Origin: Gammaproteobacteria bacterium
GTDB lineage: Bacteria; Pseudomonadota; Gammaproteobacteria; Pseudomonadales; Halieaceae
Length of the DNA stretch: 64,000 nt
Assembly: GCA_003646405.1 (NCBI GenBank)
Contig: QNFR01000002.1
Span: 4,526 to 68,525, forward strand
Direction of reading: 5' to 3'
The notes under the pieces were generated by a model. It had not been told where the DNA came from. It searched no databases and saw nothing but the letters and a program-made list of their open reading frames with translations. Below, piece by piece: positions 1-64,000 of this stretch. Both the position numbers and the translations under genes were made by a program. How positions within the stretch are numbered: the stretch's first letter is position 1; each line of letters opens with the position of its first letter.

Positions 1-656
1 ATCTGAATGCCGAGAAACTTGCAGACGCTGTGCAACAGTGTACGCAAGCTGGCGGAGAAGCAAAATCCTACATCGCCAACGTTGCGGACGAAGAACAGGT
101 TGAAGCGCTCTTTGATGACATCGTAAGGGACTTTGGCACACTCAACGGCCTGATCAATAACGCCGGCGTCGTCCGCGACGGCATGCTGGTCAAAGTAAAA
201 GATGGTAAAATTGTCAAAAAGATGAGTCTTAGTGACTGGCAGATGGTGGTCGATGTAAACCTGACTGGCGTATTCCTATGTGGTCGCGAAGCGGCGGCCA
301 AATTTATCGAGTTGGATAGTATCGGCGTTATTATCAATATCTCATCCGTCTCCCGTGCTGGCAATATCGGCCAGAGTAACTACTCTGCCGCCAAAGCCGG
401 TGTGGCCGCCATGACGGTGAACTGGGCCAAAGAATTGGCTCGCTACGGCATTCGCAGTATGGGAATAGCTCCTGGGTTCATTGGTACCGAAATGGTCGCT
501 AATATGAAGCCGGAAGCTCTGGCCAAAACGGTGGCCCAGATTCCCCTGGGTCGCATCGGAAAACCGGAGGAGATCGCCCATACCGTAACGTTTATTTTCG
601 AAAACGATTACCTGACTGGGCGCATCATCGAAATAGATGGAGGAATCCGGATATAG
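1..656 (+). CDS. SDR-family oxidoreductase (FabG/PhaB-like), 5' end cut by window edge
   Basis: The frame is open from nt 3, upstream of the listed ATG at 30. NNAG and SNYSAAKAG (Ser..Tyr-x3-Lys) SDR motifs are present. Convergent with phaC. Confidence 0.8.
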
Positions 657-684
657 CGGGTTATTGGACGCAAGCGCCAATGAA

Positions 685-2421
685 TTAACCCATAACATAT
701 TCGCCCGGAGCATCTCTCAGCACCTTGTAGCCCTTGCGGGAAGCCCCCATGGATGGCGGCTTGACTTGCACTTTACTACTGTGATCGTTCAGCCACTTGT
801 CCCAGTAGGGCCACCAGGAGCCCTGTACGGGTTCATTGTCCTCCATCCATCTGCCCGGATCGACATAGTTATCGCCCGGCTTGCGCGTATGGACGCGATA
901 GCGGCGGCGCGGATGTTCCGGCCCACTCACTACGCCGGCATTGTGCCCTCCGCTGGTCAGCAAAAAAGTTAATTCTTCGTGAGTGAAGTCGTGCACTTTA
1001 TACACCGACTTCCAGGGCGCCACATGATCGGTTTCTGTACCCAGCACAAACAGAGGCACGCGAATGTCTGATACCGCGATAGGGCGACCGTCCACCTCAA
1101 ATTTATTACGGCCAAGTTGGTTCTCCAGGTACAGTGCTGTCAGGTATTGCGAATGCATTTTGTAAGGCATGCGCGTACCGTCGGCGTTCCACGACATCAG
1201 GTCGGAGGGCTTACTTTCATTGCCAAGCAAGTAGCGGTTGACTGCACCGGCATAGATCAGGTCGCTGGCCTGCAGGGCACTGAAAGCCCCACCCATGTTT
1301 TCGATTCCGAGATAGCCCTGCTTCCACATGACTTTTTCCAGGAAAGAAATCTGGCTGGGACTGATGAAACGCAGAATATCACCCGCTTCAGAAAAGTCTA
1401 CCTGTGCCGCAAACAGGGAAATGCTACCCAGGCGATCGTCATTTTCCCTGGCCATGGCCGCCGCGGCAATCAACAACATGGTACCCCCGAGACAGTAGCC
1501 AACCGCATTGATCTTGCGCTTGGGACAAATTCCCGACACCGCGTCAATCGCCCCCATAAACCCCAGTGTACGATAATCGTCAAAACTGATATCCCGGTCC
1601 TCAGCTTTCGGGTTTCTCCAGGAAACAATAAATACGGTTTTACCCTGCTCTGTCAGGTATTTCACCATGGAGTTGCGCGGAGACAAATCGAGTATGTAAT
1701 ACTTCATTATCCAGGGCGGAAATATCAGGACAGGCTCTGCATTTACCTTGGCGTTCACCGGCTTATATTGAATTAGCTCGATCAGTTCGTTCTGAAAGAT
1801 AACTTTACCGGGGGTAATGCCAAGATTCTCACCCACCTTGAATTCTCTATTTTCCGCCAATCCCTTGTTAGCAACATCGTTAAACTGATCTTTGAGGAAA
1901 AGCTTTAGCCCACGAAAGAGATTTTTACCCTTTTCCTGTCGGGTTGCTTGTAGCACCTCTGGATTGGTTAAAGGAAAGTTGGCGGGGGACAACAGATCGA
2001 GAATATGCTCCGCTACAGCATGCACAACGATCTCGTGATCCTCTCTCACCCCATCCACGCCAAGTATCGCTTCCTCCCACCAGTCTTTGCTTGTCTGGTG
2101 CGCCTGGGCCAGCACCTTGAAGGGCCATTTCTGCCAGGCCTCACCGGACATGCGGCGCTCAGTTGTCGAGGCCGGCCCTTCGGCGTCTTTATTCAGCAAA
2201 GAGGCAATACCAAAGACGCCCAGCGCCCGGAGTTTGTTTATCAGGCTCTGAGCCAACAGCAAACGTCTGCCGGGAGATATACTCAAATGAGATGCCCAAT
2301 CCATATAGGCGAGCCCCAGGTCCAGGGGTGACATGCCCTTACTGGCCTTGGCCAAAGCCGCCCGGAAATTCTGGTCAAGCGATTCAGCGCCAGACTCGCT
2401 CAGTAGTTCAATATTTTTCAT
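685..2421 (-). CDS. phaC: class I poly(3-hydroxyalkanoate) synthase
   Basis: 578-aa ORF. Alpha/beta-hydrolase with the PhaC lipase-box variant GYCLGG (Cys nucleophile). Size is typical of class I PhaC. Confidence 0.85.
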   Translation of the reverse strand: MKNIELLSESGAESLDQNFRAALAKASKGMSPLDLGLAYMDWASHLSISPGRRLLLAQSLINKLRALGVFGIASLLNKDAEGPASTTERRMSGEAWQKWPFKVLAQAHQTSKDWWEEAILGVDGVREDHEIVVHAVAEHILDLLSPANFPLTNPEVLQATRQEKGKNLFRGLKLFLKDQFNDVANKGLAENREFKVGENLGITPGKVIFQNELIELIQYKPVNAKVNAEPVLIFPPWIMKYYILDLSPRNSMVKYLTEQGKTVFIVSWRNPKAEDRDISFDDYRTLGFMGAIDAVSGICPKRKINAVGYCLGGTMLLIAAAAMARENDDRLGSISLFAAQVDFSEAGDILRFISPSQISFLEKVMWKQGYLGIENMGGAFSALQASDLIYAGAVNRYLLGNESKPSDLMSWNADGTRMPYKMHSQYLTALYLENQLGRNKFEVDGRPIAVSDIRVPLFVLGTETDHVAPWKSVYKVHDFTHEELTFLLTSGGHNAGVVSGPEHPRRRYRVHTRKPGDNYVDPGRWMEDNEPVQGSWWPYWDKWLNDHSSKVQVKPPSMGASRKGYKVLRDAPGEYVMG

Positions 2422-2436
2422 GGTTTCCCTCTAAGT

Positions 2437-2868
2437 TTAATATTTCGAAAGACGTAATTCACGAAGATGATCTCGCAGGTAGTCGACTCGATCGGCGCCC
2501 CAGAAAATCTCCTCACCCACAGTGAAAGTTGGCACACCTATAATCCCCAGGGAGTCCGCCTCCAGGCGGAATTCTGCAAGCTGTTGCAGGCGCTCTGGCG
2601 CCTCCAGCGTTGCCGCTAATTCCGCCCTGTCCAGACCTACGGATGCACCCACATCCAATATGACCGACTCGTCGCCAATATCCTGGCGCACCAGTGGAAT
2701 TTTCACCTTGGCCCGCTCCGGCGGTGAACGCCCATCCCGGCCCCCCAGTGGCCGCCACACCAGGTTGACATCAAACTCGTCAAAAATACCGGGCAGTAAC
2801 TTGGACACGATGTAACAATAGGGACTGCGGAAATTAAAAAATAATTTTACATCCGTAGTGCTGCTCAT
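2437..2868 (-). CDS. DsbA-like 2-hydroxychromene-2-carboxylate isomerase family protein, unusually short (143 aa)
   Basis: Has the N-terminal FNFRSPYCY thioredoxin-fold motif and the C-terminal GVPTFTVGEEIFWGADR motif of this family. The helical insert between them seems largely absent, about 55-60 aa shorter than family members as I recall them. Confidence 0.6.
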   Translation of the reverse strand: MSSTTDVKLFFNFRSPYCYIVSKLLPGIFDEFDVNLVWRPLGGRDGRSPPERAKVKIPLVRQDIGDESVILDVGASVGLDRAELAATLEAPERLQQLAEFRLEADSLGIIGVPTFTVGEEIFWGADRVDYLRDHLRELRLSKY

Positions 2869-3065
2869 ATGCGATTATACTGATCCTTTTAATTTGCGAT
2901 AGTGCTAGTGTACTCTATAAAACGTATATTCAGGACACTGCACCAGAGATTGAGACGACATACGCCTACCCCCCTCTCTCGGGAGTGACGCACCACGAAT
3001 CGCGTGGCTCCCATCGTGTTGCACCGACATTGATGATGACTCTTTAGTTTTGTGCCGAGACAATT

Positions 3066-3830
3066 TTAGACAAACTTCATCGAAACGTCGCCCATGTCCT
3101 GGTAGCGCACAACGATAGAGTCGCCTGCCTCAACCAGTACCGCAGCGGTGAGCCCTCCAGTCATAATAAAAGTGCCCGCAGGGATTATCTCATCGCGCTC
3201 AGACAGCATTGAGGCCAGCATTGCGACACTGGCTGCCGGGTGGTCCAGAACCGCAGCACCTGCACCCAATTCGACTATTTTGCCATTATTGGTCATAACC
3301 ACGCCGCGAGTACTCCAATCGAACTCGTCTGGCTTCGCCGGTCGTCCACCAACGACGAAGCGTAACGGAAGACGAATTATCCGCCTGCACACTGGTGAGG
3401 TCAAACTTGAAGCTCTTGTAACGCGAGTCAATGATTTCCACCGCGGGAACGATCAGTTCTGTCGCATCCAACACTTCCTCCACCGTGACACTATCGCCGC
3501 GCGGAATATCAATATGGCTTGCCAGCGAGCGGGGTTTACCGGTATCCAGGCATTCCGCCTCCAGAAACTCATCGAATCGCTCATTAATCCGGTCTGCTAC
3601 CTTGTTCAGCAACACGATGCGTTCATCGACGGTCATCGCTCCCCAGGGGCCTTTCATAGCCTCACCGGCCACCCGTACCGCCGCATCAACTTCCGCTGCT
3701 CGCCTCGTGCACCCGGGCAATAATGGCGTTGTCCACGGGTGTGCGGACGTCAAAGGTTTTTCCGGAGTCACCCGTGGTGAACTCGCCATTGATAAAGTTA
3801 AGGATATTTGCAATAGCCAAAATAGTCTCT
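3066..3830 (-). pseudogene. chimeric remnant: N-terminal ~110 codons of 2-hydroxymuconic-semialdehyde dehydrogenase (dmpC-like) joined to C-terminal ~140 codons of 2-oxopent-4-enoate hydratase/4-oxalocrotonate decarboxylase family (dmpE/dmpH-like)
   Basis: The minus strand reads ..NFINGEFTTGDSGKTFDVRTPVDNAIIARVHEA, then shifts frame near 3700. It continues RAAEVDAAV..GPWGAMTVDER..RFDEFLEAECLDTGKPRSLASHIDIPRG, an ALDH N-terminus. At ~3495 this joins directly to VTVEEVLDATELIVPAVEIIDSR..ADNSS. A second frame shift lies near 3370, followed by ..NGKIVELGAGAAVLDHPAASVAMLA..GGLTAAV..VSMKFV, a hydratase C-terminus. Confidence 0.75.
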
Positions 3831-3865
3831 CCCGTTGAAGGTTTGCATCGTGGCCTGCACCCAGA

Positions 3866-5122
3866 CTAGGGCGGCATATTTGCCTCAACCGTATCCACCA
3901 GCGATTTCATTGTCAGTTTTGACTCTTTAGTTTTTTCCGATTTATCCAGGGTGACTTGCATGTCTTTAAATATGGCTATTTCTTGCGCGGAATAACCCGC
4001 TGCCGCCAGTATATCCGTGTTATTTTCGCCGTACTGGGGCGGACGGAACTGTATACCGCCAGGCGTTCTCGATAGCTTGATAGGGATGCCCGTGCCACGA
4101 TAACCCTCTGACTCCACAACCATTTGTCGCGCGATGGTCTGGGGGTGCTGTAGGGCGTCTTGCACCGTTGTGACCACCCCTACGGGAACCCCTTTCTCTA
4201 ATAGAGTTTGGGTTAGTGTGGCACCATCAAGCGTGATCAGGATGTCTTCCAGTATTTTACGCAAAGCCGCTTTGTTGCGCGCGCGGTGGGCATTGGTGGT
4301 GAATCTCGGGTCATCCGCGAGCTCCGCGCAGCCGAGTTCCCTGCACAAAAGGGCAAACTGCCTGTCGTTACCAATGGCCAAAAACAGGTGGCCGGTGGCG
4401 GTTGGCACAAGGTCGTAGGGTGTGATATTGGGGTGGGCGCTACCAGTGCGATTTTGTGGCGTGCCATCGAGGAACCAGTTCGCGGCATGTGGGTGTATCA
4501 AGCTGATGGCGGTATCGTACAGGCTCAGCTCCAGCGACTGTCCCAGCCCTGAGCTATTGCGCTCATACAATGCCAGTAAAATAGCGATTACCGCATTCAT
4601 GCCGGTGGTCAAATCCACAATCGGCACACCGATACGAACCGGTGGCCGATCGGGATCACCATTAATGCTCAGCAATCCCGAGGTAGCCTGGGCAACGGCG
4701 TCGTAACCGGGGTAACCGGCATAGGGGCCTGTGCTGCCAAAGCCTGTTATGCGGCAGTGAATTAACCGGGGAAATTTTTTTTGAAGTACGTCCTGAAAAC
4801 CAATACCCCACTTTTCCAGGGTGCCAATTTTAAAGTTTTCGACCAGGACGTCGGCATCTTCAAGCAAGCGAAATAGAATCCCGTGGGCTTCTTTCTTGCG
4901 AAGATCCAGTGCGATACCTTTTTTATTGCGGTTTACGCCATCAAAATAGGCGCTGCCACGCTCGTGGAAGGGGGGGCCCCAACCGCGGGTCTCATCACCC
5001 TGCGGAGGCTCCACTTTTATGATCCGAGCTCCGTGATCCCCCAAGATTTGCGTGCAGTACGGCCCGCTCAACACCCTTGAGAGATCAATAACCTTGATGC
5101 CAGTAAGCGACGGCCCACTCAT
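3866..5122 (-). CDS. family III CoA-transferase (CaiB/BaiF/Frc family)
   Basis: 418-aa intact ORF with the N-terminal motif GIKVIDLSRVLSGPYCTQILGDHGARIIKVEPP typical of this family. Confidence 0.85.
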   Translation of the reverse strand: MSGPSLTGIKVIDLSRVLSGPYCTQILGDHGARIIKVEPPQGDETRGWGPPFHERGSAYFDGVNRNKKGIALDLRKKEAHGILFRLLEDADVLVENFKIGTLEKWGIGFQDVLQKKFPRLIHCRITGFGSTGPYAGYPGYDAVAQATSGLLSINGDPDRPPVRIGVPIVDLTTGMNAVIAILLALYERNSSGLGQSLELSLYDTAISLIHPHAANWFLDGTPQNRTGSAHPNITPYDLVPTATGHLFLAIGNDRQFALLCRELGCAELADDPRFTTNAHRARNKAALRKILEDILITLDGATLTQTLLEKGVPVGVVTTVQDALQHPQTIARQMVVESEGYRGTGIPIKLSRTPGGIQFRPPQYGENNTDILAAAGYSAQEIAIFKDMQVTLDKSEKTKESKLTMKSLVDTVEANMPP

Positions 5123-5447
5123 TTACGGCGCGTCCCGTTCGTAGATGTCGTGTTGAAAGAAAATTCGGCGGTCCATCCGGTCATTGTCAATATCCATTTA
5201 GTAGTTGAATTCTTGGTTTCTTTATCAAGTCTATGCTCATCATCATCCCTCACCGCGTGTAAGCAAATAGCCTGTACGGTGCAGCCGCAATGCCATGACC
5301 TTCACACATTCTGTCATGCCAGATGGCGGAGGCGCAACCCGTTTGTCTGTGGATGTTAGTAACACAGGCGACCTTAGGCGTAGCCAGTGAAAAAAAGTTG
5401 ATGATATAGTGAATTTCGAGGGCAAAATAATGATGCCACGTACCTGA

Positions 5448-5900
5448 TTGGTAACGATAGGGAAGAACTCGCTTATGCTAATGGCGCTTACAGACCACCC
5501 AAATCTATCCCTCCATGTACATTTCAATCCGGCGCAGGGAAAAGTCTGGCTCGATGAGCAACGGGGAATCCTCCAGACACTCCCTGCTATCATCACTGTA
5601 TGGAATGAAATTGTTAATACACTGGGTATCGAACGATCCCGGGCACTGTTCATGCTCGCAGGCTATAAAAATGGTCAGGGCCAGGGTGATAGTGAATATC
5701 GCGTCATAGGAAAATCCCTGACAGATCGGGACAATGCGGAAGACTACAATATTTTCTCCAACTCGGATTCTTTAATCGAAACACTCTATGACTTGCAAGC
5801 TAGAGTTACCAACAGCTATTCCCGTGAAGAGAAACGTGAACAGCGTATATTTTCTACGATTGTAGGCGACACAAGGTGCCCTGTGTTTGTGCCAAAAAAC
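5448..5900 (+). pseudogene. dmpR: remnant of a DmpR/XylR-type sigma-54 enhancer-binding activator (N-terminal effector-sensing domain fragment only)
   Basis: HFNPAQGKVWLDEQRGILQTLPAIITVWNEIVNTLGIERSRALFMLAGYKNG matches the XylR/DmpR N-terminal region (F..EGKIWLGEQR....EI...LG.ER......GY.SG). A possible B-linker trace is LYDLQARVTN. No AAA+ (GETGVGKE, GAFTGA) or HTH region follows. Confidence 0.55.
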
Positions 5901-5926
5901 CAAAAATCAATCAAACAATTCCCTTA

Positions 5927-5942
5927 TGGCATGGATATTGCT
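5927..5942 (+). promoter_or_regulatory. sigma-54 (-24/-12) type promoter, Po-like, upstream of dmpK
   Basis: TGGCATGGATATTGCT has GG-N10-GC spacing. One mismatch to TGGCAC at -24 and TTGCT at -12. It ends 17 nt before the dmpK ATG. Confidence 0.5.
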
Positions 5943-5958
5943 ATATCTATAGCCTGCA

Positions 5959-6231
5959 ATGTCTTATTCACAAAAAAATATTGCCGGAATAAAAGGGCAG
6001 CGTTATGTCCGTGTAACCAAAGTGTTACACGACAAGTACGTGGAATTTGAGTTTGCGATCGGCGACCCCACGATCAATGTCGAACTGGTGTTGCCCTTCG
6101 AGCACTTCAGGAAATTCTGCGAGGACAATAACGTACAGCACCTGACTGCCGAGCAAGAAGCGGCCGTTGATTACGACAAATTGAAATGGCGATTTAGTGT
6201 ATCGGGTTGCGGTGAGAATAACGCCAACTAA
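5959..6231 (+). CDS. dmpK: phenol hydroxylase assembly subunit P0 (DmpK family), apparently intact
   Basis: 90-aa ORF. YVRVT..KYVEFEFAIGDP..VELVLPFEHFRKFC follows the DmpK-family pattern. Occupies the first position of the cluster. Confidence 0.7.
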   Translation: MSYSQKNIAGIKGQRYVRVTKVLHDKYVEFEFAIGDPTINVELVLPFEHFRKFCEDNNVQHLTAEQEAAVDYDKLKWRFSVSGCGENNAN

Positions 6232-6238
6232 CAGGCTG

Positions 6239-6266
6239 CTAGTGTACTGCGGCGGATAAAGTGCAC
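6239..6266. repeat. 28-nt repeat copy A (CTAGTGTACTGCGGCGGATAAAGTGCAC)
   Basis: 27/28 identical to 36506-36533. Contains the imperfect inverted half-sites AGTGTACT / AGTGCACT separated by 11 nt. Lies between dmpK and dmpL. Confidence 0.8.
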
Positions 6267-6290
6267 TAACATCCCCTTGCAGGAAAAGAT

Positions 6291-7289
6291 ATGAGTATCG
6301 AAATTTCAGCGAAGGCAATCACACCCATCCGTCTGTCCTATGGCAATCTGGTGGAGCGCTTTGGCGACAAGAGGCCGGCCTCGCGTTATCAAGAGGCCAC
6401 ATATGATGTGCAACCCACCGCGAATTTCCAGTATCGGCCGTTGTGGGACAAAAATTATGAGATTTACGATACCAGCCGGACCGCTATCGTCATGGAGGAC
6501 TAGTACAGCTTTGCCGATCCACGCCAGTTTTATTACGGTACTTACACCATCACTCGCGCTAAACAGCAGGAAGTCGCCGAGCATAATTACGCCTTTGTCG
6601 ACAAGCGCGACCTGCTGGACGATTTATCCGATGAGGTCAAGCAGGCTGTCCGCGATATTCTCGTTCCCCTGCGCCACGTCGAGTGGGCTGCGAACATGAA
6701 CAACTGCCAGATTGATTGCATGGGCTATGGCACCACAATTTGCTCGGTGGCCATGTTCAATGCCATAGATCGGTTGGGTATGGCCCAATATATTTCCCGT
6801 ATCGGCCTGCTTATCGATGGCAACGAAACCACCACGCTGTACGCGGTGAAAATAGACTGGATGGAAGCACCACGATGGCAAGGCCTGCGTCACGCCATAG
6901 AAGATATGCTTGTACTGGAAGACTGGTTCGAATTGATGGTTGCGCAGAATTTCGTGCTGGACGGACTGATTTTCCCCTTGCTCTGGGACCGTTTTGAAAG
7001 AAAGCTGTCGAAAGAGGGCGGAGCCACAATAGCCATGCTGACAGAATTTATGTCCGAGTGGTACAGCGAGACCATTCATTGGACGAATGCATTGGCCAAG
7101 GTCACTGCACAGGAATCCGAGGCAAACCGGCAATTGCTGACGGGCTGGCTGGACAAATGGGCAAGCAGATTGTCTGAGGCTCTGGAGCCCGTTGCGACCA
7201 AGGCCTTTGGCGCAGAAGGCGCGGCGGAGTTGGCAGAAGTCAAAGAAGAACTGCTTGCCCGCTTTGGCAAGCAGGGTTTAACTGTTTAG
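6291..7289 (+). pseudogene. dmpL: phenol hydroxylase P1 subunit (DmpL-like) with one in-frame TAG
   Basis: A single frame runs 6291-7289, broken only by TAG at 6501-6503 (..AIVMED*YSFADPRQFYYG..), where homologs have Trp. Similarity to DmpL spans the full length (LRHVEWAANMNN, DRLGMAQYISRIGLL, MLTEFM..WY). Confidence 0.8.
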
Positions 7290-7302
7290 CCGGGAGATAA
7301 AC

Positions 7303-7533
7303 ATGACAGGCAAAAAAAACACCCCGTCTCTAATTTTTCAGGACAATCCAGGGGTCAATATCCAGTATCAATCCGGCATGGTGCGGCTCGAGCGCGCCGG
7401 TAGCCTTACTGTAAAGCGTGAGACAGTCGAGGAGAACCTGGGTCGCGAATGGGATGTACAGGAAATGCACCTGGTACTTATATCGCTGGCGGGAAACATT
7501 GATAAAGATGATGACAAGTTCGAACTGAGTTGA
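7303..7533 (+). CDS. dmpM: phenol hydroxylase regulatory component P2 (MmoB/DmpM family), short form
   Basis: 76-aa ORF with the RETVEENLGREWDVQEM and DKDDDKF motifs. The N-terminal part looks ~13 aa shorter than the CF600 protein as I recall it (unverified). Confidence 0.6.
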   Translation: MTGKKNTPSLIFQDNPGVNIQYQSGMVRLERAGSLTVKRETVEENLGREWDVQEMHLVLISLAGNIDKDDDKFELS

Positions 7534-7571
7534 GGTTAACACTTGACAAGCGGATCGATGAGGGTATCGGA

Positions 7572-8095
7572 ATGGCGGCCAAAAAATTAAATTTACGTAA
7601 ACGATATGAACTGCTAACCCGGGGCGTGGGCTGGGAAACAACTTACCAGAAAATGGATGACGTTTTCCCCTATGACACGCTCGAAGGCTTCAAGATTACC
7701 GACTGGGACAAGTGGGAAGATCCGTTCCGCCTGACCATGGATACCTACTGGAAATTCCAGGCGGAGAAAGAAAAAAATCTGTACGCGATTATTGACAGTT
7801 TTTGCAAAATAATGGCCAGACCAACCTGGCGGACGCCAGCTACCTGAGTGCGATAAAACTGTTCCTTACCGGCGTTACACCACTCGAGTATGGCGCGCAT
7901 AAGGGGTTTGCCTACCTGGGCCGTCATTTCAGGGGAGAAGGCGCGAGGGTCGCCTGCCAGATGCAGGCGATCGATGAACTGCGTCATGCCCAAACACAAA
8001 TACACACTATCAGCCATTACAACAAACACTTTAACGGGCTGCATGACCCCTTCTACCAGTTTGACCGGGTCTGGTATCTGTCCGTACCAAAATCA
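7572..8095 (+). pseudogene. dmpN: phenol hydroxylase large oxygenase subunit P3 (DmpN-like), frameshifted and 3'-truncated
   Basis: ATG 7572 follows GAGGG. Reads KKLNL..ITDWDKWEDPFRLTMDTYWKFQAEKEK, then changes frame in the TTTTGCAAAA run (7800-7809). Continues QNNGQ..LEY..ARVACQMQAIDELRH (diiron ligand motif)..DRVWYLSVPKS and then loses homology, at about residue 230 of a ~515-aa protein. Confidence 0.8.
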
Positions 8096-8147
8096 TTAAT
8101 TCGGTTCAAGACTCCGGGGCTCAATGGCGTCAAGGCACAAGGATGTA

Positions 8148-9218
8148 ATGATGAGTTTTGAAGTAACCATAGAGCCACTGGGCGTCACCATAGAGGTGGA
8201 GGAAGACCAGACTATCCTGGATGCGGCATTGCGACAGGGCGTGTATTTGCCGCACGCCTGTGGCCACGGCCTCTGTGGTACATGCAAAGTCGACGTTCTC
8301 GAAGGGGATATTGAAATAGGCGATGAAGCATCACCCTTTGCCCTGATGGATTTTGAGCGTGACGAAGGAAAATGCCTGACCTGTTGCAGCACACCATCAA
8401 GTGACCTGGTGATTGAGGCCGATGTCGAGGAAGAGCCCGATGCCGAAAACATTCCGGTCCGGGATTACACCGGCACAGTGGTTAAGCTGGAAAAACTAAC
8501 CCCCAGGATTCTGGGTGTTTTCCTGGAACTTGACGGCGATGGCCTGGAATTTCAATCGGGACAATATGCAAATCTGCATATCCCCGGACTCGATACACCC
8601 AGGCCTTTCTCTATGGCACAGTCACCCAATGAGAAAAATATTATCGAATTTGACATCACTCTGATCGAAGGCGGCGAAGGTACGACCTGGATTCACAAAA
8701 ACCTGAAGGTGGGAGATAAACTGGAATTCTCTGCTCCCTATGGGCATTTTTTCATTCGGGTATCCGACACAAAACCGGTACTTTTTTTCGCCGGGGGCTC
8801 GGGGTTATCCAGTCCGAAATCGATGATTCTGGATTTACTTGAAAGCAGAGACAAGCGGGAAATCATCTTGTTTCATGGCGCCAGAAACCTCAAGGAACTC
8901 TACTACAAGGACCTGTTTTGGTAGTTGGAGCGCCAGCACGACAACTTTACTTATGTCTCAGGCTTGTCCGGCCCGGATATAGAAGAGGACTGGGACGGCG
9001 GCACCGGTTTTGTGCACGATGTCGCTATCGATCATTTTTCCGGTAAGTTCGAGGATTACCGGGCCTATATGTGTGGTCCCCCACTGATGATCGATGCCTG
9101 TATCACCGCCTTGATGCGCGGTCGTGTATTTGAAAAAGACATGTTTATGGAAAAATTCTTTACTGCCGCCGATGGCGCTGCTGAAAAGAAGAGAAGCCCC
9201 TTGTTCAAGAATATCTAG
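8148..9218 (+). pseudogene. dmpP: phenol hydroxylase reductase P5 (DmpP-like, 2Fe-2S/FAD/NAD) with one in-frame TAG
   Basis: AAGGA RBS at 8139. Reads MSFEVTIEPLG.., CGHGLCGTCK (plant-type 2Fe-2S), RPFSMA, GGSGLSSP. TAG at 8922-8924 is followed in the same frame by ..HDNFTYV..YMCGPPLMIDA..FTAADGA..LFKNI. Confidence 0.85.
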
Positions 9219-9224
9219 CGCACT

Positions 9225-9569
9225 GTGTCGTCACACACTATCACCATTACCGACTCGGGAGAGGAGTACCGCTGCAAGGAAACACAACATCTTCTCGCGG
9301 GCATGATACAGTTGGGTAAAAAAGGCATTCCCGTGGGCTGCCGAGGTGGTGATTGTGGTGTTTGCAAAGTCAGAATTTTGCGTGGTTTGTACCAATCCAG
9401 CAAGATGAGCCGAGATCGTGTGACGGAGCAGGAGGAAAAGGCCGGAACAGTATTGGCATGCAGGGTGTTCCCGCGCTCCGATATTCGTTTGCAGGTAGTG
9501 GACCATCTCCATAAGGCGATAACAGTGGCAGATGATGGTTTTTTAGCACCGGTAAATCAGGAGAAGTAA
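9225..9569 (+). CDS. dmpQ: XylT/DmpQ-type [2Fe-2S] ferredoxin, apparently intact
   Basis: 114 aa with the motif [35 protein letters not shown] start with a weak RBS. Confidence 0.7.
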
Positions 9570-9570
9570 C

Positions 9571-9768
9571 ATGGCTATGACAGGTGTTTTGCGACCCGGA
9601 CACGTTCAGTTGCGTGTTCTCGATATGGAAGAATCCCTGGAGCATTATTGTAACAACATGGGATTGATAGAAACCGACCGCGATGATCAGGGGCGCGTGT
9701 ATTTAAAGTGCTGGGATGAACAGGATAAGTTTTCCGTCGTGCTGGAACCGTCTTGTCGCGCGGGATAA
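9571..9768 (+). pseudogene. dmpB: N-terminal ~60-codon stub of catechol 2,3-dioxygenase (XylE/DmpB)
   Basis: [54 protein letters not shown] matches the start of extradiol dioxygenases of ~307 aa. Homology stops near 9755 and a stop follows. AGGAG RBS is present. Confidence 0.85.
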
Positions 9769-9790
9769 CCAACCGGACAGTCACCGACGA

Positions 9791-10024
9791 CTACCTGAAC
9801 CAGTGGTCCAACTCGTCACCACCAAGTTCCTGCACAGCGTACTCGTTGAATTGTCGATAAACATTCCAATCATGAATTTTTTGAGCTGCCGACTCCGCAA
9901 GGTTTTCGTCCTGTAACTGTGCCTGGTATTTGTTGACCATTACATCGCTGTAATCATTACACTGGCCAAGAAAGGCAATGATAATGGATTTTTTTTCGAC
10001 CAGGGATATCGTACGTTGAGTCAT
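9791..10024 (-). CDS. hypothetical protein (77 aa)
   Basis: ORF only, with no domain I recognise. Sits at the right border of the eroded dmp island, divergent from ubiX. Confidence 0.35.
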   Translation of the reverse strand: MTQRTISLVEKKSIIIAFLGQCNDYSDVMVNKYQAQLQDENLAESAAQKIHDWNVYRQFNEYAVQELGGDELDHWFR

Positions 10025-10100
10025 TCAGCCCTCACCACATGTTGACGCTGCTTCTAATTGGGGATATGGTCACCCTCCTGAAAAAGAGCACTTAGCCCGC

Positions 10101-10679
10101 ATGAAAAAGAAAATCATTGTTGCCATTACCGGTGCAACAGGATCTGTCTATGGTACGCGGCTGCTTGAAATTCTGCAAACAATCGAAGAAGTGGAAAGCC
10201 ACCTGATACTGTCCGATGCCGGCGCGCTAACTGCGCGATATGAACTTGGCCTGGATAAAAAAACGATTGCGGCACTGGCCGATGTCACACACAGCCCCAA
10301 AGATATAGGCGCCACATTGTCCAGCGGCTCTTTCATCACCCACGGCATGATTATCGCACCGTGCTCTATGAAAACACTGGGCTCCATTGCCAATGGTATT
10401 GCGGATAATCTGGTGTCCAGAGCCGCTGATGTGGTGCTGAAAGAACGGCGCAAACTGGTTTTACTGGCGCGGGAAACACCACTTAATCTCATCCATCTCA
10501 GGAATATGACCACTCTGTCTGAAATGGGCGCCATCATCGCGCCGCCAGTACCGGCCTTTTATACACAACCCGAGTCGATAGATGATATTGTTAATCACAC
10601 CATTGGCCGCGTGCTGGACACGTTGGATATCGACCACGTAGATTACTCCAGGCGCTGGCAGGGCCTCGCGAAGCCCTGA
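10101..10679 (+). CDS. ubiX: flavin prenyltransferase UbiX
   Basis: 192 aa. N-terminal IIVAITGATGSVYG and the APCSMKTL motif are typical of UbiX/Pad1. Confidence 0.9.
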   Translation: MKKKIIVAITGATGSVYGTRLLEILQTIEEVESHLILSDAGALTARYELGLDKKTIAALADVTHSPKDIGATLSSGSFITHGMIIAPCSMKTLGSIANGIADNLVSRAADVVLKERRKLVLLARETPLNLIHLRNMTTLSEMGAIIAPPVPAFYTQPESIDDIVNHTIGRVLDTLDIDHVDYSRRWQGLAKP

Positions 10680-10707
10680 GTGCCCGCTCATACTGTAAGG
10701 AGGGAAT

Positions 10708-10733
10708 ATGTTAAGCAGACGCCTGCTTAACAT
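10708..10733. repeat. perfect palindrome ATGTTAAGCAG-ACGC-CTGCTTAACAT (11-bp stem, 4-nt loop)
   Basis: Read directly from the sequence. It begins with the ATG of the 63-aa ORF, so ORFs on both strands start MLSRRLLNI. Confidence 0.9.
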
Positions 10734-10899
10734 ATCCGCACTGGTCGCTCCATCGCACGCATTTCAGTTGGTGCTCAAGGGCACACAGGATGTACCGCTG
10801 CTGGTGTTTTCTGATGGCAAAGCGGTGAACTCACAAAACTTCATTGCCTATGTCAGGGATGACGTCACCGGCACTGAACTGGACATTGGCCAACACTAG
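10708..10899 (+). CDS. small hypothetical protein (63 aa), possible signal peptide
   Basis: Strong RBS TAAGGAGGG at 10696-10704, 3 nt before the ATG. The N-terminus [20 protein letters not shown] is signal-peptide-like. The 3' end overlaps the trhO stop by 4 nt (convergent). Confidence 0.45.
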
Positions 10900-11855
10900 A
10901 GGTAACCCCCGGCCTGTTCCGGTTTGGAATTCTGGCGATCCGGGGGCGGCGCTCCCACATGCATTTCGCCGCGCTGTGCAGCCAGTTCGATCTGTTTCTG
11001 GCGCTCACTGAAACGAACCTTCTGATCAGGCGTCAGCCGGTCATAGCACAGCGGGCAGCACACGCCTTTCTCGTACTTGTCAGAGAGCTTGTCTTCTTCG
11101 GTAATGGGGTGACGACAGCCATAGCACTGATCGTACCGGCCTTTTTCTAATTTGTGATCCACCGCGACACGGTTATCAAACACAAAACACTCGCCCTCCC
11201 ATATACTCTCTTCGGGCGACACTTCCTCCAGGTATTTCAGGATACCGCCGCGCAGATGGTAGACCTCCTCAAAACCTTCATTAAGCATAAATGCCGACGC
11301 CTTCTCGCAGCGGATTCCACCCGTGCAGAACATAGCGACCTTCTTGTGTTTGTACGTATCCAGGTGACTGCGAACGTACTCAGGAAATTCGCGAAAGTTC
11401 CTGGTCCGGGGGTCCAGCGCACCCTTGAAGCTGCCTATACCGCACTCATAGTCGTTGCGCGTATCGATCAGCAACACATCCGGGTCGTTTACCAGAGCGT
11501 TCCAGTCCCGCGGTTTGACGTAGGTTCCCACGTGCAGATTGGGGTCGATACCAGTCACCCCCATGGTGACAATCTCTTTCTTGAGCTTGACCTTCATGCG
11601 GTAAAAAGGCATGCGGTCGTCGAAAGATTCCTTGTGATCCAGATCCGCGAGGCGCGGATCACGGCGCAGGTAGGCCAGCACCTGATTTATACTTTCTCTA
11701 CTACCAGCGATAGTGCCGTTAATGCCCTCCCGGGCCAGTAACAACGTACCCCGGATATCGGCCTCCAGACAGGCGTCCAGCAGTGGCTCACGCAACTCGT
11801 GAAAATCTTCCAGGGTGACGAACTTGTAAAGCGCTGCCACCACCACATCGCTCAT
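10896..11855 (-). CDS. trhO: rhodanese-domain tRNA uridine(34) hydroxylase TrhO (YceA/UPF0176)
   Basis: Starting from the internal ATG at 11855: [17 protein letters not shown].., rhodanese active-site loop CTGGIRCE, C-terminal Cys-rich region. The upstream 67 codons of the long ORF overlap the bolA-family gene and look non-coding. Confidence 0.85.
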
Positions 11856-11862
11856 GCCAGTG

Positions 11863-12180
11863 TCAGTCAACTTTGCTACCGCCGCGACATTCGGGCGACA
11901 CGGGTGCGTCCTGTTGGCGTTGGTGCCACTCATCCGCAGTGTAAGTGTGCAGCGCCAGTGCATGCACCGGCCCCTCAAGCTGGGCGTTAAGCACCGCGTA
12001 AACCTGCTGGTGCCGCGCCACCTTGCGTCTGCCGTCAAAGCTGTCGCTGACCACAATCACCCGAAAGTGGGTTTCGGAATTGGGCGGCACACTGTGTTGG
12101 TGGCTCTCATTGGCCACATCCAGGAATAACGGATTGAGCTGCGCCTTGAGCTGCTGCTCGATTTCTTGTTGCACGGTCAT
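11863..12180 (-). CDS. BolA-family protein
   Basis: 105 aa from ATG 12180. Reads [40 protein letters not shown], the BolA fold motif. Confidence 0.75.
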
Positions 12181-12411
12181 GTTGGCTTCCGTAAAAAATA
12201 CTCCGTGTAACGTGTTGATCCCTGGCGCCCGGGGCCTGCGCCGCATTATCGGGTATTTCACACCGGGAGGCGGATTATAACCAAGGACCGGCTACGGTAA
12301 CAACCTGGGTGGTCAGTCCTCCGGGCGCCGGCTACCCGCGCGGAACACGGGACAAGACCCACGCGTTAGTAATGCGTATACTCTACTGAGTAATATAATG
12401 AGATCCGGCCT

Positions 12412-13230
12412 ATGGCAACGCGTTACAACGTTTATTTCGCCGGTCAGTTGCTGGAAGGTCAGGAACTGACCAGTGTCCGTGACAAACTGGCCAAACTGTT
12501 CAACGCAGACCAACAGACCCTGGACAAGCTGTTCAGTGGTAAGGCCCAGCTGCTCAAACGGGAGTGCGACAAGGCCACCGCTGTGAAGTACAAAGAGGCC
12601 ATGGAGCGAGCCGGCGCCCAGCCGATCATTAAAGCCAGCCAGCCGGCAGCCGCGGAGGAGTCCCCGCAGCCAACACCCGTACCTGAAAAGACCCTGAGCG
12701 CAGCCCAGAGAATTGCCGCGCTGGCAGCGGCCCCGGATGAAGGCGGCTATTCCTCGGAGCATTCCTCAACCAGCGCCGCTGAGCAACAGCCGACAGCTGA
12801 CCGGGAGGGGATAAACCTGGCTCCAGCGGGCACCGATGTCCTGCGTGAAGATGAGCGCAACGAGCCCGTCATCCGCGAGGTAGATACGGCAGGTCTCGCG
12901 GTAGACGCCACCGCGCAGCGACTGTCGGAAGAACCGCCGCCACCACCAATGGCGCCCGATACAAGCCACCTGGACATGGGCGATGTGGGGGAAACGATTC
13001 CTAACCTGCCTGCGGACCAGGTCCCGCTCTCACCCAATACGGATGCCATAGGCCTGTCTCCCCGGGGTACTGATTTCACCGACTGCGCGCCCCTTGAGGC
13101 CGAGGCACCTCCGCTGGACCTCTCAGGCATGGATCTGGCACCTGCCGGTATGGATGTACTGGAAGAAAGGTACCGCAAAAAAGAACTGGCCGAGGCGCCA
13201 TCCATTGATCATATCTCCCTGGAAGAGTGA
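12412..13230 (+). CDS. hypothetical acidic Pro/Ala-rich protein with internal short repeats
   Basis: 272-aa ORF. Compact N-terminal ~75 aa, then low complexity with the repeated motif L(A/S)P(A/R)G(T/M)D(V/F) (INLAPAGTDVL, GLSPRGTDF, MDLAPAGMDVL). Directly upstream of the RDD gene. Confidence 0.55.
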   Translation: MATRYNVYFAGQLLEGQELTSVRDKLAKLFNADQQTLDKLFSGKAQLLKRECDKATAVKYKEAMERAGAQPIIKASQPAAAEESPQPTPVPEKTLSAAQRIAALAAAPDEGGYSSEHSSTSAAEQQPTADREGINLAPAGTDVLREDERNEPVIREVDTAGLAVDATAQRLSEEPPPPPMAPDTSHLDMGDVGETIPNLPADQVPLSPNTDAIGLSPRGTDFTDCAPLEAEAPPLDLSGMDLAPAGMDVLEERYRKKELAEAPSIDHISLEE

Positions 13231-13269
13231 TTAAGGCAGTACAACCCTGACCTGCAGCCCGGATTATTA

Positions 13270-13749
13270 TTGCCCGCCATGACCGACAGCACACCCAAAC
13301 CATCCCCCTTTTTATTGCGGCGACTGGCCGCAATGGTGTACGACACCCTGCTGGTTCTACCGCTGATTATGGCCAGCGTAGCCCTGTTTATGGGAGCCCG
13401 TACGCTGTTATGGGGGCCGGCAGTCGACGCTACGACGGCGCAGCTGAATGCCAATATAGTGCGCCTGGTCGCCCTGGTCTGCACCACCGGTTTTTTTTGC
13501 GCCTTCTGGGTGAAGAGCGGCCAGACCCTGGGGATGCAGGCCTGGCGCATCAAGCTGGTAAACTTCTCCGGTAAAACCCCAAATACCAGGCAGGGCGTGA
13601 TGCGCTGCCTGGCGGCGGTATTGTCGGCTGCCTGTCTCGGCCTGGGCTATCTGTGGTGCCTTATCGATCGCAATGGCCGGTACTGGCACGATTACCTGTC
13701 CGGGACAGAGCTGATTCTGCTACCCAAGCGTGGGAGAAAGAAAAAATAA
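13270..13749 (+). CDS. RDD-family membrane protein
   Basis: 159 aa. LRRLAAMVYDTLLV.. start, three hydrophobic segments and a basic tail, as in RDD domain proteins. Confidence 0.7.
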   Translation: MPAMTDSTPKPSPFLLRRLAAMVYDTLLVLPLIMASVALFMGARTLLWGPAVDATTAQLNANIVRLVALVCTTGFFCAFWVKSGQTLGMQAWRIKLVNFSGKTPNTRQGVMRCLAAVLSAACLGLGYLWCLIDRNGRYWHDYLSGTELILLPKRGRKKK

Positions 13750-13922
13750 AGGGCGGATAACCGAATTAAACCAGAACAATCAAAAGGGTTAGAGAGCCTG
13801 CCTCGAATAACAATTAGTTAAGGCGAAAGTGGCTTCATCCCGCCGCTCGCGATTTTTTTAAGTTTAGTTTGACCGCCGTCCGTCATACACTATCGCAGAT
13901 GAAAAACAATGAAGGAAATCCC

Positions 13923-15416
13923 ATGACCGCCATTACTTTTACCGCGCGCAATGTGAGCGATGCCGCCAGAGCTACCTGCCAATGTACCGTACTGCCCGTG
14001 TTCACCCGCAAAAGGCTGTCCCGCGCGGCGCAGCAACTGGACGAGGCGTCCTCTGGCGCGATCAAAGCCGCCCTTGCGCTGGGTGACTTCTGTGGAAAAT
14101 CCGGTGAAACCCTGATGCTACCCGGTGCCGGTGGCGCCAGGCGTTTGCTACTGGTGGGCTGTGGCGACCTGAAAAAATTCGACCGAGCGGCTGCGCGAGA
14201 ATTCAGTCAGGCGACGTATGCCGCCCTCAACACCACTGCGGCGAAGGATGCCATGCTGCACACGGCGGACCTGGAACTTAAAGACGGCGACCCCAAATGG
14301 CTGCTGGCTTACCTGGCCCGCCACCTTACCACTGCCGCTTATCGCTATACCGAGACCTTAAGCAAGCCGCAGGCACCCATGAAACTGACGCGCGTGGTGC
14401 TCAACACCGGTGGCGCTATCCCTACCCGGGCGGCACAGCATGCCCTGGACCAGGGCGTGGGCACAGGCCTGGGTGTTAACGATGCCCGCAATCTGGCCAA
14501 TCTGCCGGGTAATATCTGTACTCCCACCTACCTGGCGCAACAGGCGCGCAAACTGTCCCGGGGCAACAGCAAGTTCAACGTCAGTGTGCTGGAAGAAAAA
14601 AACATGAAAGAGCTGGGGATGGGCTCTCTGTTATCCGTAACAGCGGGCAGCGACCAGCCGGCGAAACTGATCGTGATGAACTACAAGGGTGGCAAAAGCG
14701 GACAAAAGCCCTACGTGCTTGTGGGTAAGGGTATTACTTTCGACAGCGGTGGTATTTCCCTGAAGCCCGGTGCCAAAATGGACGAGATGAAGTTCGACAT
14801 GGGCGGCGCCGCCAGCGTCTTGGGCACCATGCGCGCGATCACTGAAATGGAATTGCCACTCAATGTGGTGGCCATCATCGCCGCTGCCGAGAATATGCCC
14901 AGCGGCGGAGCCACCAAACCCGGAGATGTGGTGACCAGTATGTCCGGCAAGACTATCGAGGTACTCAACACCGACGCCGAAGGGCGCCTGGTACTGTGTG
15001 ACGCCCTCACTTACGCCGAGCGTTTCAAACCCCGGGCGGTGATCGATATCGCCACCCTGACCGGTGCCTGTGTGGTGGCCCTGGGCTCTCATGCCACGGG
15101 CTTGTACGCCAACCAGGACAAGCTGGCGGAGCAATTATTGGCAGCAGGCACGGACAGCCACGACCGGGCCTGGCGCATGCCCCTGTGGGATGACTACAAA
15201 AAACAACTCAAGAGCAACTTCGCCGACCTGGGCAATATCGGCAGCCCCGGCGGCGGCAGTATCACCGCCGCCTGTTTCCTGGCGCAGTTTGCCCAGAAGT
15301 ACCACTGGGCCCACCTGGATATTGCCGGCTCGGCCTGGAACAGCGCACCCAAGGGTGCAACCGGGCGACCGGTGGCTCTGCTGACCCGCTACCTGATGGA
15401 CAGAGCGGGCAAATAA
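13923..15416 (+). CDS. pepA: leucyl aminopeptidase (M17)
   Basis: ATG 13923 follows AAGGAA. Signature NTDAEGRLVLCDAL and GKGITFDSGG. pepA-holC-valS synteny. Confidence 0.9.
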   Translation: MTAITFTARNVSDAARATCQCTVLPVFTRKRLSRAAQQLDEASSGAIKAALALGDFCGKSGETLMLPGAGGARRLLLVGCGDLKKFDRAAAREFSQATYAALNTTAAKDAMLHTADLELKDGDPKWLLAYLARHLTTAAYRYTETLSKPQAPMKLTRVVLNTGGAIPTRAAQHALDQGVGTGLGVNDARNLANLPGNICTPTYLAQQARKLSRGNSKFNVSVLEEKNMKELGMGSLLSVTAGSDQPAKLIVMNYKGGKSGQKPYVLVGKGITFDSGGISLKPGAKMDEMKFDMGGAASVLGTMRAITEMELPLNVVAIIAAAENMPSGGATKPGDVVTSMSGKTIEVLNTDAEGRLVLCDALTYAERFKPRAVIDIATLTGACVVALGSHATGLYANQDKLAEQLLAAGTDSHDRAWRMPLWDDYKKQLKSNFADLGNIGSPGGGSITAACFLAQFAQKYHWAHLDIAGSAWNSAPKGATGRPVALLTRYLMDRAGK

Positions 15417-15420
15417 AGCG

Positions 15421-15840
15421 ATGACCCGTGTCGGCTTTTACGTGGTACAGGCCACCGACCAGGACCAGCGACTGCAGGTGGCCGTGCGACTGACCGACAA
15501 GGCCTTCCAGCAGGGTCACCGTATTTTTATCAACGCCGTCGATGAAGCGCAGGCCCGTACGCTGGACGAGTTACTGTGGAGCTACCGGCCTGCCAGTTTC
15601 CTGCCTCACGGCCTGCATGGCCAGGAGCACTCCGACACCATCGCCATCGGCTGGGGCCAGGACCCAGACCAGCACAACGACCTGCTGATCAATCTGCAAT
15701 TGGACATCCCGCTATTTTTCAGCCGCTTCGCGCGGGTGGCCGAGGTAGTCACTCAGGACCCCGCCAGCCTGCAGGCACTGCGCGAATCCTGGAAATTCTA
15801 TAAAGAGCGTGGCTATCAACTGGAAAAGCACGACCTGTAG
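15421..15840 (+). CDS. holC: DNA polymerase III chi subunit
   Basis: 139 aa, FYV...... pattern at the N-terminus, located between pepA and valS as is conserved in gammaproteobacteria. Confidence 0.8.
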   Translation: MTRVGFYVVQATDQDQRLQVAVRLTDKAFQQGHRIFINAVDEAQARTLDELLWSYRPASFLPHGLHGQEHSDTIAIGWGQDPDQHNDLLINLQLDIPLFFSRFARVAEVVTQDPASLQALRESWKFYKERGYQLEKHDL

Positions 15841-15940
15841 CCCGGTCAGGGTTTGGCGCGTATAATCGCGCCCCTGGCAAGCCCGCGATACGCGGACCCG
15901 AACCACCACCTACTATTATACTCCCCGGATTCCGTAACTG

Positions 15941-18709
15941 ATGGAAAAAAAATTCCAACCCGCCAATATTGAAACCCGCTGGTACGAAGAGTGGGAGAGC
16001 AAGGGCTATTTCGCACCCCAGGGTGGCGAGCAGGCCTACAGCATCATGATCCCTCCGCCGAACGTCACCGGCAGCCTGCATATGGGCCACGGCTTCCAGG
16101 AAGCCATCATGGACGCGCTGATCCGCTATCACCGCATGTCCGGCTACAACACCCTGTGGCAGGTCGGCACGGACCACGCCGGCATTGCCACACAAATGGT
16201 GGTGGAGCGGCAGCTGGAAGCCCAGGGCATTGACCGTCACGAGTTGGGCCGCGACAAGTTTATAGAAAAGGTGTGGCAGTGGAAGGAGGAATCCGGCAAC
16301 ACCATCACGCGCCAGCTACGCCGCCTCGGTTCTTCGCTGGACTGGTCGCGCGAGCGCTTTACCATGGACCCGGGCCTCAGCGCGGCGGTACAGGAAGTGT
16401 TCATCCGCCTGTACCGGGAGGGGCTGATCTACCGTGGCCAGCGCCTGGTCAACTGGGACCCGGCTTTGCATACGGCCATCTCTGATCTGGAGGTGATCTC
16501 CGAGGAAGAACAGGGCCATTTATGGCACTTCAACTATCCCCTGGCAGGCGGCGAAGGTCACCTCACCGTGGCCACTACTCGCCCCGAGACCATGCTCGGT
16601 GATACCGCCGTGGCGGTACATCCAGAAGACGAGCGCTACGCCCATCTGGTCGGCCGCATGGTAGAACTGCCCCTCACCGGGCGCAAAATTCCGGTAATCG
16701 CAGACGATTATGTGGATCGCGAATTCGGCACCGGTTGCCTCAAGATCACTCCGGCCCACGACTTCAATGACTATGAAGTGGGTCGTAGACACGGCCTGCC
16801 CATGATTAACATCATGGATGACAACGCCGCCATCAGCGTGGAGGCACCCGAGGCCTATCGCACCATGGATCGCTTCGAAGCGCGAGTGCGAATCGTCGCC
16901 GACATGGACGCCCTGGGGCTGCTGGATAAAGTTGACGATCACACACTAAAAGTCCCTCGCGGTGATCGCTCCGGCGAGGTGATAGAGCCCTACCTGACCA
17001 ATCAATGGTATGTGGATGCCAGGGAAATGGCCAAACCCGCCATCGCTGCGGTCGAAAACGGCGACATACAGTTCGTACCCAGACAGTGGGAAAACACCTA
17101 TTTCGCCTGGATGCGCGACATCCAGGACTGGTGTATCAGTCGCCAGTTGTGGTGGGGACATCGCATTCCCGCCTGGTATGACAATGACGACAATTTCTAT
17201 GTGGGCGAGAGTGAGGCCGCCGTAAGGGCGGAGCACGCACTGGCTGAAGACATCGAGTTGCGCCAGGACGACGATGTGCTGGACACCTGGTTCTCTTCCG
17301 CCCTATGGACCTTTTCCACCCTGGGCTGGCCCGAAGAAACAGCAGAGCTGGCGATCTTCCACCCCAGTTCTGTGCTGGTAACCGGCTTCGATATCATCTT
17401 TTTCTGGGTTGCCCGGATGATCATGATGACGCTGCACTTTCGTAAGGAAGTGCCCTTTCACACGGTTTACGTTCACGGCCTGGTGCGCGATAACGACGGC
17501 CAGAAAATGTCTAAGTCCAAGGGCAACGTGATCGACCCCATCGACCTGATCGACGGCATCGACCTGGAGGGACTGGTCAGTAAACGCACCGCCGGCATGA
17601 TGCAACCAAAACTGGCGGCCAGGATTGAAAAGGCCACGCGCCGGCAATTCCCCGATGGCATCGCGCCTTACGGTACCGATGCCCTGCGCTTCACCTATTT
17701 TTCCCTCGCCTCCACCGGCCGCGATATCAAGTTCGATATCGGCCGCATCGAAGGCTATAGGAACTTCTGCAACAAAATCTGGAACGCGGCACGCTACGTG
17801 TTGATGAACTGCGAGGCCGAGGATTGCGCTACCGACGGTAACGCTCCCGTCGAACTGAGCCTGGCGGACCGCTGGATCGTGAGCAAACTGCAGGAAACCG
17901 CGACAGAGGTCGCGCGGGCGATCGGTCATTACCGTTTCGACATGGCCTCACAGGCACTGTACGAATTTATCTGGAACGAGTACTGCGACTGGTACCTGGA
18001 ATTGTCCAAGCCGGTGCTGTGGGATGACAATGCCTCGGCCGAGGCAAAACGCGGTACACGACGAACCCTCATCCGCGTACTGGAAACCTGGCTCAGGCTA
18101 CTGCATCCGTTAATGCCTTTTATCACTGAAGAAATCTGGCAAACAGTAGGGCCCCTGGCGGGAAAATCCGGCCCAACCATCATGCTGCAACCCTACCCGG
18201 TAGCCGACGAGAAAGGCGTGGACAGCGCTGCAAATGCGGATATAGAATGGCTCAAAGGTGTGATCGTAGGTATTCGCAACATCCGTGGCGAGATGAATAT
18301 CCCACCGGGTAAGGAGCTTGCGGTGTTGCTGGCTAACGGCGACGAACGCGATAAAACAAGACTGGAGCAGAATGCGCCATTCCTCAAAAAGCTGGCGAAA
18401 CTTGCCGACATAACATGGCTGTCCACAGGTGAAGAGGCCCCCGTTGCCGCAACCGCACTGGTAGGTGAACTGGAGATACTGGTGCCCATGGCAGGACTGC
18501 TGGACAAGGACGCCGAGTTGGCGCGTCTGGCCAGGGAAATCGACAAGCTGGAGAAGGACTTGTCACGTATCCAGGTCAAGTTGGACAACGCCTCCTTTGT
18601 CGATAAAGCACCCGCTGCGGTAGTTGCCAAAGAGCGCGATAAAATGCAGGCGCAGCAGCAGGCGCTGGCAACGTTACGGGAGCAGGCGCAACGCATCCAG
18701 CAAATGTAG
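15941..18709 (+). CDS. valS: valine--tRNA ligase
   Basis: 922 aa. HIGH-type motif (SLHMGH), KMSKS, C-terminal coiled coil. Confidence 0.95.
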
Positions 18710-18807
18710 CAAATGCCACTGCCTCGGCACTAAAGAATTCTGGTCTCCGCCTCCTCCGATGGGGGGCAGCGCATAAAAAAAGTAAGGCGCTAAACGAGGA
18801 AGGTGAT

Positions 18808-19020
18808 ATGAGCGATCGCGTCAGCGGCACGGTAAAGTGGTTCAACAACGCCAAGGGATTTGGCTTTATCACTCGAGAAGATAGTGACGACGATATCTTT
18901 GTTCACTTTCGCTGCATCGAAGGCGAGGGCTATCGTACACTGGATGAGGGACAGGCTGTAGAGTTCAAACTGGTTGAGGGCCCCAAGGGCCTGCAGGCTG
19001 AGGATGTCCTGAAGCTGTAA
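18808..19020 (+). CDS. cold-shock domain protein (CspA family)
   Basis: 70 aa. RNP1/RNP2 motifs [12 protein letters not shown] and VFVHF. Confidence 0.9.
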
Positions 19021-19146
19021 TCCAGTGCAGTGTCCTGTCCAGTTATTTTCCCGCGAGGCATTCCACCCGGCGCTATTGGTGTTAGAATTGCGCGGCGCTG
19101 AAACCCCCTCCACCCCGGGGCATACTAAATAGTAGAGAGGAATTAG

Positions 19147-19596
19147 ATGAGTCTTATCGTCAAGCTGATTATTAGCCTGGTTATCGCCATAGTAGCTTCC
19201 ACACTTACCACCTTGTTGCAGGATGGCGCCATTCCCAACCTGATGCTGTTGGCCGCGTTCAGTATTGCCACAGTGGCCACCGCCCTGATTGTTGCGCCGT
19301 CCGCCAGTACATCCACCGCGGGTGGCACCAGCAAGGCGGCCGCCCCCGGCTCGAAAAAGCCTGCCCGGCGCACCGCCACAGAAGATTCTGCTCGAGAGCA
19401 GGGCCAGGTAAAGTGGTTCAATGTATCCAAGGGTTTTGGTTTTATCACCAAAGATGACGGTGAGGAAATTTTCGTGCATTTTCGCTCCATCCGGGGCGAA
19501 GGCCGGCGCAGCCTGCGCGATGGCCAGCGCGTATCTTTCGTGGTCGCACAGAGTGACAAGGGACCCCAGGCAGAGGACGTGGAAGGCGTTGACTGA
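19147..19596 (+). CDS. cold-shock domain protein with N-terminal hydrophobic (two predicted TM) extension
   Basis: Residues 1-50 are hydrophobic (LIVKLIISLVIAIVASTL.. and LMLLAAFSIATVATALIVA). A basic/Ala linker follows, then a canonical CSD (KWFNVSKGFGFI, IFVHF). Confidence 0.7.
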   Translation: MSLIVKLIISLVIAIVASTLTTLLQDGAIPNLMLLAAFSIATVATALIVAPSASTSTAGGTSKAAAPGSKKPARRTATEDSAREQGQVKWFNVSKGFGFITKDDGEEIFVHFRSIRGEGRRSLRDGQRVSFVVAQSDKGPQAEDVEGVD

Positions 19597-19823
19597 ACAA
19601 CCAGTCAGGGCCTCTTTGGGCAGAATATTCCGCCAGCGCCGGATCATAGGGGCGCCCTGGCGCAGGGTTTGCTCCACAGACAGGGAGTCGTCCTCCAGCG
19701 CCATCTCCACAATGGCGTAACCCGTATCTATTGACAGGCGGGACTGCATGCTCAGCAGTTCATCCATGCTGCAGGAACGAGTGTGGACATCCCCAATCCA
19801 AAAGCCGACGGTAAGGAGTCAAG

Positions 19824-20456
19824 TTGAGCACTCGCAAAACAAGCAAACCGCGCACCGAACGCCGCTTTCGCGGTGTCACCATGCCCACCGGCTCTCACCC
19901 GGCTATTCGCCGGGTCAAGCGCCAGGGCGTCTACCCATCCATTCACGGCAATAAACTCTGGAAGTCCAGCTGTCTGCTAATCGACTACCTGAACAAAAAC
20001 AGGCCGGACCACTGCCGTTCAGTCATCGATGTGGGCTGCGGCTGGGGTGTTTCCGGTATCTGGTGCGCCAAAACTCTGGGCTCACAAGTGACCTCGGTAG
20101 ATGCCGACCCCGATGTCTTTCCGTTCCTGCAGGCAGCGGCCAGCCTGAACGGGGTACAGACCACATCGCTGGTTTCGCGTTTTGAAAATTTGAGCACCCA
20201 TCAACTGGGCCGATTCGATATGCTTATCGCAGCGGATATCTGCTTTTGGGATGAACTGGTCAACCCCGTGTACAACATGGTCAACCGCGCGGTGAAAGCC
20301 GGAGTGAAGCACGTACTCATCGCCGACCCGGAGCGCTCCACTTTTTTTGAAATGGCAGAGCGTTGCGTGGATCGTCACTATGCCGATATCATCGACTGGA
20401 AAACCCGCTCCCCGATCAAAGCCAGTGGCGCCATCATGGTGATAGAGAACGCTTGA
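19824..20456 (+). CDS. class I SAM-dependent methyltransferase
   Basis: TTG start 5 nt after TAAGGAG. SAM-binding motif I is VIDVGCGWGVSG. Confidence 0.7.
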   Translation: MSTRKTSKPRTERRFRGVTMPTGSHPAIRRVKRQGVYPSIHGNKLWKSSCLLIDYLNKNRPDHCRSVIDVGCGWGVSGIWCAKTLGSQVTSVDADPDVFPFLQAAASLNGVQTTSLVSRFENLSTHQLGRFDMLIAADICFWDELVNPVYNMVNRAVKAGVKHVLIADPERSTFFEMAERCVDRHYADIIDWKTRSPIKASGAIMVIENA

Positions 20457-20467
20457 ACACACCCCGT

Positions 20468-21796
20468 TCAGTCGATCAGTTGGTAGTCCCGCTGGACTTG
20501 CGATACCGATTCGGCGGTGCCATTTACCCAGCGAGGCCGGAAACGGATACGTGCCAGTTTACGCTTGATCCGTGAAGCCGGGCCCTCATGCGCCGGATCG
20601 GTTACGTCGGCTTGTAAATTTTTAGCGCGCCCCCGCTCCGACACGTCGTAGCGCACGCTAATCACCACCGGGTGATCGTCCGCACGATTGGGATAAAATT
20701 GCCAGAATGCACCGTTATCAGGCAGCTCCATGGGCTGTCCCAGCCACTGCTGTAACAGGTCACCCTGATTTTCATCTGACAGCAATTGCACAACCTGCCG
20801 ATACTGCTCCCCGGCTTGATGGTCCTTGGCATGCCACTGATACCAGTCTCCCAGCTCCAGGTACAGGCGAGCCAATTCCGTGCGCTCTCCGGCGGCCGCG
20901 GTGCGCTCGATCAACGCCTGTAACAAGCCGACACCCTGTGCCAGGCTGCCGCGCTGGATCAATTCCATCCGTTTGGTGTTGAAGTCCTGTTGGTTCCACT
21001 CATCGGCCAATACCGGAGAGGCAGACGCCATACCCGAGTTTTGATCAGTCGGGGCAAGCCGGTCTTCCAACAAATACAGGTTGCGTATCTGGCTCAGCAC
21101 CATGTTCCGATACCACTGCAAAGCTACCGATGACTCCGCGGCTACCGCGTGCAACAACTTATCATTCAACTGGTACAGTGCCAGCAGGCGTTGGGTTTCA
21201 TCTGCATCTATTTTCAGTCGTATCGCCTCGCGCTGCCAACGCAGATACGCCAGGGACCCACGCAGGCGCATATCGGTATAAGGCGGCCGGCCGCTACCGT
21301 ACAGGCGGAAGTAGTAATCGTAACGGTTATCCAGTGTTTTCATTTCACCGTTTACCCGGTAGGCATTCAGAAGCTCGCGTAATATGGGCATCTGACGCTC
21401 GCTATACAGCCCGTCGTTAACCCTCACCACATGCAGGGCGCGGCGATAATGAAGCAGGGCCTGTTCCATATCACCCTGCTGCCGATAATGACGCCCCAGC
21501 CCGGTCAAAGGCTCCGCCAGCGCGTCGGCATAGGGCCCGCCCTCACCCTCCAATTCGCTCACCTGACGCCGGTAATGCCCATCGTCCTGTGTTGCCTGCG
21601 GCTCAGACTGCAGCGGATCCTGCATTGGCCCACCGTCCGACCAACTCTGACCAACCCGCACGAATGCCTCACCGTAAGCATACTTACCCGCCCACACCGG
21701 CGACGCAGCCAATAACAACCCCGCCAACAGCAACAGCGGCTTGCAGGTGCTGTGCAATGCAAAGAATTTAGGCCAACTATTCAACTTACCAACCAA
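20468..21796 (-). CDS. secreted TPR-like repeat protein with TonB-C-like C-terminus (hypothetical)
   Basis: 442 aa. Signal peptide LLLLAGLLLAASPVWA. The helical repeat region is rich in Y/L/R. The last ~70 aa (VVISVRYDVSERGRA..IRFRPRWVNG) resemble a TonB C-terminal fold. Confidence 0.55.
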   Translation of the reverse strand: MVGKLNSWPKFFALHSTCKPLLLLAGLLLAASPVWAGKYAYGEAFVRVGQSWSDGGPMQDPLQSEPQATQDDGHYRRQVSELEGEGGPYADALAEPLTGLGRHYRQQGDMEQALLHYRRALHVVRVNDGLYSERQMPILRELLNAYRVNGEMKTLDNRYDYYFRLYGSGRPPYTDMRLRGSLAYLRWQREAIRLKIDADETQRLLALYQLNDKLLHAVAAESSVALQWYRNMVLSQIRNLYLLEDRLAPTDQNSGMASASPVLADEWNQQDFNTKRMELIQRGSLAQGVGLLQALIERTAAAGERTELARLYLELGDWYQWHAKDHQAGEQYRQVVQLLSDENQGDLLQQWLGQPMELPDNGAFWQFYPNRADDHPVVISVRYDVSERGRAKNLQADVTDPAHEGPASRIKRKLARIRFRPRWVNGTAESVSQVQRDYQLID

Positions 21797-21983
21797 TTTT
21801 TAACCACCTCTCCCGGCCTGCTCGAGCCAACAGCGATATAACGGCGCCCAATCGGGCCGCCCTAAAGACATCAACATGCCACGACCTGGCCTCGCCCGCA
21901 AGAATATCTGTGGCGGGAATAGCCTCCCACCCATGGCGCCACTTATTTTAGGCCGCATGTGGTTACGCCCGGCTTTGCCAGGC

Positions 21984-22010
21984 AAAAAAAAACCCGCCAT
22001 AAGGCGGGTT
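21984..22010 (-). terminator. rho-independent terminator (minus strand)
   Basis: The minus strand reads AACCCGCC-TTAT-GGCGGGTT followed by a run of T residues (the A run at ~21984-21992 on the plus strand). Confidence 0.6.
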
Positions 22011-22120
22011 CAAAATAACTCAACTGGACCTGGATGGTTTCCCATCGAAGCGGTTGCCACCGGGGCAACCGCCAGCCCTGTCAATTCAGGACTGTGTTTC
22101 GAGTTGCAAACAGTTTAATA
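21984..22120 (-). ncRNA. candidate small RNA (unclassified)
   Basis: No ORF is credible here. The minus-strand transcript would contain a 9-bp hairpin (22050-22072, GCGGUUGCC/GGCAACCGC), a 5-bp hairpin with a GAAA loop (22033-22046) and the terminator hairpin. An AT-rich promoter-like region lies at 22120-22185, shared divergently with the LysR gene. Confidence 0.35.
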
Positions 22121-22187
22121 AGCGTTATGATATATATCCAATATATTTATATTATATTCTATATGAACCATATTTATATCTGACTCT

Positions 22188-23174
22188 GTGGATACCCGCG
22201 AACTCGCTAAGATTGACCTTAACCTGTTGATTTCATTGCAGGTCTTACTGGAAGAAAAAAATGTCTCCAGGGCCGCCGAGCGACTGTTTATCACCCAACC
22301 GGCCATGAGCAAAACCCTGTCCCGCCTGCGACTGCTGTTTGACGACCCCCTGTTTACCCGCAGCAGCCACGGCATGCAGCCAACCCCCAAAGTGAAAGAC
22401 CTGGCAGGCAACCTGGAAGAGATACTGGGGGGCATTACACAACTGGTGACCTCTGCCAGTTTCGACCCCGGCACATTTACCGGCGAGATTACCCTGGCCA
22501 TGTCGGAAAATATTGGTGTGGCTCTACTTCCCAGGCTCATACAAAAGCTACAAACCCAGGCACCACAACTGAGCATCCGGGTTGTTTCCAGGGTGCAGGA
22601 CCAAATGGAAGAACTGGCCCTGGGCAAACTTGATTTTGCCATCCATGTTCAGCAGACACATTACGACAAGGGGTTCAGGGTTCATCACCTGGGGGGCGGC
22701 CCGCTCGCCATATTGACACGGCAGGACCATCCCCTCACCCGCGGCGAAATCGATTGGCAGCGACTGTTGGAATTTCCGCTGATCCGGCAGTATGTCCCGG
22801 ATCGGGAACACCTGGAGAGGCAACTCAGTTCCGATATGGTCACCAACATACGCGATCATGTCCAGGGCTCCCTGGAAATAGCCCACCTGCTCACTGCGCT
22901 GGAGGTACTACGCCATACAGACTACTGGATGCTCGCTCCGGCTTATATCCTGCAAAATGAGGAGGCCACACGCGACATTACCGCCCTGCCCACTCCCGCG
23001 GAGGGCGTTTTCAACATCAACTACGCATTGGTGGCCCACAACCGCACGGCCAGGTCCCCCCTGCACAACTGGCTGTGGGAGGAAATCACGTGTACCATCC
23101 GCGAATTGCGCACCCAGCAGTCACGCAAAATGCATCAACGCGTCGCTGCCGGTATAGCCAAATCAAACATATAG
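22188..23174 (+). CDS. LysR-family transcriptional regulator
   Basis: GTG start. N-terminal wHTH LNLLISLQVLLEEKNVSRAAERLFITQPAMSKTLSRLR. 328 aa. Confidence 0.85.
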   Translation: MDTRELAKIDLNLLISLQVLLEEKNVSRAAERLFITQPAMSKTLSRLRLLFDDPLFTRSSHGMQPTPKVKDLAGNLEEILGGITQLVTSASFDPGTFTGEITLAMSENIGVALLPRLIQKLQTQAPQLSIRVVSRVQDQMEELALGKLDFAIHVQQTHYDKGFRVHHLGGGPLAILTRQDHPLTRGEIDWQRLLEFPLIRQYVPDREHLERQLSSDMVTNIRDHVQGSLEIAHLLTALEVLRHTDYWMLAPAYILQNEEATRDITALPTPAEGVFNINYALVAHNRTARSPLHNWLWEEITCTIRELRTQQSRKMHQRVAAGIAKSNI

Positions 23175-23187
23175 CGGACCGCACAGC

Positions 23188-24000
23188 ATGAGCAACAAGA
23201 AACGGCGCGAGATTCCGCACTTTAGCACCCCCATCATCGAAACCCACTGCCACCTGGATTACCTGGACGAAGAACAGTTGACATTCACCCTGGATAAATC
23301 AGCTGAAGTGGGCATCGAGCGTATCGTTACCATCGCCGTCTCTCCGGGAAATCTTGACCGGATAATGACGCTTACCCGTCAGGCTCCAAACATCTGGGGG
23401 ACCCAGGGCATACACCCCCACGAAGCGGAGTCCTACAACCTGGAAGTAGACGCGATTATCCGCCAGCGCATGGCCGATGAGCGAATACTCGCCGTGGGTG
23501 AAATTGGCCTGGATTACCACTACGATCGCGCTGATCGCGCGGTGCAGCGCGCGGTGTTTGAGCAACAGTTGCAAGCCGCTGTGGACCTGGATATGCCGGT
23601 GGTCATCCACACCCGGGAAGCCGACGAAGACACTCGCGACATCCTGCAAAATTTTTGTGGCGCCCTCTCCCGCAAAGGTGTCATACACAGCTTTACCGCC
23701 GGGCTGGCGCTGGCCGAGTACTGTCTGGCGGAGGACTTTATGCTCGGTTTCAACGGCATTACGACCTTTAACCAGGCGGACAACGTACGCGAGGTGGTCG
23801 CCGCCACCCCATTGCAGCAGATCGTACTGGAAACCGATGCGCCCTACCTGACCCCGGTGCCGCACAGGGGCAAACCCAATTCGCCCTACTACCTGCCTTT
23901 CATTGCGGAAAAGGTGGCGGAAGTTAAGTGTATAGACGTGGAGGATTTGTTGCGACATGCTTACCAAAACAGCCTGGCACTTTTCTTCGAAGCGCAATAG
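23188..24000 (+). CDS. TatD-family metal-dependent hydrolase
   Basis: 270 aa. IETHCHLD motif, EIGLDY, VVIHTR. Confidence 0.85.
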   Translation: MSNKKRREIPHFSTPIIETHCHLDYLDEEQLTFTLDKSAEVGIERIVTIAVSPGNLDRIMTLTRQAPNIWGTQGIHPHEAESYNLEVDAIIRQRMADERILAVGEIGLDYHYDRADRAVQRAVFEQQLQAAVDLDMPVVIHTREADEDTRDILQNFCGALSRKGVIHSFTAGLALAEYCLAEDFMLGFNGITTFNQADNVREVVAATPLQQIVLETDAPYLTPVPHRGKPNSPYYLPFIAEKVAEVKCIDVEDLLRHAYQNSLALFFEAQ

Positions 24001-24079
24001 CCGAATGCACCCTGTGAAGACACGCGCCCACATCACCTCATCTCAATCGCCCTACTAACCAACTAACAGGAACAACCCC

Positions 24080-25300
24080 ATGTTTGAATCCAGCAAAAAG
24101 TCACAAGATCTGCAAGCCAGGCTCAGCGCGTTCATGGATGAACACATATACCCCAATGAACACACCTATATCGAGCAACTGAATGCGGCCGAAAACCGTT
24201 ATGCGCCCATCCCTCTAATGGATGAACTAAAACAAAAAGCCAGGGCTGACGGGCTATGGAACCTGTTTGTACCACCATCCCATGCGCAGTTCAGTGAGTT
24301 CGGCGGGCTCAGCAACGTTGAGTATGCGCCGCTGGCGGAGTTGATGGGGCGCGTATTGTGGTGTCCGGAAGTATTCAACTGCAATGCCCCCGATACCGGC
24401 AATATGGAAGTGCTGATGAAATACGCCACCGCAGCCCAACAAGAGCGTTGGCTGACGCCCTTACTGCAGGGGGATATCCGCTCCTCCTACGCCATGACCG
24501 AACCCCAGGTGGCCTCCAGCGACGCCACCAATATCGAACTGAGCATCGTCCGCGAAGGGCAAGAGTGGGTACTGAACGGACGCAAGTGGTTTATCACCGG
24601 CGCCATGAACGAGCGCACAAAAATCATTATCGTGATGGGCAAGTCCGATCCCGACAACGACAACCGGCACAAGCAGCAAACCCAGATACTGGTACCCAAA
24701 GACACCCCCGGCCTGGAAGTGATCAGGCCGCTGACCACATTGGGCTATGACGATGCGCCCCTGGGCCATGCAGAGCTGCTCTTCGACAATGCTCGTGTAC
24801 CGGCAGAAAATGTCCTGCTGGGCGAGGGTCGGGGCTTCGAAATCGCCCAGGGCCGCCTCGGCCCGGGCCGCATGCACCACTGTATGCGCCTGATCGGTTC
24901 GGCGCAGCGTTCCCTGGAATACGCCTGTAAACGCTCTGTCTCGCGCAGCACCTTCGGTCGCCCGCTGAGCAAGCATCAGTCTGTGCGTGAAGATATCGCC
25001 AAATGCTTCTCGGAAATAGAGATGGCGCGCCTGCTGGTACTCAAAACCAGTAAAAAAATGGATGCGGTAGGCGCCCAGGATTCCCGCGATATGATCGCCG
25101 CGACCAAGATCAGTGTGCCCCTGATGGTACAGACCATCATCGACCGCTGCATCCAGATACACGGCGCCGGCGGCCTGACGGAGGACTACCCCATGGCCGA
25201 AGCCTTCAACTACGCGCGCTGGTGCCGCCAGGCGGACGGCTCCGACCAGGTGCACCAAATGGCTCTGGGCAAGCAAATTATCGATCGCTACACGCAATGA
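24080..25300 (+). CDS. acyl-CoA dehydrogenase family protein
   Basis: 406 aa. MTEPQVASSDATN middle-domain motif, C-terminal IQIHGAGG...YPMAE. Confidence 0.85.
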   Translation: MFESSKKSQDLQARLSAFMDEHIYPNEHTYIEQLNAAENRYAPIPLMDELKQKARADGLWNLFVPPSHAQFSEFGGLSNVEYAPLAELMGRVLWCPEVFNCNAPDTGNMEVLMKYATAAQQERWLTPLLQGDIRSSYAMTEPQVASSDATNIELSIVREGQEWVLNGRKWFITGAMNERTKIIIVMGKSDPDNDNRHKQQTQILVPKDTPGLEVIRPLTTLGYDDAPLGHAELLFDNARVPAENVLLGEGRGFEIAQGRLGPGRMHHCMRLIGSAQRSLEYACKRSVSRSTFGRPLSKHQSVREDIAKCFSEIEMARLLVLKTSKKMDAVGAQDSRDMIAATKISVPLMVQTIIDRCIQIHGAGGLTEDYPMAEAFNYARWCRQADGSDQVHQMALGKQIIDRYTQ

Positions 25301-25398
25301 ATACACGATCGGCCGCTAAACATTTCGCGTTTCGATGATAAACTATGCACCCCTTACGCTGTGCTGTCAGCCAAAAAAATCGCGGGTAAACGCCACTG

Positions 25399-28161
25399 AT
25401 GGAGTACATTATCGGACAACGCTGGGTTAGTCATGCAGATGCACAACTCGGCCTTGGCATTGTCGTAGAACTGGAGCCTCGCAGAGTCACACTGGCCTTC
25501 CCGGCGGTCGGGGAAGAGCGCACCTACGCCACCGACAACGCCCCCCTCACCAGGCTGCGCTTCAAGGCCGGCGACCATATTTCCACCGTGGATAATGTGG
25601 AATTGCTGGTTACCGAGGTGCATGAACAGCAGGGTTTATTGATCTACGCGGGTATCGACCACCATGACAAAGAGCTCACTATTTCCGAACTGGAACTGGA
25701 CGCTTTCGTACAGCTGACTACCCCGCAACAACGCCTGCTCAACGGTCATTTCGACACCAACGACGAATTCGCGCTGCGCGTCGCGACATTCATGCACGCC
25801 GACAGGTTGCAACGCTGCAGCGCCCGCGGCCTGATGGGCTCGCGCACCAACCTGTTGCCACACCAGATCTACATTGCCAACGAGGTAGGCCAGCGCCATG
25901 CACCCCGCGTGCTGCTGGCGGACGAAGTGGGCCTGGGTAAAACCATCGAGGCGGGCATGATTATTCAGCAACAGATGCTGACCGGTCGGGCATCGCGCGT
26001 CCTGGTACTGGTGCCCCCCAGCCTGTTACATCAGTGGCTGGTAGAAATGCTGCGCCGCTTCAACCTGCACTTCTCCCTGTTTGACGCGGATCGCCTGGCA
26101 CAAATGCCCGAGGGCAACCCCTTCGAAGCGGAACAACTGGTGCTGTGCAGCCTGGACCTTTTCGAGTCCAGGCCCGAAGTTCAGACACAGGCCCTGGCGG
26201 CCAAATGGGATCTGGTGACCATCGACGAAGCCCACCACCTGCACTGGTCGGAACAGACCGTGGGTGAAGATTATCTGTTTGTGCAAGCCCTGGCCCGACA
26301 AACCGCCGGCCTGCTGCTGCTCACCGCAACACCGGAGCAGATCGGCCAGGCCAGTCACTTCGCGCGGCTGCGCCTGTTGGATCCGTCCCGCTTCCACGAC
26401 CTGGAGAGCTTCCGATTGGAAGACCAGCAATATCGCAAGTGGAGTGCGTTGACCGACGCTCTGGAAGCCGGGGAGAAACCCGATGAACTGCCAGCAGGCC
26501 TGGACCCCGAAGCGCCCACCGCGACGATTATCGAGCAAATACTGGACCGGCACGGTACCGGACGGGTGCTGTTTCGCAATACGCGGGCCGCGGTAAAAGG
26601 CTTTCCCCACCGGGTACTGCACCGCCATCCTCTGCCGATCCCGGAACAATACGCCCACGCCCAGGTGGGACTGGACGAGCGACTGCATCCCGAGCTGCCC
26701 TATATCGATGACAGCTGGTTATCGTTCGATCCGCGTGTGCAATGGCTGGAAGATACGCTCAAGCAACTACGCCCCGCCAAGGCATTGGTTATCTGCGCCC
26801 ACGCGGACACCGCGGTAGCACTGGAGCACCACCTGCACATGCGGGCCGGCATTCGCTCCTCAGCCTTTTATGAAGGATTGTCGATCATCGAGCGAGATCG
26901 CGCCGCCGCCTATTTCGCCGATGAGACCAACGGCGCCCAGACCCTGGTCTGCTCGGAAATCGGCAGCGAAGGCCGCAACTTCCAGTTTGCCCACCACCTG
27001 ATTTTGTTCGACCTGCCGATGAACCCGGACCTGCTGGAACAGCGTATCGGTCGCCTGGACAGGATCGGGCAGCAGTGCGACGTGGAGATTCATGTCCCCT
27101 ACATGGCCGGAACTGCACAGGAAACCCTGCTGGACTGGTACGACCGCGGCCTGGACCTGTTTCGCGACAGCTGCTCCGCGGGTTACATGATTTTTGAGAC
27201 TTTTCGGGAGCGTCTACTGCCGCAGTTGGAACAGCGCACGGATGAGTTTGACAGTTTACTGGTGGACAGCGCTGAATTTACCCTGAAAACCCGAACGGAA
27301 CTGCGCGAGGGCCGCGATCGGCTACTGGAGCGCAACTCCTGCAAACCCGAGGTCGCTGCGGCCCTGATTGAGGAAATCATCGCCAACGAAATGGGCAATA
27401 GCCTGGAAAACTACCTGGAAACCCTGTGCGAAGCCTTCGGTGTTGACCAGGAATTTCACTCGGAGCAGACGCTGATATTGCGCCCCTCCGAGCACATGCT
27501 CACCGGGCACTTCCCCTACGTGCACGAGGACGGCACCACAGTCACCTTCAGCCGCGACAAGGCCCTGGCCCGGGAGGACATGGCGTTTCTCACCTGGGAG
27601 CACCCCATGATCGTGGAGGCCATGGATATGGTGCATTCCACGGAACTGGGCAACGCCGCCATCGGCAGCATCAAGCTCAAAGGCGTGGCGCCGGGCACCA
27701 TGCTGCTGGAAGCGCTCTATACGGTGAACTGTGTGGCACCGAGCGTCCTGCAGGTAGAACGTTTTCTGCCCCTGAGTCCCATGCGCCTGCTGGTGGATGC
27801 CCGCGGCAAGGACCTGGCGACACTGGTGCCCCACGAGCGACTCAATAAGCTGATCGAGAAGGTCAAGAAACACACCGCCCTGGCGATCATTAAGCAGGTC
27901 CACGCCGAGGTGGAGGCAAAAATGATACTGGCCGCCACGCGAGCGGAGTCGCAGCTACAGGACATACTGGCGAAAGCCGAGCAGCGTATGCGCACAGACC
28001 TGGGCGCCGAGTTAGCTCGCCTGGAAGCACTGCGAACGGTGAACCCCTCCATCCGCGAGGAAGAACTGGACCACCTGCGCTACCGTATTGAGGAATGCGC
28101 CATCCACATCCGGCACGCCAACCTGCAACTGCAGGCGCTGCGTTTGATCATCACCACCTGA
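25399..28161 (+). CDS. rapA: RNA polymerase-associated SNF2 ATPase RapA (HepA)
   Basis: 920 aa. N-terminal GQRWVS..LGLG tudor-like region, LLADEVGLGKTIEAG (motif I), DEAHHL (motif II), helicase C motifs. Confidence 0.92.
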   Translation: MEYIIGQRWVSHADAQLGLGIVVELEPRRVTLAFPAVGEERTYATDNAPLTRLRFKAGDHISTVDNVELLVTEVHEQQGLLIYAGIDHHDKELTISELELDAFVQLTTPQQRLLNGHFDTNDEFALRVATFMHADRLQRCSARGLMGSRTNLLPHQIYIANEVGQRHAPRVLLADEVGLGKTIEAGMIIQQQMLTGRASRVLVLVPPSLLHQWLVEMLRRFNLHFSLFDADRLAQMPEGNPFEAEQLVLCSLDLFESRPEVQTQALAAKWDLVTIDEAHHLHWSEQTVGEDYLFVQALARQTAGLLLLTATPEQIGQASHFARLRLLDPSRFHDLESFRLEDQQYRKWSALTDALEAGEKPDELPAGLDPEAPTATIIEQILDRHGTGRVLFRNTRAAVKGFPHRVLHRHPLPIPEQYAHAQVGLDERLHPELPYIDDSWLSFDPRVQWLEDTLKQLRPAKALVICAHADTAVALEHHLHMRAGIRSSAFYEGLSIIERDRAAAYFADETNGAQTLVCSEIGSEGRNFQFAHHLILFDLPMNPDLLEQRIGRLDRIGQQCDVEIHVPYMAGTAQETLLDWYDRGLDLFRDSCSAGYMIFETFRERLLPQLEQRTDEFDSLLVDSAEFTLKTRTELREGRDRLLERNSCKPEVAAALIEEIIANEMGNSLENYLETLCEAFGVDQEFHSEQTLILRPSEHMLTGHFPYVHEDGTTVTFSRDKALAREDMAFLTWEHPMIVEAMDMVHSTELGNAAIGSIKLKGVAPGTMLLEALYTVNCVAPSVLQVERFLPLSPMRLLVDARGKDLATLVPHERLNKLIEKVKKHTALAIIKQVHAEVEAKMILAATRAESQLQDILAKAEQRMRTDLGAELARLEALRTVNPSIREEELDHLRYRIEECAIHIRHANLQLQALRLIITT

Positions 28162-28353
28162 TCAACCGGGGGCAGCCCGGTCTTTGGCAAGAGCCCTGGA
28201 CTTGAAACACACACTCCCGCAAAGGGTACTGCCAACTACCTCTCCCGGGAGACAACCCCCAGGGTAGGCATGCTCCCGGCCCAGCCGCTCCCGGTCCAGC
28301 TTGCAAATCAAACACCTTTTAGATACTTTTGTAATATTCTATATAATTTTTGT

Positions 28354-29304
28354 ATGCCTTACATGTCACAACCCTTTAATTTGCATCAGATAAACAGCTT
28401 TCTCACTGTAGCCAAATGCGGCAGTTTCACCCGGGCGGCCATCCTGCTCAACATTGCCCAGCCCGCGCTTAGCCGCCAGGTACGCCTGCTTGAAGAGTCA
28501 CTTGGTGTTGAATTGTTTGTCCGTCACGGGCGTGGTGTGGTGACTACCGCAGCGGGACAACTGCTACAGACCCGTGCCACTCACCTGTTGGAGGAAGTGG
28601 AAGCGACCGCCAGCGCTGTATCGGCCATCGCCGGGGAGGTCACAGGGCAGGTTATCTTCGGCCTGATCCCATCGGTGGCTCACTCCATGGCTGGCGACAT
28701 CGTGCAACGGTTTCGTGAAAATTTTCCCAGGGTGTCGCTGGTCGTGGAATCCGCCATGAGCGGTACGCTGCAAGAATTGACAGAACAAAAGAAAATCAAC
28801 CTAGCGATTACTTACGAACCCTATCAGCGACGTAATCTTCGCTGCACACCGCTGATGGAAGAGCGGCTTTATTTCATTGGCCCAGCCCAATGCCCAACTG
28901 CGAGCGCGGCCGAAATTTCTCTGCAAGACGCCCTGCAATTCCCCATGGTATTGCCCGGCAATAACCACGGTCTGCGTATTATGATAGAGAAGGCCGCCGC
29001 ACAGGTGCGCCTACCGGTGTTATTGGACGCAGAGATAAATACCCTGGCCCTGCAGCTTGACCTGGTACGCCGGGGTCTTGCCCACACCATCTTGCCGCTG
29101 GCGACTGTATTGAGAAGCGTTAAGCGGGGCGAAATGACGGCCTGCCCTATCGTATCCCCCGCGCTGACACGCAAACTGGTGTTGGCCACTCCCGCCGACA
29201 GACCCACTTCGGTGGCCAGCATGCGGTTACAACAACTGGTTGAACAGGCGGTCCACCGGCAGGTCGCCAGCGGTGAATGGCCGGGAGCTCAGATCGGGCG
29301 ATAA
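28354..29304 (+). CDS. LysR-family transcriptional regulator
   Basis: Internal ATG chosen (MPYMSQPFNLHQINSFLTVAKCGSFTRAAILLNIAQPALSRQVRLLE). The upstream part of the ORF lies in an AT-rich promoter-like region. Confidence 0.85.
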   Translation: MPYMSQPFNLHQINSFLTVAKCGSFTRAAILLNIAQPALSRQVRLLEESLGVELFVRHGRGVVTTAAGQLLQTRATHLLEEVEATASAVSAIAGEVTGQVIFGLIPSVAHSMAGDIVQRFRENFPRVSLVVESAMSGTLQELTEQKKINLAITYEPYQRRNLRCTPLMEERLYFIGPAQCPTASAAEISLQDALQFPMVLPGNNHGLRIMIEKAAAQVRLPVLLDAEINTLALQLDLVRRGLAHTILPLATVLRSVKRGEMTACPIVSPALTRKLVLATPADRPTSVASMRLQQLVEQAVHRQVASGEWPGAQIGR

Positions 29305-29420
29305 CGACTTTACCTCAAAACAACTGTACGAGAAAAACACGCCTACAGATGTTTCTGCGGAGAAATTTTCTCAAAATGTTGCGCGTATATCGATAGGCAC
29401 TAATTAAGCCCGGCGCCGCT

Positions 29421-30086
29421 CTAACAACCCGCCTTTCGATTGGTTTTAAAGCGCTTTCTCCTGCAGTTGTCCGTCGTTTCTGTTGCTTCCACTGCAGGCT
29501 CGCTGGCTACCGGGTCGGCAGCAGCGGCAGGCGGCGCCGACGCGCCCGCTGTGAATCCAGACATTGTGTCATCAACCGCGGCATCAACTGTGGCAGCACT
29601 GCTCCCAACTACAGCCGCCTGCGTTGCAGTGATATCAGCAACCACTTCATGCACTATGGCATTGGGTACGGGTACACTCAGGTTGTATTGGGCGATTTTC
29701 CAATCCATGCCGGACTTTACCAATACACCACTGCTGCGGCAAAAACCCAGGCCCTCGTTGTGCAGCGACTCGTCAAACCAGGCGGTCTGCCCATCGTCTG
29801 CGATAGTGATGTTGCGTGCCATGACAGTATAGGTCCAGCCGCGGCCCGCAGCGAACCGGACTCGCACAAAATCACGAAAGGCCTGGCCCTGCCAGCGCTC
29901 ACTGCCGTCAGTGCCCAGAAAAACGACATCTTCAGTCATGGCCGCGAAGTAGCTGTCTATATCCGCCCGCGCCGCCGCCTGGTGAAAATCATCGAGAGTT
30001 TGCGTCGACCGCGCCTGTGAATCTGCCTGCGCCACAGAACCCAGCACCATGAAAATAGCGAGAATCATCCGGTTTATGTTTGTCAC
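29421..30086 (-). CDS. secreted SnoaL/NTF2-like fold protein with Ala-rich C-terminal tail
   Basis: GTG start. Signal peptide MILAIFMVLGSVAQA/DS. The core (FHQAAARADIDSYFAAMTEDVVFLGTDGSERW) resembles DUF4440/NTF2-like proteins. Low-complexity tail. Confidence 0.6.
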   Translation of the reverse strand: MTNINRMILAIFMVLGSVAQADSQARSTQTLDDFHQAAARADIDSYFAAMTEDVVFLGTDGSERWQGQAFRDFVRVRFAAGRGWTYTVMARNITIADDGQTAWFDESLHNEGLGFCRSSGVLVKSGMDWKIAQYNLSVPVPNAIVHEVVADITATQAAVVGSSAATVDAAVDDTMSGFTAGASAPPAAAADPVASEPAVEATETTDNCRRKRFKTNRKAGC

Positions 30087-30096
30087 AATGTCGGCC

Positions 30097-30510
30097 TTAT
30101 CTGGTATAAAAAATCACCCCCACCCGCTCAATATGTTCAAGCAAATCAGGCTTATCTATCTGATGGCATATCGATAATCCAAGCTCACAGGGAAGCAATA
30201 AATCATCCAGCTGCATCGCGACGGCATTCAACTGGTATAAAATTAACGCCCCACCCACCAGCGTCAGATCAATATCAGAACCAGGATTGTAGTTGCCCGT
30301 AGCACGAGAGCCACACAATACAGCCTTTTGAACATCAGGGTAAGTCTCTGGTGTACTGCGTCCGTACAACGCCCGCACCTTCCTCAAAGGCCACAAACGC
30401 CTGGCGAACGAGAATTCTGAACTTAAGATCGTAAAAATTGATTGGCCAATTTTTGGCCCGGTTAGACTAACACCGGCATCGATATTGGTAGATAATTCAT
30501 GGCTAAGCAT
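30097..30510 (-). CDS. minimal nucleotidyltransferase (MNT/Pol-beta superfamily) protein; start uncertain
   Basis: CGSRATGNYNPGSDIDLTL is the GSx10-11(D/E)xD nucleotidyltransferase motif, and LDDLLLPCELGLS..IERVGVIFY is a typical MNT C-terminus. The listed ATG gives a ~40-aa extension that overlaps the divergent acyl-CoA ligase start. Confidence 0.7.
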   Translation of the reverse strand: MLSHELSTNIDAGVSLTGPKIGQSIFTILSSEFSFARRLWPLRKVRALYGRSTPETYPDVQKAVLCGSRATGNYNPGSDIDLTLVGGALILYQLNAVAMQLDDLLLPCELGLSICHQIDKPDLLEHIERVGVIFYTR

Positions 30511-32211
30511 AATCCTTACCAGGCAGGCTCCATGATCCCACTGACCCAGAGTTATTACAGCGGTGCGTCAAACACCCAGATTATCTACCAGACCATTGGG
30601 GACTATCTGGACCACATTTGCGCGCGTTTCCCCGACAATGAAGCACTGGTGGTGCCGCACCAGAATGTGCGCTGGACCTATGCCCGGTTCAAGCGTGAAA
30701 TCGACCGACTGGCCACCGGTCTGCTGGCCCTGGGCATACAACAGGGGGATCGGGTGGGCATCTGGGGGCCCAACAGCTTCGAGTGGGCGCTGGTGCAATA
30801 CGCCACCGCCAGGATCGGGGCCATCATGGTGTGTATCAACCCGGCCTACAGGCTGCACGAACTGGAATACGCCCTGAACAAGGTAGAGTGCCGCTCCATT
30901 GTCACCGCGGAGAGTTTCAAAACCAGCGAGTACCTGACGATGCTGCAGGAATTGGCGCCAGAGCTGGCGAGCTGTATGCCGGGCAAGCTCAAAGCACAAA
31001 AATTTCCACACCTGGAAACGGTTATCCGCATGGGGCAAGACGCCACATCCGGTATGCTGAATTTCTCCGATGTGTGTGACATGGGAACAGCTACGGAGTA
31101 TGCGCAACTGGATCAAATCAAAAGCACACTGCGCCCGGACGACCCGATCAACATCCAGTTCACCAGCGGCACCACCGGGTCGCCCAAGGGCGCTACGCTG
31201 ACCCATTGCAACATTCTTAACAACGGGTATCTGTGTGGCGTCAGCATGGGGTTCACCGACCAGGACCGGCTGTGCATACCGGTCCCCCTGTACCATTGTT
31301 TCGGTATGGTTATGGGCAACCTGGCCTGTCTGTCCCATGGGGCCACAGCCATTTATCCGGCTGCATCGTTTGACCCGGTAGCAACACTGCGCACCGTACA
31401 AGAGGAAAAATGCACAGGCTTGCACGGTGTGCCCACCATGTTTATCAACGAGTTGGATCACCCTCGGTTTGGTGAGTTTGATCTGTCCACACTACGCACC
31501 GGTATTATGGCCGGCGCGCCCTGCCCGGTTGAAGTCATGAATCGGATTATCGGCGATATGCATATGGAGGACATCCTGATCGGCTATGGCCAGACCGAAA
31601 CCAGCCCGATCAACCACATGACTCTGCCCGACGATTCCATAGAGAAGCGCACCGGGACAGTTGGCCGCGCGGTACCCTGGGTGGAGATAAAAATCACTGA
31701 CGAAAACGACCGCGTGCTGCCCATCGGTGAAAAAGGTGAAATCTGCGTACGCGGCTACTCGGTGATGCGCGGTTACTGGGACGACGAAGAGCGCAGCAGT
31801 GAAACCATAGACACTGCCGGCTGGTTGCATTCCGGCGATCTGGGTGTCCTGGATGGGGAAGGCTACATGCAGGTAGTCGGGCGCATCAAGGATATGGTTA
31901 TCCGCGGTGGCGAAAACGTCTACCCACGGGAAGTGGAGGAATATCTCCACACCCATGCAAAAATCGCCGAGGTGCAGGTATTCGGTGTCCCCGACCCGGA
32001 AATGGGTGAGGAAATCTGCGCCTGGATACAGCTATACCCGGGTGAGTCCATGAGCGCAGAACAGCTGAAGGATTTTTGCCACGACCAGATTACGCATTTC
32101 AAGATCCCGCGCTATGTGCGCTTTGTGGATGAGTTTCCGATGACCATCACCGGCAAGATCCAGAAGTTTGTGATGCGCGAGCAGATGGAGGCGGAGTTGG
32201 AGCCGGGTTAG
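30499..32211 (+). CDS. AMP-dependent acyl-CoA synthetase/ligase
   Basis: 570 aa. AMP-binding signature FTSGTTGSPKGA, GYGQTE, KIQK near the C-terminus. Confidence 0.85.
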   Translation: MAKHNPYQAGSMIPLTQSYYSGASNTQIIYQTIGDYLDHICARFPDNEALVVPHQNVRWTYARFKREIDRLATGLLALGIQQGDRVGIWGPNSFEWALVQYATARIGAIMVCINPAYRLHELEYALNKVECRSIVTAESFKTSEYLTMLQELAPELASCMPGKLKAQKFPHLETVIRMGQDATSGMLNFSDVCDMGTATEYAQLDQIKSTLRPDDPINIQFTSGTTGSPKGATLTHCNILNNGYLCGVSMGFTDQDRLCIPVPLYHCFGMVMGNLACLSHGATAIYPAASFDPVATLRTVQEEKCTGLHGVPTMFINELDHPRFGEFDLSTLRTGIMAGAPCPVEVMNRIIGDMHMEDILIGYGQTETSPINHMTLPDDSIEKRTGTVGRAVPWVEIKITDENDRVLPIGEKGEICVRGYSVMRGYWDDEERSSETIDTAGWLHSGDLGVLDGEGYMQVVGRIKDMVIRGGENVYPREVEEYLHTHAKIAEVQVFGVPDPEMGEEICAWIQLYPGESMSAEQLKDFCHDQITHFKIPRYVRFVDEFPMTITGKIQKFVMREQMEAELEPG

Positions 32212-33551
32212 CCAACGACCGTGGAATCACCCTGATCTCGCGCAATTCTGCCACGCCCTTCATCGACGGTTAGCAGCAACAGCAAACCGCCAACAAAAAA
32301 GGCCAGGGTGGAAAGCAGGGCAAAGCGATGATTGCCCGCACTCAATTGGCTGATTATGCCGTAGCTCAATGGCCCCAGGATGGCGGCGGCCCGGCTCGCC
32401 AGGCCCCATAGTCCGAAGAACTCGGCGCTGCGTTCCACCGGTGTCAATTGCCCGATCAGGGCTCGGCCGCCGGCCTGGGTGGCGCCCATCGCCAGGCCCA
32501 TCAAATTTCCGGCGAACCACAGGTCGGCGGGTTCATCGGCGAAGAACGTTACCGCTATGGCCGCCACCCATACCAACAGACCTGCCGCCAGAGTGGGTAC
32601 GGAACCAAAACGATCCTGGGCAAAGCCAAAGGCGAAGGCCCCTACAGCCGCAGTAAAATTTACCACCATAATTAAAATAATGAGCTGCTGAGTGTCAAAA
32701 CCCATGACTTCCTGGGCATAAATTGCGGCGATAACCACAACCGTCGCGACCCCTGATTGATATAAGGTCAGACAGGCCAGAAATCGAAACAAGTCGCGAT
32801 GATGCGCGGCGCTGGCCAGGGTCTTGCACACTTGATCGAAGCCGATTTGTATATAGGATCTACCCACCGGCAGCGGCAGTGGTGTGGCCCGCTCTCGCAG
32901 CCAGAGGAACGTTGGCGCGGCGGCCAGTGCAAATATGGCCGCGGTTACCAGCAGTGTTACGGGAACATAATCAGCCGCTCCGTACCCCTGCCCACTGGCC
33001 CGGTTGATATAGGCGAGACAGATGCCCAGCGTCAGCAGGCCGCCGAAATAACCCAGACTCCAGCCATAACCTGAAACGCGACCCATGTTATCGCTGTGGG
33101 TTATTTCGGGCAGGAAGGCGGCGATCAGGTTTTCACCAGCGGAAAAAGCGACAGCGGAGAGAATCAGCAATGCCATTCCCAAGACCACTTGCCCCGGGCC
33201 TGCGAACGCCAGCAGTGCGGTGGACAGCACGCAACAGACTGTGGTGAACAACAGGAACTTCTTTTTTGTCGCCCGGTAATCCGCGATAGCCCCGACCACC
33301 GGCGCACTGACCAGAACACAGAAATTGGCGATGGCAATCGACAGGGTCCACAGCAAGGTAGCGGTGCCCGCAGACATTGTCGTCGCGCTGCCGGCTACCA
33401 CCGCGACAAAATACGCACTGTAAATCGTAGTGAGAACCACCGTGGTGTAACCCGAGTTGGCAAAATCATAGAAAGCCCAGGCCCATATTTCACGCCTGCC
33501 AGCGTAAGTACTGGTTGGCTGGCTGGAACTCTCGATACTGGCATTACTCAT
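32208..33551 (-). CDS. MFS transporter (UMF1/Atg22-like family)
   Basis: 447 aa, about 12 TM. N-terminal WAWAFYDFANSGYTTVV is typical of the UMF1 family. Confidence 0.8.
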   Translation of the reverse strand: MSNASIESSSQPTSTYAGRREIWAWAFYDFANSGYTTVVLTTIYSAYFVAVVAGSATTMSAGTATLLWTLSIAIANFCVLVSAPVVGAIADYRATKKKFLLFTTVCCVLSTALLAFAGPGQVVLGMALLILSAVAFSAGENLIAAFLPEITHSDNMGRVSGYGWSLGYFGGLLTLGICLAYINRASGQGYGAADYVPVTLLVTAAIFALAAAPTFLWLRERATPLPLPVGRSYIQIGFDQVCKTLASAAHHRDLFRFLACLTLYQSGVATVVVIAAIYAQEVMGFDTQQLIILIMVVNFTAAVGAFAFGFAQDRFGSVPTLAAGLLVWVAAIAVTFFADEPADLWFAGNLMGLAMGATQAGGRALIGQLTPVERSAEFFGLWGLASRAAAILGPLSYGIISQLSAGNHRFALLSTLAFFVGGLLLLLTVDEGRGRIARDQGDSTVVG

Positions 33552-33631
33552 GACGTTATCCGCATGTGGCTAACACTTTTACACTTCAAGCGTTACTATT
33601 GCCTCCCGGACCGGACCAGGCAAGCGCTGGG

Positions 33632-34426
33632 ATGCGACTTCTGCTACAAAACGTGATGATGAAAGCTGTCGACTGGGCAGTGGCGAGCATTCCACAGCCG
33701 GTGCCAGATCAGGTCGCCTTGCGTCACTGTAAGATTATTTCACATCGGGGCGAACACGATAACATCTCGGTCATTGAAAATACCCTGCCTGCCTTTGACA
33801 ATGCAAGAGCCAATGGTGTTTGGGGTATAGAATGCGATATCCGCTGGACCGCGGATCTGGTCCCCGTCATCTGTCACGACCCCTGTGGCCAGCGACTGTT
33901 TGGCAATCGGGCCAGGGTCGGCGAGCTTTCCTTTACCGACCTCAGAGCGCAAATGCCACTAATCCCGTCTCTGACGGAGTTGGTGGGTGAATTTGGCAGT
34001 AACACCCACCTGATGCTGGAAATCAAAGCGGAGCTCTACCCTCAGTTGCAGCGACAGAAGGCGATCCTGCGGGAACAGCTCTCGACATTATCACCGGGAC
34101 TGGACTACCATTTTCTGGCGCTGGATCCGGAGTTGTTTACCAAGGTGGATTTTGTACCGCGCAACGTCTGCCTTCCGGTTGCGCAGCTCAATACCTCGCG
34201 CTTGAGCCGGGCGGCTCTGGCAACGCGGTGCGGCGGCCTGAACGGGCATTATCTCCTGCTCACTGACAAACTCAGGCGACGCCATGAACTGGCTGGCCAG
34301 CGCGTTGGCGCCGGTTTCATCCGCTCAAAAAACTGCCTGTTTCGGGAGCTTAACAGAGGCGCCGAATGGTTCTTCAGCAACGATGCGGTCAAGCTCCAGA
34401 AAATCCGGGATCGCTATCTGCAGTAA
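33632..34426 (+). CDS. glycerophosphodiester phosphodiesterase family protein (start uncertain)
   Basis: IISHRGE..ENTLPAF..GIECDIRWT.D..PVICHD, the GDPD catalytic motifs. Confidence 0.75.
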   Translation: MRLLLQNVMMKAVDWAVASIPQPVPDQVALRHCKIISHRGEHDNISVIENTLPAFDNARANGVWGIECDIRWTADLVPVICHDPCGQRLFGNRARVGELSFTDLRAQMPLIPSLTELVGEFGSNTHLMLEIKAELYPQLQRQKAILREQLSTLSPGLDYHFLALDPELFTKVDFVPRNVCLPVAQLNTSRLSRAALATRCGGLNGHYLLLTDKLRRRHELAGQRVGAGFIRSKNCLFRELNRGAEWFFSNDAVKLQKIRDRYLQ

Positions 34427-34561
34427 CCGTTCTCGTTGGACAACAACATAACAGCGGTCAGCGGGTCTCGCCAAATGCGGCACACACCCGCCGGGAGTCC
34501 AGATCATCGGTGCCCATACAGTGCAGATCCAGTTTGACAGGTCGTAAGCCAATAATCGTGG

Positions 34562-36475
34562 TCAACGCCGGATATTCAATTGTGCCTCCAGCAAAACAGG
34601 CCGCCCAATCCGCTCACTAATCATGCGTTTCAGTTCATCCACATGGATTACATCCAGACGCTGGGGCGAGCTCAAAACCACGCGCACCAGGTGAGGTTTA
34701 CTGAGCGTCACCCGAATATCATACACACGCACGGAAATACCCGCCAACTCCAGTTCCCCCGCCGGGATCTGCTCCTTTATCTGCTCCAGTATCCAGTCCT
34801 TCTCCACCATCCGCTCAAAAGCGATATAGAGCGGCGCACTGATTACTCCCATGATGAGCAGCGTCACCCCAAGCCCGGTGCGCGCCCGCTTGAAGGGAGC
34901 GAAACCGAGGACCAGAAAGGTAGCGCTGCCTGCCAGTGCGATGCCCACCAGGTTGGTAATGAGCAGCAGCAGTGCACCACCGGCCATATCCCAGTCAGCC
35001 CAGCCCAGCCCAATACCCGCCACACTCAGCGGTGGCACCAGGGCCACGGCGATGGCCACACCGGCCAGACCCTTGGCGATACCCTCTTTGGCATGGGCGT
35101 AGGCGCCGGCAATACCGGAGACCACGGCCACCAGCAGGTCTAGCAGTGTGGGCGACATGCGCGCCTGCATTTCCGCCGTGGGAATTTCCAGGGGCATGAT
35201 CCACGCCAGCACAATACCGCAGGCCAGGCCCCAGGCCACACCAATGGCCAGGGTGCGCAGTGAGTCCTGGATCAGACCCGGCTCGGTGCGGGCCAGCCCC
35301 ATGGCCAGTGATACGACAGGAGACATCAACGGCGCCAGCACCATGGCGCCGATAATAACCGGCGCGGAATTCGCGTAGAGCCCGGTGAGTGCGAGCAACA
35401 CGCTCAGCACCATCAATACCTGAAAGGCCGAGGACGCCGTGGCGTTGTCGCGTAGGGTAACGAATAACTCCCGGTAATCTTCCTCGCCGGCGTGACTGAA
35501 CAGGGGCAATTTTCTACCCGTCAGTGACCGCGCGGCCTCATCTACCGGAATATGGTTGAGTCGCACCGTTTCCCTGTCACTGGACTTGCGCTCATCGGGC
35601 CTTAGTAGCAGGGCCGGCCCCGGCAGCAGGCGCAACCTCTGTTCCAGCACCCTGAACTCAATTTCAGTAGCGTGTACCGGTTTGCCATCCAGCAGGTACT
35701 CGGTACCCCGGGGCGCTTCCAGAAAAACCCGATCACTCTGAATCAGCCCCAGTGAGAAGGGCAACTGCGACAGGCTGATTTTTTTCGGCCAAAGCAGGCG
35801 CAGTATGAACCACAAATAGCTGATAATACTGCGCGGCGCCAGCGCCAACACCGAAAGGCGTCCATCGGTGATACCCAGGTTTTCAGAAAATGCGCGTTCT
35901 GCCAACGTGCTATGGGTATGTCCCAGGGCAACCATGCCCAGGGCGGCGAGTTGGATGGTCCGCTCCTTGCCTGTGGTCAGCTTGTAGGGACTAAGGCGCA
36001 TTTTTCCCAGGCCTTTGAGCGCACCGACCAACAGGTTCCACAGCGTTTGATGACGATTGATATCGTTGGGCCGCAGGGCGAGAACCCGCCCCAGCACCAC
36101 TGAAGAGAAAACCAGTTCGTCGTTACAGGTCAGGACATCCGCCTCGATAGCCTCGAGTCCGACGTAGTGATTAAACACCTCCACCATCTCGCCCTTTACA
36201 CCCAGCGCGACCATGGCCTGGCGCGCCTCCGTGTGGGGCAGGAGGCCCACTTGCCACTGTCTCTGTAGTGCCTGATGAGCAATATCGCGAATCTGTTCGT
36301 CGCCCAGGCACAACAGCACCCTGGCGCCAGCAGGCGGTGTGTCGCGCTCGCTCCACGACACGGCGATAAATGGTGTTGCTGCGACACTTTGAGCAAGCGC
36401 CGCGGGATCCAGCGAGGTATCGTGAATCAAATAAAGCTCTGGCGGCTGCACCTCTACCTGCTCGTGGTCATCCAT
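34562..36475 (-). CDS. DUF389 (TIGR00341-type hydrophobic domain) membrane protein with ~300-aa N-terminal cytoplasmic domain
   Basis: The C-terminal half has the characteristic APVIIGAMVLAPLMSPV.. and VALVPPLSVAGIGL segments. The N-terminal half loosely resembles a diacylglycerol-kinase/NAD-kinase-like fold but lacks a GGDGT motif (LGDEQI in its place). Confidence 0.7.
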   Translation of the reverse strand: MDDHEQVEVQPPELYLIHDTSLDPAALAQSVAATPFIAVSWSERDTPPAGARVLLCLGDEQIRDIAHQALQRQWQVGLLPHTEARQAMVALGVKGEMVEVFNHYVGLEAIEADVLTCNDELVFSSVVLGRVLALRPNDINRHQTLWNLLVGALKGLGKMRLSPYKLTTGKERTIQLAALGMVALGHTHSTLAERAFSENLGITDGRLSVLALAPRSIISYLWFILRLLWPKKISLSQLPFSLGLIQSDRVFLEAPRGTEYLLDGKPVHATEIEFRVLEQRLRLLPGPALLLRPDERKSSDRETVRLNHIPVDEAARSLTGRKLPLFSHAGEEDYRELFVTLRDNATASSAFQVLMVLSVLLALTGLYANSAPVIIGAMVLAPLMSPVVSLAMGLARTEPGLIQDSLRTLAIGVAWGLACGIVLAWIMPLEIPTAEMQARMSPTLLDLLVAVVSGIAGAYAHAKEGIAKGLAGVAIAVALVPPLSVAGIGLGWADWDMAGGALLLLITNLVGIALAGSATFLVLGFAPFKRARTGLGVTLLIMGVISAPLYIAFERMVEKDWILEQIKEQIPAGELELAGISVRVYDIRVTLSKPHLVRVVLSSPQRLDVIHVDELKRMISERIGRPVLLEAQLNIRR

Positions 36476-36505
36476 AGTCGCTCCTTAAACTCTGCCCACG
36501 GTAAC

Positions 36506-36533
36506 CTAGTGTACTGCGGCGGGTAAAGTGCAC
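36506..36533. repeat. 28-nt repeat copy B (CTAGTGTACTGCGGCGGGTAAAGTGCAC)
   Basis: 27/28 identical to 6239-6266. Starts 31 nt upstream of the DUF389 gene start codon (36475, minus strand). Confidence 0.8.
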
Positions 36534-36605
36534 ATTCAGCGAGTCGCCAAAGGCCATCAGAAACGTGGCGAGTGGTGCGCGGTGCGCTCCAGAGTCTACC
36601 GAACA

Positions 36606-36674
36606 TCAAGATGCCGCTATATACCCACCATCCAGGGCAATAGTGTGGCCCGTCGAATCTTCAATGGCATGATT
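36606..36674 (-). pseudogene. possible 3'-terminal stub of an SDR gene
   Basis: The minus strand reads NHAIEDSTGHTIALDGGYIAAS*, matching the SDR C-terminal pattern ..ITG..I.VDGG....*. It begins at the stop codon of the upstream CoA-transferase gene and has no upstream SDR body. Confidence 0.4.
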
Positions 36675-37807
36675 CAGGCGATAGCGCCTGAGCTTTTGAG
36701 CCCGACAATTTCCTGCTCACCGAAGCCCATGGCGGTTAATACTTCATCGGTATCTTCACCAAAATCATGCCCGCCGTGCGCCACCGAAGACGGGGTGCGA
36801 CTGAAGCGCGGCGCCGGCGCCGGCTGGGTGATGCCGTCCACCTCGATATAGGTGTCACGCGCCACATTGGCCGGGTGTTGCGGCGCATCCACAAAATTCA
36901 GCACCGGAGCGAAACAGACATCCGTCCCCTCCATGATGTCACACCACTGGGCCTGTGTTTTTTGCCTGATAACAGCCGCCAACTTTTCCTTCATGAGCGG
37001 CCACCGGGACGCGTCGTTCTGGTTGCCAAAATCCTCCTCTGACAACTCTGCCAGCTCCTTTAGCAAGGCGTAAAACTGCGGTTCGATAGAACCTATGGAA
37101 ACGTATTCGCCGTCAGCGCATTCGTAGATATCATAGTAATGAGCCCCACCGTCGAGCATATTCGATTCGCGCTCGCCGGCGTCCCACATGCCAAACGCCT
37201 CCCAGCCGTGAAACATCCACATCAGCTGGGCAGCGCCGTCTACCATAGCGACATCAATAACCTGACCTTTACCCGAATTTGCCGCTTCCAACAGGGCCGC
37301 CAGGACGCCATTGACCAGCAACATGCCACCGCCACCCATGTCCCCCACCAGGTTCAGTGGCGCTACCGGCTTCTCATCTTTTCTGCCTATGGCATAGAGC
37401 GCACCAGTGATGGATATATAGTTGATATCGTGCCCGGCGGTGTGGGCCAGAGGGCCCTCCTGCCCCCAGCCGGTCATACGGGCGAAAATCAGTTTTGGGT
37501 TGCGCGCCATACAGACATCGGGCCCAATACCGAGCTTTTCACAAACACCCGGGCGGAAGGGATCGATGATAACGTCGGCGTTCTCCACCATGCGCAGCAA
37601 AGTCTCGATGCCGTCGGCATTCTTGAGGTTGAGCATCACCGACTTCTTGCCCCGGGCACTGACGTCCTTCATCACCAGGGCACTGGCACCTGAAGCCCGA
37701 TCGATACGGATGACCTCGGCGCCCATATCAGCCAGCATCATGCCGCCCATAGGCGCCGGCCCGATGCCCGCCAACTCTATTATCGTATAACCGTTTAATG
37801 GTCCCAT
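36674..37807 (-). CDS. family III CoA-transferase / alpha-methylacyl-CoA racemase-like protein
   Basis: ATG 37807 follows TAAGGAGG. Reads GPLNGYTIIELAGIGPAPMGGMMLADMGAEVIRIDR. Confidence 0.85.
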   Translation of the reverse strand: MGPLNGYTIIELAGIGPAPMGGMMLADMGAEVIRIDRASGASALVMKDVSARGKKSVMLNLKNADGIETLLRMVENADVIIDPFRPGVCEKLGIGPDVCMARNPKLIFARMTGWGQEGPLAHTAGHDINYISITGALYAIGRKDEKPVAPLNLVGDMGGGGMLLVNGVLAALLEAANSGKGQVIDVAMVDGAAQLMWMFHGWEAFGMWDAGERESNMLDGGAHYYDIYECADGEYVSIGSIEPQFYALLKELAELSEEDFGNQNDASRWPLMKEKLAAVIRQKTQAQWCDIMEGTDVCFAPVLNFVDAPQHPANVARDTYIEVDGITQPAPAPRFSRTPSSVAHGGHDFGEDTDEVLTAMGFGEQEIVGLKSSGAIA

Positions 37808-37817
37808 TTCGACCTCC

Positions 37818-38591
37818 TTAACGCGGTTGCATGCGAATGGCGCCATCCAGGCGGATACATTCACCGTTCACGTAGTCATTCTCTGCGATGAATACTGACA
37901 TGTGCGCGATCTCTGAGGGCTGACCGAGGCGCTGGGGATAGCACACACTGGCTTCCAGAGACTTGTAGACCGGCTCCGGCATCGCCTCGAACAGTGGCGT
38001 GTGAATCAGGCCCGGTACTATGGTGTTTACCCGGATGCCGTAGCTGGCCAGGTCACGCGCCATGGGCAGGGTCATGCCGATCACTCCGCCTTTACTGGCG
38101 CTGTAGGCCAGCTGGCCTATCTGGCCCTCATAACCGGCAACGGAAGCGGTGTTGATGATCACACCACGGCCGCCGTCATCGTTGAATGGATCATTTTTCG
38201 CCATCTGCTCAGCGGCGTAGCGCGATACATTGAACGTGCCCACCAGGTTGATATTGATGACCTGCATGTACTGGTCCAGTGGGAACACCCCATTTTTACC
38301 ATAGGTTTTGCAGGCGCTGGCAATGCCCGCATAGTTGTTGCAGATATGGAGGGCGCCAAATTTTTCTACAACACCCGCCACCGCGGTTTTGACCGAATTT
38401 TCATCCGCCACATTGACGTTGAAGAACGCGACATTGTCCGCGCCCAACTCAGCGATAACCTCATTGGCCTTATCTTCGTTCATGTCAAAGATGGCGACTT
38501 TCACACCCTTCGCCACATAGGCTGCAACCGTGGCGCGGCCCAGTCCTGAGGCACCGCCGGTGACAATCGCTACTTTTCCTGCGAGATCCAT
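37818..38591 (-). CDS. SDR, 3-hydroxyacyl-CoA dehydrogenase type II-like
   Basis: 257 aa. TGGASGLG, NNAG-like NYAG, YSASKGG. Confidence 0.85.
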   Translation of the reverse strand: MDLAGKVAIVTGGASGLGRATVAAYVAKGVKVAIFDMNEDKANEVIAELGADNVAFFNVNVADENSVKTAVAGVVEKFGALHICNNYAGIASACKTYGKNGVFPLDQYMQVININLVGTFNVSRYAAEQMAKNDPFNDDGGRGVIINTASVAGYEGQIGQLAYSASKGGVIGMTLPMARDLASYGIRVNTIVPGLIHTPLFEAMPEPVYKSLEASVCYPQRLGQPSEIAHMSVFIAENDYVNGECIRLDGAIRMQPR

Positions 38592-38614
38592 AAGTTTTCT
38601 CCCTGGTTCAATCG

Positions 38615-38907
38615 TTAAAAATTACGCCTGTTAAGTGGTACGTAATCATCCGCCAGGCACTCCCGGCCGATGATGATTTTCATCAACCGGGAACTGCCCG
38701 CGTAGATGGTGGCCATTTTCGCGTCCGTATACTGCCTGCTAACGGGGTATTGGTCCATATAGTCGTACCCGCCTTGCGAAAGGCCTCCCGACCGACAATT
38801 CCCGTCTCACGCCGGACCTCCATCTGTGGCACAATCTCCATGGCGAGGAATTTGCGCCGGGCATCGCAAAACATGGTTTGTTCTCCGGTAGACTCGCGTT
38901 GCAGCAT
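38615..38907 (-). pseudogene. acyl-CoA dehydrogenase remnant: N-terminal ~43 codons joined out of frame to C-terminal ~50 codons
   Basis: From ATG 38907 it reads ..STGEQTMFCDARRKFLAMEIVPQ..GREAFRKAG (ACAD N-terminus). In another frame, from about 38780, it reads QGGYDYMDQYPVSRQYTDAKMATIYAGSSRLMKIIIGRECL (ACAD C-terminal helix bundle). The stop lies 24 nt before the SDR gene. Confidence 0.65.
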
Positions 38908-39041
38908 GGCGCATCCCCTGGAGCCGTAGAATTGGGCGAAAAACAGTATGGAGAGCACGTGGCGGGTCAACAATGACCTGCCCCTACAAATAAATTGACA
39001 TAAAATCACAGCCAAACCGAATGGCTGGACCAGGGAGTACA

Positions 39042-40214
39042 ATGGAGCAGATTTTCCCGGAACATTGGGCTTTTATTTTTTTTGGCCTGATCTTCTCAAT
39101 CACCTGTGCCCAGATGCTGGTGGTTTATGTACTCAGTGACTCCGGCAACCCACCGGCGGGGCTGGGTATGTATACGGTGTACTTTATGGCCGCCCTGCTG
39201 GCCTGGATCGCCCTCACCCTGCAGCAGGGAGCCAGCATCCCCATGGCGGTGGATGTCCCCTCGGTGGCATCCATTCTCACCAGTTATATCCTGTTTATGG
39301 CCGCCGGGCAGCGGGCGGGTGTTACCCGCGGCCGCACGGTGCTCGGTATTATCTGCCTCATTGCCTGCCTCAGCGTATTCTTTTTGCCGCCACCACGCAT
39401 GTTCGTGGTGCAAACATCCGTCGCGGCGCTGTTTTTTGCCGGAGTGGGGCTGCTGTGCGGTTGGCGCGGCTGGCGGCAACGCAACATCGGAGACGCCATT
39501 ATCGCCTGGGCCGCGCTGACAATGGTGGTGGGTATACCGGCGGCTCTCTACCAGTTGTCCACAGCAGCCGACCTCCCCAAGGCCCAGGCCATCGCCTTTG
39601 GAGTACATAGCAGTGCCTACGCACTGGTGGCCATAGGCTTTCTGGCCAGCGTGCTCATCGAGTATCAGCAGTACCTGTCCCACCTGGCCACAGAAGACCC
39701 GCTCACCCGCCTGCTGAATCGCCGGGGGCTGGAAAGCGCTTTGTACATCAGTCTTGCGCATGCAGCCAGGCAGGGGCTCCCCACCGCGGCCATCATGGTG
39801 GATATAGACCACTTCAAGAAGGTAAATGATAGCTTCGGTCACAACACGGGAGATCAGGTCATACGCCAGGTGGCAGAAATTCTGCGGCAGACGACTCGTA
39901 CCAGTGATGTGGTGGCCCGCACCGGGGGTGAGGAGTACCTGCTGGTGCTGCCAGCCACCAGCCTGGATGCGGCGAGGACACTGGCCGAGCGCATCCGCCT
40001 GGCCATAGGTGAACGACCTTTAGTGGTAGACCACCAGCGTATCCCGGTCACCGTAAGTCTGGGTGTTGCCGGCGCCATGGGTGAAGTCGATTTGAACAAA
40101 TTGAGCCAGGAAGCAGACCGGGCCATGTACCTGGCCAAACGGGGCGGGCGCAACCGCGTTGCCTCAGTGGAAAACAAGCCCGTTCATCTCAGCACCGCCG
40201 CCAGCCGGGTCTGA
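39042..40214 (+). CDS. membrane-anchored GGDEF-domain protein (diguanylate cyclase family)
   Basis: About 6 N-terminal TM segments. GGDEF domain with LLNRRG, DIDHFKKVND.FGH..GD, and active-site variant GGEEY. Confidence 0.8.
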   Translation: MEQIFPEHWAFIFFGLIFSITCAQMLVVYVLSDSGNPPAGLGMYTVYFMAALLAWIALTLQQGASIPMAVDVPSVASILTSYILFMAAGQRAGVTRGRTVLGIICLIACLSVFFLPPPRMFVVQTSVAALFFAGVGLLCGWRGWRQRNIGDAIIAWAALTMVVGIPAALYQLSTAADLPKAQAIAFGVHSSAYALVAIGFLASVLIEYQQYLSHLATEDPLTRLLNRRGLESALYISLAHAARQGLPTAAIMVDIDHFKKVNDSFGHNTGDQVIRQVAEILRQTTRTSDVVARTGGEEYLLVLPATSLDAARTLAERIRLAIGERPLVVDHQRIPVTVSLGVAGAMGEVDLNKLSQEADRAMYLAKRGGRNRVASVENKPVHLSTAASRV

Positions 40215-40221
40215 GGGAGCA

Positions 40222-41223
40222 ATGTACGATCTGTCAATCTCCGTCTATTTCGCCAGGGCGGTGCTGAAGAATGCCGTAGCCCACGGACTGGACCCGGTTA
40301 GCCTGTTGCGCAAGAACCGCATTTCTCCGCGCCTGCTGCTGGAGGACAATGCCCGCATCTCCATCGAGCGCTACGCTGACCTGCAGGTCAGTACCATGCT
40401 GGCGATGGGGGACGAGGCACTGGGTTATGCTACCCGGCGCATGCCGGTCGGCTGCTGGACCATGATGTGCCACGCGGTGATTGGCTGCGAAACCCTGGGA
40501 CAGGCCCTTAGCCGCTATTGTCGCTTCTACCAACTCTTTGAATTCGGCATACACCCCTGCCTGGAAGAAGAGGGAGAGCAGGCCCGTATTCGCCTGATAC
40601 AACTGGACGATAATATCGATTCAGTCCCCTACCTGAGCGAGATGGTGTTATTCAATGCCCATCGCTTCGCCAGCTGGCTGGTGCAGGAACACCTGCCTAT
40701 CCAGATAGTAGAGCTGAACTACGCACCCCTGGCGCAACCTATCGATTACCGTCACATGTTCCTGGCCAACCCCGTGGAGTTTGAGCGACCACAATCGCAA
40801 TTGGTTCTATCCAGGGCTCTGCTGGACAAACGGGTTACCCAGAACGATACATCCCTGCGCCATTTCCTGCGCCACCCGGTGCTGATCATGCTCACCCAGG
40901 ACTACGCCAGCAACAGCTGGACCTCCCGTGTACGGGATATCGTGTGGCGCAAACTCGGAGATATGCCCGAGCTGAACGATGTAGCGGCAAAACTGGAGGT
41001 TCACCCCCAAACACTGCGCAGGCGCCTGTCGTCCGAAGGCACCACATTCAAGGAGATCAAGAACCAGGTGCGCCGTGATACGGCACTGCATTTCCTGGGC
41101 AAGCAGGGGCTGAGTATTGAGGAAATTGCCTACCGTGCCGGTTTTTCGGAGTCCAGCGCCTTTATCCGGGCCTTCAAGGGCTGGACGGGGGTGACGCCGT
41201 ATACCTATAGGAAAGGGCTGTGA
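40222..41223 (+). CDS. AraC-family transcriptional regulator
   Basis: ATG follows GGGAG. The C-terminal double HTH is ..IEEIAYRAGFSESSAFIRAFKGWTGVTPYTYR. Confidence 0.8.
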   Translation: MYDLSISVYFARAVLKNAVAHGLDPVSLLRKNRISPRLLLEDNARISIERYADLQVSTMLAMGDEALGYATRRMPVGCWTMMCHAVIGCETLGQALSRYCRFYQLFEFGIHPCLEEEGEQARIRLIQLDDNIDSVPYLSEMVLFNAHRFASWLVQEHLPIQIVELNYAPLAQPIDYRHMFLANPVEFERPQSQLVLSRALLDKRVTQNDTSLRHFLRHPVLIMLTQDYASNSWTSRVRDIVWRKLGDMPELNDVAAKLEVHPQTLRRRLSSEGTTFKEIKNQVRRDTALHFLGKQGLSIEEIAYRAGFSESSAFIRAFKGWTGVTPYTYRKGL

Positions 41224-41271
41224 GCCGCCATTTCGACCAGCGCGGCACTTTCTTAAGGCGGACGTGGGTAC

Positions 41272-41298
41272 GTCGGGCTGCACCCGGACATTTTTTTT
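41272..41298 (+). terminator. rho-independent terminator after the AraC gene
   Basis: GTCGGG-CTGCA-CCCGGAC hairpin (one bulge) followed by T8. Confidence 0.55.
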
Positions 41299-41447
41299 GC
41301 CATGCTCAGTTGGAACCCCACGCCTTTGCAAGACAAGAAACTCCCGGGTGCAGGTGCAGCTAACATCGCGGCGACGTTCAATGCGCTTGACCATCACATT
41401 CGATGGACTATATTAACCGCAGGAAGTGAAGCTATAAGGATATTTTA

Positions 41448-44288
41448 ATGCGAACCATCATGCGTACCCTGGCGATATTCTATATTGTCTATCTCGCCAT
41501 CGTTGTCCTGGTTATCACGCCGGCCCTCAATTTCCTGCCCTCGCGGATTGTACAGCAGACTTTTGGCAGGCAGTTGCACACCGAGATGGTGCTGTTCAAC
41601 CCCTTCACACTCGCCCTGGAGGTCCGCCAGGCGGAACTACCGGAGCTCGGGGGCGAGCGCTTCTTCGCGGTGGATAAGGCCGTCGTCAACCTGTCGTTGG
41701 AGAGTCTGTGGGCAGAAGGCTGGGTATTGGACGAGGTAAAGGTTCAGGGACTTTACGTCCACGTCATACGCCTGCCTGAGGACAAGTTCAATTTCTCGGA
41801 TATGATCAGCGACGAGCCGGATGAACCTGCCGCCGAAGATACCGGTGGCGGCATTCCCGGCCTGACCATACATGACTTCGATTTCCAGTCGCAGACAATA
41901 ATAATCACAGACGAGTCCCGGGAGACGCCCTACAGCACCCACTGGGACGGCCTGGCCATTCGTGTTCTGGATCTGTCTACAGTCCTTGAGGAAGGCAGGC
42001 CTTACAGCATCGATGTCTATGGTGAAGCCGGTGGGAGCCTGCACTGGAAGGGTGAAATATCCGTCCCCAATGCCTACAGCAAGGGTCACCTGGTGTTGAA
42101 AAACCTGGATCTTACTACTGGGTGGCGCTTCGCTGAACCGTGGGTTCAATTCGAGTTGAAGAACGGCCGCCTCAACGCCGAGGCCCGGTATCAGTTGGAT
42201 TGGAATGACGCATTCACCTATGGACTCACCGACGCCCGTTTAAATTTGTCTGCGATCGACATAGCGCCAAAAACAACTGTAGAGTTGCGCGATACCGCAC
42301 TGGAACTGCAGGGTTTCACTATCGGTGGGGTCACAGTGGACAGCAAGGCGCAACACGCCACCATCGATTCGGTCACCGTGGACGGTCTGGCATTGGCCGG
42401 CTGGAGTGAAGGCGCCAGAGTCAGCCTGGCGGAACTGTTCGCTGTGAAAACCTCCGCTGATCCAGCCGGGCAAGAGGAGGAAGAACCAAAACCCACAGCA
42501 CAAGAGGAAGATAGTGACAGTGGCTGGACAGCCGAAATCAAAACTACCCGCTTACAGAACAGCAGCCTGCGCTGGCGCTCTGAATTTACCGACCCTCCTG
42601 TGCTGGAGGTGGCCCCCTTTGAAGCCACTGTTGATGACGTTACATGGCCTCTGTCCGGCGACAGTCCGCTGTCCCTGAACATTGTGGCGAACCAGCAGGC
42701 AAAAATCGCCATTGACGGTGTCCTGGCACTGGCCAATGGCGACGGCAGCATCGGTTATAAACTGGAGGGGCTGCCGCTGATCTGGTTCAACCCCAACCTG
42801 CCAACCGCGCTCAAGGCGCAGTTGACCGGAGGCCAGGTGCAGGTCGACGGGGAAGTGGCGCTGGCTGGCTACGCACCCACCACGGTGCACCTCAGCGGTG
42901 CGGTCACTGACTTTTCCGGCAAGATGGAAGAAGAGGAAACCTCCCTTACCAGCTGGGATTCGGTGCGCTGGGAAGTGCTCGAAATCAACCTTGAGCAGCA
43001 CAGCGTCGCCATGAAAAAATTGTCGATCCACAAATTCTCCGGCCGCATACACATTGCGGAGGATGGCTCCATCAACGCCCAGAACATATGGCGGGAAGAA
43101 GTGGGTGAAAGAGCGGCGGAAATTGCCGAGGATTTGTCCCTGGACAAGCCCTGGACCGTCAGCATTCCGGGCATATTTATCACCGACAGTGCTGTCGATT
43201 TTATGGACCAGTCACTGCCTATTAATTTTCGCACAGTAATCGGCGATCTCAACGGTGAAGTGCTCGGCATCGCCACGGAGCCGGGGACAGTGGCAACAGT
43301 GGATATAAAAGGCTCGGTGGACGGCTACGCGCCAGTGGCACTGAAGGGTAGCGCCCAGGCTTTCAGCACGCCGCCCGCGCTGGACCTGAGCCTCACCTTC
43401 GACGGCGTCGACCTGGCCCTGCTAACACCCTACTCCAGCACCTATGCCGGTTATGCCATCGATCGCGGTTTGCTCACCCTGCATTTGCAGTATGCGTTGC
43501 AGAATAATCAACTGGTGGGCGACAACAGGGTGCTGATCGACCAGTTAAAGCTGGGCGATAAAGTCGACAGTGACCAGGCCGCTGATATCCCGTTGAAGCT
43601 GGGTCTGGCATTGCTGACTGACGCCAACGGCGTTATCGACTTGCAAGTACCGGTAAGCGGTAATGTCGATGATCCACAATTCAATGTGGGCAGCGTTATA
43701 TTCAAAGCCTTTGTCAACATCCTGACCAAGGCCGTGACGGCGCCTTTCAGCCTGTTGGCCAACCTGGTAGGCAGCGAAGAAGACCTGCAACGCATGACTT
43801 TCGCCTCAGGCTCGGCGCAACTGGATGAAGCGAGCAAAGCCAAACTGGGTCAGCTCACCAGCGCTCTCACCCAGCGCCCGGAACTGACGGTGGTACTCAC
43901 CGGCCGCCTCAATATCCCCGCCGATCGAGAAAGTCTGCAAAAAGTCACCCTGCAAGAGCAACTGGTAGCGGGGGGGTTGCCCCCGGAAGAACTCGACAGC
44001 AAGGGTCCCGCATGGGAAAAGGCTATCGGGGCGCGCTACGAGTCACTGCCGGCCAGTAGCGGACAATCTGCCGATTTGTCTTCGCATGAAATGTACCAGC
44101 AGGTGGCACAAAACATCGAGGTAAGCGACACCCGCATGATGGATTTGGCGCAGCAGCGCGCTGTCGCCGTGAAAGGTTATCTGGTCAACGAGGCACAGCT
44201 GCCCGCCGACCGGGCAGTGGTCGAAAAAGCCGACCTGGACGACAAGGCCAATATGTTCAGCGGCGTTGAACTGGGTATGGAAAACTAA
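41448..44288 (+). CDS. DUF748-type large periplasmic/envelope protein (AsmA-like)
   Basis: 946 aa. A single N-terminal TM anchor, then long beta-rich repeats. The N-terminal region resembles DUF748 proteins. Confidence 0.65.
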   Translation: MRTIMRTLAIFYIVYLAIVVLVITPALNFLPSRIVQQTFGRQLHTEMVLFNPFTLALEVRQAELPELGGERFFAVDKAVVNLSLESLWAEGWVLDEVKVQGLYVHVIRLPEDKFNFSDMISDEPDEPAAEDTGGGIPGLTIHDFDFQSQTIIITDESRETPYSTHWDGLAIRVLDLSTVLEEGRPYSIDVYGEAGGSLHWKGEISVPNAYSKGHLVLKNLDLTTGWRFAEPWVQFELKNGRLNAEARYQLDWNDAFTYGLTDARLNLSAIDIAPKTTVELRDTALELQGFTIGGVTVDSKAQHATIDSVTVDGLALAGWSEGARVSLAELFAVKTSADPAGQEEEEPKPTAQEEDSDSGWTAEIKTTRLQNSSLRWRSEFTDPPVLEVAPFEATVDDVTWPLSGDSPLSLNIVANQQAKIAIDGVLALANGDGSIGYKLEGLPLIWFNPNLPTALKAQLTGGQVQVDGEVALAGYAPTTVHLSGAVTDFSGKMEEEETSLTSWDSVRWEVLEINLEQHSVAMKKLSIHKFSGRIHIAEDGSINAQNIWREEVGERAAEIAEDLSLDKPWTVSIPGIFITDSAVDFMDQSLPINFRTVIGDLNGEVLGIATEPGTVATVDIKGSVDGYAPVALKGSAQAFSTPPALDLSLTFDGVDLALLTPYSSTYAGYAIDRGLLTLHLQYALQNNQLVGDNRVLIDQLKLGDKVDSDQAADIPLKLGLALLTDANGVIDLQVPVSGNVDDPQFNVGSVIFKAFVNILTKAVTAPFSLLANLVGSEEDLQRMTFASGSAQLDEASKAKLGQLTSALTQRPELTVVLTGRLNIPADRESLQKVTLQEQLVAGGLPPEELDSKGPAWEKAIGARYESLPASSGQSADLSSHEMYQQVAQNIEVSDTRMMDLAQQRAVAVKGYLVNEAQLPADRAVVEKADLDDKANMFSGVELGMEN

Positions 44289-44800
44289 GGGGCGTAGATC
44301 AACTGGCCGTCGCAGTAGCGGCAGTGATAGCGCGCCGCTCCGCGCAGTATCCGATTGTGTCTGGTGGTCGATACTTCGTAACCGCGACAACCACAATGGT
44401 AGGGGTGGTTTTTTTGACGGCGCTGGGGAATGCCCGCCAGGTCCAGGTTGAAGGTCACGCCAGCGTCGGCACCAAAGCGAGCCATCAACGCCTGCCACTG
44501 TTGGCCGTGAGGCTTGACTGAGCGGCGACCGTAAGCCTCGTGCACAATGAAGTGCGCCACCTCGTGGGGTACTGTGTCGCGCAGGTTTTCATCAAAGTAC
44601 TTGCCGAAGATCCACGGGTTGTAACGGATGCAGCGCCTGCGCCCAACCACCTTGAACATACCCGCCGCCCGGCCGCGCAGGTCAAACAGTACCGGCACCC
44701 GGTCAAATTTCCGGCCAAAAATACTCTCCGCCTGGCAGATGAAATGCTCGTTCATCTGCGCTACCTGGCGCTGCTGCAAGTCCCCTATAGGCTCTACCAC
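44285..44800 (-). CDS. sprT: SprT-family zinc metalloprotease
   Basis: 171 aa. HEVAHFIVHE (HExxH) and C-terminal Cys4 zinc ribbon (CGC...CRYC). Confidence 0.8.
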   Translation of the reverse strand: MVEPIGDLQQRQVAQMNEHFICQAESIFGRKFDRVPVLFDLRGRAAGMFKVVGRRRCIRYNPWIFGKYFDENLRDTVPHEVAHFIVHEAYGRRSVKPHGQQWQALMARFGADAGVTFNLDLAGIPQRRQKNHPYHCGCRGYEVSTTRHNRILRGAARYHCRYCDGQLIYAP

Positions 44801-45050
44801 GACTGTGAATCCCTGTTGCCCGGTTGTGTCGAATTGACTATACGACCAGGCGTACTTGGCACACAGCTCGCACTCTGCTACGCTGGTAACGCCCGACGGG
44901 CAGCATAGCGCCCTCCTCTGCCCGGCTCAAATATTTTCGCCACGGTGTGGTGTAATTTATTTGTTGCGAACAGTCATTGTTCCGCACCCTCCCACAGCAC
45001 AGACTCTGGCACGGCTCACAGGCCTTGCCAGTCACAGAAAAGAAAACGAT

Positions 45051-46070
45051 ATGACCACACAGCTACTCGACACCAATATACTCAGCGACTACCTGGTCGA
45101 TCACATCCCCGATTTTAGTGGCCCGGTGAGCGCTGAGAAGTTCGCCGGTGGCCAGTCCAACCCGACCTTCAAACTGACCGCGGGCGATCAGACCTACGTC
45201 CTGCGCCGTAAGCCACCGGGTGAATTACTTAAATCAGCCCATGCGGTCGACCGGGAATTTCGCGTCATCAGCGCTCTGCGCGATACCGATGTACCGGTAC
45301 CGGGAACCTATGTCCTGTGTGAGGACGAAACTGTCATTGGTTCCATATTTTATGTCATGGAGTATATGGAAGGACGCATACTGTGGAACCCGCTGTTGCC
45401 GGAAGCCAACGACAACCAGGAGCGCGGCGCCTTCTACGACGCCATGAACCAGACCATGGCGGCACTGCACAATGTGGATGTGGACACAGTGGGCCTGGCC
45501 GATTTTGGTCGGCCAGGCAACTATTTCGAGCGTCAGTTGAGCCGCTGGAGCAAGCAGTACAAGGCATCGGAGACCCAGCACATCGCCACCATGGAAACCC
45601 TGATGACCTGGCTATCGGTCAATATGCCCGCAGATGACGGCGTGGTCAGCCTGGTACACGGCGACTACCGGCTGGACAATATGATGTTTCATCCCACACA
45701 ACCCCGGGTCATCGCGCTGCTGGACTGGGAACTGTCCACCCTGGGCCACCCCCTGGCTGACCTGGCCAACCAGTGCACGGCCTGGATGCTGCCGCAGGAA
45801 GGTCACATCAAGGGCCTGGAGGGGGTCGACCGCCACTCCCTGGGCATTCCCACGGATGAACAATACATCGCCCGTTACTGTGAGCGCACGGGTCGCGACG
45901 GTATCGATAACTGGAATTTCTACATGATTTTTTCGCTGTTTCGCCTGGCGGCGATACTACAGGGTATTGTAAAGCGCGCGCAGATAGGTACGGCATCCAG
46001 TGCCCAAGCTGATACCAGTGACGACATGGTGGGCCATTTGGCCGATATGGCGATACATTTGATCGACTGA
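45051..46070 (+). CDS. phosphotransferase (APH/choline-kinase-like) family protein
   Basis: Internal ATG chosen. GGQSNPTFKL, Brenner motif HGDYRLDNMMF, DWELS. Confidence 0.8.
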   Translation: MTTQLLDTNILSDYLVDHIPDFSGPVSAEKFAGGQSNPTFKLTAGDQTYVLRRKPPGELLKSAHAVDREFRVISALRDTDVPVPGTYVLCEDETVIGSIFYVMEYMEGRILWNPLLPEANDNQERGAFYDAMNQTMAALHNVDVDTVGLADFGRPGNYFERQLSRWSKQYKASETQHIATMETLMTWLSVNMPADDGVVSLVHGDYRLDNMMFHPTQPRVIALLDWELSTLGHPLADLANQCTAWMLPQEGHIKGLEGVDRHSLGIPTDEQYIARYCERTGRDGIDNWNFYMIFSLFRLAAILQGIVKRAQIGTASSAQADTSDDMVGHLADMAIHLID

Positions 46071-46168
46071 CGTCCCGCCCGGTTCAACTGCCATGCAGTA
46101 ACCCCGTGTAAAACCTCCAGAGAAAAGGGTTACCCGAACGGCACTTACTCAGGGCCTCAGTGGACAGG

Positions 46169-47824
46169 TTACGCCGGCGCTTTGGGGGCCGCCTTGCTGC
46201 GCGCGGCGGTCTTCTTGCGCTTTGGAGCTTGCTTGCGCGTCGCGGCTGACTTGGACTTGCCCGCCGGTTTTTTTGGTTTATCCAAGTGCACGCGCAACTC
46301 CCGTTGGGCCTCGCGATCTACCCGGGTGGGCGAGGGCCGACGGCGAGATGAGCGCGTACGGTGATACTTGGATGCATCCGGTCGCAGATCGCCATACTCG
46401 AAGCGGTGCAGAATATTCTCCATGGTACGGCCAATCTGGGTACAGATGCGGATCGCTTCTATATTGGGATAGGTGGAGTGCTCACCCCCTTTCATCAATT
46501 CCATCAGGTCCTGCTCAGACAGGTGTGATAGAATTTTAGCGGGATTGTACCAGCTAAAACTCGGTACAATGTTGATATCACCGCTATAGTCCTGATCCAT
46601 CAGGGCGTGGATGCTGCTCATCAGCATATTGAAACGTGGCCATGTATCCCACTGTTTTTGCACCATGCCCCGATAGAAGTTAAGGAGTTCACGCCCCATG
46701 CCGATACCCAGGCTCCCCAACGCGGCACTCAGGACACTGCGTTCTCCCTCCCTTTTCAGAAACGGAATGGCGATGGGGTTGACCATACTCACGATATAGT
46801 GATTGGTGCTGTACAGACGCTGTAAGCGCTTGGCGGGCAGATCGTCTGCAATGGAGCCGTCCACCCACTTGCGGGTGGGCAGGTAGGGCTGGGCTTCTCC
46901 GTGCACGTTCTTGGCCATCAGCGTGACTGGCGGAAAAACACCGGGCACCGCGCAGGATGCCTTCACCGCATAGCGCACATATACGTTGGGTGAGGTGATG
47001 GCATTCAACAGGCGGGAGCGCTGGTGCGGCTCCGCCGGCGCCACCGAGATGCTGATCTGCCGACCGGTTTTCTCGTAGGCTTCCTGGAAGGTCAAATCCA
47101 GCACCATCCGACCTATCAACTTATCCAGGTCACCCACGTCGATCTGTGGGTTAACGCCAAAAAACATGCGGGAAAAGGCGCTGGCCTCCCGCTCCGCCTC
47201 GAACAATACATTGGCGGGATCGTAGAAGTGTTGCAGCTCCTCGTCGGTGTGGGTTCCTACCACGCCGGCCACCAGGGCGCCCGCACTGGAGCCGGAAATC
47301 ACCTTCGGCAACAAACCCTCGTCCAGCAAAGCCCTCACTACTCCCAGGTGATAAAAGCCCAATACGCCGCCACCGCTTAACATCAGGGCAGAGCGGCCAT
47401 AACAGACATTGGCGCGATAGAAGAAATCGAGTTTTTCCTGCACATTGATGTCATCGCTTTCCAACTCCGCCAGAAAACGCAGGGAATCGTCGATCTCGTC
47501 AATATATTGCTCGATAAGTTTTTTGGTGCCAAACTTGGCGCGGCGGTAGAGGGTGCTGCGGCCCATCCCCCCCATGTTGCCGTGAATACCCTCGTTCAGT
47601 GTAAACAGCAGGCCGTGGTAGTCGTGGCGCGCCCGCAGGCTGCGCAGCCTGTCCAGACGCAGGCGAATCTGGGCATAGTCGTACTGGCTGGTATGATCTA
47701 CCTCTCGCCAGCGCTTCTGCCCCGACAACTCATCGTGCTCAATCGCCGCTTCACACCACGCCTCGTAGCTGGTGTGCTTGTTCATCTGCTTCTCAAGTTT
47801 CTTGAGTTTGCGTGAGTTTCTCAC
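46169..47824 (-). CDS. patatin-like phospholipase (DUF3336-type N-terminus) with Lys/Ala-rich basic C-terminal tail
   Basis: GGGVLGFYHLG oxyanion motif, GSSAG nucleophile elbow. The last ~40 aa are KPKKPAGKSKSAATRKQAPKRKKTAARSKAAPKAPA. Confidence 0.85.
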   Translation of the reverse strand: MRNSRKLKKLEKQMNKHTSYEAWCEAAIEHDELSGQKRWREVDHTSQYDYAQIRLRLDRLRSLRARHDYHGLLFTLNEGIHGNMGGMGRSTLYRRAKFGTKKLIEQYIDEIDDSLRFLAELESDDINVQEKLDFFYRANVCYGRSALMLSGGGVLGFYHLGVVRALLDEGLLPKVISGSSAGALVAGVVGTHTDEELQHFYDPANVLFEAEREASAFSRMFFGVNPQIDVGDLDKLIGRMVLDLTFQEAYEKTGRQISISVAPAEPHQRSRLLNAITSPNVYVRYAVKASCAVPGVFPPVTLMAKNVHGEAQPYLPTRKWVDGSIADDLPAKRLQRLYSTNHYIVSMVNPIAIPFLKREGERSVLSAALGSLGIGMGRELLNFYRGMVQKQWDTWPRFNMLMSSIHALMDQDYSGDINIVPSFSWYNPAKILSHLSEQDLMELMKGGEHSTYPNIEAIRICTQIGRTMENILHRFEYGDLRPDASKYHRTRSSRRRPSPTRVDREAQRELRVHLDKPKKPAGKSKSAATRKQAPKRKKTAARSKAAPKAPA

Positions 47825-48138
47825 GAATTTCCCTCTTGTGGGCTTGCCTACCCTGGATTATCAGGTGGTTGGAGCACCAGTGTAGTCCAAACAAGCTATG
47901 ACGCCCACCAGTTTGTTAGCGGTGAACACTTGTCGCTTTGATCTCCACCAAGGGGTGCTCGAAATTTAACCGAAATTTATGATACACCTCCCATTCAGGC
48001 TAATTGGGGTGTACTACGGTCTACATGCTACATTATGGGAGGCAAGGTACACTAGACTCTGCGCGAGTTGAGGAAATTTGCGATTCCAGTGCGGCAATAC
48101 CTGTCATATAATCCGGATCAAACAAGGAGGTTTTCTTT

Positions 48139-49204
48139 TTGCGCGCTTATTTAATCGTCGCCCTGTTCCTGCTATTGATATTTGGTAGCATATTCGGCTA
48201 CCTCTTCAAGCAGTCCGCCGGTCGGGCCGGGCAGGCCTTCACCCCACCTCCGATCACAATTGCGGCGACCACGGCACATACCGAGACCTGGCCGTCGCAG
48301 CTGGACGCTGTAGGCACGATCCGCGCGACCCGGGGCGCGGAACTAAGCGCGGAAACCAGCGGTGAGATCATCGCTATCCGTGTGCCCTCCGGCGCGGAGG
48401 TCCAGGCCGGACAGCTGTTGCTAACCCTCAACGACAGCGTGGAACAGGCCAGTCGCAAGCGGCAAGAGGCCAATCTGATTGGCCCGATTGTTGTACAAAA
48501 GGGACGCCAGCCTGGTAAAAAAGAAATCCATTCCACAGAGTCAGTACGACCGTTCCCAGGCCAACCTGGACAGCGCGATCGCACAACTGGCGGAGACAGA
48601 AGCCCGTCTCGCCAACAAGCGCATCGTCGCTCCTTTCAAGGGAACCGTTGGCATCATTCAAGTGAAGGTCGGCGATTACATTGAATCCGGCACACCGATC
48701 ACAACGCTACAGGACCTCGGTGAGTTGGAGATCGATTTTGCCGTTCCCGCCAGGCACTTCCCGCAGCTGCGCAAGGGTCTGAGTATCGCCGTGTACACAG
48801 CCGCCTTCCCCGGGCGGGAGTTCCGCGCCACCCTGCGGGCACTGGACGCCAGGGTCGACGCGAACACACGCAACCTCATGTTGCGAGCCACTATGGACGA
48901 CAGTGACGGCCTGCTCCCGGGCATGTTCGCCCGATTGATCGTAGATCTGGGCAACCCGATAACGATGGTCGCCGTACCGGAGACCGCAGTCTCCTACTCG
49001 CTACACGGCAATATTATATATGTTATACAAGAGAGCGACGGTGAGTTACAGGTGCAACCACGCGTGGTGCAAACTGGTGATTCCCGGGGCGGGAAGATCG
49101 CCATCATTGACGGCTTGCACGGCGGCGAACGAGTCGTCACCGCGGGGCAAAACAAACTGCGCCGCGGTGCCCGCGTTGTCATCGACGAGTCGGTGAAGTT
49201 CTAG
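48139..49204 (+). pseudogene. RND efflux periplasmic adaptor (MFP), single frameshift near 48478
   Basis: TTG start after AAGGAGG. The N-terminal part in frame 1 runs to ..QASRKRQEANL. The remainder, ARLLYKRDASLVKKKSI..VAPFKGTVG.. to the stop at 49204, is in frame 2, and each frame hits stops beyond the junction. Confidence 0.75.
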
Positions 49205-52200
49205 TGTCATTCACCGACACATTTATCAAGCGCCCGGTGCTGGCCCTGGTAGTCAGCAGCCTGTTACTGCTGCTGGGCTGCGCGTCCCTGTTTCGGGTAA
49301 GCCTGCGCGAATTCCCGGAGCTGGAACGCAGCGTCATCTACGTTGATACAACCTACCGCGGAGCCAGTGGGCGCACCGTACAGGGTTTTGTGACCACCCC
49401 CCTGCAAATCAGTATCGCCGGAGCCCGGGGCATCGAATACATGACCTCCGACAGCAACCCCGGCAAGTCCAGCATCGAGGTCCATGTGCGGCTGGGAGAG
49501 GACACCAGCGCCGTATTGTCTGAAGTCATCGCCAAGGTCAATCAGGCCAGGGGAGACCTCCCCCGGGAGATCAACGACCCGGTCATAAGAACCGCCACCG
49601 GCGCTGATGCCATGATGTACCTGGGCTTCTTCAGCGACCAGATGACGCCCTACCAGATCACCGATTACCTGATGCGCACGGTGCAACCGGAACTCGCCAC
49701 CCTGGAGGGCGTCGGCAGTGTCAGTATTTTCGGCCACCACCTGGCCATGCGAATCTGGCTGGACCCGGTGCGTATGGCGGCTTTTGGTGTTACCGCCACG
49801 GACATCAGTGCCGCCGTACGGCGGGACAATTACATCGCTACCGCGGGTTCGACAGAGGGGGCCCTGGTGCAATCCACGGTGGATGCTCGTACCGATATGC
49901 AGTTCCCCGAGGAATTCAAAAACCTGGTGGTACGCCAGGTCGGGGAAAAACGTGTGCGCCTCGGCGATGTGGCAGAGGTAGCACTGGCCGCTGAAAGTAC
50001 CCAGATCAAAGCCCTGTCCAGCGGACACGAGACCGTATTCATGTCTATCACACCGACACCGGATGCCAACCCACTGGAAGTATCCAAGGCGGTTCACGAC
50101 GCGATGCCAGTCATTAAGTCCGTCCTGCCCGCCGACATGGAGGTATTGATGGACTGGGATAGCAGCACCGTTATCGATGCGGCGCTGAAGGAAGTCGTCA
50201 CCACCCTGCTGGAAGCGGCTCTGATTGTCATCCTGGTTATCTACCTGTTCCTGGGGTCTCTGCGCGTCGTGTTAATACCCCTGATCGTTATTCCCCTGTC
50301 ACTGATCGGTGTGGTTTTTCTGATCCTGGTGATGGGTTTCTCCCTCAACCTGCTGACCCTGCTGGCCATGGTGATCGCCATCGGGCTGGTGGTAGACGAT
50401 GCCATCGTGGTGGTAGAGAACGTGCACAGGCATATAGAGCACGGCGCCTCACCGCGCGCAGCTGCACTGCTCGGCGCCCGTGAGGTCGCCCTGCCGGTCG
50501 TGACCATGACACTGACCTTGGCCGCGGTCTACGCCCCCATTGCCTTTATCGGCGGGCTGACCGGCGCCCTGTTCAGCGAGTTCGCTCTGACCCTGGCCGG
50601 TGCTGTGGTCGTCTCGGGCATTGTCGCCCTGACCCTCAGCCCCATGATGTGCTCCCGGGTCTTAAAAGACAGTGAACACCAGGGCCGCTTCGCGAACTGG
50701 CTCGATACGCGCTTCGAGTTTTTGATTAATCGCTACCGAAGGCTGCTGTCGGCCTGCCTGGCTAATCGGGGGGCAGTGCTGCTGTTCGCGGCCTGCATTC
50801 TCGCCAGCCTGCCACTACTGTTCTCTCTGGGCCAGCAGGAATTGGCGCCGGAGGAAGATACCGGAGGGCTCTATGTCACCGGCACCTCGCCGCGCTATGC
50901 CAACCTCGACTACAACGATTACTTCCTCAAGGAGGTGTTGCAGATATGGAAAGATATTCCTGAATTCAGCCATTCCTGGCAAGTGATCTGGCCCCATCTT
51001 AACCTTGGCGGCATAAACATGGTCCCCTGGGATGAACGGCAGCGCAGCCAGCAACAGGTCCAGGCGGAATTCCAGCAAAAATTAGGCCGCGTGGCCGGGA
51101 TGGAATTGTTCACCTTTGGCATCCCGTCCCTGCCGGGGTCGGATGCTGGCCTTCCGGTAAATTTTGTGGTCGCCTCTACCGCAGACTATGAGGAAGTCAT
51201 GCGTGTTGGCGACGAGTTGCTGCAGGCCGCCCGCGAATCGGGCCTGTTCACTTTCGTCACCCAGACTCTGGACTTCAACCGACCGGAAACAGCCGTCAAT
51301 ATCGACCGGGAACGGGCCGCGCGCCTGGGCATTTCCATGCGGGACATTGGCGAGACACTATCGATCATGCTCGGTGAGGACGAGCTGAACCGCTTTAACC
51401 TGGAGGGACGCAGCTACAAGGTTATCCCCCAGGCCGGACGCGGTTTTCGCCTGACCAGGCAGGAGCTGGAAAAATACTACCTGCGCACGGCCAGTGATGA
51501 ACTGGTACCCCTGTCTGCGGTTATTTCGCTGGAATTGCGCGTGGAACCCAACGAACTGGCCCAGTACCAGCAACTCAACAGCACCACCATCAAGGGCATC
51601 ATGGCGCCGCCAAACAGTCTCGGCACCGGGCTGGCATTCCTACGTGACAAGTTGTATGAAATCGCGCCAACAGGGTTCCGCGAAGGCTACACCGGTGGCT
51701 CGCGGCGCTTCGTCCAGGAATCCGCTTCCTTTCCGGTACTATTCGGCCTGTCGCTGATTCTCATCTTTCTGGTGTTGTCCGCGCAGTACAACAGTTTCCG
51801 GGACCCACTGGTGGTACTGGTTTCCGTGCCGCTGTCCGTGTTCGGGGCGATGGTACCTATTGCCCTGGGTTTCGCCACTATCAATATCTATACCCAGGTG
51901 GGTCTGTTAACCCTGATCGGCCTGATCAGCAAGCACGGCATCCTGATCGTGGATTTCGCCAATCAGTTGACCCGGGAGGGAATGGATCGCAAGGCGGCGG
52001 TATTGCAGGCGGCAACCCTGCGGCTGCGCCCCATTCTGATGACGACTTTCGCCACTGTACTGGGGGTCTGGCCACTGGTCGTCGCCACCGGCGCCGGCGC
52101 CAACAGCCGCTACAGTATCGGCCTGATGATCACCACCGGCATGCTGGTTGGCACCCTGTTTACGCTGTTCGTACTGCCTACGCTATACCTGCCCTTCAGC

Positions 52201-52272
52201 GCGCGGGCCAGACGTAAGACCACGGCAGCTGAGCAAGCGCTAACAGCCCATGTGGCGAACCCCCCTAACTAG
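49204..52272 (+). CDS. RND efflux transporter permease (AcrB/MexB family)
   Basis: 1022 aa, 12-TM architecture, conserved VVDDAIVVVEN motif. The GTG start overlaps the adaptor stop (TAGTG). Confidence 0.9.
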   Translation: MSFTDTFIKRPVLALVVSSLLLLLGCASLFRVSLREFPELERSVIYVDTTYRGASGRTVQGFVTTPLQISIAGARGIEYMTSDSNPGKSSIEVHVRLGEDTSAVLSEVIAKVNQARGDLPREINDPVIRTATGADAMMYLGFFSDQMTPYQITDYLMRTVQPELATLEGVGSVSIFGHHLAMRIWLDPVRMAAFGVTATDISAAVRRDNYIATAGSTEGALVQSTVDARTDMQFPEEFKNLVVRQVGEKRVRLGDVAEVALAAESTQIKALSSGHETVFMSITPTPDANPLEVSKAVHDAMPVIKSVLPADMEVLMDWDSSTVIDAALKEVVTTLLEAALIVILVIYLFLGSLRVVLIPLIVIPLSLIGVVFLILVMGFSLNLLTLLAMVIAIGLVVDDAIVVVENVHRHIEHGASPRAAALLGAREVALPVVTMTLTLAAVYAPIAFIGGLTGALFSEFALTLAGAVVVSGIVALTLSPMMCSRVLKDSEHQGRFANWLDTRFEFLINRYRRLLSACLANRGAVLLFAACILASLPLLFSLGQQELAPEEDTGGLYVTGTSPRYANLDYNDYFLKEVLQIWKDIPEFSHSWQVIWPHLNLGGINMVPWDERQRSQQQVQAEFQQKLGRVAGMELFTFGIPSLPGSDAGLPVNFVVASTADYEEVMRVGDELLQAARESGLFTFVTQTLDFNRPETAVNIDRERAARLGISMRDIGETLSIMLGEDELNRFNLEGRSYKVIPQAGRGFRLTRQELEKYYLRTASDELVPLSAVISLELRVEPNELAQYQQLNSTTIKGIMAPPNSLGTGLAFLRDKLYEIAPTGFREGYTGGSRRFVQESASFPVLFGLSLILIFLVLSAQYNSFRDPLVVLVSVPLSVFGAMVPIALGFATINIYTQVGLLTLIGLISKHGILIVDFANQLTREGMDRKAAVLQAATLRLRPILMTTFATVLGVWPLVVATGAGANSRYSIGLMITTGMLVGTLFTLFVLPTLYLPFSARARRKTTAAEQALTAHVANPPN

Positions 52273-52287
52273 ACATTATGTAGTGTC

Positions 52288-53871
52288 CTATTGTTTGTCT
52301 TCAGGGCCCTCCTCCTCCGACCCCGGGCCTTCATCACCGCGGGCCCCACCCCGGTATTCCTCCATCAGGCGCCGCTTGTACAGCTTGCCATCGTCCATAC
52401 GCGGTAGCTCGGGGTGAAAATCCAGCGAACGGGGCATCTTGATATGGGAGATGCGCTCGCGCAGCCATTCCATGATCTCGATGGCCGTCTCGTCGGTGGC
52501 ATCAGCCCAGTTCATGGGCTGCACCACGACCTTCACCTGCTCCCCGAACTCCTCATGGGGGACCCCGAACACGGCGACATCGGCCACTTTGTCGTGGCTT
52601 GTCAGGATATTCTCGATCTCCTGGGGATAGATATTCACCCCGTCACTGATGATCATGAAGTTCTTGCGATCGGTGAGGTACACAAACCCCTCCTCATCCA
52701 CATAGCCCACATCGCCGGTGGTGGCCCAGCCCTTGTCGTTATAGGCGCCTGCAGTCTTTTCCGGCTCGCCGTGGTACTTGAATGCAGCCTGTTCTCCGCC
52801 GAAGTAAATGGTCCCTGTCTCACCCTGGGGCACTTCATTGCCGTCGTCGTCCACGATGTGTATTTCACCGACCAGGACGGGGCCCACCGAGCCCTTGTGT
52901 GTCAGCCAGCTGGCGGAGTCGATGATGGTGACACCAATGCCCTCACTGGCGGTGTAGTACTCGACGATCACCTCGCCCCACCACTTGATCATTCTCTCCT
53001 TGATCTCCACCGGGCATGGCGCAGTGGCGTGGATGGCAAACTGCATGGAACTCACATCGTAAGCGTCGCGCACTTCCCGGGGCAACTTCAGCATACGGAT
53101 AAACATAATGGGCACCCACTGGCTGTGGGTCACCCGATGCTCCTCAATAAGCTTGAGGGCCTGCTCCGGGGCGAACTGCTCCATCACTACCGTGGTGCCG
53201 CCCTGGTAGGTAACCATCATGTTGTAGTGCAGGGGCGCCGCGTGGTACAGGGGCGCCGGCGACAGGTACACCGTCTCGTCACTGAAGCCAAAAGCGGCAC
53301 CCATGGAGTCCACCAGGGGGGGCGGGGTATTCACATCGGTACTGGCCGGCGGCACAAAAACACCCTTGGGCTGCCCGGTAGTGCCCGAGGAATACACCAT
53401 CGGCACACCGTTACTCTCATCGTCTATGCGGGTCGTTGGCTGCGCATCCGTGGCCTCCTCCCAGGATTCAAAGCCGGGCTTGATGCCACCCACCATGTAA
53501 AAATGCTCCACACCGGTGGCCTCCGACAATACCTGCTCGGCGACACCCGCCAGTTTGAGTGAACCGATAAACAACTTCGCACCACAGTTTTGCAGAATAT
53601 AAGCGGTCTCCTCTTTACTCATGTGAGCGCTGAGCGGCGTGAAAATCAGGCCGGAACGCTGGCCCGCCCAGACGATCTCCAGGAATTCCCGGTTGTTTTC
53701 CATCATCATGCCGATATGGTCGCCACTCTTCAGGCCCAGGGAGCGGAACAGTTGAGCGCCCTGGTTGGAGCGTTCATCCAGTTGCTTGTAGGTGACGATT
53801 TCACCCGATTCTCCCATGATGATAGCGGCTTTGTGCGGGTAGGTCTCGGCGGTGATACTGGGGTGTGGCAT
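52288..53871 (-). CDS. AMP-dependent acyl-CoA synthetase
   Basis: 527 aa. YSSGTTGQPKGV signature, TGD..Y.DE.G, acidic/Gly C-terminal tail. Confidence 0.85.
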   Translation of the reverse strand: MPHPSITAETYPHKAAIIMGESGEIVTYKQLDERSNQGAQLFRSLGLKSGDHIGMMMENNREFLEIVWAGQRSGLIFTPLSAHMSKEETAYILQNCGAKLFIGSLKLAGVAEQVLSEATGVEHFYMVGGIKPGFESWEEATDAQPTTRIDDESNGVPMVYSSGTTGQPKGVFVPPASTDVNTPPPLVDSMGAAFGFSDETVYLSPAPLYHAAPLHYNMMVTYQGGTTVVMEQFAPEQALKLIEEHRVTHSQWVPIMFIRMLKLPREVRDAYDVSSMQFAIHATAPCPVEIKERMIKWWGEVIVEYYTASEGIGVTIIDSASWLTHKGSVGPVLVGEIHIVDDDGNEVPQGETGTIYFGGEQAAFKYHGEPEKTAGAYNDKGWATTGDVGYVDEEGFVYLTDRKNFMIISDGVNIYPQEIENILTSHDKVADVAVFGVPHEEFGEQVKVVVQPMNWADATDETAIEIMEWLRERISHIKMPRSLDFHPELPRMDDGKLYKRRLMEEYRGGARGDEGPGSEEEGPEDKQ

Positions 53872-53898
53872 GCTGTATTCCTTCCTGTTTATGCGTAT

Positions 53899-53936
53899 CC
53901 AGTGGACACTATAGAATTATGACGGGTAAAGTGACA
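53899..53936. repeat. degenerate third copy of the 28-nt element
   Basis: CCAGTGGACACT..(longer spacer)..CGGGTAAAGTGACA. The 11-mer CGGGTAAAGTG is identical to 36520-36530. Starts 28 nt upstream of the acyl-CoA synthetase start codon (53871, minus strand). Confidence 0.45.
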
Positions 53937-53941
53937 GGGCT

Positions 53942-54781
53942 TCAGCGAAAGCGCATAAGGCCCTGTTGCATGGTGGTCGCCACCAGGCGGCCTTCGCGGG
54001 TGTAGAAACTGCCCCGGGCCAGTCCCCGCCCCCCGCCAATGCGCTCGGCTGCCACCGTATGCAGCAGCCATTCATCAGCGCGAAAATCCTCATGAAACCA
54101 CAGGGCGTGATCCAGGCTGGCTACCTGCAGGTTCGAATTTACATAATGTCGCCCGTGGGTTATCAGACAAACATCCATGAGAAAGGCATCGGACAGGTAG
54201 GCCAGCAGGGCCTGGTGCAGGCCACGCGCATCGGGAACCGGCCTCATTGTCTTCATCCAGATCCGCAACACAGGCTCGCGCGATACCGGGTTGTCCCAAT
54301 CCACCGGTTCCACTACCCGGATATCCAGATCCTCCCCTGTGGTAATCATAAAACTTTCATCCAGATTGCCCGCCTCCAGGCCTAACTGTCGCTCACTGGA
54401 CAGCGCCTCCGGAGGCGGCACCCGGGGCATATCGGGTTGATAATCATCACCCGTGGCGGCTTGCTGGAAGGACAGGGTGCTGACCAGGATGGGCTTACCC
54501 CTCTGCAGGGCCACCACCCGCCGCGAACTGAAACTGAATCCATCCCTGGCCCGCTCCACCTCATAGTCGATAGGCCGGGTGGGGTCGCCCGGACGCAGGA
54601 AGTAGGCGTGCTGGGAGTGTATGCCGCGATCGACATCCACGGTCGCCACCGCGGCGCTGATCGCCTGCGCCAGCACTTGCCCACCGTACACACGGATGGT
54701 CTCAGGATGCATATTGTCACCCCTGAAGCGGTCTTGCCCTAAGGCCTGTGGCGTGATGACATGGAGCAGCTGGTCGAGCAT
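53942..54781 (-). CDS. tesB: acyl-CoA thioesterase II
   Basis: 279 aa. Double hot-dog TesB pattern (VYGGQVLAQA.., ..HSQHAYFLRPGD, SLDHALWFH). Confidence 0.85.
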   Translation of the reverse strand: MLDQLLHVITPQALGQDRFRGDNMHPETIRVYGGQVLAQAISAAVATVDVDRGIHSQHAYFLRPGDPTRPIDYEVERARDGFSFSSRRVVALQRGKPILVSTLSFQQAATGDDYQPDMPRVPPPEALSSERQLGLEAGNLDESFMITTGEDLDIRVVEPVDWDNPVSREPVLRIWMKTMRPVPDARGLHQALLAYLSDAFLMDVCLITHGRHYVNSNLQVASLDHALWFHEDFRADEWLLHTVAAERIGGGRGLARGSFYTREGRLVATTMQQGLMRFR

Positions 54782-54926
54782 CGGTACACCTTGTTCACAA
54801 AAGAGCCGCTATTATCCAGATTTCTGACCCCGTGCCAAACTAAGAATCAGGATTTAATATCGCGGCCGGGTGGTTATATTTGATATTCTCGGGCGACAGG
54901 TTTGTACCGACCACCAAGGAACCACG

Positions 54927-55709
54927 ATGAACAGCGCACTTTCTCCACTCGCACTGCGCCAGAAGGTCCGCGCCGGCGAGCACACAGGCGACACCTCCGG
55001 CTTCGCACCCGGCTTCGTACAATGCAATATCGTGATCCTGAGCGCCGACTGGGCCAACGACTTCCTGCGCTTTTGCCAGCTCAACCCCAAACCCTGCCCA
55101 TTGATCGGGGCCGGCGAGCCCGGCAATCCGGCGCTACCACTTTTGGGGGATATGGACATCCGCACCGACGTGCCAAGCTACCGCGTTTTTCGCGACGGCG
55201 AAATGACAGAAGAAATACCCGATATCACCAACTTGTGGCGCGACGATCTGGTAACTTTCGCCCTGGGTTGCTCATTCTCCTTCGAGGAGGCGCTATTGGC
55301 CGACGGCCTGGAAGTGCGCAATGTTACCGCGGGCGTGAACGTCCCCATGTACCGCACCAACATCGACTGCACAAGCGCCGGGCCTTTTGTCGGCAAAATG
55401 GTGGTCAGTATGCGCCCCTTCAAGGCGGCCGACGCCATACGCGCGGTGCAGATATGCACACGCTTTCCCTCGGTACACGGGGCACCGGTGCACCTGGGTG
55501 ACCCCGGACTCATTGGCATCAGTGATCTGGCCCTGCCGGATTACGGCGATGCGGTTAGTATCGAAGAAGGTGAAATGCCCGTATTCTGGGCCTGTGGCGT
55601 AACCCCGCAGGTTGCCCTGGAAGCGGCCAGGCCACCCTTTGCCATTACCCATAGCCCCGGGTGTATGCTGGTGACGGATTTACGCAACAGCCAACTGGCT
55701 GTCATGTAA
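54927..55709 (+). CDS. DUF1445/UPF0317 putative hydro-lyase (D-glutamate-cyclase C-terminal-domain homolog)
   Basis: ATG follows AAGGA. Reads [46 protein letters not shown], typical of the UPF0317 family. Confidence 0.8.
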
Positions 55710-55739
55710 GAACTATTTGAGTTGGCTCTAAGGAAAACT

Positions 55740-56471
55740 ATGTTACTCAACTGTGATCTGGGCGAGAGCTACGGCAGCTGGACCATGGGTCTGGACGCTG
55801 AGGTGATGCCCCATATCGACCAGGCCAATATCGCCTGTGGTTTCCACGGCGGCGACCCCCTGACCATACGCAAGACCCTGGCCCTGGCCGCCGAACACGG
55901 AGTGAATGTCGGCGCCCACCCCGCCTACCCCGACCTGGTCGGCTTCGGCCGTCGCCCCATGAACCTCAGCGCCGACGAAATCATCGCCAACCTGCACTAC
56001 CAGGTGGCTGCCCTGGAGGGTATGGCCAGCACTCAGGGACTGGCTCTGGACTACATCAAACCTCACGGCGCCTTGTATAACGACATGATGGCCAAGAGCG
56101 AAGTACGCGCCGCCATCATGCAGGCGGTGGCCAGTTATCACCGCCCACTGGCACTGATGTTACAGGCCACCCCGGAGACCGATAGTCACCGTACCGAAGC
56201 GGATAACTTTGGCGTGGGACTGATGTTCGAGGCCTTTGCTGATCGCTGCTACGACGACGACGGCAAGCTGCTGTCGCGAACCAAACCGGGCGCCGTCCAC
56301 GACCGGGAACATATGTTGGCACAGGTACACCAGTTACAGCGCGATAATACGATAACCACTGTGAGCGGCAATATCATTGAATTGCAGGCAGATACCCTCT
56401 GCGTGCACGGCGACAATCTCGAAGGGGTACAGGCCATACGGGCCATCCGCGCCCTGGTGGACGGGAGCTGA
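55740..56471 (+). CDS. pxpA: 5-oxoprolinase subunit A (LamB/YcsF family)
   Basis: MLLNCDLGESYG.W....D..VMP.I..ANIACGFHGGDP. Confidence 0.85.
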   Translation: MLLNCDLGESYGSWTMGLDAEVMPHIDQANIACGFHGGDPLTIRKTLALAAEHGVNVGAHPAYPDLVGFGRRPMNLSADEIIANLHYQVAALEGMASTQGLALDYIKPHGALYNDMMAKSEVRAAIMQAVASYHRPLALMLQATPETDSHRTEADNFGVGLMFEAFADRCYDDDGKLLSRTKPGAVHDREHMLAQVHQLQRDNTITTVSGNIIELQADTLCVHGDNLEGVQAIRAIRALVDGS

Positions 56472-56477
56472 AGCACC

Positions 56478-57158
56478 GTGGAACTTCATTCGGCCGGCGA
56501 AGATGCGATAATGTTGTATCTGGGGGAGGAAACCAGCCCCGAGGTATCCGCCCGCGTGCAGGCAGCGGCAGAGGCCATCAAACCGGCCCTTGGCGCGGAT
56601 CTGGTGGATCTGGTGCCATCTTACGCCTCACTGTTAATCATCTATGACGCCATGCACACAGATCACCTGAGTGTTGCCCATCGCGTGCGCACGGCCGTAG
56701 CTGCCTTGCAAACGAGATCCGGTACCGAGGGCCGTACCGTCGTGCTACCTGTGTACTACGCTGCCGAGGTAGGTGAAGATCTGGAGTCGCTGGCGCAGCG
56801 TGCAGGCCTGTCCACCGCGGAGGTCATCGCCCTGCACACAGGCACCGAGTACCGGGTTTACGCTATCGGCTTCGCCCCCGGTTTCGCCTATTTGGGACAG
56901 GTGGACGAACGCATCGCCGCACCGCGTCTGACCACGCCCAGGCAAAAAGTCCCCCGTGGCGCAGTGGCCATCGCCGATCGACAAACCGCCGTGTACCCGG
57001 CGGTGTCACCGGGAGGCTGGAACCTTATCGGCCGCTGCCCGGTGCGAATGTTCGACCCGGATACCGAACCCACCATGCCCGTCACAGTGGGCGACCGGGT
57101 ACGCTTCGAGCCGATCAGCCGTGAACGCTTTGTGGCGCTGGGAGGCGATCTGGCGTGA
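56478..57158 (+). CDS. pxpB: 5-oxoprolinase subunit B (KipI/allophanate hydrolase subunit 1 family)
   Basis: 226 aa. ..YRVYAIGFAPGFAYLG.. and ..GGWNLIGRCP motifs. Lies 6 nt after pxpA. Confidence 0.8.
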   Translation: MELHSAGEDAIMLYLGEETSPEVSARVQAAAEAIKPALGADLVDLVPSYASLLIIYDAMHTDHLSVAHRVRTAVAALQTRSGTEGRTVVLPVYYAAEVGEDLESLAQRAGLSTAEVIALHTGTEYRVYAIGFAPGFAYLGQVDERIAAPRLTTPRQKVPRGAVAIADRQTAVYPAVSPGGWNLIGRCPVRMFDPDTEPTMPVTVGDRVRFEPISRERFVALGGDLA

Positions 57159-58093
57159 GTTTCAAAATTGTACAACCGGGCATACTGAGTATGCTGCAGG
57201 ATAGCGGCAGGCGAGGCCGACAGCACATCGGGCTCACCAACGGTGGCCCCTTGGATCGCGAAGCTTTTTACTACTGCAACCGCTTGCTCGGCAACCCCGA
57301 AGGCAGCACCACCATTGAGGTCAGTTTTGGAGGCATGACGCTGCAAGCAGAGAACGATACATTTATTTGCGTTACCGGCGCCGACATGCCCTTGCGTATC
57401 AATGGCGAAGAACAGCCGCTATGGACAGTACTTGCGGTTGCGGCCGGAGACACCATCAGCCTGGATTTTGCCGAGAATGGCTGCCGCTCCTATCTGGGTG
57501 TGGCCGACGGATTTACTGTGCAGCCCAGTTTTGGCAGCACCGCCACCGTAATGCGAGAGAACATCGGCGGTTTACGCGGCGACAAACTGCACGCCGGCGA
57601 TCATCTGCCCTGCGCTGTAGTGCGCAAACGCAGGCGCTACCGCCTCGCCGCCGAGCAGCGGCCCCACTACCAGGATAGGATAACAGTGCGTGTCATCCCC
57701 GGTTACCAACAGCACCACTTCAGTCGTCTGCAACAGCGTCGTTTTTTTAGCCACGCCTACACAGTGTCCGATCGCTGCGATCGTATGGGCTACCGCCTGG
57801 AGGGTCCGGCTATCAAATGTGCGATCGAGGGTATCCTGTCAGAGGGTATCTGCTTTGGCGCCATTCAGGTGCCCGCCGATGGCCAGCCCATAGTCCTGTT
57901 GAATGATCGCCAGACCATCGGCGGTTATCCAAAAATTGGCTCGGCCCTGTCGCTGGATGCGTCGCGACTGGCGCAACTGCGGCCCGGTGGCACGGTACAT
58001 TTTGCCCCCATCACCCCCCACGGAGCACACAACGCCCTGCACCTGGCTCAGAGCTTTGCCCGTCGCCAACCCCTTTGGGAGCACCGGCCATGA
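57155..58093 (+). CDS. pxpC: 5-oxoprolinase subunit C (KipA/allophanate hydrolase subunit 2 family)
   Basis: 312 aa. ..QD.GR.G....G....GP.D, QTIGGYPKIG. 4-nt overlap with pxpB. Confidence 0.8.
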   Translation: MSFKIVQPGILSMLQDSGRRGRQHIGLTNGGPLDREAFYYCNRLLGNPEGSTTIEVSFGGMTLQAENDTFICVTGADMPLRINGEEQPLWTVLAVAAGDTISLDFAENGCRSYLGVADGFTVQPSFGSTATVMRENIGGLRGDKLHAGDHLPCAVVRKRRRYRLAAEQRPHYQDRITVRVIPGYQQHHFSRLQQRRFFSHAYTVSDRCDRMGYRLEGPAIKCAIEGILSEGICFGAIQVPADGQPIVLLNDRQTIGGYPKIGSALSLDASRLAQLRPGGTVHFAPITPHGAHNALHLAQSFARRQPLWEHRP

Positions 58094-58932
58094 ATGAACT
58101 CGAACTCAGTGTGGCCATTGAGGAAGTGCTGGTGGCACGCAACCCGCGGCACATGCGGGTGGCACGGGCCGCACTGGAGCCCGGCTATTATCTGCGCGGC
58201 GCGCGTCACCTGCACAATATTCAGGGCAATGTCATCATCGGCACCGGTTTTCCGGTGACTGCCACTTTCGAAACTGATGGCCCGGTGGGCGCCATCGCCC
58301 TGTATGACACACTGGAAGCGTTGGGGTCCCGGCCAATACTGGCCTGCGGCCCTCCCCTGTCCCGCGCACTGACCGATGATTATCGCGTACTGGAACTAAC
58401 CGCACGTAATCTTGAGGCCGCACAGCAAGAAGCGAACGAGCAACTGCTGGCATTCCAGCCCAGCGCCATTGTCTCTATTGAACGCCCGGGTCTGGCCGCC
58501 GACGGCCGCTACTACAATATGCGCGGCGAAGACATTACCGAGCGCTGTGCCTTCTTTGATCCTTTTATCGACAGCGCCGACTGCCCCACCATTGCCGTGG
58601 GTGACGGTGGTAACGAGATCGGTATGGGTAATATCAACAGGGCCATCGCCGACCTGGATATCAACCCCTCGGTCACCTGCTGTGACGAGTTGCTGGTGGC
58701 GGATGTATCCAATTGGGGAGCCTATGGCCTGATCGCTATCATCGCCAGTTGGACCGGGCTGGATCTGCTGGCGCAAATATCACCGGTTGAAATTCTGGAC
58801 TACCTCTCGGCCCGAGGCAGCGTCGACGGGGTCACCCGGGAAAACACCCTCACCGAGGATGGCCTGGAAGCGGAGGAAGGTTTGCGGGTTATCCAGGAGT
58901 TACGCGCATTGTCGGGATTTCTGGACGAGTGA
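58090..58932 (+). CDS. DUF4392 protein (D-glutamate-cyclase N-terminal-domain homolog)
   Basis: The ATG overlaps the pxpC stop (ATGA). Reads TGFPV....ETDGPVGA..L and GDGGNEIGMGN, as in DUF4392 proteins. Confidence 0.7.
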   Translation: MNELELSVAIEEVLVARNPRHMRVARAALEPGYYLRGARHLHNIQGNVIIGTGFPVTATFETDGPVGAIALYDTLEALGSRPILACGPPLSRALTDDYRVLELTARNLEAAQQEANEQLLAFQPSAIVSIERPGLAADGRYYNMRGEDITERCAFFDPFIDSADCPTIAVGDGGNEIGMGNINRAIADLDINPSVTCCDELLVADVSNWGAYGLIAIIASWTGLDLLAQISPVEILDYLSARGSVDGVTRENTLTEDGLEAEEGLRVIQELRALSGFLDE

Positions 58933-58978
58933 TTTTTTTGTAGTTTGTACTATCAATTTCTAACAAGGGGTGTAAACA

Positions 58979-59836
58979 ATGAGCATTGTATATTTAAACG
59001 GCGATTATATGCCAATGGAAGAAGCGCGTATTTCACCGATGGATCGCGGCTTCCTGTTTGGTGACGGTATCTATGAGGTGGTCCCCTCCTACGATGGCAA
59101 ACTGGTGGGCTTCGCCCCACATATGAAGCGTATGCAGGTCGGCCTGGATGCAATTGAGATCCAGCTGCACGTGGATCATCAGGCGTGGCGCTATATCACC
59201 AACGAACTGATAGAACGCAATGGCGGAGGCGATCTCGGTATTTATTTCCACATTAGCCGCGGTGCCGATACCAAGCGTCACCACGCCTACCCTGAAAGCA
59301 TAGCGCCCACGATTTATGCCTTCGCCTTCGAGATCCCCCCGGCACCGATACCCCGAAAGGACGCGGCAACCCCCTATACCGTGGCCACCGAAGAAGACCT
59401 GCGCTGGAAACGTTGCAATATAAAGTCCACCGCACTGCTCGGCAACGTAATGCACTATCAGCACGGTCATTCCCAGGGCCACAACGAGACTCTGCTTTAC
59501 AACCAGGATGGCGAACTCACCGAAGCCGCGGCCTGCAATGTCTATGTGATCAAAAATGGCATCGTCGCCACCCCCCTGCTGGATTACCAGAAACTCCCCG
59601 GCATTACCCGCCTTATGCTACTGGAAATCCTGCGTAAAGACGGCAGCATCGCCGTACAGGAACGGGTCGTCACCATGAAGGAACTGGAAAATGCCGACGA
59701 GGTGTGGATATCCAGCTCCAGCAAGGAAATTGCACCGGTCATCGAAATCGATGGCAAGCCAGTGGCAGACGGCTCGATCGGCGACGTATGGCTGGCAGCC
59801 CAGACCCTGTACTCCGCACACAAGTTCGATTTCTGA
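58979..59836 (+). CDS. dat: class IV (D-amino-acid) aminotransferase
   Basis: 285 aa. DRGFLFGDGIYEV, catalytic-Lys region RCNIKSTALL. D-amino-acid versus branched-chain specificity cannot be determined by eye. Confidence 0.7.
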   Translation: MSIVYLNGDYMPMEEARISPMDRGFLFGDGIYEVVPSYDGKLVGFAPHMKRMQVGLDAIEIQLHVDHQAWRYITNELIERNGGGDLGIYFHISRGADTKRHHAYPESIAPTIYAFAFEIPPAPIPRKDAATPYTVATEEDLRWKRCNIKSTALLGNVMHYQHGHSQGHNETLLYNQDGELTEAAACNVYVIKNGIVATPLLDYQKLPGITRLMLLEILRKDGSIAVQERVVTMKELENADEVWISSSSKEIAPVIEIDGKPVADGSIGDVWLAAQTLYSAHKFDF

Positions 59837-60921
59837 TGGCCAGACCCAACCAGGCCAGGCTGGATCTGGGCGCGCTGCGGCATAACCTCAGCGTGGCTCG
59901 AAAACTGGCACCCAACTCCAAAGTCTTGGCGGTGGTCAAAGCCAACGGCTACGGCCACGGTGCGGTCATCATCGCCCGGCAATTGGAAGCCCTGGCAGAC
60001 GCATTGGCGGTAGCCAGTATCGAGGAAGCGGTAGAGCTGCGTGATGCCGGCATCAGCGCCCCCATTCTGCTACTGGAAGGTGTATTCGAGGCAGAGGAGT
60101 TAGGCACCGCCGCACAACTGGGCTTCTGGATAACCATAGATAATGAGTGGCAACTGCGTTGGCTGGAGGAGGCGGTGCTGCCCGAGCCGGTACACTGCTG
60201 GCTCAAGGTGGACACGGGTATGCACCGGTTAGGTATAGCCCCTGGTCGGGCACAAGAATTTTACCAGCGTCTGAAGGCGACTGATAACGCCCTGGATGAC
60301 CTGGTGATATATACCCATTTCGCCTCGGCGGATGACCTGCAAAGTAGCCAGACCAAAGAGCAGCTTGAACTATTCGATGCGCTGTGCAAGCCGTTACCAG
60401 CGCAACTTAGCGCCGCCAACTCATCCGGGCTGCTGGCCTGGCCCGACGCCTGTTACGACTGGGTGCGCCCCGGTTACATGTTGTATGGCAATTCACCCCT
60501 GATCGAGGCGCATCCCAATGCGACAGCATTGCAGCCGGTGATGACCCTTACCTCGGCGGTAATTTCCCTGCGTGATGTGCCTGCCGGCGAAGCCGTGGGC
60601 TACGGTGCCAGCTGGATTGCCCGACGTCCATCACGCATAGCGACGGTAACGATCGGCTATGGCGATGGCTATCCACGCCTTGCGGCCAACGACACCCCGG
60701 TACTGATCAACGGCCAGCGCGCCAGTCTGGCGGGGCGGGTATCCATGGACATGATCACGGTGGATGTTACCGATTTGCCGGATGTACATGTGGGCGATGA
60801 GGTGGTGCTGTGGGGCAGAGGCTTACCCATGGCCGAGATCGCGCGCCACGCAGGCACTATCGGCTATGAGCTCACAACACGAATGCCGGCGCGCACACCC
60901 AGAGTCGTTATCATCGCATAG
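59836..60921 (+). CDS. alr: alanine racemase
   Basis: The ATG overlaps the dat stop (TGATG). PLP-Lys motif AVVKANGYGHG, ..SMDMITVD... 361 aa. Confidence 0.9.
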   Translation: MARPNQARLDLGALRHNLSVARKLAPNSKVLAVVKANGYGHGAVIIARQLEALADALAVASIEEAVELRDAGISAPILLLEGVFEAEELGTAAQLGFWITIDNEWQLRWLEEAVLPEPVHCWLKVDTGMHRLGIAPGRAQEFYQRLKATDNALDDLVIYTHFASADDLQSSQTKEQLELFDALCKPLPAQLSAANSSGLLAWPDACYDWVRPGYMLYGNSPLIEAHPNATALQPVMTLTSAVISLRDVPAGEAVGYGASWIARRPSRIATVTIGYGDGYPRLAANDTPVLINGQRASLAGRVSMDMITVDVTDLPDVHVGDEVVLWGRGLPMAEIARHAGTIGYELTTRMPARTPRVVIIA

Positions 60922-61197
60922 GGTTTCGATAAGGCCTTTCCATTCCAAATCTGGCTCTTGCGTGCCATGGCGGCCAGGCAATTTTGGGCGTTGTATCTGT
61001 CACATGAAATACAAGCTAATAAAAATGGCTGCTTGGCGAATACTAGATGTAGCGCAAACCCAATACACACTTCATTTATAAATTATAAAAAAACTGATGA
61101 TCACAGCGACCATAAGTTTTTTATATTGATTAGTGGAGAGAAGTTAGCCCGCAAGAAGAGGCTGGTGAAGCAGGGTTTCCTGGCCCACTAAAATCGC

Positions 61198-61232
61198 AAA
61201 AAAAAATGGCCGCCAGGAAATCTGGCGGCCAT
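61198..61232 (-). terminator. rho-independent terminator of the OmpA-family gene
   Basis: The minus strand reads ATGGCCGCCAG-ATTTC-CTGGCGGCCAT followed by T9, 13 nt after the stop codon. Confidence 0.75.
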
Positions 61233-61244
61233 TTACAGAGCCGA

Positions 61245-62333
61245 TTACTTGATTGGCTGTGAGCCACCAACATGGATATCGACACGACGGTTCAGTGCCT
61301 GACCTTCGCTGGTGCTGTTGTCGGCGACCGGATTACGCTCTCCTTCACCGCTGGCATCGATGATGCCGGCATCAATGCCTTCGCTGACCATATACTCCTT
61401 CACCGCATTTGCGCGTCGCTCGGACAAGCCCTGGTTATACTCCTCGGACCCGACACTATCCGTATGGCCGATAACATTGATATCGACTACCTTGACGCCC
61501 TTGGTCTTGATGTACTCATCCAGGGTATGCAATTCCACCTTGCCCTGCTCATGAAGAACAGATTTGTCAAACTCAAACAGGGCCGTTGCCGACACTGAGT
61601 GCTTTTCATACTGGATTGGCGCCAGCAATATTTCCGTCACGTAGTTGGCCATGGCACTGGAACTCGAGATATCGCTGGCATTCACAGAATTACCACAATT
61701 GCCAACGCCGGTTATACTCGCAGTGACCGCAGCGGCGTTTTTGGCATTGCCTACCTGGACCGTGTGCAGACACAAATTGTCTCCGTGCTGTGCCTTCAAT
61801 TCTTTGACGGCACTCATCACAGATACGGAATTGATCTCCCAGAAGTCGCTGACGATAATGACCGCAACAGCCCCGGATTGTCCACTGAGGGCCCCTGTCG
61901 CATCCTTGACGCCCTTGTTCATCGGTGTAGTGCCACCGGCTTTCTCTATCGAGTTCAGGCTCGATGCGAAGTCAGCACTCTTGTAGGGGGTGACACCGTA
62001 GATCACACTGGCTTTGCCCTTACCGAAAGACCAGCCAGAACTCTTACCGAACGTCACCAGGCCCGCCGAATAGTTCAGTGGGGGAACGGTTTTGTTGAAA
62101 TTGGCGACAAGATTTTTAGCGGCAAGGAACTTCGTTCCGCCCTGACCTGAGTCCTTCATGGACGATGAAACGTCCAGAATCACCACGAATGAATCAACTT
62201 TGGGAGCATAGGGCGTTATATCTATGGCTGTCGGCTGAAACGACGCCGGGGCGGCGGGAGGTTTGCCAGCACAACCAGCCAGCAGGCCAATTGAAAGAAT
62301 CGCTAAAAGGGTGGAAAAGGGTTGTTTAAACAT
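61245..62333 (-). CDS. lipoprotein with vWA domain and C-terminal OmpA/peptidoglycan-binding domain
   Basis: Lipobox LLAGC. MIDAS-like DVSSSM. OmpA motif GHTDSVGSEEYNQGLSERRA. Confidence 0.85.
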   Translation of the reverse strand: MFKQPFSTLLAILSIGLLAGCAGKPPAAPASFQPTAIDITPYAPKVDSFVVILDVSSSMKDSGQGGTKFLAAKNLVANFNKTVPPLNYSAGLVTFGKSSGWSFGKGKASVIYGVTPYKSADFASSLNSIEKAGGTTPMNKGVKDATGALSGQSGAVAVIIVSDFWEINSVSVMSAVKELKAQHGDNLCLHTVQVGNAKNAAAVTASITGVGNCGNSVNASDISSSSAMANYVTEILLAPIQYEKHSVSATALFEFDKSVLHEQGKVELHTLDEYIKTKGVKVVDINVIGHTDSVGSEEYNQGLSERRANAVKEYMVSEGIDAGIIDASGEGERNPVADNSTSEGQALNRRVDIHVGGSQPIK

Positions 62334-62550
62334 GCTGCTCTCCTACTATCCATATAGAATGTGATTTCCCAAGCGCATCGCGCGCCGACACGCAATCCTG
62401 ACACCTGCGTGATGAACCACAGACGAATGCAGGCAACCCCTGCAATATGCGAGCGGGCATTAGAGCATATATGCGGGGATGAAGCAATATTGCTTGTCTA
62501 CGGCGCGACCAAAGGCTGGCGGTGTGCGCCATTCATCAGAATCCATTATC

Positions 62551-64000
62551 ATGGGCATTCAAGGCAATAAAATACGGAATGAACACACCTTGGAGCAGGA
62601 CACGCAAGAACCCCTCCCCGATGGCGCCCAATTGGCGGCTATCGATCTCGGCAGTAATTCCTTTCACCTCATCATCGCCAAGATAGAACACGGTGAAATG
62701 CGCCCGGTGGACGTGCTGGCGGAAAAAGTTCAACTGGGGGCGGGGCTGGAGCATGGCCAGCTGTCAGATGAGGCGATCCAGCGCGGCCTGGACTGCCTGT
62801 CGCGCTTTGCCCAGTTGCTGGAGAGCGTCGAGCCCGAGAGAGTACGGGTCGTGGGCACCAATGCCCTGCGCGTAGCCAAGAATCGTCGCGCCTTCACCAA
62901 ACGGGCAGGGCGTATTCTGGGTACAAAAGTCGATGTCATCTACGGTCGCGAGGAAGCCCGGCTGGTCTACCTGGGGGTAGCCCACTCCCTGGCCGACGAC
63001 GCCCAGTCGCGCCTGGTCATCGACATCGGTGGCGGCAGTACCGAGTTCATCATCGGGGAGCGCTTTGAACCCCAACGGCTGGAGAGCCTGCAAATGGGCT
63101 GCGTCTCCTACGGCAGAACCTATTTCCCCAAGGGAAAAATCAGCAAGGACAGCTACCGCAACACTTATGACCGGGCGCGGGTACAGGCTTTTCACATTCG
63201 CCACAAATACAACGCGAACCACTGGGAGGAATGTGTCGGTTCATCGGGCACCCTACAGGCTATCGAGACCATCCTCACCCAGAACGGCTGGAGCGAAGGG
63301 GGCATCGATCGCAAGGGGCTGGCCAAACTGGAAAAAAAACTGCTCAAATTCAAGACCATGAACGATATAGAGCTGGACGGTCTGGCCGCTCCGCGGCGCA
63401 GCGTTATCCTGCCCGGCGTGGCCATTACCAGCGCCCTGTTCGATGTGCTTGGCATAGAGCACATGCGCACCTCCAAGGGTGCCCTGCGTGAAGGGGTCAT
63501 CTACGACCTGATGGGGCGGCTCAGCCACGAGGATGTACGCGAGCGCACCGTGAACGCCCTGGTGCAGCGTTACTCGGTAGACACAGAGACAGCGGATCTG
63601 GTCGAGCGTAGAGCGCGCACTTTCTTTACCGCTTCCCGGATGAACTGGCAGCTGACCACCCACGACTGGGAATTGCTGCGCTGGGCGGCCCGCACCCATG
63701 AAATTGGCATGGCCATTTCACACAAGCATTTCAATCGTCATTCAGCCTACGTGCTGCGCAATGCGGACCTGCCGGGCTTTTCCCAGGAAGAACAGGAACA
63801 ACTGGCGGTACTAGCCCTGGGACATCGCGGCAAACTGAGCGCCGACCTGCTGGCGGACATCGCCGATTCAGATCATGTGCGAATGCACCATCTACTGGGT
63901 ATCATGCGCCTGGCCGCCTGTTTTAAATATGTAGAAAAGCTGACCCAACTGCCTGAGTTTTCCATTCTGGCCAGCGAGCAATCCCTGACCCTGGATTTCC
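62551..64000 (+). CDS. ppx: exopolyphosphatase / guanosine pentaphosphate phosphohydrolase family, 3' end beyond window
   Basis: The frame is open from ATG 62551 to the window end, so it is absent from the ORF track. Reads AAIDLGSNSFHL, VVGTNALR, IDIGGGSTE, and the HD-type C-terminal domain (HEIGMAISH). Confidence 0.85.
   Translation, partial: MGIQGNKIRNEHTLEQDTQEPLPDGAQLAAIDLGSNSFHLIIAKIEHGEMRPVDVLAEKVQLGAGLEHGQLSDEAIQRGLDCLSRFAQLLESVEPERVRVVGTNALRVAKNRRAFTKRAGRILGTKVDVIYGREEARLVYLGVAHSLADDAQSRLVIDIGGGSTEFIIGERFEPQRLESLQMGCVSYGRTYFPKGKISKDSYRNTYDRARVQAFHIRHKYNANHWEECVGSSGTLQAIETILTQNGWSEGGIDRKGLAKLEKKLLKFKTMNDIELDGLAAPRRSVILPGVAITSALFDVLGIEHMRTSKGALREGVIYDLMGRLSHEDVRERTVNALVQRYSVDTETADLVERRARTFFTASRMNWQLTTHDWELLRWAARTHEIGMAISHKHFNRHSAYVLRNADLPGFSQEEQEQLAVLALGHRGKLSADLLADIADSDHVRMHHLLGIMRLAACFKYVEKLTQLPEFSILASEQSLTLDF

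Follow-up and report, generated by a model that had tools for sequence, protein, structure and literature searches.

Organization of the locus

The 64-kb stretch of DNA analyzed here (the window) belongs to a metagenome-assembled genome (MAG) of Halieaceae, an uncultured gammaproteobacterium from Guaymas Basin surface sediment, and carries a chromosomal run of broken aromatic-catabolism genes. On the forward strand, positions 5475-9768 read dmpR'-sigma54 promoter-dmpK-L-M-N'-('O)-P-Q-B', with lesions that break almost all of the genes. To the left, on the reverse strand, lie a CoA-transferase gene, a dmpC'-'dmpH relic and a DsbA-like gene. The original prediction, an eroded dmp-type phenol hydroxylase and meta-cleavage island with mixed lesion types, agrees with base-level comparison with intact relatives. 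All the fragments it named lie where it placed them and matched the expected families (Pfam, NCBIfam, PDB). The extent given, 3066-9768, captured a real eroded stretch but misplaced its left edge, which reaches 2437.

The locus was aligned to that of intact relatives, which placed the lesions at base resolution. The closest intact cluster, L006 (Logan SRR35213545), has 88-91% nucleotide identity and the layout K90-L332-M92-N508-O119-P355-Q-B306, and served as the reference for this mapping; L010 (ENA ERZ6864591), L012 (JGI 3300060873) and L009 (a Tara scaffold) were the other comparators. Among named organisms, the closest one to carry such a cluster is a Cycloclasticus sp. MAG (77% for DmpL).

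Regulator and promoter

The gene dmpR' (5475..5876, + strand) is an in-frame fusion of residues 1-70 and 171-234 of a DmpR/XylR-type activator, in keeping with the predicted reduction to part of the sensing domain. Two deletions removed the effector pocket, the AAA+ domain and the HTH. The fragment was located with L012 dmpR as tblastn query and matches XylR_N (Pfam) and, in two pieces (4-82 and 164-222), PDB 6IY8 (CapR/DmpR). In DNA matches to L012, 5372-5689 corresponds to 6370-6685 and 5679-5869 to 6981-7165; the two overlap by 11 nt at a GQGD/GQGD repeat. dmpR is likewise upstream of and co-oriented with the operon in L009, L010 and L012.

The predicted sigma54 (-24/-12) promoter before dmpK is found as TGGCATGGATATTGCT (5927..5942, +), the single match in 64 kb, with 0.29 expected by chance. 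Its position is conserved in all four intact relatives (L006, L010, L012 and L009). Only ~47 nt are kept upstream of this orphan promoter, homology to L006 beginning at ~5879, and the alpha/beta-hydrolase gene that separates dmpR from dmpK in L009, L010 and L012 is missing. The promoter is presumably silent.

Phenol hydroxylase genes

dmpK (5959..6231, +; 90 codons; PF06099) is intact, and along its whole length the product has 88% identity to L006 DmpK. The spacer between dmpK and dmpL has acquired a hairpin-capable 38-bp insertion (6227..6264, +) that lies between ACTAAC repeats and is carried by none of the four intact relatives. The single in-frame TAG predicted for each of dmpL and dmpP is present. 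dmpL (6291..7289, +; PF02332) is of full length (332 codons) and 95.5% identical to L006 DmpL at the protein level, with TGG>TAG at codon 71 (6501-6503). This codon is TGG in the four relatives, so that an invariant Trp was lost by a single G>A. The reductase gene dmpP (8151..9218, +), also full length (355 codons) and with Fer2, FAD_binding_6 and NAD_binding_1 domains, has its TAG at codon 258 (8922-8924), which is GGG, GAA, GAG or CAG in relatives; DmpP is 91% identical to that of L006.

dmpK, dmpM and dmpQ had been described as still open, and they are, but dmpM (7303..7533, +; PF02406) is not undamaged. Between CAGGACAA repeats, 42 bp were deleted in frame after 7344, with the loss of 14 codons, and TGG>TGA at codon 91 (7531-7533) ends the frame 2 codons early; positions 20-84/85 of Pfam MmoB_DmpM are covered.

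The most severe losses affect dmpN and dmpO. A deletion of 1343 bp at 8096, bounded by AAATCAT repeats, joined codon 177 of dmpN to the last ~14-15 codons of dmpO (8090-8131), leaving a dmpN' (7572..8131, +) with codons 1-177 of 508 and 94-96% identity to L006. The predicted dmpN frameshift exists (a 1-bp deletion at ~7803; another lies at ~8133), but two thirds of the length is gone rather than the C-terminal half, and dmpO, described as absent, is mostly but not wholly so. The first diiron motif (ELRH) is present; ESRH, which forms the second at residue 231, is gone. In the phenol hydroxylase of Pseudomonas sp. OX1 (PDB 2INN/2INP/3U52), PHL resembles DmpL (2INN_C, 4.6e-101) and PHN resembles DmpN' (2INN_A residues 6-177, 3.9e-80).

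Ferredoxin, dioxygenase and lower-pathway relics

The ferredoxin gene dmpQ (9225..9569, +; 114 codons; Fer2 at 7e-16) is open, retains the Cys-x4-Cys-x2-Cys motif and encodes a protein 85% identical to L006 Q. Its start shows a 9-bp gap relative to L006; because the same 9 bp are missing in L010, L012 and L009, this is probably an insertion in L006 and not a lesion of the window. dmpB' (9571..9768, +) comprises the first ~64 codons of a catechol 2,3-dioxygenase gene (306 codons in relatives), close to the ~60 codons predicted. It matches TIGR03211 positions 1-60/303 and is 92% identical to L006 DmpB residues 1-65, homology ending at ~9764.

The inverted chimera had been read as dmpC'-'dmpE. 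Its first part is indeed dmpC', but the second is 'dmpH, encoding 2-oxo-3-hexenedioate (4-oxalocrotonate) decarboxylase (NCBIfam TIGR03218, 204.8 bits vs 94.4 bits for dmpE). dmpC' (3496..3820, -) holds the first ~106-110 codons of 2-hydroxymuconic semialdehyde dehydrogenase (TIGR03216 positions 2-103/481) with a 2-bp deletion near 3700, and residues 5-37 and 39-106 of L021 dmpC match in different frames. 'dmpH (3066..3498, -) holds the C-terminal 143 codons (~residues 122-264) with a +1 insertion near 3363-3367, and L021 dmpH gives 83-86% identity by tblastn in two frames. The junction between them bears GCGGC microhomology. Given the order B-C-D-E-H-F-G in relatives, ~3.1 kb was lost at this junction and dmpF/G were lost downstream; dmpD, dmpE, dmpF and dmpG are absent at the locus. 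An exact 15-nt direct repeat, TGACTCTTTAGTTTT, flanks the relic (copy 1 at 3920-3934, copy 2 at 3037..3051; no strand assigned) and can be extended to ~21 nt if 1 mismatch and 1 gap are allowed. Only 6 of 200 shuffles of 13 kb contained an exact 15-mer repeat at all.

Farther left is an open DsbA-like gene of the 2-hydroxychromene-2-carboxylate-isomerase type (2437..2868, -) with an in-frame deletion of ~54 codons. Two stretches match Pfam DSBA, the stronger match covering profile positions 116-190/191, and the segment 'MARITRK...AQGKD' is lacking. In L038, a 205-aa DsbA-like ortholog directly follows dmpH.

An open CoA-transferase between the relic blocks

The Family III CoA-transferase gene (3866..5122, -) is an open ORF of 418 codons (PF02515 at 6e-121), whereas its homologs are 397-400 aa long, with 86-87% identity for those from metagenomes and 76-81% for those from Cycloclasticus. 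A 7-bp deletion took out the natural stop near 3932 and added a 21-aa tail. The ORF now reads through a SnoaL/LEH-like stub of ~10 codons (3887..3916, -), LTMKSLVDTV in the window and MTMKSNVDTV in L017 and L018, beyond which homology ends at ~3887. A SnoaL/LEH-like gene comes after the CoA-transferase in relatives, and the operon contexts seen elsewhere are RHD-CoAT-SnoaL (L017) and thiolase-CoAT-HMGL (L019). Together with the DsbA-like gene, the CoA-transferase is part of the same collapsed aromatic-catabolism set.

Its open frame raises the possibility, doubtful on balance, that the CoA-transferase is kept by selection as a working orphan enzyme with a new tail, perhaps along with dmpK and dmpQ. 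The Pfam match is full length, and the frame is open amid ~2 small lesions per kb, a density at which ~1.2 kb would stay undisrupted by chance with a roughly estimated frequency of ~0.08. The ratio of nonsynonymous to synonymous substitutions (N/S) is 0.50 on the window branch (N28/S56), similar to the 0.47 of the intact homolog's branch in L017 (N30/S64), and some of the region may therefore remain in use, which would count against its being wholly dead. However, the operon partners seen in L017 and L019 are all gone in the window, the gene's own stop codon is already deleted, and the N/S test has low power, as the dmp pseudogenes also show no significant shift. For dmpQ, the window branch carries 9 nonsynonymous changes and no synonymous one, which argues against constraint.

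Integrity of the sequence

The source of the window is a metagenome-assembled genome built from short reads, and Halieaceae MAGs from the source sample show strain heterogeneity (PMC6258724 supplement). Stops, frameshifts and deletions could thus be artefacts of sequencing, assembly or binning that hide intact genes. The same sequence recurs in six further contigs, drawn from five samples and assembled by three pipelines (ENA/MEGAHIT, Logan and JGI). Over 6-21 kb these are 99.96-100% identical, with 0-9 mismatches and not one gap. They are ENA ERZ27227323 (MEGAHIT), Logan SRR6478866 and SRR6478915, JGI 3300033151 and two from JGI 3300013101. Large microhomology-flanked deletions and whole-gene loss are also atypical of read errors. 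Sequencing error, which the original prediction had named as the finding that would overturn it, is essentially refuted, and an artefact deserves almost no credence. The lesions are fixed in all sampled strains.

Origin and coding capacity of the island

Positions 2437-9768 are very probably the non-functional remnant of three horizontally acquired aromatic-catabolism modules. The first would be dmpR-KLMNOPQ-B, a dmpR-regulated, sigma54-driven six-component phenol hydroxylase with ferredoxin and catechol 2,3-dioxygenase. The second would be a meta-cleavage lower pathway, dmpC-D-E-H-F-G followed by the DsbA-like gene, and the third a piece of a PAH-type cluster, the CoA-transferase followed by a SnoaL-like gene. 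The composition is foreign in type. GC content is 50.4% at 5959-9768 vs 57.5% at 10100-64000, so the stretch is more AT-rich, as had been noted by eye; this is not a decay trait, because intact dmp relatives are likewise 49-50% GC, and the low GC was inherited and marks foreign origin. Related Halieaceae keep the rhodanese-bolA-...-valS synteny and lack everything left of it, and the intact relatives adjoin TraG_N or KfrA_N genes. As predicted, no transposase or integrase was seen within ~10 kb of the locus in the gene and Pfam table; none of the dmp genes is present a second time in the 64-kb window.

The uncultured marine clusters (L006, L010, L012 and L009) share the GC content and conserved promoter of the window but are intact, whereas the window carries the full lesion set. 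In Pseudomonas sp. CF600, the set comprises dmpR, divergent from the operon, the phenol hydroxylase genes dmpKLMNOP and the meta-cleavage genes dmpQBCDEFGHI. The window has the same gene families and K-L-M-N-O-P-Q-B order, the -24/-12 promoter before dmpK and a DmpR/XylR-type activator. It differs in that dmpR precedes the operon and points the same way, the relic of the lower pathway sits on the other strand beyond a CoA-transferase, and, most importantly, the locus is non-functional. The B-C-D-E-H-F-G order of the lower pathway in the nearest intact relatives is a further difference from CF600.

Judged from their sequence, the genes at 2437-9768 could not yield a phenol hydroxylase: DmpR would have no effector pocket and neither an ATPase nor a DNA-binding domain, the promoter would be without its upstream activating region and DmpN without half its diiron ligands, with DmpO gone and DmpL and DmpP interrupted. 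Recoding (TAG read-through or programmed frameshifting) or split subunits might be invoked, as the stop in each of the two long genes is TAG and, apart from it, dmpL and dmpP keep their full length, with 91-95% identity to intact homologs. Yet the dmpL TAG is one G>A at an invariant Trp, and no recoding restores DmpN residues 178-508, which include the second E-x-x-H diiron motif, or a DmpO down to 14 residues, a DmpR without AAA+ and HTH, a dioxygenase ending at codon 64 and the missing dmpD, E, F and G. That these genes still work in such a way is exceedingly improbable.

Mode of loss

About 20 separate mutations disable the cluster. The modules show at least 6 deletions (42 bp to >3 kb), at least 5 indels of 1-7 bp, 3 nonsense mutations and one 38-bp insertion. 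Five deletion junctions show 5-11 bp of microhomology or a direct repeat, among them those in dmpM, dmpN/O, dmpR (GQGD codons, 11-nt overlap) and dmpC/H. Selection for the pathway would have lapsed first, and the modules would then have collapsed by ordinary deletion-biased decay, presumably neutral. Polarised dmp substitutions give no significant signal of relaxed constraint (N46/S41 on the window branch vs N41/S47 on the L006 branch; Fisher p=0.45), and the branches are of equal length (87 vs 88). The substitutions therefore show no trace of long neutral decay, and lesions are more numerous relative to substitutions than expected under a simple neutral model, which speaks against the preferred explanation.

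Loss may instead have been fast and possibly selected, for example against a partial pathway making toxic catechols from phenols, or through many microhomology-mediated deletions in a short burst. Two observations point in this direction: dmpK-B' has at least 10 lesions without a substitution excess on the window branch, and every lesion is fixed in all strains sampled. However, counts are small, the relative-rate comparison presumes equal rates in both lineages, a single inactivating hit such as dmpR loss would suffice for any benefit, the extra hits are as expected of neutral decay, and bacterial pseudogenes in general show a bias towards deletion. Rapid loss is improbable relative to slow, deletion-biased decay.

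Deletion-biased pseudogene decay in bacteria was reportedly described by Mira, Ochman and Moran in 2001. In such decay of dispensable acquired operons, the same mix of nonsense mutations, small indels and microhomology deletions produces net DNA loss and short genes survive by chance; the window is not different in principle. It is an ordinary but exceptionally well-documented case of pseudogene decay in an acquired catabolic island, with little new in kind. Its unusual asset is an intact, ~90%-identical template combined with several independent samplings of one decayed allele.

Identity of the gene fragments

Reading frames between positions 2437 and 9768 are short and broken, both in the ORF listing and in three-frame translation; long ORFs densely fill the other 54 kb of the window. 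Profile searches assigned every fragment in the eroded stretch (primes mark the end that a gene lacks). The regulator remnant dmpR′ (5475-5876) matches XylR_N of Pfam and positions 12-68 of the MobR model, and dmpK (5959-6231) matches PF06099. PF02332 is covered over 229 of its 230 positions by dmpL and over positions 1-157 by the dmpN fragment, while the match of dmpM to PF02406 begins only at position 20. Fer2, FAD_binding_6 and NAD_binding_1 domains identify dmpP, a Fer2 domain identifies dmpQ, and the 65 residues of dmpB′ (9571-9768) align with positions 1-60 of the 303 in the catechol 2,3-dioxygenase model TIGR03211. In comparisons with solved structures, DmpL and DmpN′ hit PHL and PHN, chains of the phenol hydroxylase of Pseudomonas sp. 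OX1 (4.6e-101 and 3.9e-80), with much weaker scores against toluene and methane monooxygenases, and the cluster is therefore of the phenol hydroxylase type. Homologs or relics of all six genes K, L, M, N, O and P occur in dmp-type order, dmpO as 14 codons only, which makes the locus by descent a multicomponent phenol hydroxylase operon of the dmp type (group 1 soluble diiron). Profile, structure and promoter-motif matches together bear out the original prediction of an eroded dmp cluster at this locus.

A tblastn search with 28 reference proteins returned no second copies elsewhere in the window and no further relics in the apparently non-coding gaps 2869-3065 and 5123-5371. Small ORFs on either side of ubiX, at 9791-10024 (-) and 10708-10899 (+), encode 77 and 63 amino acids; neither has a Pfam match, and both are gene-called in every contig that covers them.

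Lesions relative to intact clusters

A homolog search with the reconstructed DmpL yielded intact homologs at 95%, 89% and 88% identity, on contigs that carry complete clusters. The nearest of these, L006 (Logan SRR35213545), is laid out as K90-L332-M92-N508-O119-P355-Q-B306. Three further relatives, L009 (a Tara scaffold), L010 (ENA ERZ6864591) and L012 (JGI 3300060873), share the order dmpR, alpha/beta-hydrolase, KLMNOPQ, with dmpR upstream in the same orientation; in L010 and L012, dmpB and an HbpS-like gene follow dmpQ. Alignment of the window with L006 gives two blocks of 88-91% nucleotide identity, 5896-8096 and 8090-9752, with a gap of 1343 bp between them. Some 20 lesions were mapped across the whole wreck against L006, L012 and the comparators L017, L021 and L038, those of dmpK to dmpB′ by column-by-column comparison with L006.

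This comparison confirmed the two in-frame TAG codons noticed earlier, a TGG>TAG change at dmpL codon 71 (6501-6503) and a TAG at dmpP codon 258 (8922-8924). In dmpM, a 42-bp in-frame deletion lies between two CAGGACAA repeats and codon 91 has changed from TGG to TGA, so that the gene is open without 14 codons and stops two codons early. The frameshift recognised in dmpN is a 1-bp deletion at about 7803. Downstream, the 1343-bp deletion lies between AAATCAT repeats; it takes out the second diiron motif (ESRH, at residue 231 of L006 DmpN) and leaves DmpN fused after residue 177 to the end of DmpO. An additional 1-bp deletion follows at about 8133. The loss of dmpO described in the original prediction holds for most of the gene, but DmpO residues 101-114 persist at 8090-8131. 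Similarly, dmpK, dmpM and dmpQ are open as it had described, but dmpM is damaged. Homology to dmpB ends at about 9764, leaving 64 of 306 codons and substantiating its truncation. A 9-bp difference from L006 at the start of dmpQ is common to L010, L012 and L009, which makes an insertion in L006 more probable than a lesion in the window.

The spacer between dmpK and dmpL carries a 38-bp insertion (6227-6264). ACTAAC repeats border it, none of the four intact relatives has it, and it can form a hairpin with an 8-bp stem (TAGTGTAC...GTGCACTA); it may represent a footprint or else a small repeat element.

Regulator and promoter

The sigma54 motif TGGCATGGATATTGCT at 5927-5942 is the sole match in 64 kb. 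Upstream of it, dmpR′ joins two pieces of the L012 regulator in frame, residues 1-70 and residues 171-234, at an 11-nt overlap that codes for GQGD in each, and the gene is cut off past codon ~234. The CapR/DmpR structure 6IY8 is also matched in two pieces, 4-82 and 164-222, so the effector-binding core has been deleted. At 5690-5700 the last zinc-ligand Cys of the sensor domain is replaced by Tyr (SEYRVIGK, compared with SECRIIGK in L012, DKCRVIGK in 6IY8 and EHCRIIGK in MopR), an extra degenerative substitution. Homology to the L006 promoter region restarts only ~47 nt upstream of the -24 element. The AAA+ and HTH domains have been lost, and so have the hydrolase gene that lies between dmpR and dmpK in relatives and the upstream activating region. 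Of the features of a DmpR-served promoter (V4R sensor, AAA+ and HTH domains, upstream activating sequences), the locus thus keeps the promoter core and a gutted sensor. Promoters of the sigma54 class strictly need an enhancer-binding activator and, given the loss of the activator domains and the upstream activating region, we infer that the orphan promoter is silent.

Reality and fixation of the lesions

Sequencing error, the main circumstance that the original prediction had named as able to overturn it, fails as an explanation because every lesion recurs across three assembly pipelines and no fewer than four read sets. An exact-sequence look-up of the CoA-transferase gene of the island retrieved five further contigs (ENA ERZ27227323, Logan SRR6478866 and SRR6478915, JGI 3300033151 and JGI 3300013101) that are 99.98-100% identical to the window over 6-15 kb with zero gaps in BLASTN. 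A sixth, from a second metagenome-assembled genome (MAG) in sample 3300013101, is 99.96% identical over 21 kb, also gapless, and spans dmpM to dmpB′. The few SNPs among these contigs are scattered. The cluster is pseudogenised in a real genome, with disabling lesions relative to intact orthologs, and its decay is fixed in a natural population.

Sample 3300013101 is Guay4, from core 4569_4 (0-3 cm) of the Guaymas Basin, which yielded two Halieaceae MAGs, B26_G4 and B35_G4 (PMC6258724 supplement). The ValRS of the window is 81% identical to that of Halieaceae bacterium GM1-29 and 79% to that of a Halioglobus MAG. Exact protein matches at NCBI carry the label 'MAG: Gammaproteobacteria bacterium'. 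The host is assigned on the basis of the ValRS similarity and the Guaymas supplement, and the window probably belongs to one of the two G4 MAGs.

Probable foreign origin

Related Halieaceae (ValRS 79-91%) have the rhodanese-bolA-...-pepA-holC-valS block in common, with different genes to its left. A search for an intact island in this host backbone found only near-identical strains (99.96-100%) and these distant Halieaceae, which are without the whole segment left of the rhodanese gene; neither group included an intermediate stage of decay. The impression that the stretch is more AT-rich than its surroundings is upheld by computation, the dmp segment having 50.4% GC vs 57.5% in the rest of the window. 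AT-biased decay was considered as the source of the low GC and rejected: intact relatives are also at 49-50%, so the AT-richness is inherited and marks foreign origin rather than decay. Counts of GC>AT and AT>GC changes are alike on the two lineages (48/29 and 48/27).

As the original prediction had stated, no transposase or integrase flanks the region, none being seen within about 10 kb, nor was a tRNA seen nearby. The locus thus lacks the marks of a mobile genomic island (flanking integrase or transposase, tRNA target, att repeats), a 15-nt pair at 3037 and 3920 being the sole notable repeat. Intact relatives lie within a few kilobases of TraG_N and KfrA_N genes (L010 18031-19596, L012 18431-19450), which suggests that this type of dmp cluster travels on conjugative elements or plasmids. 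GC content, absence from related Halieaceae and the TraG/KfrA neighbours of intact relatives together argue for a foreign origin of the island.

The lower-pathway relic and the CoA-transferase

An inverted chimera on the minus strand joins dmpC (2-hydroxymuconic semialdehyde dehydrogenase, TIGR03216 positions 2-103) to the C-terminal 143 residues of a 2-oxo-3-hexenedioate decarboxylase. The dmpC′ half is as first described; the second half, originally read as ′dmpE, is ′dmpH, scoring 205 bits with the dmpH model TIGR03218 vs 94 bits with its paralog dmpE. Since L006 lacks the dmpC that was expected after its dmpB, this relic was compared with L020-L022 and L038. The nearest intact relatives of ′dmpH, L021 and L022 (81-83% at the amino acid level), have the gene order B-C-D-E-H-F-G. 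Relative to this order, a ~3.1-kb deletion with GCGGC microhomology runs from dmpC codon ~107 to dmpH codon ~121, leaving dmpC codons 1-106 and dmpH codons 122-264. In addition, dmpC′ lacks 2 bp near 3700, ′dmpH carries a +1 insertion near 3365, and dmpF and dmpG have been lost downstream of ′dmpH. In the window, tblastn detected no trace of dmpD, E, F or G, and dmpQ is its sole intact meta-cleavage gene. A complete catechol meta-cleavage pathway (dmpQBCDEFGHI / xylTEGFJQKIH type) would comprise genes for an extradiol dioxygenase, HMS dehydrogenase/hydrolase, hydratase, aldolase/dehydrogenase, decarboxylase and tautomerase; the locus belongs to it by descent only.

In L038, a 205-residue DsbA-like gene lies 63 nt after dmpH. 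Its ortholog at 2437-2868 in the window lacks 54 codons through an in-frame deletion, so the eroded stretch starts at 2437 and not at 3066, where its left edge had been placed. The dmpC′-′dmpH relic is bracketed by an exact 15-nt direct repeat (3037-3051 and 3920-3934), which reaches ~21 nt if one mismatch and one gap are allowed; any such repeat arises in 13 kb in only 3% of shuffles. When the repeat was examined as a candidate target-site duplication or extended duplication, its flanks did not align past ~21 nt.

The right copy of this repeat spans a 7-bp deletion that took the stop codon of the family III CoA-transferase gene (3866-5122, minus strand), which lies between the two relic blocks. 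Its ORF, now of 418 codons, continues across the spacer into a SnoaL gene, of which it takes in the first ~10 codons, with homology ending at about 3887. The closest relatives, all of 397-400 residues, come from metagenomes (86-87%) and from Cycloclasticus and Neptuniibacter (76-81%). In the comparator L017, the gene belongs to a PAH-type cluster, with ring-hydroxylating dioxygenase subunits on one side and a SnoaL/LEH gene on the other.

Tempo and mode of decay

Substitutions in the dmp genes were polarised with L010, L009 and L012 as outgroups. The window branch carries 46 nonsynonymous and 41 synonymous changes (N/S 1.12) vs 41 and 47 (0.87) on the L006 branch (Fisher p=0.45), and the branch lengths are equal (87 and 88). 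Neither polarised N/S nor the relative-rate test gave a significant signal of relaxed selection in these genes, and substitution-based dating was dropped for this reason. The absence of an N/S shift and the equal branch lengths argue that the decay is recent relative to the ~9% divergence from L006, and it is dominated by indels. Taken alone, dmpQ has nine nonsynonymous changes and no synonymous one, and looks unconstrained. Five deletion junctions carry repeats or microhomology of 5-11 bp, as is usual after slippage or illegitimate recombination.

At ~2 small lesions per kilobase, we estimate the chance that dmpK and dmpQ (618 bp) stay intact at near 0.27, in line with the suggestion that these small genes remain open by chance. 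For the ~1.2 kb of unbroken CoA-transferase coding sequence, the same estimate is near 0.08, and the N/S of this gene is 0.50 on the window branch vs 0.47 on that of its intact homolog; selection may have retained it. At least ten lesions in dmpK to dmpB′ are fixed in every sampled strain, and the window branch shows no measurable excess of substitutions compared with its intact sister. The high lesion-to-substitution ratio rests on small counts. In an improbable, speculative reading, this pattern would point to unusually fast dismantling rather than slow neutral decay, by a burst of microhomology-mediated deletion or by positive selection against a catechol-producing partial pathway, and the CoA-transferase would have stayed functional as an orphan enzyme whose C-terminal tail is new.

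Other observations in the window

Outside the island, an RND/HlyD-type membrane-fusion protein gene (48139-49204, plus strand) seems split over two overlapping frames, with Biotin_lipoyl_2 in the ORF 48139-48684 and HlyD_D23 (positions 93-214 of 214) in the ORF 48479-49204; it is probably frameshifted. A 1022-residue ORF directly downstream (49204-52272) is its presumed AcrB-like pump partner. ARAGORN calls a tRNA-Tyr with anticodon ATA at 42723-42806 (+), inside a 946-residue DUF748 ORF (41448-44288), and this call is very probably a false positive.

Functional and biological meaning

A functional hydroxylase would have both E...E-x-x-H diiron motifs in its catalytic alpha subunit, and intact beta and gamma subunits; here DmpN ends at residue 177, DmpL has its TAG at codon 71 and DmpO is missing save for its 14-codon relic. 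As judged from sequence, the island is a relic, a dmp phenol hydroxylase and meta-cleavage locus by descent that is functional by none of the operational measures applied to it. It is real and was correctly recognised from the start, and its erosion can now be read as a base-level record against intact relatives.

Pseudogene decay of acquired operons is textbook biology, and no new mechanism or family is revealed. The locus is a clean, well-controlled example: with an intact template of ~90% identity at hand and the decayed allele recovered independently several times, every lesion and junction microhomology can be typed. It is also a caution for those who annotate metagenomes: the gene calls at this locus include 'Phenol_Hydrox', 'MmoB_DmpM', 'Fer2/FAD' and 'Aldedh', and marker-gene surveys could therefore credit it with a capacity for phenol degradation that is absent. 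A Halieaceae population that lives in hydrocarbon-rich Guaymas sediment, at its oxic surface, appears to have given up an acquired aerobic route for phenol and catechol.

Follow-up and report, generated by a model that had tools for sequence, protein, structure and literature searches.

A conserved gammaproteobacterial operon joining split D-glutamate cyclase homologues to PxpABC-type oxoprolinase genes: a possible D-glutamate/5-oxo-D-proline module

In mammals, D-glutamate cyclase is, as the first-pass annotation had correctly stated, one polypeptide of a DUF1445 and a DUF4392 domain, the former N-terminal and the latter C-terminal (PMC5339696, PMC5132392), and the vertebrate fusion converts D-glutamate to 5-oxo-D-proline (PMC5339696). 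Whereas animals carry the two halves on a single chain, they are separate genes in the 64,000-nucleotide stretch of a marine Halieaceae gammaproteobacterium analysed here (the window), where they bracket the genes of a PxpABC-type oxoprolinase and are followed by a class IV aminotransferase and an alanine racemase gene. What could such an assortment be doing together? We propose, with a probability of roughly one half, that it forms a D-glutamate/5-oxo-D-proline module which is run catabolically.

The operon comprises seven genes on the + strand (54927-60921), in the order DUF1445, pxpA, pxpB, pxpC, DUF4392, class IV aminotransferase, alr. This order, the three start/stop overlaps and a largest gap of 46 nt had been read from the sequence before, and ORF and junction analysis bore them out. 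The overlaps measure 4 nt at pxpB/pxpC (GTGA) and at pxpC/DUF4392 (ATGA), and 1 nt at aminotransferase/alr (TGATG); the remaining gaps are of 12-30 nt (DUF1445/pxpA, according to the pxpA start chosen), 6 nt and 46 nt. Both flanks lie on the - strand, with a divergent TesB-like thioesterase gene upstream and a convergent OmpA/VWA protein gene downstream. Pfam matches of all seven proteins were far above the gathering cut-offs, and Pfam and NCBIfam HMM searches confirmed the DUF1445, DUF4392, LamB_YcsF, CT_C_D/CT_A_B and class IV aminotransferase assignments made earlier.

The DUF1445 protein (54927..55709, +; 260 aa; PF07286 D-Glu_cyclase, E 7.6e-66) belongs to the YcsI/UPF0317 family, named "putative hydro-lyase" in NCBIfam, and scores 410 bits against NF003969 (cut-off 324). 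Its PDB relatives 2PIF and 3DB9 (E about 1e-88) are both without assigned function. The DUF4392 protein (58090..58932, +; 280 aa; PF14336 GLUCM-like_C, E 8.1e-65), whose start was set from 280-aa database homologues, is homologous to the C-terminal half of the animal cyclase and to TON_0340, the structures of which (4DWZ, 5GKX) match it with E 4e-30. In the alignment, the six acidic residues with which TON_0340 binds metal (sites from PMC5132392) are all invariant in the window protein (E61, D63, E131, D172, E176, D257). The sole characterised member having both domains is specific for D-glutamate (PMC5339696).

PxpA (55722..56471, +; PF03746 LamB_YcsF, E 1.5e-88) likely starts at ATG 55740, which follows an AAGGA, rather than at 55722. 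Its best NCBIfam subfamily model is NF003816 (338 bits), and it reaches only 171 bits on the E. coli-type equivalog NF003812 (cut-off 378), where E. coli PxpA scores 512. PxpB (56478..57158, +; PF02682 CT_C_D, E 1.2e-71) passes its equivalog, TIGR00370, with 172 bits for a cut-off of 145.6. The PxpC-like protein (57155..58093, +; PF02626 CT_A_B, E 1e-86) passes the generic TIGR00724 (265 versus 230); on the PxpC_5OPro equivalog, where E. coli PxpC obtains 592 bits, it stays below the cut-off (226.6 versus 500). NF003816 is the best model for the transaminase-linked PxpA of Pseudoalteromonas and Porticoccaceae too, which we count in favour of the module proposed here. PxpABC paralogues of P. 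putida are known to have another lactam specificity, acting on butyrolactam instead of 5-oxoproline (bioRxiv 10.1101/2021.12.09.472016).

The aminotransferase (58979..59836, +; PF01063 Aminotran_4, E 1.5e-46) is a fold type IV enzyme of the D-amino-acid transaminase type. Its best NCBIfam models are D-amino-acid transaminases, with scores under the cut-offs (234.8 versus 320 and 219.4 versus 277). In the PDB search, the top nine matches were D-amino-acid or D-alanine aminotransferases (E 1e-45 to 1e-43), and the best branched-chain enzyme came at 2e-33. Aligned to the Bacillus YM-1 enzyme, its residues Y31, R98, H100, K145 and E177 correspond to Y32, R100, H102, K149 and a conserved E; the catalytic lysine and the carboxylate-binding Tyr/Arg/His set are retained. 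The "GSSS" loop reads "AAAC" in the window protein. D-amino-acid transaminases typically prefer the D-glutamate/D-alanine pair. The last gene (59836..60921, +; PF01168 and PF00842) encodes an alanine racemase which fits TIGR00492 (383 bits, cut-off 168) and misses the DadX exception model (344 versus 600).

Neighbour statistics were computed on 124 related loci with a DUF4392 identity of 40% or more and a sufficient stretch of sequence downstream. Among these loci, which are non-independent by kinship, DUF4392 is followed by the aminotransferase in 121 of 124 and preceded by pxpC in 114 of 116; DUF1445 is present in the 4 kb upstream in 97 of 98, and alr in the 3.3 kb downstream of DUF4392 in 95 of 106. 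The arrangement is not due to chance. The co-occurrence, which the first-pass annotation had singled out for a gene-neighbourhood check, is conserved well past one family. It is near-universal in Halieaceae, with an acyl-CoA synthetase gene and tesB upstream, and is also found in Cellvibrionaceae and Porticoccaceae and, shortened, in Pseudoalteromonas, with different flanks each time. In other marine gammaproteobacterial contigs, proS or an SLT transglycosylase gene stands upstream and Lrp/PutA downstream. On Pseudoalteromonas chromids, a NagZ-like GH3 gene is followed by DUF1445-pxpA-DUF4392-aminotransferase; pxpB and pxpC are absent from these clusters and alr is unannotated there.

That the split cyclase is coupled to PxpABC, physically or genetically, had been suggested from gene order, and natural fusions back it. 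Two independent contigs carry PxpC::DUF4392 fusions, and at least 21 protein clusters (90% identity) under the NCBI name Porticoccaceae contain them. In an AlphaFold2 model (pTM 0.85), the two halves of this fusion match E. coli YbgJK and TON_0340, and their mutual arrangement is predicted with confidence. PxpC is fused to DUF1445 at another locus (L175), and DUF4392::DUF1445 fusions occur in bacteria as well as in vertebrates, the bacterial single-chain cyclases being mostly stand-alone genes. At one locus (L176), a cyclase-Mur-ligase fusion adjoins an OPLAH/HyuAB-type oxoprolinase, which is non-homologous to Pxp. This pairing with an unrelated oxoprolinase argues that the coupling occurs via a common metabolite. 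Further DUF4392 fusions, to NlpC/P60 and to MurD-like or Mur-ligase domains, tie the family to peptidoglycan D-glutamate chemistry.

The coupling stood, but the two-subunit cyclase envisaged earlier, taken as a self-contained DUF1445+DUF4392 pair around PxpABC, is too simple a picture, since DUF1445 is widespread without DUF4392. On Klebsiella and L. plantarum plasmids, in Azospirillum and at the L175 locus, it accompanies PxpA/PxpBC while DUF4392 and D-amino-acid enzymes are absent. In B. subtilis, the operon pxpA-mntG-ycsI-pxpB-pxpC has DUF1445 (ycsI) and neither DUF4392 nor a D-amino-acid enzyme, and its PxpABC acts on 5-oxo-L-proline (PMC10448178, citing Niehaus 2017). Because it accompanies PxpABC without D-amino-acid enzymes, including in this 5-oxo-L-proline operon, DUF1445 is not diagnostic of D stereochemistry. 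DUF4392, unlike DUF1445, is the component that travels with the D-amino-acid transaminase.

In the module that we propose, PxpABC-type ATP-dependent lactam opening would operate jointly with DUF1445 and DUF4392, in one assembly or in directly consecutive steps, so that 5-oxo-D-proline, or a D-glutamyl compound via 5-oxo-D-proline, would yield D-glutamate. The transaminase would then convert D-glutamate and pyruvate to 2-oxoglutarate and D-alanine, and alanine racemase would turn the latter into L-alanine. D-glutamyl carbon and nitrogen would in this way reach central metabolism with no need for a glutamate racemase. The two substrates are proposed from what the mammalian homologue does and from the type of the transaminase; the D stereochemistry of the window PxpABC, the catabolic direction and the assignment of proteins to steps are what we infer. 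A cyclase of free D-glutamate and a D-specific oxoprolinase in one fusion would make a futile cycle, so the parts most likely act in a single direction, a point on which the first-pass annotation had taken no position. A divergent cluster (L165), in which DUF1445-pxpABC-DUF4392 is followed by a class III aminotransferase gene, with a convergent amidase gene just beyond, suggests lactam opening and then transamination of the product. Together with the ABC transporter, LysR regulator and chemoreceptor alongside the Azospirillum DUF1445-pxp cluster, this favours the catabolic direction. If true, bacteria would have a so far undescribed way of handling D-glutamate and its lactam, 5-oxo-D-proline: the component families are already known, and searches of the literature found no published description of the cluster.

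Several observations weigh against this catabolic module. Transaminase and racemase would serve the opposite direction equally well (L-alanine to D-alanine to D-glutamate). The Pseudoalteromonas clusters, devoid of pxpB and pxpC, indicate that the other parts can do without ATP-dependent opening encoded next to them. The aminotransferase, with its altered loop, scores under the curated cut-offs, membership in a PxpA subfamily is insufficient to fix specificity, and DUF1445 accompanies Pxp proteins in clusters devoid of DUF4392 or D-amino-acid enzymes. Domain annotation found neither transporter nor regulator among the window operon genes, and Porticoccaceae-type loci have housekeeping neighbours (proS, aspS, yebC), a setting that suits a constitutive or biosynthetic role no less than a catabolic one.

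Indeed, these last features, the near-universality in Halieaceae, the fit of alr to the general rather than the DadX model, and the established damage-control role of PxpABC (PMC10448178, citing Niehaus 2017) would all suit a biosynthetic or homeostatic operon, in which Alr and the transaminase supply D-alanine and D-glutamate for peptidoglycan while the cyclase halves and PxpABC buffer or mend the glutamate pools, recovering the 5-oxoproline of either enantiomer that arises from these. We hold this to be unlikely: co-expressing a D-glutamate-consuming cyclase with D-glutamate synthesis would be counterproductive, alr is missing from the 3.3 kb downstream of DUF4392 in 11 of 106 loci and is unannotated in the Pseudoalteromonas clusters, where a NagZ-like hydrolase gene stands instead, LysR is inserted in 9 loci, and the transporters, chemoreceptor, amidase or class III aminotransferase of related DUF1445-pxp clusters follow a catabolic logic. 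D-glutamate pools, moreover, are small relative to L-glutamate, and a five-gene repair set for 5-oxo-D-proline seems disproportionate to them.

The B. subtilis precedent raises another reading, that of an ordinary 5-oxo-L-prolinase with its common accessory DUF1445, merely adjoining DUF4392, transaminase and racemase and having only the glutamate node in common with them; neither a D-specific oxoprolinase nor a complex of the two sets would then exist. The many taxa in which DUF1445 accompanies Pxp proteins alone, the PxpB score over its equivalog cut-off and the mostly solitary single-chain cyclases, which would be independent of Pxp, speak for it. We nevertheless judge it quite improbable, given the abundance of PxpC::DUF4392 fusions and their confident inter-domain prediction, the overlap coupling DUF4392 translationally to pxpC in the window, and the pairing of cyclase domains with an OPLAH-type enzyme as well. 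In Pseudoalteromonas, DUF4392 directly follows pxpA without pxpBC. PxpA of the transaminase-linked clusters (window, Pseudoalteromonas, Porticoccaceae) is best on NF003816, not on the model of the characterised E. coli enzyme, and the window PxpC is below its equivalog.

A different lactam/D-amino-acid pair (for instance six-membered D-2-aminoadipate lactam, substituted pyroglutamate or D-glutamine-derived compounds), for which "D-glutamate cyclase" and "5-oxoprolinase" would be mere family labels, is suggested by the P. putida paralogues, by the sub-threshold aminotransferase with its altered loop and by distant DUF4392 proteins neighbouring SelA-like, aldehyde dehydrogenase, threonine dehydratase/RidA or class III aminotransferase genes, but is improbable in view of the D-glutamate specificity of the characterised two-domain enzyme, the usual preference of D-amino-acid transaminases, a racemase suited to the D-alanine co-product, and the NlpC/P60 and Mur-ligase fusions, which indicate D-glutamate.

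As for expression signals, the presumed promoter region is the divergent intergenic interval between the tesB-like gene (-) and the DUF1445 gene (54782..54926). No + strand sigma-70 match was found in it, the single consensus promoter match there being on the - strand (54838-54811); an AGGA lies 8 nt 5' of ATG 54927. Beyond alr, the AT-rich spacer before the convergent OmpA/VWA gene holds a strong GC-rich hairpin (61204..61234, -; 13 pairs, 8 of them G-C), around which GC content drops to about 0.50-0.54. A T-run comes after it on the - strand and an A-run before it on the + strand; its score makes it a terminator of the - strand gene, and it may serve the operon transcript in this way as well.

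The seven genes follow one another on the + strand between positions 54927 and 60921, and encode a DUF1445 protein (PF07286, D-Glu_cyclase; E value 7.6e-66), PxpA (PF03746, LamB_YcsF), PxpB (PF02682, CT_C_D), PxpC (PF02626, CT_A_B), a DUF4392 protein (PF14336, GLUCM-like_C; 8.1e-65), a class IV aminotransferase (PF01063) and an alanine racemase, Alr (PF01168 and PF00842). Pfam supported all seven assignments of the first-pass annotation, with E values from 1e-46 to 1e-88, and the junctions were as tight as it had described: pxpB/pxpC and pxpC/DUF4392 overlap by 4 nt, aminotransferase/alr by 1 nt, and the largest gap is 46 nt. The DUF4392 start at 58090 fits the 280-aa database homologues, and pxpA probably starts at the ATG at 55740 rather than at the TTG at 55722.

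Both flanks of the operon are occupied by genes of the opposite strand and of unrelated function. Upstream and divergent, on the - strand, are a TesB-like thioesterase gene and an acyl-CoA synthetase gene (FadD4-like, under cut-off; 52288-54781), and downstream, convergent, an OmpA/VWA protein gene; an RND pump, a patatin-like protein and an APH-like kinase are encoded farther out in the window. The spacer between alr and the OmpA/VWA gene (60922-61244, about 320 nt) is AT-rich, with a GC content of about 0.50-0.54 versus 0.59 in the operon, and at its end lies a strong hairpin (61204-61234; 13-bp stem, with an A-run and a T-run on its flanks) which, from its sequence, could be a bidirectional terminator. 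It was the sole match for the operon in promoter and terminator scans, which gave no + strand promoter. Neither a second pxpABC, nor murI, nor another alr was found within the 64-kb window. At 30628-32184 the window encodes another acyl-CoA synthetase, a paralogue of the first at 27% identity.

The operon holds both domains of animal D-glutamate cyclase, on two separate polypeptides. The vertebrate mitochondrial enzyme DGLUCY (C14orf159; EC 4.2.1.48) consists of DUF1445 followed by DUF4392 and converts D-Glu to 5-oxo-D-proline, the interconversion of these two compounds having been demonstrated for the mouse enzyme only (PMC5339696). DGLUCY is a single chain which acts alone and does not need ATP, whereas in the window the halves of the putative cyclase are separate genes 2.4 kb apart, pxpABC lies between them, and DUF4392 is translationally coupled to PxpC. 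The likeness extends beyond the presence of PF07286 and PF14336, as the metal-binding acidic residues of DUF4392 are kept (PMC5339696, PMC5132392). These residues are described in TON_0340, a stand-alone archaeal DUF4392 protein with a binuclear Mn/Mg site of six acidic residues (E59, D61, E115, D157, E161 and D246) and a weak phosphatase activity (PMC5132392). Those of the window protein (E61, D63, E131, D172, E176 and D257) were invariant in a 9-sequence alignment, by which the binuclear site of the fold is judged intact. The window DUF1445 scored above the NCBIfam ‘putative hydro-lyase’ equivalog (410 versus 324), and NCBI already names such proteins ‘putative hydro-lyase’ and ‘glutamate cyclase domain-containing protein’; all components of the operon belong to known families. 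To our knowledge, a function has not been established for any bacterial DUF1445 or DUF4392 protein, despite the long-deposited structures of DUF1445 (2PIF and 3DB9, with no function assigned) and of TON_0340.

The three Pxp families are adjacent and on the same strand (Pfam E values from 1e-71 to 1e-88), the same subunit families being clustered in E. coli (ybgJKL) and B. subtilis too, and we regard the window set as a putative oxoprolinase. PxpB exceeded its NCBIfam equivalog cut-off (172 versus 145.6). PxpA was under the cut-off of all three equivalogs and over subfamily models only (NF003816, 338 versus 213; NF003814, 285.6 versus 226), and PxpC was under the PxpC equivalog (226.6 versus 500, E. 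coli PxpC scoring 592). The best model of the transaminase-linked PxpA proteins, those of the window, Pseudoalteromonas and Porticoccaceae, was NF003816, whereas E. coli PxpA falls in NF003812 and the PxpA of other DUF1445 clusters in NF003813 or NF003814, a grouping that would fit a distinct specificity. In prokaryotes PxpABC is the ATP-dependent 5-oxo-L-prolinase, and the B. subtilis operon is ordered pxpA-mntG-ycsI-pxpB-pxpC (PMC10448178). As the JGI label for PF07286 proteins is ‘YcsI (UPF0317 family)’, ycsI is a DUF1445 gene, and the two operons have this gene in common (PMC10448178). Characterised PxpABC enzymes act on 5-oxo-L-proline, and the window operon differs from the known ones in its A-B-C order, in the cyclase halves on both sides and the D-amino-acid enzymes that follow, and in having no NRAMP transporter gene.

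The aminotransferase is putatively of the D-amino-acid transaminase type (fold type IV, EC 2.6.1.21). Its nine best PDB matches were all D-amino-acid or D-alanine aminotransferases (1e-45 to 1e-43), compared with 2e-33 for the best branched-chain enzyme. The best NCBIfam models were D-amino-acid transaminases, with scores under the cut-offs (NF005209, 234.8 versus 320; TIGR01121, 219.4 versus 277.45); the Pseudoalteromonas orthologue was likewise under both (249.9 and 249.8). In the alignment to the Bacillus YM-1 enzyme (3DAA), K149, a conserved Glu, and Y32, R100 and H102 correspond to what we take to be the catalytic Lys (K145), the cofactor contact (E177) and the carboxylate trap (Y31/R98/H100) of the reference, and the neighbouring GSSS loop reads AAAC. 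Alr has the Lys motif VVKANGYGHG and scored well above TIGR00492 (383 bits versus 168), without reaching the DadX model.

Almost all of the 80 best genomic loci for DUF4392 are from Halieaceae (Halioglobus, Haliea, Parahaliea and others), and nearly all have the same seven genes and, upstream, the same acs/tesB pair, the acyl-CoA synthetase and TesB-like genes being syntenic across most loci of the family. Halieaceae-only loci with identical flanks could be a matter of inherited synteny, and are weak evidence alone. Conservation by family-level inheritance only was rejected, because a profile-based metagenome scan and a plasmid collection gave changed flanks and rearranged forms. In the metagenome scan the full gene order was recovered down to 42-45% DUF4392 identity, with proS or an SLT transglycosylase gene upstream and Lrp/AsnC and PutA genes downstream. 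Nine of the Cellvibrionaceae-like loci carry an inserted LysR-family gene of the same orientation, which separates DUF4392 from the aminotransferase gene (for instance at 8887-9810 of L067). Two loci from metagenome-assembled genomes, labelled Psychromonas (L005) and Bacteroidia (L030), encode a Halieaceae-like DUF4392 (76% and 67% identity), L030 with the full operon; these taxon labels are probably binning errors in public records.

The first-pass annotation had proposed that a split cyclase is coupled to PxpABC, and the co-occurrence expected from this held in a neighbourhood count, at DUF4392 identities of at least 40% and with different flanks. At this threshold, in loci that are phylogenetically non-independent, the aminotransferase followed DUF4392 in 121 of 124 cases and pxpC preceded it in 114 of 116, 97 of 98 had DUF1445 no more than 4 kb upstream, and 95 of 106 had alr within 3.3 kb downstream of DUF4392. 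A shortened cluster is found on three Pseudoalteromonas chromids (L081, L088 and L089) and, in the same form, in two metagenomic loci: a NagZ-like GH3 gene, DUF1445, pxpA, DUF4392 and the aminotransferase gene, with no pxpB, pxpC or alr. The GH3 protein (605 aa) has the beta-N-acetylhexosaminidase NagZ as its best model, at 190 bits for a cut-off of 207. A tblastn search of plasmids with PxpC gave 868 records, and the Pseudoalteromonas chromids did not appear in the 60 best. The shortened cluster is divergent from a gene for a 955-aa FAD/Fe-S protein resembling the D-2-hydroxyglutarate dehydrogenase YdiJ and GlcD, and a gene with a heparan-alpha-glucosaminide N-acetyltransferase domain is nearby. 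Below 40% identity, DUF1445 and DUF4392 adjoin without Pxp genes in six contigs, and another locus (L165) has DUF1445-pxpABC-DUF4392, then a class III aminotransferase gene and, just past it, a convergent amidase gene.

Natural fusions link the same components. Two contigs, independent of each other, have pxpC and DUF4392 joined in a single ORF (L149, 7038-8807, 589 aa; L150, 1033-2790, 585 aa) with PF02626 and PF14336. At 90% identity, such PxpC::DUF4392 proteins (P0121-P0141; 584-607 aa) fall into at least 21 clusters, many of which comprise hundreds of sequences; NCBI attributes them to Porticoccaceae, and they are abundant among marine metagenomes. AlphaFold2 run on their alignment gave a mean pLDDT of 86.7 and a pTM of 0.85, which suggests that the modelled fusion has a defined inter-domain arrangement; by Foldseek, its N-terminal half matched E. 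coli YbgJK (5DUD) and its C-terminal half TON_0340. A further contig (L175, 105-4882) encodes PxpB, a PxpC::DUF1445 fusion, PxpA and an NRAMP transporter, with no DUF4392 in the cluster, and single-chain DUF4392::DUF1445 proteins are numerous in bacteria (Clostridia, Gemmataceae, Acidaminobacter). Every pair among PxpC, DUF1445 and DUF4392 is therefore fused somewhere. Among the proteins listed, five are four-domain fusions of 864-945 aa with a Mur ligase between DUF4392 and DUF1445. In L176 (2725-9799) a 1400-aa HyuA/HyuB (OPLAH-type) oxoprolinase-like gene, of a type with no relation to PxpABC, lies directly upstream of such a fusion, of 932 aa, and a convergent Peptidase_M32 gene on the opposite strand comes next. 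The cyclase domains are thus found with both known kinds of ATP-dependent oxoprolinase. In a set of representative proteins (P0330, P0343, P0347, P0271, P0275, P0283 and P0297), DUF4392 is also fused to NlpC/P60, a cell-wall endopeptidase family, and to MurD-like_N and SAM methyltransferase domains, and a stretch of DUF4392 is part of two giant proteins (2571 and 3710 aa).

DUF1445 is also found outside D-amino-acid contexts. It stands beside PxpA on Klebsiella and Enterobacter plasmids (with NRAMP, a PxpBC fusion and biotin carboxylase) and adjoins PxpA on an L. plantarum plasmid. On an Azospirillum oryzae plasmid (L181, NZ_CP054616.1, 68789-80791) the order is LysR, Liv-type ABC transporter, DUF1445, solute-binding protein, pxpB, pxpC, methyl-accepting chemotaxis protein, pxpA, which looks like an inducible cluster for uptake, chemotaxis and catabolism of some lactam. 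None of these clusters contains DUF4392, nor do they encode a class IV aminotransferase; it is DUF4392 that accompanies the D-amino-acid transaminase. We rejected the idea that DUF1445 or DUF4392 is a 5-oxoproline racemase, since the product of the mouse two-domain enzyme is the D lactam (PMC5339696) and a D-amino-acid transaminase would be superfluous on a racemase route.

A cyclase acting on free D-Glu together with an oxoprolinase remaking D-Glu would form a futile cycle, worse if the two were fused, so that one-way action of the operon proteins is the most likely case. We put at about one half the probability that this direction is catabolic, from a lactam or D-glutamyl compound through D-Glu to 2-oxoglutarate. 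Three features argue for it: DUF4392 is constantly followed by a D-amino-acid-type transaminase, a parallel cluster ends in a class III aminotransferase, and one DUF1445-pxp cluster bears a transporter and a chemoreceptor. The lactam or D-glutamyl compound would yield D-Glu, which the transaminase would convert with pyruvate to 2-oxoglutarate and D-Ala, and alanine racemase would dispose of the D-Ala made from pyruvate. Rather than being catabolic, the operon could serve the biosynthesis or homeostasis of D-Ala and D-Glu, as its housekeeping neighbours and its lack of a transporter or regulator would suggest; we hold this to be unlikely. That an ordinary L-oxoprolinase merely sits next to D-amino-acid enzymes is disfavoured by the natural fusions and appears quite improbable. 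P. putida offers a precedent for paralogous PxpABC sets with distinct lactam substrates, both catabolic: a butyrolactam hydrolase (PP_2920-2) and a 5-oxoprolinase (PP_4575-7), with achiral or L substrates and no DUF1445, DUF4392 or D-amino-acid transaminase partners reported (bioRxiv 10.1101/2021.12.09.472016). That the window module acts on a different lactam and D-amino-acid pair appears quite improbable.

Within the catabolic reading, DUF1445 and DUF4392 may be subunits which lend the Pxp machine its D specificity, or they may perform a prior cyclotransferase step on gamma-D-glutamyl compounds, in a mirror image of the gamma-glutamyl cycle. Fusions and neighbours with a relation to peptidoglycan (NlpC/P60, Mur ligase, NagZ-like GH3, SLT, Peptidase_M32) hint at the latter. 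In its full form, DUF1445/DUF4392 would free 5-oxo-D-proline from the gamma-D-glutamyl compounds of peptidoglycan or from D-Glu, and this would be channelled directly into a D-specific, ATP-dependent 5-oxoprolinase made up of a separate PxpABC subfamily and the resulting D-Glu transaminated; the channelling would be physical, considering the PxpC::DUF4392 and PxpC::DUF1445 fusions. This scheme is tentative, and we give it only a small chance. It resembles the pair formed by gamma-glutamylcyclotransferase and OPLAH, in which a cyclising enzyme makes 5-oxoproline and an ATP-dependent enzyme reopens it, and in L176 the cyclase domains are paired with an OPLAH-type enzyme. Save for that enzyme the protein families differ, and the stereochemistry, known to be L in the gamma-glutamyl cycle, would here be D. 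If the scheme is true, its 5-oxoprolinase would be the first with D specificity, and bacteria would have a new way to recycle the D-glutamate of cell walls in the ocean.

We are aware of few bacterial routes for D-Glu, and of no enzyme that reopens 5-oxo-D-proline. The routes include glutamate racemase MurI and the D-amino-acid dehydrogenase DguA/DadA, and an N-acetylation/racemisation pathway, DgcN-DgcA, reportedly operates in marine Proteobacteria. All address the same ecological problem, the use or balance of peptidoglycan-derived D-Glu at sea, but none of them is known to use 5-oxoproline, Pxp proteins or cyclase domains. The operon and its relatives, with their fusions and the OPLAH-type replacement of PxpABC, provide a hypothesis on D-Glu routes, on DUF1445/DUF4392 function and on 5-oxo-D-proline reopening, which is specific, directly testable and, as far as comparison of sequences goes, well supported. 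It concerns Halieaceae (OM60/NOR5) and Porticoccaceae (SAR92), two clades that are abundant along coasts, and bears on the respective roles of the two domains of human D-glutamate cyclase. A search of the accessible literature, which does not prove absence, found no study of bacterial DUF1445/DUF4392 proteins, of their PxpABC link or of bacterial 5-oxo-D-proline metabolism. A curated D-amino-acid gene study mentions neither cyclase nor oxoproline (PMC12363236), and a preprint counts split GLUCM homologues in six gut species, which its supplement does not include (PMC11580864).

DUF4392 genes on rhizobial and Burkholderia plasmids were rejected as orthologues: they are about 30% identical, have no link to Pxp or DUF1445, and neighbour SelA-like, aldehyde dehydrogenase, dehydratase/RidA and transporter genes. 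Those of Sinorhizobium (L084), Bradyrhizobium (L086) and Paraburkholderia (L087) belong to a separate, uncharacterised system, in which each cluster holds a pair of DUF4392 paralogues of greater length (about 335-377 aa). The pair flanks a gene annotated ‘selenocysteine synthase’ (SelA-like) in L084 and L087, and hypothetical genes in L086. All three clusters have an aldehyde dehydrogenase and an NAD(P) oxidoreductase, together with amino-acid ABC transporters in L084 and L086 and an MFS transporter in L087.
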